This document shows, piece by piece, positions 1 to 15,914 of a stretch of DNA of 15,914 nucleotides. Every line of letters begins with the position of its first letter. The first letter of the stretch is position 1. Source of the DNA: an uncultured archaeon (GTDB lineage Archaea; Asgardarchaeota; Lokiarchaeia; Sigyniarchaeales; SOKP01). The position numbers were made by a program, and so were the translations under genes. Location: the NCBI GenBank assembly GCA_964632315.1, contig CAZWEM010000070.1, positions 1 to 15,914 of the forward strand, read 5' to 3'. The notes beneath the pieces were generated by a model, which saw only the letters and a program-made list of their open reading frames with translations, had not been told where the DNA came from and made no database searches.

Positions 1-111
1 ATAGACATATACCGAATAATTATTTGCATCTGAAGATTCCGTCCACGTGAGATCGAAATTACCATCATCATCAGGTTCTTCGGCACTGGAGGATAAATCA
101 AAATCACCAGG
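1..111 (-). repeat. FN3-like protein repeat 3 (cut by the window edge)
   Basis: PGDFDLSSSAEEPDDDGNFDLTWTESSDANNYSVYVY. Confidence 0.8.
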
Positions 112-2934
112 AGCGAATAGAAGATTTAAATCAGCATTTGTATCGATGAAGTGGAAAGTATAATTGTATACTGGCATACTTGAAGGAATGAAAGTACCAT
201 TTAAGAGAATTCCAGTACTTTTTTCGTACCAAGCAATACCTCCCGGTACAAGTAAATCTTCAACTTCCCAGACCCCAACTGGACCAAGTCCAGGAAGGTC
301 GTAAGTTAATTCCCTTGTAACGAAAAAAATATGATCTCCATCACCATTCACCGCGATTGGAATTATATCATACAAGGAAGTATTGGTAAAGATCCATGCA
401 GGCGTGTGAGCAGCGTCTCCGAATGATGAGCCTCCCGACATTATCCTTGTTTGAGCGTCTACCATCCAAGTAAGGGTCAGATGAGCGCCTATATAATCAC
501 TTCCAAAACATTCCTCATATATCAAACTATTTATAGATCTATATGTGTAATTTGTATGTAGAACAACTGGGGATTCCCCTCCCGTTATTAAAGTATGTTT
601 TATGTATAGTCCATCAAAAAGCTCACTTACATATAAGAGAGAGATATTAATATTATTACCCAAGTTTAACTCGCCCAAAACCGGAGGTGCATACACCTTA
701 AAATTGAAATTCCCATAATTAGTTGGTTTCCATTCATAATTGACAGTTACACTGCCAGCAACGGGTAATAAGGGGACTAGAGTAGAATCAACCACGATTC
801 CATCTAAATATAACAATAACTGGACGTCGTATTCATCATTTAAACCTTGGTTTTGTACTGTCGCATTTATTTTATAGCTACAATTAATTTTAACTGAATA
901 AGGTACTTCCAAATATACCACTAACTCGTGGTCTGGAGGCGGGAGAGTTACATTCACCATAACTGAATTTGATAATGTGCTACCCGTAGCATTTACTGCT
1001 ACTACAACGTAATAATAGATACCATCTTCAGTTTTTGTAATTTCATAAGGAGACGTAGCATTTTGATAGGTAAGAATTTCAAGTGTCTCGTTAATCTCAG
1101 TTATAACCTCGGAATGTTTATAAATGGTGTAATTATCTGCTCCCTCAGAAGAGGTCCATGATAAGCTGAAGTTTCCATCAAGATCAGGCTCATCGGTATC
1201 CGTAGTTAAGGTAAAAGGTCCCGGAGAAGGACGTAATACATTGATTTCGAGACAATTTGATAAGGTTCTACCTGATGAATTATAACTAGCCACTCTGAAA
1301 AAATAGTCTCCAGATTTGAGATCATTCATCTCAACAGGCGCGTTGTCATATTGATGAGAAATTAAATCAAGATCTGGGTTTATATAAGATATATAAGAAT
1401 CCGACATGTATAATTTATATTCTTCAGCTCCTTCTGAGATAGTCCAGGAAAGATTAAAATCTCCATTTATGTCGGGATTATCAGCATCAGAAGTTAGAAT
1501 AAATTCTCCTGGAAGATCTCCCCCTTCATTTATCCCCCAAGGTGGTAACAATAGAGGACCAGTAACCAGAATGTCGGGATAAAGCATTCCAAACGTAGGA
1601 ACAACTTTCTTAATTCCACCCATTTGCCATTGACAGAATAGATAATGATTATATGGCCATCCTTCCACTAAATCATGAGAGTGAGTAAAAGCAAAGTTTC
1701 CGCTAGCACCTTTAAAAGGATTTGTCTCATTTACATTTTCTAGTGCTGAAACGATAACATCGGGATTAAAAGACTTAGTTATATTCACTGCGTGTGTTAT
1801 TAATCTAACTGCATCGTATGCACCTACACCAGTATAATAAGGTTCTATACCATATTCATTTACATATGCATCCCAAAAAGGAATAGTTAGAGTGGTTTTA
1901 TTGGCACGAAAAGTATTTTGCATCACAATTTCAAACTCACACATCCCAAATGAGTCATACCAATATGATCCTTTCTCAGCAAGCTTGTTTAGACCCGCGA
2001 TTAAAAATTTAGGCTTTAAATCGTTATATGCTAAATCCATTAAAATTCCCCCTACACCTGATATCAAGGGGATGAGGATTTGGGCGCCTGAAGCCTGAAT
2101 CTGAGATATATAAAAAGCGAAATCAGACATAAGAGCTGTTATTGGGAATACTATTTCATCCACAATGGTTAGAGATGGTGTATATACTGGTAGATAAGAA
2201 TTTAACCAAACACTCCATTGATCGGTCCATGGTAGATCTTCCCTAATAATGGCGATCTTGTTTACAGTTTCGTTTAAATATACTGGTGAGGATAATACTG
2301 CTTGTAAGGTTAAAATAAACACAAGAAGTTCTTTAAATTTGGATGTTTCATTTATTGGCATTCCTCTATAGAAATATTTATATCTGTCATAATCATTTAA
2401 GACTTTTTTACAAAGATTGTCTGTGTCAGAACCAGTACCGATAAATGGAATCTCATGATCCATAATTATTTCTAAATAGGCAAGAAGCGCCTCAGTTCGT
2501 GACCCACCGATAATAAAATGAGGATCATTGTCAAGTAATTCTTCTGTTGCTGTTACTGCTTTCGTTAAATCAAGATTATAATTTTGTTCATCTGTATTTT
2601 CAGCTGAAATTCCCACATAATATTGAGAGGCATTGATTTCAATACCTCCCGCTTGGTTAATCTCTTTTGCAGCTAAAAGTGCTCCATTCTTTGTATGTTC
2701 ACCAGATCGATTCAAATCATCAAGTACACCAATTTTTATAACTTGATCTATACTTAAGGGACCAGTAATACCTGGTATAATATAATCATCGATTAGAATA
2801 TCAGAAAATTCTGGACTTTCAAGTTCTGATTTAGTATCAATTTCTCTATAAATAAAATAGCGATATTGAGTAGGAAAAGAACTTAAAAAAATAATTAGAA
2901 TTAAAATAAAATGCTTTTTTGTTATTTTTAACAT
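1..2934 (-). CDS. Large secreted/surface protein: LivK-like (type I periplasmic-binding fold) substrate-binding domain, FN3-like repeats and a CARDB-like domain; C-terminus lies beyond the left edge
   Basis: Translated by hand from ATG at 2934: MLKITKKHFILILIIFLSSFP (signal/anchor), then IKIGVLDDL..GEHTKNGALLAAKEINQAGGI, HFIIGGSRTE, IPFIGTGS, YKYFYR, GAYDAVRLI, FKGASGNFAF..SHD. I found no stop in the frame down to position 1. It is missing from the ORF track because it has no stop inside the window. Confidence 0.9.
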   Translation of the reverse strand, partial: MLKITKKHFILILIIFLSSFPTQYRYFIYREIDTKSELESPEFSDILIDDYIIPGITGPLSIDQVIKIGVLDDLNRSGEHTKNGALLAAKEINQAGGIEINASQYYVGISAENTDEQNYNLDLTKAVTATEELLDNDPHFIIGGSRTEALLAYLEIIMDHEIPFIGTGSDTDNLCKKVLNDYDRYKYFYRGMPINETSKFKELLVFILTLQAVLSSPVYLNETVNKIAIIREDLPWTDQWSVWLNSYLPVYTPSLTIVDEIVFPITALMSDFAFYISQIQASGAQILIPLISGVGGILMDLAYNDLKPKFLIAGLNKLAEKGSYWYDSFGMCEFEIVMQNTFRANKTTLTIPFWDAYVNEYGIEPYYTGVGAYDAVRLITHAVNITKSFNPDVIVSALENVNETNPFKGASGNFAFTHSHDLVEGWPYNHYLFCQWQMGGIKKVVPTFGMLYPDILVTGPLLLPPWGINEGGDLPGEFILTSDADNPDINGDFNLSWTISEGAEEYKLYMSDSYISYINPDLDLISHQYDNAPVEMNDLKSGDYFFRVASYNSSGRTLSNCLEINVLRPSPGPFTLTTDTDEPDLDGNFSLSWTSSEGADNYTIYKHSEVITEINETLEILTYQNATSPYEITKTEDGIYYYVVVAVNATGSTLSNSVMVNVTLPPPDHELVVYLEVPYSVKINCSYKINATVQNQGLNDEYDVQLLLYLDGIVVDSTLVPLLPVAGSVTVNYEWKPTNYGNFNFKVYAPPVLGELNLGNNINISLLYVSELFDGLYIKHTLITGGESPVVLHTNYTYRSINSLIYEECFGSDYIGAHLTLTWMVDAQTRIMSGGSSFGDAAHTPAWIFTNTSLYDIIPIAVNGDGDHIFFVTRELTYDLPGLGPVGVWEVEDLLVPGGIAWYEKSTGILLNGTFIPSSMPVYNYTFHFIDTNADLNLLFAPGDFDLSSSAEEPDDDGNFDLTWTESSDANNYSVYVY
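940..1224 (-). repeat. FN3-like protein repeat 2
   Basis: PGPFTLTTDTDEPDLDGNFSLSWTSSEGADNYTIYK...TLSNSVMVNVT. Confidence 0.8.
1225..1512 (-). repeat. FN3-like protein repeat 1
   Basis: PGEFILTSDADNPDINGDFNLSWTISEGAEEYKLYMS...TLSNCLEINV. Confidence 0.8.
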
Positions 2935-2987
2935 CTTTTTTGCCTTTAATGTGAAAAAATTTGCAATATAAATTTAAGTTAATGAAT

Positions 2988-2995
2988 TATTTAAA
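2988..2995 (-). promoter_or_regulatory. Candidate archaeal TATA box for the surface-protein gene
   Basis: Reads TTTAAATA on the minus strand about 55-60 nt upstream of ATG 2934. An alternative TTTATA lies at about 2967-2972. Confidence 0.35.
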
Positions 2996-3007
2996 GTATT
3001 CCTTGAG

Positions 3008-3020
3008 TCACTGACAGTGA
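3008..3020. promoter_or_regulatory. Perfect palindrome TCACTG-A-CAGTGA, possible transcription-factor site
   Basis: 6-1-6 inverted repeat, relatively GC-rich within an AT-rich divergent intergenic region, just upstream of the candidate TATA box. Confidence 0.35.
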
Positions 3021-3338
3021 GAGTAGCACTCCTTGGAAATAGTATTATTCGAGGGTATTGGAAGAAATCATAATTCTAATATTTTTTTTTTTAATTTTTC
3101 ATCCCAGAAATGCATGAAACGCGATAAGATACAAGCTAATATTCCTGATAGGAGATCTCTACATATGAAAGAGGAATAAGTATCGCAAATTATCCCAAAA
3201 AACTGCCAATTAAGAGTTTATAATCTAATAAAAATCAAATATCATACTTTTTTAGATGATTTCTCAATAATAATGCAAAATGATGTTAAGTTTGTTACGA
3301 AATTAATTGGATTTAATATTTAAGCCAATCATTAAGAA

Positions 3339-3369
3339 TTTTAACCTTGAAATTTTTTAACCTTAAAAT
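3339..3369 (+). repeat. 15-bp direct repeat upstream of the SDR gene
   Basis: TTTTAACCTTGAAAT (3339-3353) and TTTTAACCTTAAAAT (3355-3369), one mismatch. Confidence 0.5.
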
Positions 3370-3389
3370 CTTAATTTTGATTGATAATC

Positions 3390-4238
3390 ATGAACATGAA
3401 AAATGAAACTTCTATTGTTACGGGCTCTACATCTGGAATCGGTAAAAAGCTTGCAGAAACTTTTCTAAAGGAAGGATGTAAGGTTGCGATTTGTTCGAGA
3501 AGTGCTGAGCACGTATACGATACTCTCTCTGAATTGAAACCAGAATTTGGGAGTTCAATTATTGGATTTCCTTGTGATGTGAACAAGCCGGAAGATCTCA
3601 AGAATTTAGTGAGTAAAGTCATGGAAGCATTTGGATCAATTAGAATTCTTGTTGCGAATGCAGGATTAGAGAAAAATTATGGTCCATTCGAATACATGCC
3701 CCCAGAGATGGTCTACGAAAATGCAAACTTCATATTAGGTGTTAATTTGATAGGAATGATGAATTCCATTGCTGCTGTTTTACCTCAAATGAAAAAACAG
3801 AAGTATGGGCGCATAGTTACCTTATCTGGTGGGGGTGCGGATAGACCACTCTCTAATATGACGATTTACTCCGCATCGAAAGGTGGAGTCGTCGCGTTTT
3901 CAAAATGTTTTGCTGAAGAATTAAAAGAATCAAATGCTAAAGATGGCGACATTAAAATTAACATTTTTCAACCTGGAATGCAAAAGACAGGACTTACTAC
4001 TCACACTGGTGTTGTACCAGGATGGATGGACGCCGAAACGGTTAAAAGGAATTCCGAATTAGCATTGAAGTATTTGGGAGGTGATTTAGAAGAAAGTTGT
4101 AGTAAAGTCATACCATTTGTGCTTCCCTCGTGTAAAAAGAACGGAAAAGTGTTCCGTGGGTTTAAAATTATGAACATGATTAAAGGCGGTATGAAGTTAA
4201 GGAAAGAAATGAAAAAGATGCGTCAAGATAGAACATAA
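3390..4238 (+). CDS. Classical short-chain dehydrogenase/reductase (SDR family)
   Basis: TGSTSGIG (TGxxxGxG), NAG and catalytic YSASK (YxxxK) motifs, plus PG after the catalytic helix. The start is more likely ATG 3390 or 3396 than TTG 3381. Substrate unknown. Confidence 0.93.
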   Translation: MNMKNETSIVTGSTSGIGKKLAETFLKEGCKVAICSRSAEHVYDTLSELKPEFGSSIIGFPCDVNKPEDLKNLVSKVMEAFGSIRILVANAGLEKNYGPFEYMPPEMVYENANFILGVNLIGMMNSIAAVLPQMKKQKYGRIVTLSGGGADRPLSNMTIYSASKGGVVAFSKCFAEELKESNAKDGDIKINIFQPGMQKTGLTTHTGVVPGWMDAETVKRNSELALKYLGGDLEESCSKVIPFVLPSCKKNGKVFRGFKIMNMIKGGMKLRKEMKKMRQDRT

Positions 4239-4324
4239 ATATTTGTTTTATATATAATTTTTACTTAACTTGTTTTTTTATCCCTAAATTTACCTTATTT
4301 AGAAATTAAAAACTCAATTTTTTG

Positions 4325-4332
4325 TTTAAATA
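4325..4332 (+). promoter_or_regulatory. Candidate TATA box for the four-gene operon (leaderless or short leader)
   Basis: TTTAAATA 22-29 nt upstream of ATG 4354, with no obvious RBS before that ATG. Confidence 0.55.
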
Positions 4333-4353
4333 TCTTCCCATCAGAGATAGTGC

Positions 4354-5094
4354 ATGGAGAAGGATAACAGAATTATTAGAATCTACCGCCTAATGTTCAT
4401 CTTAGGAGGGCTCATCACTTTCATTTCATGCTTTATTGAATGGTATCACATCGAGGTACTCAACGAACTGGGAGAAGTTGTGTTGGAATGTTCCTATCAT
4501 CTATTTTTAGGTTGGAAGGTAGTTGATAGAATTGCTCCTGGAGCACTTACTGAATTTTATCCTCAATCTTCACCAATGTCGATTGAGTTTGTATTCTTTT
4601 ATCTAGGAATATTAGTAATTTCGGTATACATCTCACTCTTTAAAGGATCGCCTAAATTGCAGAATCCTCAAAAATCCAGATATACGGCTTATTTCTTACT
4701 TACTACGACTATCTTAACGCTAATAATGATCTTGTACTTTTCTTTTGGGATGGTTTCTTCGGATGGATTGCACGTACCCGCTCTTGTAATCTATGACCAA
4801 TCTTACGAGGTAGTTATTTATCAATATATCGGAATCGGGTTTGTTTTACACATTACTTCGTTCATATTCTTATTCCCCTTAGCGTGGTTTCAATTTAGAT
4901 TGAATGCCCAATTTGAGTTAACCAAGGATAATCAAAAGATTGGGAGTGACAACATTATAGATTTAAACCTTGATCAACTCATTGCCGAAGAAATTGCCCA
5001 AAGAGATTCCGACAAAGCTTTCAAATCAACTGAAATAGAAAAAGATATGGGAGTTATCTTATCCAATTATCAACTACGGAGGTCTGAACAGTGA
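4354..5094 (+). CDS. Hypothetical four-TM membrane protein with a charged C-terminal tail
   Basis: 246-aa ORF with four hydrophobic segments (LMFILGGLITFISCFI, FVFFYLGILVISVYISLF, AYFLLTTTILTLIMILYFSF, IGIGFVLHITSFIFLFPLAWF). Its stop overlaps the next start (GTGA). Confidence 0.85.
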   Translation: MEKDNRIIRIYRLMFILGGLITFISCFIEWYHIEVLNELGEVVLECSYHLFLGWKVVDRIAPGALTEFYPQSSPMSIEFVFFYLGILVISVYISLFKGSPKLQNPQKSRYTAYFLLTTTILTLIMILYFSFGMVSSDGLHVPALVIYDQSYEVVIYQYIGIGFVLHITSFIFLFPLAWFQFRLNAQFELTKDNQKIGSDNIIDLNLDQLIAEEIAQRDSDKAFKSTEIEKDMGVILSNYQLRRSEQ

Positions 5095-5927
5095 ATGATC
5101 AGAAGGTTTTCAAGTTTAAAAAATTGGTAGAAGCGTGTTTGGAGACAAAAAATTATGTAAAGTTAGCGGCAACCACTCTCATATTGCTTAGGAATATTGT
5201 TATTTCACATGCTCATTCACTTCAAATTCCTCTAAGATCAGATGCTCACATTCATGAAATGATGCTTCAAATAAATCGTGTTTTGAGTTTTAAGCCTAAT
5301 GCTTCACTGTATGATGAATCCATAATCGCAAGGATAAAGTTAATCGAAAACCTAATGAAAAAAGGAAGAGGAGAGATCCCTTTAAGGTTCATTAAAGATG
5401 CAGCCTCTTTATATTTTGATCTCCAACAAATCTCTATTCCTTCAGATAAATTAGGGGTTGATCCATCGAGTGATTTGGCTTCTAAAGGACTATTCTCGCG
5501 TTTTAATAAATCCAAGAATGAAACGCCAATCTTTCAATTAATAACTCACGAGCTTTCCTCCCGGGAACAATCCCTTCGATCTCGTGTTACTAACGGAAAA
5601 GATGAATCCGCAATGTTGGAATTACAGAGAATTTCCCACCTAAAAGCCTCCCTTAGCAGCAATCAGAATAAAAAAGTTCAAGTAAAGGGTCCTATATCTA
5701 AAGATCAAAGATATAACTTATTTATTGCTCAAAGTAAAGCTTATCCTCTTCTTGGTATCTTCTTCTTATTAGTAACCCTTTCTCTGTTGGTATTGGTTCA
5801 GATGACATTGAATTTTGCTTTATTAGAACCTTTAGGAACATTTTTTTTAATGTTCGGTGGAGGGGCAGCATTTAGTCTTTATCTTTATTCCTTAGCAAAA
5901 AGGAAGGTGGTGAATTCGCTTTGGTAG
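5091..5927 (+). CDS. Hypothetical membrane protein: helical N-terminal region and C-terminal TM hairpin
   Basis: 278-aa ORF, GTG start preceded by GGAGGT, two C-terminal hydrophobic helices, overlaps both neighbours. Confidence 0.85.
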   Translation: MNDQKVFKFKKLVEACLETKNYVKLAATTLILLRNIVISHAHSLQIPLRSDAHIHEMMLQINRVLSFKPNASLYDESIIARIKLIENLMKKGRGEIPLRFIKDAASLYFDLQQISIPSDKLGVDPSSDLASKGLFSRFNKSKNETPIFQLITHELSSREQSLRSRVTNGKDESAMLELQRISHLKASLSSNQNKKVQVKGPISKDQRYNLFIAQSKAYPLLGIFFLLVTLSLLVLVQMTLNFALLEPLGTFFLMFGGGAAFSLYLYSLAKRKVVNSLW

Positions 5928-8900
5928 ATTACATACAATATTTAGAAAAATCAAGTTTAAAATCCTCTAAACATAAAAAACAAGGAGAGCAAGAAGAAGA
6001 TCATTCTAAAGATCGTGATTTATGGCCTATCAATCCCGAATTTCGGGACGTGAATCCAAAGTATTTGGCAATGAGACTCGGAAGTTTAATGGTAATACTT
6101 GCAGTGATGATCTCTCATTTAATCTTATTATCTTTTTCTTTCATTACAGTAATTGAATTAACGATGTTCAGTATTCTATTGTTTTTATTCGCATTTCGAG
6201 AACGAATCTTTTTCCTTCAAAAGCTTTTCTCTCTTCGACAGTTTGATCCTTTTGAATTTTTCGTGTTTTGGCATCTAAAAGATGATCCTCATTCGGTATT
6301 TTATACTCTACCTGCAGATTTTTTAACGGTAGGGCTTCGAGTCTTTCGCATGGAAGTCATTCCTGAGAACGTGACCGCGAGCATAAAACATTTTGTTCGT
6401 GCAGCAGCAAGTAATTTCCATTCACTTAATTATCAAGTTGTCCATCAGCCAATGCATACCTCATTGTTTGACAAGAATTTTCCAAGAAAACATTCTCATC
6501 GCACATTCATTTATTTTACCGTCGCTAAGAAGTTTACTGGTTTCGTCACTATATCGAAATTAAAGCGATTGATGCAATCCTTACGTGCTGAAACTTCAAA
6601 TTTTTCTTCTCGGTTTATTGCTGATTTTCACCATTATAGGATTATAATGCTTTCTAAAAGAGAGACAACAAGCGCCTTGAGAACTATATTTCTTCAACTA
6701 CCAGAAACAGAAACTGGAAGCGAAAGCGATTTCGAGGTGAAAAAACCGATATCTCCCATTCAAGCTTTCACGAAGATAAGTGTTATCCTCTTTCTCTCTA
6801 TCCTTAATGGATGGTTAATTTCATTAACGTGGAACAATTCGTTGCTTTCGATGTTGATTAGCTTAAGTAGTTGCATTCTCCTAATTTTGATTTGGTGGAA
6901 GGAATTGGTATTTCGAATCTCCTCAAAACGCATCCTTGATTTGGATGCAGTGAAAATAATTAACCCCTTTCAAGATATGTCCTTTTATCGCTTTAAGAAG
7001 GCTCCAGACTCGATTTACTTTCATTCTAATAAGGGAATTACTGGAGGCATCCACGCATTAAACGTGCGACACGTCCCTCAACCATTATTTTTCGATGAGA
7101 ATAAACTCTATCATCCCTTAGTCGGCACAGGAATCTCTTTTAGTACTACTATCTCTGCGGTGCCCATTTCGTTTAAAGCTTTTGAGAAAGCGGGATTTAA
7201 GAAGCTTAATCGCCGTGCTCGAAATGACCTCTCTTGGAAGGCTCGAACCGAAGAGGCACGAGCGATTTGGATGGTCCAAAGAGCAGGCATTTGGAAAGCA
7301 GAAATGGTACTAACCACCCAAGCATATCGGAAGGAAAAAGAGCTATCAAGCGAAACATTGCAGGATATCGAGATGGAATTGCTAGAAAACAGTCAAAAAC
7401 TTTCAGGCTTGTTTTACATCCAGTATTCGGCTTGCCGTCTGCAATCACTTCACAACAATCGCTTAGAATCAGCGGTACTAATGACTTCGATAAAAAGTCG
7501 ATACACCCGCTTAGGTGGATCTCACTTGAGATATTCATTAATTCAGGGAATGGATCTTTACCACTTTTTGGACATAGATAACGCTTTCAAGAAGGGAATT
7601 GAAACCAAGATTGCGGCTGAATTTAACACTCCACTTCACTTGGAGAATGAAATACCCTTAGGGCATACAATCAATACCGAATTCTTGGAACAAGAAGTAG
7701 TTGCCGGTTTTTCATTGGATCAAGCCCGAGAGCTCCTCATAATGAATGGAACAGACGCTTCACGAGAGGAAGTCTCTCTATTAATAGCTAGGAATCTAAT
7801 TGCCCAAGGACAAAAAGTCATCTATTTTGATTTTACAGGAAATGGTTCGAAGTTGATTAAATTACTAAAAAAAGAATCTTTACATAATAATATCCTACTT
7901 TATAACTTAGGAAAGACACTCTCTATTGACCCTATTCATTCCGAAATTCCTCACGATACTCAAAACGTGAAGTTTTTAGACTTGATGCTGGATGTCTATG
8001 CTCTGTGCTTTAAAAAGGATGAGCACACCGTTGCCATGTTCAAGAATTCTCTTTCTCAACTCTCTACATCTGGAGATAAGGCGGATTTCATGGGATTTCA
8101 CACTTTATCACTAACTCTCGATACCCAGCAAGATTGGAAAACATCACCCGCGGTGAGTTCCATTTTATCCACGTTAGAAGATTTCACAGAACAAGATTCA
8201 GTATACTTGTATTCCCAAGGGAATTCTCCCCAAAACAAATCGACCGTAGTTGAATTCTTCAAAAATGAGAAAAGCATCATTATTGACATTTCAAGCACGA
8301 ACGATTTAGAGAAAAAATGCTTCTTCACTTGGTTAATCTTGGCAAAATTACTCCATTATCAATCGCGTGTTGATGATGTCACTCCTAAATATTTCATTAT
8401 CCCTCATATTGATATGGTTTTTGATCAATATTTTTTGGAGAAAAACATGAAATACGGTAAGATTGGGAAATTTATCTCGCCCTTACTTCAAGCAGGTCAT
8501 GGCTTGGTCTGTACTGCAAGTCAAGCTCATTTTCTTCATTCTAGTATCTTTTATCTCTTTCTCAATTATATAACATTTAAAGCGACTGATACGAGGGATA
8601 TTAGTACTTTGCGAAATGTTCTTAATTTAGAAGAATTACACGGTCAAGGTTATTATAGTAAGAGTCGCAATGAAGCGTATCAAGTGCGCTACCTCATGAC
8701 CATGCGACCTCACGAAGCCTTGATGAAACGAGATGATATTTACCAACCCTTTCCCGTTGAATTTGACGTTAATTCAATCAAAACAATGGTTCCTTTGTCA
8801 TGGAAAGAGATCATATATCACATGAAAAATGAGGGGTATGATATTGAGGATGCTGAACGTGAAATTTTTGAACGAGCACGGAAGACCGTCATTGAAAATG

Positions 8901-9733
8901 ATTTTGACAATTATGCCTTTCTTATTCCTGAGATCATCAACTTTTTAGGAAGTCTTCAGACCGTACATCAAATTGGGAATCTATACCGAAGCAAGATCGC
9001 TGAAGAACTGAAGAACACCATTTATCCTAAATTATCTAAGATAACAAAAGATAAACGACAGTTGAAAAAAATGCGAGATGAAATTTTAACCATACTTTTG
9101 TCTCATGGTTATCTAATTGAAAGTCATCCAAATCAAGCAAGCGGAGGGCAATCAATACGTCCCTCGTTCCAAGTCTCTCCCAAGTTTACCACCATCTTGG
9201 AAGATTATTATCAAGCAAAGCAAGTAATCCCTACCAACGTGGAATTTGAAACGGTATCGCAAGAAACTGAGGATGTTACTGAATTCGTTTTTTCAGATAA
9301 CCCTAAAAGAAGCATGCTTCCCTTAACAGAAGTAAAATCCATAATGCGAAGGATCTCCATTGATATTTTACAATGGAATCTATTTCAGATGCATCGCTCC
9401 TTGACCAAACAAGATTATGAGCAGTGCCTTAAGATCGGAAAAGATTTATCTGAAGTGTTCATTTCCAATCTCCAAGCTGAAGTTGAGCGTTTACCTGATG
9501 TCAAGCAATTTAATTCGCTAAATGAGTTCTTCACTTCATTATGTAAAGTAGAAGGATTTCCATTGACTGAAGATGAGATTAAAAGGTGGTTTAAATATCC
9601 CAAAACTTTAATCTCCACCGAGCAAATTACTCAAAACAATATTAAGGATGTTTGTCACAACATTTATAACTCTCATCGAGATTTTTCATTTCAATTGGAA
9701 CCATACATATCAGGAGGGAAAAAAGTAATTTGA
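5921..9733 (+). CDS. Membrane-anchored VirB4/HerA (FtsK-HerA superfamily)-like protein with degenerate Walker motifs
   Basis: 1270-aa ORF, TTG start preceded by AGGAAGGTGGTGA. Two TM hairpins (about aa 50-92 and 285-326). The C-terminal half follows HerA/VirB4 motif order: IPLG...FSLDQARELLIMNGTDASRE...GQKVIYFDFTGN...SIDP...IIIDISS...YFIIPHID...GHGLVCTASQ...YITFK...LMTMRPHEALMK...PFPVEF. Confidence 0.75.
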   Translation: MVDYIQYLEKSSLKSSKHKKQGEQEEDHSKDRDLWPINPEFRDVNPKYLAMRLGSLMVILAVMISHLILLSFSFITVIELTMFSILLFLFAFRERIFFLQKLFSLRQFDPFEFFVFWHLKDDPHSVFYTLPADFLTVGLRVFRMEVIPENVTASIKHFVRAAASNFHSLNYQVVHQPMHTSLFDKNFPRKHSHRTFIYFTVAKKFTGFVTISKLKRLMQSLRAETSNFSSRFIADFHHYRIIMLSKRETTSALRTIFLQLPETETGSESDFEVKKPISPIQAFTKISVILFLSILNGWLISLTWNNSLLSMLISLSSCILLILIWWKELVFRISSKRILDLDAVKIINPFQDMSFYRFKKAPDSIYFHSNKGITGGIHALNVRHVPQPLFFDENKLYHPLVGTGISFSTTISAVPISFKAFEKAGFKKLNRRARNDLSWKARTEEARAIWMVQRAGIWKAEMVLTTQAYRKEKELSSETLQDIEMELLENSQKLSGLFYIQYSACRLQSLHNNRLESAVLMTSIKSRYTRLGGSHLRYSLIQGMDLYHFLDIDNAFKKGIETKIAAEFNTPLHLENEIPLGHTINTEFLEQEVVAGFSLDQARELLIMNGTDASREEVSLLIARNLIAQGQKVIYFDFTGNGSKLIKLLKKESLHNNILLYNLGKTLSIDPIHSEIPHDTQNVKFLDLMLDVYALCFKKDEHTVAMFKNSLSQLSTSGDKADFMGFHTLSLTLDTQQDWKTSPAVSSILSTLEDFTEQDSVYLYSQGNSPQNKSTVVEFFKNEKSIIIDISSTNDLEKKCFFTWLILAKLLHYQSRVDDVTPKYFIIPHIDMVFDQYFLEKNMKYGKIGKFISPLLQAGHGLVCTASQAHFLHSSIFYLFLNYITFKATDTRDISTLRNVLNLEELHGQGYYSKSRNEAYQVRYLMTMRPHEALMKRDDIYQPFPVEFDVNSIKTMVPLSWKEIIYHMKNEGYDIEDAEREIFERARKTVIENDFDNYAFLIPEIINFLGSLQTVHQIGNLYRSKIAEELKNTIYPKLSKITKDKRQLKKMRDEILTILLSHGYLIESHPNQASGGQSIRPSFQVSPKFTTILEDYYQAKQVIPTNVEFETVSQETEDVTEFVFSDNPKRSMLPLTEVKSIMRRISIDILQWNLFQMHRSLTKQDYEQCLKIGKDLSEVFISNLQAEVERLPDVKQFNSLNEFFTSLCKVEGFPLTEDEIKRWFKYPKTLISTEQITQNNIKDVCHNIYNSHRDFSFQLEPYISGGKKVI

Positions 9734-10050
9734 CAATGGAAATCAAGAACTTGGTGGAAAAAATCGTGTTCGATGAGTATCAATTATTACAACTTAAGCA
9801 GGCATTAACTAAGCTAAATAGGAAAAAAATTGAATTGAAAGAAGTAAAAGAAATCATCTTAAACCAAAGAACAGTTATAATGGAATCTCTTGTTGATTTG
9901 TTATTTTTTTACCTAAGTCAACAACAATCAAGGTTATCTTCAAATGAAAAAGGAGAGAAAATAAAAAAACTACAATTGCAAATTAAAGAACGAGAAGATT
10001 TATTGGAAGAAATTGGAAAAAGATTGGAAAATATCAAGTTGATTCCATGA
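9730..10050 (+). CDS. Hypothetical small coiled-coil protein
   Basis: 106-aa K/E/Q/L-rich ORF. TTG start overlaps the upstream stop (TTGA), with GGAGG at 9713-9717; ATG 9736 is an alternative start. Followed by oligo-T. Confidence 0.75.
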   Translation: MTMEIKNLVEKIVFDEYQLLQLKQALTKLNRKKIELKEVKEIILNQRTVIMESLVDLLFFYLSQQQSRLSSNEKGEKIKKLQLQIKEREDLLEEIGKRLENIKLIP

Positions 10051-10060
10051 TTATTTTTTT
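10051..10060 (+). terminator. Oligo-T, probable archaeal terminator ending the operon
   Basis: TTATTTTTTT directly after the stop at 10050. Confidence 0.4.
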
Positions 10061-10284
10061 ATCATACTGAATTAAAAAAATAGAACTAGATAACTTCATT
10101 TTAAATTGGAACGGTTTCATTCCGTATGTAATCAAATCTTATTATATTCAGAGGAAAGCATATTGGCATTTCCAAAACGATGAATTAATTTATTCAGAAG
10201 GTAAAATTTTTAAACTGAATATACTAATTATAGTTTGAACAAGATCATTTATCCAAGGATTTAACAAATTATAATTGAAAAATC

Positions 10285-10941
10285 ATGGAAATCAGTCTCA
10301 TCTTTCCCTTTTTGGACCCAGAACATTTTTTCCTTCAATTAATATCAATTTTTCCAATCATTTTATATAATCTTCTAATTTATATGACTATTTGGAGATA
10401 TAAAGAGGATTTAAAATTATCAAGATTACTCCTCATATCTTCCCTAATCGCGTTAGGAGTAGCCCTTGCTACTTTTTTTCTACCGGGAATTAGCGCAAGT
10501 CATGTCTCTGAAGAGGAAGTGCTTATTTTAAACCTCTATAGTATCTTGATACCGATACTTACTCTCATTCCAATGCAATTTTTTCCCGCTTTATCTCTCT
10601 TAATTTTCGGTTATTTCAATATTAGACAATATAAATATTACTTACTTCTTGCTGGAACCTTTTTATTTGCTTATTACGTGTTCTCCTTTATTAATTTTGC
10701 GTTTACAATATTATTAAGCCCTTCAGAGTATCTTGAAAATATCATCTTATATACATTCTTAAGTTATGTATTCCTCGTGATGATTCTGACAGCGTATGCC
10801 TTTCTGATTGTTCATGGTGTTTTAAATAAGCAACCTTTTTTTAGGAGTACAGGGATAGTTCTGGTTAGTACGGTTGTATTTTTATTTTTCTTTTCATCAT
10901 TTTTCTATAATTTAATATTTGGATTTTTTAGAGGGATATAG
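10285..10941 (+). CDS. Hypothetical polytopic membrane protein (about 6 TM)
   Basis: 218-aa ORF, almost entirely hydrophobic with short loops; no recognisable catalytic motif. Confidence 0.8.
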   Translation: MEISLIFPFLDPEHFFLQLISIFPIILYNLLIYMTIWRYKEDLKLSRLLLISSLIALGVALATFFLPGISASHVSEEEVLILNLYSILIPILTLIPMQFFPALSLLIFGYFNIRQYKYYLLLAGTFLFAYYVFSFINFAFTILLSPSEYLENIILYTFLSYVFLVMILTAYAFLIVHGVLNKQPFFRSTGIVLVSTVVFLFFFSSFFYNLIFGFFRGI

Positions 10942-10964
10942 TCTTTAAAGGAGTTGATAATTTT

Positions 10965-11519
10965 ATGAAAATAAAAAGATATCAAATATTCTTCAGTATT
11001 TTCCTAATGCTTCTAGTGTCTGCTAATATGGAAAGGATGACTGCATCTTATGAGCGTGAATCCAATTCAATCTCTATTAATGGAGAGACTGACGTTGTTG
11101 TACTTTATCCAGGGGATTATGTGTACGTCCGACACTATGTAGAAAGAATAATTATTTTCTCTTTTCAATGTGATAATCCAAATGTAAAAGTTACAGCTTA
11201 TTTAATGGAGGATAATTACTTTGAGTCATTCCAACATGATATGGGGTATGCAGCATTTTATTTGTCCAATGGCCCGAAAAATAGTGCTTCTGGACGTTAT
11301 GAAGTTCCTCATGAAGATTATTGGAATATTGTGTTTATAAATGAAGAATCTAATGGAGAATCGACCATTTTGCGTTATCAGCTTCAATTTGATAATGAAG
11401 ATCCATTCATTTACATAACACCTATTCTTGCTGTATCTCTCGTAGTTGGAGTTGTAGTATCGCTTTTTCTAATACGTAGGAAAAAGCCTAGAGAATCTGT
11501 GGCAGTTTTAGCCTCTTAA
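10965..11519 (+). CDS. Single-pass surface protein with a GOLD/PPC-like beta-sandwich domain
   Basis: RBS GGAGTTGA; signal peptide MKIKRYQIFFSIFLMLLVSA; beta-rich domain (IIFSFQC...VTAYLM...SASGRYEVPHEDYWNIVFIN); C-terminal TM followed by RRKK. Confidence 0.8.
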   Translation: MKIKRYQIFFSIFLMLLVSANMERMTASYERESNSISINGETDVVVLYPGDYVYVRHYVERIIIFSFQCDNPNVKVTAYLMEDNYFESFQHDMGYAAFYLSNGPKNSASGRYEVPHEDYWNIVFINEESNGESTILRYQLQFDNEDPFIYITPILAVSLVVGVVVSLFLIRRKKPRESVAVLAS

Positions 11520-11554
11520 TTAGTTAAAAATGATATGTAGATAAGATAAAACAG

Positions 11555-12394
11555 TCATTTCATCTCGAACTGAAAAGGTTGCATTCTCAAATAGTCGAAT
11601 CCTGAGACATTTGGTGCTAAATTCATAGGTTTTACTCCTAATAGTCCGGCAAAGATGATTTCCGCACAAAGATAAGAGGCTGCAATGCCAATAAAAGGTG
11701 CAAATGAACGATAGGGCACTTCACCGCTTTTCATTTGATCCCACATTCCTGGTTCTCGATCATAAATTTCATCAATACCAGGAAACTGAAGCAACTTAGG
11801 AAAAAGATCTCCGAAACTGGTCATCTCTGAATTAAGCAAGTCATGGGTTGTCATTTTATGAGTCTTTAACCCATAACACGTTTCATAATCGATGCTTGTC
11901 TTGGTAAACCAAAACGACCAAATATAGGGAATTCCCCACGTTTCCACTAAAGGAATCATTCGTTCTTGACAGCCTCGTGCGATCAAGATTGAGCCAATAG
12001 GATCGTCCAAAGTAAGTGCTACAACCTTCACGTTGTTTAAAAGTTTATCAGTGGTTTTTTCATTTACTGCATCAAATTTTCCTATGTGAACGCGTTCATT
12101 TATTTTTCTCAATTTTTTTTCAACCACATCAATTTTTCGCATTCCCATGTGCTTCCTCTCGCAGATTTGCCGGTTGAGATTAGACGGATCGAACACGTCT
12201 CGGTCGCATATAACCAATTTCTCACAACCCGCCCTTACTAAAAGCTCAGATAACATACCACCCAGTCCACCTACTCCAAATACGCCGATAGGTGTGGTTC
12301 GAAGCTTTTCCTGTTCTTCTGGAGTGACATGACCAATATTTCTGCTCACGTGTTTAGAATAATCTTGGGTCCATTTTTGAGATAACTCTAACAT
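11555..12394 (-). CDS. ThiF/MoeB/E1-like adenylyltransferase family protein
   Basis: SRNIG..TPEEQEKL, GVGGLGG nucleotide-binding loop, DRDVFDPSNLNRQ, the conserved K in GMRKID, and a downstream LDD. No CxxC zinc pairs. Confidence 0.92.
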   Translation of the reverse strand: MLELSQKWTQDYSKHVSRNIGHVTPEEQEKLRTTPIGVFGVGGLGGMLSELLVRAGCEKLVICDRDVFDPSNLNRQICERKHMGMRKIDVVEKKLRKINERVHIGKFDAVNEKTTDKLLNNVKVVALTLDDPIGSILIARGCQERMIPLVETWGIPYIWSFWFTKTSIDYETCYGLKTHKMTTHDLLNSEMTSFGDLFPKLLQFPGIDEIYDREPGMWDQMKSGEVPYRSFAPFIGIAASYLCAEIIFAGLLGVKPMNLAPNVSGFDYLRMQPFQFEMK

Positions 12395-12481
12395 AAAATC
12401 ACATCTTTAGATTGGAATAATTTGCATATATTTAAATGAAAATTTCTAAAGAATTGTTTAAAACCAGCATCGGTGCAAGAA

Positions 12482-12489
12482 TTAAATAT
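12482..12489 (+). promoter_or_regulatory. Candidate TATA box for the microprotein gene
   Basis: TTAAATAT about 30-37 nt upstream of ATG 12519. Confidence 0.35.
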
Positions 12490-12518
12490 TAGTTGATAAT
12501 AACTAGAATTAGATCAAA

Positions 12519-12680
12519 ATGGCTGAATCTAATGAAGATAATGAAATCGTTGAAACTGAACTCAAGATGATAAGGAATAAGTTAAATGGCATGCATGATA
12601 CCTTGAAGATCAGCTTGGCATATATTGTTGTTTTATTAATTCTGGTTGTTATCATGTTATGGACTTCGCCAACTTTTTAA
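12519..12680 (+). CDS. 53-aa tail-anchored microprotein (not in the ORF track)
   Basis: MAESNEDNEIVETELKMIRNKLNGMHDTLKISLAYIVVLLILVVIMLWTSPTF*. It fills the intergenic gap and has a TATA-like box upstream and a T-rich tract downstream. Confidence 0.75.
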   Translation: MAESNEDNEIVETELKMIRNKLNGMHDTLKISLAYIVVLLILVVIMLWTSPTF

Positions 12681-12771
12681 TTTTCTCATTTTCTGTTTTT
12701 GTCACTTGTTCTTTAAATAGAATCAGATAATTTGTGAGTATTCAAATTATATTAATATTTAGTGAAGACTC

Positions 12772-13992
12772 ATGATTACTCAAGAATTACTTACTTACCC
12801 CGTGATTCCAAAAGAGTATCTTTTCCCGAAGTCCATCGAAGAATTTTTGGATATGTTTAAAGGAATCCTTGATCTGGATATTGAGAAAGGAATGGAACTG
12901 AATTTTATCATTGAAGGACGTAATAACAATAAAATTAGTCCCATCTTGAGACTGGCAAAACCTAAAGATGCTAAAGAGATAGCAAAAATTTGTAAAGAGG
13001 TTTATAAGAACAGTTACCCCTATAAACAAATAGAAGATCCATCTCACGTAAAAAAAATGATTAAAAGTCCTAATCACCACTTCATTTTATTCATTGTGGA
13101 CGAATATATAGCTGGATGCTTTCGTTGCGAAATCGATTTTGATCATAAAAAGGCTTATATGGGCACTTTCATCCTTAGGGAACAGTTTCATAAAAATCTT
13201 GATGTAGTAAAAACCATTATGGGAGCTTATTACTGGATGTGGTCCACGTTCAATGATGAAGTGATAGTTTGGTATTGCGAAAATAGAACTGCACACGCAA
13301 CATCTCAGTACATTACTGCGGTATGTGGTATCAATACAATTGCCATTTTGCCAAACAAAGATGTCTTTTACGGAGAAGTAGAAAGTGATGTAATGGGAAT
13401 AATGTATCGTCAAGATACACTGAAAAAGTATCGTTCTAAGAAAGTCCCCTCACTTATTGAAGGGTCAGTGGATTGTTTTTTGCATGCAGATAATCTTTAT
13501 CAATTAGGGTTTTTTCATTTAGTATCACCTCATTTAAACTTGGACAAACAGTTAATAAATAGCTTGAAAGAGAAAATTAAAAGAAAAATCACGCGAGATA
13601 AGCAAGGTTACCAACATTTTTGCTTGAAAATTGAGGAAAGAGATTCGTATTTTACATTTCTTCACACGCTATCCATTCAAAACTTTGAAAAAACAAAGTA
13701 TAAAGTAAGCTGTCTAGAAGAATTATATGTATTCTTGGAAGAGATCCAGAAATATATCACGGAATATGAAATTCGATATTGCGAGATTTTCATCTCTTCA
13801 TATGAACCTCAATACCAACAATTATTGCAGGAATTTGGATTCCAAGCGAGAGGGTATGCACCTAGCCTCTTATATAACGAGCTTAATGGAACATATGATG
13901 ATCAAGTGATTTTCAATTGGTATAAAGGAGAAATTGAAAAAATTGAGTTATTACCTCAAGGACAAGAACTTTATGATATGTTAGGACTTTAA
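12772..13992 (+). CDS. GNAT-family N-acyltransferase, probably with two GNAT-like domains
   Basis: ILRLAKPKDAKEIAKICKEVYKNSYPY, IAGC, AYMGTFILREQF, YCENRTAHATSQ; a second GNAT-like end reads YCEIFIS..EPQYQQLLQEFGFQARGYAP. Confidence 0.75.
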   Translation: MITQELLTYPVIPKEYLFPKSIEEFLDMFKGILDLDIEKGMELNFIIEGRNNNKISPILRLAKPKDAKEIAKICKEVYKNSYPYKQIEDPSHVKKMIKSPNHHFILFIVDEYIAGCFRCEIDFDHKKAYMGTFILREQFHKNLDVVKTIMGAYYWMWSTFNDEVIVWYCENRTAHATSQYITAVCGINTIAILPNKDVFYGEVESDVMGIMYRQDTLKKYRSKKVPSLIEGSVDCFLHADNLYQLGFFHLVSPHLNLDKQLINSLKEKIKRKITRDKQGYQHFCLKIEERDSYFTFLHTLSIQNFEKTKYKVSCLEELYVFLEEIQKYITEYEIRYCEIFISSYEPQYQQLLQEFGFQARGYAPSLLYNELNGTYDDQVIFNWYKGEIEKIELLPQGQELYDMLGL

Positions 13993-14032
13993 AGTTTCTC
14001 ACATTTTCATAAGAAAATAGCCCACCATAAAG

Positions 14033-14051
14033 TTATTTTTCTTTTTTTTTT
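14033..14051 (+). terminator. Oligo-T tract, probable terminator
   Basis: TTATTTTTCTTTTTTTTTT about 40 nt after the GNAT stop. Confidence 0.4.
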
Positions 14052-14171
14052 AAATTCAAAATTTAAGGCACTCTCTAATTTTATTAATAAATTTAACTGT
14101 AAAGTGTATGCATTTCTACCCAATCGGAAAACAGTTCCAATTAAATAAATAGAAATGTAGGGAATTTAAAA

Positions 14172-15035
14172 GTGCGAAATTATTGGGTAATTCAATTCTA
14201 TATAGTATTGATTGTAGGAGTGATGTTTTGGGGAGTCATTCAGGCAAGATCCATCACTAGTTCTCAAGAAACATCCGTCTTATACAGTGAAATTCATACT
14301 TTTAACCCGCCAGGTAACCATCTCATCATTGATACTCTATCATTTCAAGAAAGTCGGTATTATGAGCTTTCGTTCAAAGTAGTTTCCCCCCATAACTGTC
14401 AAACAAACCTTTCTATGACGGATCCAGATGGTTATAATTATCTTTTATATTCAGGGACGATAACTAATGACCTTAAAAATATCATGTTCGGAGCATCAGT
14501 AACAGGAGCCCATTCATTAATTATTGAATTTAAAACAACAGAAACGTTAAATGTTCACGTGCAAGTTAAATCTTTTGGTAAGATTAGTGAAAAACTTGAA
14601 CTTTCAGGAAAGATAATAAAAGCTCAAACGATTCGGTATTTACCTAATGAATCAAGAAAAGAAATTTCATTCATACTTGAAAAAAAGGATGAATGCATGG
14701 TTAATCTTTTTTCTACCACGCCCCTTCAAATTCAACCTTCCCTTTCTTTAAATGTTTCCCTAGAAGACCCAAAAGAACAGTTCTTTTCCTTTTATCAAGG
14801 TTGTATGGAAGAAAACCTCAGTTTTGAGTTCCAAACAAATTACATAGGATTTCATTCTCTGATTACGGAAATAGAAGCTCTTGAATCTCCCCTTAACTTG
14901 ATGGTCATTATTTCACTTCAGGTAGAAAAATCAGATGTGATCTATTCAGTTCCATTGGAAGCCCAACTATATTCTGGTATCATTTTATTGACCATATTGT
15001 TGATACCCTACTTTATTATTCGAAAATTGGAATGA
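14172..15035 (+). CDS. Single-pass surface protein with two tandem GOLD/PPC-like beta-sandwich domains
   Basis: N-terminal signal peptide; duplicated motif LSMTDPDG..Y.G...F.ASVTGAHSLIIE and VSLEDPKE..Y.G...F.TNYIGFHSLITE; C-terminal TM followed by RKLE. Confidence 0.8.
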   Translation: MRNYWVIQFYIVLIVGVMFWGVIQARSITSSQETSVLYSEIHTFNPPGNHLIIDTLSFQESRYYELSFKVVSPHNCQTNLSMTDPDGYNYLLYSGTITNDLKNIMFGASVTGAHSLIIEFKTTETLNVHVQVKSFGKISEKLELSGKIIKAQTIRYLPNESRKEISFILEKKDECMVNLFSTTPLQIQPSLSLNVSLEDPKEQFFSFYQGCMEENLSFEFQTNYIGFHSLITEIEALESPLNLMVIISLQVEKSDVIYSVPLEAQLYSGIILLTILLIPYFIIRKLE

Positions 15036-15037
15036 AC

Positions 15038-15053
15038 TTTCTTTTTTTCTTTT
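15038..15053 (+). terminator. Oligo-T tract, probable terminator
   Basis: TTTCTTTTTTTCTTTT immediately after the stop at 15035. Confidence 0.4.
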
Positions 15054-15082
15054 AAATATTCCTCGTTCTAAATGATTCTATT

Positions 15083-15914
15083 ATGATTACAACTAGTAAT
15101 TTTGAGTTTACAATAGAAGTTAATCCACCTTCAACATTTATGCAAGAAGCGCTCGAAAACTTGCTTCAAGTTCCTGATGAGCGAGTAAAGCCCAAGATTA
15201 TTGAAGAAATTATTAAGCATTATACCATAAAATTAAATACTCCTGATTATCGCGTAGCAATCTTTATCGCATATCAACAAGATATTCCAATAGGGATGGT
15301 TGCAGCCCAGAACGATCCCGAATACCGTACCTACAGCCGAAAGGCTACAACATTTAGTTGGCTACTCTGCGAAAATTTTGAAACGTGTAAAGCATTAATG
15401 GAACAAGTCGAGGGGTTTGCCAGAGAGAATAAGCTTAAAAAGATTAGAGGTCCTATTAATTATCCAAAAATTGTGGGTGGGATCGGCATCCAGACTGAAG
15501 GATTTGAGGTACCCATTATGAACGGGATCAATTTTAACCATCCCGAATCCAAGATATTAACCTTTCTTAATGAATTAGGATATGAATCGGAATCGAAGTA
15601 TAGTTGTGTTGAGGTGGTTTCTAAGCAATGGGGAAGCGGGAACAGGTTAGATCCTGAGTACTACCTTCGATACTTCTCAGTTAAGCAAATGAAAAAAATG
15701 AAATCGGAAATTATGAACCTTGCCGAACATTCATTTTACAGCATCCTTGCAGATGCGCCCGGTGGGGATGCTCGGTTCGAAGAGATGATGCGATCCTATG
15801 AACTCGCTTCCGTTGCCCCCTTTAATGAAGAATTGACCAAGAGAATTATCGAAGAACACAGTCATATCTCTGAATTCATGGAAGCATGGAATACTTGTGA
15901 TTTAAGAAATATCA
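15083..15914 (+). CDS. YghO-like GNAT-family acyltransferase, truncated at the right edge
   Basis: Translated by hand: MITTSNFEF...IFIAYQQDIPIGMVAAQNDPEY...TFSWLLCENFETCKALMEQVEGFARENKLKKIRGPINYPK..GGIGIQTEGFEVP...NFNHP...FLNELGY. Open to the window end and missing from the ORF track. Confidence 0.8.
   Translation, partial: MITTSNFEFTIEVNPPSTFMQEALENLLQVPDERVKPKIIEEIIKHYTIKLNTPDYRVAIFIAYQQDIPIGMVAAQNDPEYRTYSRKATTFSWLLCENFETCKALMEQVEGFARENKLKKIRGPINYPKIVGGIGIQTEGFEVPIMNGINFNHPESKILTFLNELGYESESKYSCVEVVSKQWGSGNRLDPEYYLRYFSVKQMKKMKSEIMNLAEHSFYSILADAPGGDARFEEMMRSYELASVAPFNEELTKRIIEEHSHISEFMEAWNTCDLRNI

Follow-up and report, generated by a model that had tools for sequence, protein, structure and literature searches.

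A VirB4-like protein with a degenerate ATP site, encoded in a conserved four-gene membrane operon of a Lokiarchaeia-type Asgard archaeon

VirB4, an inner-membrane motor ATPase, is the hallmark of the machines for type IV secretion and conjugation: no other ATPase is shared by all of these systems, and it is usually treated as their defining motor. A conserved VirB4 relative that has lost its catalytic site is described for the Rickettsiales: RvhB4-II is a divergent full-size VirB4 paralog without the conserved ATPase active-site residues, which is strictly conserved, evolves faster than its active counterpart, and always occurs alongside the active RvhB4-I and a full rvh type IV secretion system (T4SS) (PMC4676284). 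In archaea, the Ced and Ted systems for DNA import in Crenarchaeota have CedB and TedB as their VirB4/HerA-like ATPases, both of which are described as active and as powering DNA translocation (PMC9905601). RvhB4-II, beside its active copy, was the only conserved dead VirB4 retrieved by our literature search, and a search linking Asgard archaea with VirB4 found nothing.

The stretch of DNA analysed here (15,914 nucleotides; the window) comes from a Loki-type Asgard archaeon and carries gene C (5921..9733, + strand; TTG start), which encodes a membrane protein of 1270 residues. The 3.8-kb reading frame is uninterrupted, as given in a preliminary description of the sequence. Homologs of 1250-1300 aa (n=159) all originate from Asgard-type metagenome genomes. 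The chain begins with a first TM hairpin predicted by hydropathy (aa 57-99; 6089..6217, +), which could be a fused VirB3, followed by a predicted VirB4-type N-terminal domain (aa 109-560; 6245..7600, +) into which a second TM hairpin (aa 277-333; 6749-6919, +) is inserted, a predicted FtsK/HerA/VirB4-fold domain (aa 563-963; 7607..8809, +), and a C-terminal extension of approx. 300 aa (8810..9730, +) that has no counterpart in VirB4. For this extension, scattered sub-threshold Pfam matches in 1-2 of 29 members, and a comparison to the PadR-like tail of a distant relative (hhalign, probability 0.4%), are at most a weak hint of a winged helix.

Sequence profiles by themselves miss the fold of gene C. 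No relevant Pfam match was obtained (none at E <= 0.1, including CagE_TrbE_VirB, PF03135, and AAA_10, PF12846), the only NCBIfam match was CedD (E 0.0015), and searches of PDB sequences with the single sequence and with the family profile gave no match. Similarly, hhalign of the family profile against the HerA-type proteins of the same genome yielded either a 36-residue alignment from the P-loop to beta2 (probability 3.5%) or none. The fold was recognized from predicted structures. The N-terminal model (AlphaFold2 on aa 100-560; pLDDT 84.6, pTM 0.85) matched solely TrwK/VirB4 of R388 in Foldseek (E 4e-9 to 1e-7; next match E 0.03), and in VIA-align superposed over 331 residues on TrwK 15-403 (Z 25.5, rmsd 3.8 A), the best unrelated chain reaching Z 6.8. 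The model thus shows the fold of the VirB4-specific N-terminal domain, and with respect to the HAS-barrel of HerA, the matches listed for it were all VirB4. The C-terminal model (AlphaFold2, domain at aa 563-963; pLDDT 75.6, pTM 0.77) matched HerA 4d2i (Foldseek E 1e-12) and VirB4 4ag5 (TM 0.53/0.65), with VIA-align Z scores of 23.9 for HerA, 23.8 for DndH-C, 23.3 for VirB4 4ag6 and 21.9 for TrwB, and of 16-18 for TrwK. Hence, the modeled domain is assigned beyond chance to the RecA-like FtsK/HerA/VirB4 P-loop fold (Z 22-24), with the VirB4 score tied with those of HerA, DndH-C and TrwB. A two-copy complex prediction for this domain scored 0.00 and is evidence neither way.

The protein had been described as VirB4/HerA-like; on the predicted structures this can be narrowed to VirB4-like, since the N-terminal 450 residues match the VirB4 N-terminal domain alone. 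Gene C shares with VirB4/TrwK of R388 (7o42, 7o43, 8rtb, 8rtd) both domains, their order, and membrane association, and its C-terminal domain matches that of VirB4 from Thermoanaerobacter pseudethanolicus (4ag5, 4ag6). In contrast to VirB4/TrwK, gene C lacks the Walker A GK[ST], the Walker B Asp-Glu and the two VirB4 Pfam matches, carries two TM hairpins within the chain as well as the C-terminal extension, and is chromosomal, vertically inherited and archaeal, in a genome with no detected VirB6- or VirD4-type genes. HerA (Sulfolobus 4d2i; bacterial Sir2-HerA and DUF4297-HerA defence) gave the top structural scores for the C-terminal domain and displays the same order of motifs (hhhhD..G after beta2, a DLS strand, and the sensor-1 Gln); unlike HerA, however, the N-terminal half of gene C resembles VirB4 and had no HerA match, no nuclease or Sir2 partner is encoded, and the catalytic motifs are lost.

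Both Walker motifs read as the preliminary description had stated, i.e. a Walker A position without GK[ST] and with a glycine at 7748, and YFIIPHID at about 8390-8413 in place of Walker B. The segment LLIMNGTDASREE represents aa 605-617 (nt 7733-7771; G610 codon, 7748-7750) and contains the former Walker A, NGTDASRE (aa 609-616; 7745..7768, +), with R615 in the place of the Lys and E616 in that of the Ser/Thr. The former Walker B is YFII-PH-ID (aa 824-831; 8390..8413, +), with P828-H829 at the place expected for Asp-Glu. Neither the GxxGxGK[ST] nor the hhhhDE motif of VirB4 is present. The family features quoted as flanking these sites were all found, and in order: VIYFDFTGN (633-641), IIIDISS (786-792), GHGLVCTASQ (859-868), YITFK (883-887) and MRPHEAL (928-934).

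These two segments occupy the Walker positions. Around Walker A, from strand beta1 to the beta2 motif hhhhD..G, gene C aligns without a gap to L003, a HerA-type ATPase encoded in this genome with its motifs intact (...ITGKSGSGKS...ILDRHGEY). The distance from the end of the motif to the Asp is 21 residues in both proteins, a Gly at +14 is common to them, and N609, G610, T611, D612, A613, S614, R615 and E616 of gene C face G, K, S, G, S, G, K and S of L003. An alternative register, with a one-residue shift and a gap, is favoured by hhalign; GK[ST] is absent in both registers. The register is anchored by the flanking motifs and by the AlphaFold2 model, which places strand beta1 at aa 604-608, the next helix from 612, and the Walker B strand at aa 824-827 (YFII), followed by P828-H829. 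For the sensor-1 strand region (GHGLVCTASQ...H, aa 859-873; 8495..8539, +), a by-eye comparison with L003 (QEGRKFG...TQRP) suggests that the Gln of the HerA/FtsK TQRP motif is retained and the following Arg is lost.

The loss of these residues is a property of the family. Alignments comprised 29 diverse orthologs, approx. 175 ortholog rows, 103 non-redundant orthologs, 39 distant relatives and 271 family proteins. GK[ST] is missing from the P-loop of all 271 family proteins, and only one of them has the pattern [AG]xxxxGK[ST] at all, away from the P-loop. All of the approx. 175 ortholog rows lack both the Lys and the Asp-Glu, which speaks against a recent decay as the cause; the same substitutions recur in orthologs down to 31% identity, and the loss of Walker A extends to the distant Asgard relatives (n=39), some of which retain two acidic residues (DD or DE) at Walker B. 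The absence of GK[ST] throughout indicates that the loss is ancient, and the ATP site would have been lost before the family of gene C diversified.

The gene is under purifying selection. The same-genus orthologs are too divergent for dN/dS estimation (33-46% identity), so that closer metagenome orthologs were taken (four sequences, six pairwise comparisons); dN/dS (NG86) was 0.09-0.13 over the full length of the gene and 0.07-0.10 within the domain, values that are approximate because dS is 0.8-1.6 and thus near saturation. The gene is inherited vertically: a convergent ThiF neighbour is retained in same-genus genomes, and 52 of the 68 genomes sampled from the GTDB family have a strong ortholog. 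A mobile-element origin of this copy was rejected since the ThiF synteny is conserved across the genus. With motifs lost family-wide, the fold kept in the model, and dN/dS at 0.07-0.13, gene C has the features of a pseudoenzyme, and the earlier proposal of a maintained pseudo-enzyme on an intact scaffold is supported.

Gene C is the third gene of a conserved four-gene membrane operon, A-B-C-D, with overlapping reading frames. Gene A (4354..5094, +), the first gene, encodes 246 aa with four TM helices predicted by hydropathy, and has orthologs in the same position in loci L007, L008, L009, L017 and L018 (blastp E 4e-13 to 1e-128). Gene B (5091..5927, +; 278 aa) shares 4 nt with gene A and 7 nt with gene C; its product is helical and soluble in the N-terminal part and carries TM helices in the C-terminal part, and five loci have an ortholog at this position (E 2e-14 to 5e-127). 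Gene D (9730..10050, +; 106 aa) shares 4 nt with the end of gene C, including the stop, and encodes a soluble, helical, coiled-coil-like protein; its orthologs lie immediately downstream of the gene C homolog in L007, L008, L016, L017 and L018 (E 3e-8 to 3e-44). The partners are orthologous down to 23-30% identity. None of A, B and D was assigned to a family in Pfam or NCBIfam, and no operon protein matched a PADLOC defence model; in the Protein Atlas, genes A and B led only to their own Asgard cluster. The three could be analogs of T4SS components that have diverged beyond recognition, and the gene order suggests a physical association of their products with that of gene C. Furthermore, several lineages have a gene for a helix-hairpin-helix DNA-binding protein of 600-700 aa immediately upstream.

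We consider it likely, at a probability of about two in three, that gene C is a catalytically dead VirB4 homolog that serves as an ATP-free platform organizing a complex with A, B and D. The Walker Lys would have been replaced by Arg, the Mg-binding Ser/Thr by Glu, and the Walker B Asp-Glu by Pro-His, with the P-loop glycines gone; judged from these replacements, the protein has most likely lost both the hydrolysis of ATP and the hold on its phosphates. The body plan of VirB4 appears to have been kept in full, with the N-terminal domain specific to VirB4 in front of a RecA-like C-terminal one, and the protein is presumably anchored in the membrane through its own two TM hairpins. What selection would now preserve is the fold, together with other surfaces (aa 557-597, 902-946 and 1064-1083). 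Segment 557-597 (7589..7711, +), directly preceding strand beta1, is the best conserved of the whole protein by the lowest-entropy 20-residue windows of the 29-sequence alignment, with many near-invariant residues across the 103 non-redundant orthologs; the second-best window (aa 1064-1083; 9110-9169, +) lies within the C-terminal extension, and none of the five most conserved windows covers a Walker motif. Gene C would retain the ATP-free share of the VirB4 job, as a cytoplasmic/membrane platform for a small membrane complex of A (four TM), B (soluble domain and TM helices) and D (small, helical). All relatives found carry substitutions at the residues for ATP turnover, and still the gene is strongly conserved; its product is therefore most likely a structural hub and not a motor.

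An unlikely alternative is that the site is remodelled rather than dead, a non-canonical pocket of G610, R615, D831, Q868 and H873 that acts as a regulatory switch and binds a nucleotide or an anionic or phosphorylated ligand without turnover. Nucleotide binding is still possible in some ATPases with a Lys-to-Arg P-loop. The old pocket is not simply eroded, since G610, R615, P828, D831, Q868 and H873 are strongly conserved: in the 175 ortholog rows, G610 is found in 174 and R615 in 162 (K in 4, Q in 6) at the former Walker A, and P828 in 173, D831 in 164, and K823 and F834 in all 175 at the former Walker B, while G861 is found in 172, Q868 in 157 and H873 in 172 of 174 rows at sensor-1. G610, R615, P828, D831 and H873 lie far above the domain average in conservation, and the recurrence in distant relatives of GGTxxER at the former Walker A, often with DD at Walker B, suggests a shared alternative site. 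However, the residues that would wrap the phosphate (611-614) are among the most variable of the domain (80th-99th percentile), which argues against a residual phosphate grip, and phosphate should be repelled by the acidic residues common in and just after the loop (D612; E/D616 in 151 of 175 rows). A structural role could explain the conservation equally well, e.g. a buried salt bridge replacing the nucleotide. We infer for gene C a lack of ATP binding and a scaffold role.

The preliminary proposal had offered two branches, a scaffold or an inactive hetero-oligomer subunit whose active paralog lies elsewhere in the genome; of the two, the scaffold is favoured, and the second, in which another ATPase would supply the power, is very unlikely. 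RvhB4-II, thought to join RvhB4-I, sets a precedent in the Rickettsiales (PMC4676284), and the genome encodes two intact superfamily members on other contigs, the HerA-type proteins L002 and L003, which retain GKS and DEAH. On the other hand, gene C is a single copy in a 99.5%-complete genome in which the Pfam models AAA_10, CagE_TrbE_VirB, T4SS-DNA_transf (VirD4) and TrbL (VirB6) had no match and no active VirB4-type paralog was found, every copy in multi-copy genomes is also Walker-less, and no ATPase gene is linked to the operon in the six loci read. The L003-type protein is present in 107 of 121 sampled family genomes and in 6 of 6 same-genus genomes where the dead VirB4 was not found, and so occurs independently of it. 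Matches to 'DUF87' on contigs C12, C69 and C33 were rejected as paralogs, being ABC transporters and a MinD/ParA-type protein. A recent decay of gene C into a pseudogene, or a misalignment of its motifs, for which nothing more than the absence of Pfam matches speaks, is refuted by 1270 open codons, dN/dS of approx. 0.1, the shared substitutions in the 29-ortholog alignment and the 175 ortholog rows, and the anchored register, and has a negligible probability.

The proposed dead VirB4 platform resembles RvhB4-II in being conserved without a catalytic site, and differs from it in being archaeal and in that the Pfam models searched found neither an active VirB4 nor another T4SS part in the genome, its partners being three family-less proteins. 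Like CedB/TedB (PMC9905601), it is a domesticated VirB4-like protein on an archaeal chromosome, with small TM proteins encoded alongside, but the ATPase motifs are missing, and A, B and D are at most putative counterparts of CedA, CedA1 and CedA2. A bolder and distinctly unlikely extension is that A-B-C-D represents a new ATP-independent membrane machine of Lokiarchaeia-type Asgard archaea derived from a type IV secretion or Ced-like DNA-transfer apparatus. If true, the dead VirB4 would be its sole recognizable remnant, a submembrane ring or platform that serves a conduit or contact site made with family-less proteins; given the helix-hairpin-helix protein upstream, the machine could still handle DNA, with energy from a source other than VirB4.

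Gene C would be a dead VirB4 that stands alone, in contrast to RvhB4-II beside its active copy, which implies that a non-catalytic, organizing role of the VirB4 body may be selectable by itself. The gene flags a four-gene membrane module in Lokiarchaeia-type Asgard archaea, and may provide a natural test of which VirB4 functions need ATP.

Gene C (5921-9733, + strand) is an open reading frame of 1270 codons with a TTG start in a window of low GC content (~35%), and the closest relatives of the proteins encoded in the window belong to Loki/Prometheo-type Asgard archaea. The preliminary description of a VirB4/HerA-like domain with degenerate Walker motifs was borne out: the frame is uninterrupted, and all motifs quoted from it are present in gene C, in the same order and at the same positions. 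The ATPase-fold domain is barely recognisable from sequence profiles alone, with no match in Pfam or in a sequence search of the PDB, and CedD as the sole match in NCBIfam (E 0.0015). An AlphaFold2 model of aa 530-1000 (pLDDT 75.6, pTM 0.77), computed from an alignment of 29 diverse orthologs, predicts an unambiguous HerA/VirB4-type fold by Foldseek (HerA, E 1e-12; VirB4, TM 0.53/0.65) and by VIA-align (HerA 4d2i, Z 23.9; DndH-C, 23.8; VirB4 4ag6, 23.3; TrwB, 21.9). In this model, strand beta1 comprises aa 604-608, with the following helix from 612, and the Walker B strand comprises aa 824-827, with P828-H829 at its tip. The Walker A position reads NGTDASRE (aa 609-616; 7745-7768, +) and the Walker B position YFII-PH-ID (aa 824-831; 8390-8413, +). 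Alignment to L003, a HerA-type ATPase encoded intact elsewhere in the genome, is gap-free from beta1 to the beta2 'hhhhD..G' motif, hence R615 faces the Walker lysine and E616 the serine/threonine; hhalign favours a gapped register shifted by one residue, and GK[ST] is absent under both. The degeneracy of both positions is thus confirmed.

The N-terminal half narrows the assignment from 'VirB4/HerA-like' to a predicted VirB4. The AlphaFold2 model of aa 100-560 (pLDDT 84.6, pTM 0.85) finds its sole match in TrwK/VirB4 from the type IV secretion system of R388, with 14 VirB4 chains at E 4e-9 to 1e-7 in Foldseek (next match, E 0.03), and Z 25.5 in VIA-align against TrwK 15-403 (rmsd 3.8 A, 331 aligned residues; best unrelated chain, Z 6.8). 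On this model, the two soluble N-terminal modules are therefore both parts of a single VirB4 N-terminal domain: one transmembrane (TM) hairpin precedes it (aa 57-99), and another is inserted between its halves (aa 277-333). Unlike VirB4, gene C also encodes a C-terminal extension of ~300 residues after the ATPase-fold domain. The reading frames of the A-B-C-D operon overlap, and the partners of gene C are orthologous in every locus read, at identities down to 23-30%. We infer, with a probability of about two in three, that gene C encodes a motor-dead VirB4 that would retain the organising, non-catalytic role of VirB4, with the products of A, B and D joining it in a small membrane complex of which it is the hub.

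Among 103 non-redundant orthologs, G610, R615, P828 and D831 are conserved, and residues 611-614, at the centre of what was the P-loop, lie in the 80th-99th percentile of domain variability; a phosphate-wrapping loop, unlike these residues, would not be free to vary. A site remodelled for ligand binding, to which the conserved G610, R615, D831 and H873 and a GGTxxER motif in distant relatives would point, is made unlikely by this hyper-variable former P-loop and by the acidic residues.

The source genome (4.45 Mb, 99.5% complete) contains one copy of gene C, and no match to AAA_10, CagE_TrbE_VirB, T4SS-DNA_transf or TrbL. Its intact members of the FtsK/HerA superfamily are a pair of HerA-type proteins encoded on other contigs, among them L003 (564 aa; G000:C9:25761-27452, i.e. 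L003:376-2070, - strand), in which both GKS and DEAH are preserved and which has a long coiled-coil tail. Within the GTDB family, HerA of the L003 type is highly conserved (68-82% identity) and occurs in 107 of the 121 genomes sampled, including six same-genus genomes in which no dead VirB4 was found, so the two do not co-vary. The closest precedent for gene C is RvhB4-II of the Rickettsiales, a conserved, faster-evolving VirB4 paralog without ATPase active-site residues (PMC4676284); RvhB4-II, unlike gene C, has an active RvhB4-I beside it, as well as a complete T4SS. This precedent would favour a hetero-oligomer of gene C with an active ATPase, as suggested initially, but neither an active VirB4 in the genome nor a linked ATPase in the loci read was found, and such a partnership is improbable. 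Archaea have domesticated VirB4-based machines in Ced and Ted; the VirB4-like proteins of these two systems are described as active ATPases (PMC9905601), in contrast to gene C with its lost catalytic motifs. No paper in the literature searched connects VirB4 with Asgard archaea or reports a VirB4 pseudo-ATPase in them.

Gene C is, judged by substitution rates, maintained by selection: comparison with three orthologs (80-84% identity) by NG86 yields a dN/dS of 0.09-0.13 across the gene and of 0.07-0.10 within the ATPase-fold domain, values that are approximate because dS is 0.8-1.6. Decay of gene C, or a motif artefact, can be dismissed as highly improbable. The five windows with the highest conservation in the full-length protein (aa 557-576, 1064-1083, 902-921, 578-597 and 927-946) include neither Walker motif, and selection on the putative motor-dead VirB4 has shifted to other surfaces. 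The best-conserved segments, aa 557-597 directly ahead of the ATPase-fold core (7589-7711, +) and aa 1064-1083 in the C-terminal extension (9110-9169, +; ...YLIESHP..ASGG.S.R...), are candidate interaction surfaces.

Downstream of and convergent to the operon lies a ThiF-family gene (11555-12394, - strand), which is kept across the genus (G071, G083, G113, G264, G270), indicating vertical inheritance of the gene C locus; its same-genus identity (50-75%) exceeds that of gene C (33-46%), which is thus the faster-evolving of the two neighbours. Between gene D and ThiF are two membrane-protein reading frames, of 218 aa with six or more TM helices (10285-10941) and of 184 aa with a C-terminal TM helix (10965-11519), for which no family match was found; locus L017 has a 215-aa reading frame at the equivalent position. 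In three distant orthologous loci (L007:4028-5899, L008:4345-6483, L009:4561-6378), the gene immediately upstream of gene A, adjoining one for a DEAD/Hel308-type helicase, encodes a protein of 600-710 aa whose N-terminal part is a helix-hairpin-helix (HHH_5) DNA-binding domain. The homolog of this HHH_5 protein in the source genome (E 5e-41) lies on another contig (L022; G000:C61:1001-1942), hence this linkage is not universal.

Within the GTDB family, 52 of the 68 genomes sampled have strong orthologs of the dead VirB4, and outside it these are rare, with distant forms only. Copy number reaches two or three in some related genomes (G008, in three places; G171; G141; G195); one G195 copy (G195:C4:90936-92329) is split, with six in-frame stops (3 TGA, 3 TAA), and is therefore probably a decayed extra copy. 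The loss is shared: GK[ST] and an acidic Walker B are absent from all 29 orthologs (identity down to 31%). In ~175 ortholog rows, G610 is present in 174, R615 in 162, E/D616 in 151, P828 in 173 and D831 in 164, and K occurs at position 615 in four, never in a GK[ST] context. All relatives down to E 1e-3 in an exhaustive phmmer search (1.84 billion representatives) lack Walker A, and [AG]xxxxGK[ST] occurs in one of 271 family proteins, off the P-loop. The motif loss is, on these alignments, ancient and family-wide. Distant relatives from other Asgard lineages (e.g. P0217, P0223, P0225, P0229) fall into two size classes, ~535 aa (soluble) and ~800 aa, and their source names, where given, are Promethearchaeota, Baldrarchaeota or Sigynarchaeota; some end in a PadR-like winged helix (P0217, E 1.8e-4). 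Their Walker A position reads GGTxxER and some retain an acidic pair at Walker B, often DD and otherwise DE, which suggests that the loss of Walker A preceded that of Walker B, the latter in the 1260-aa clade; together they look like a broader superfamily of Walker-A-less proteins of the VirB4/HerA fold.
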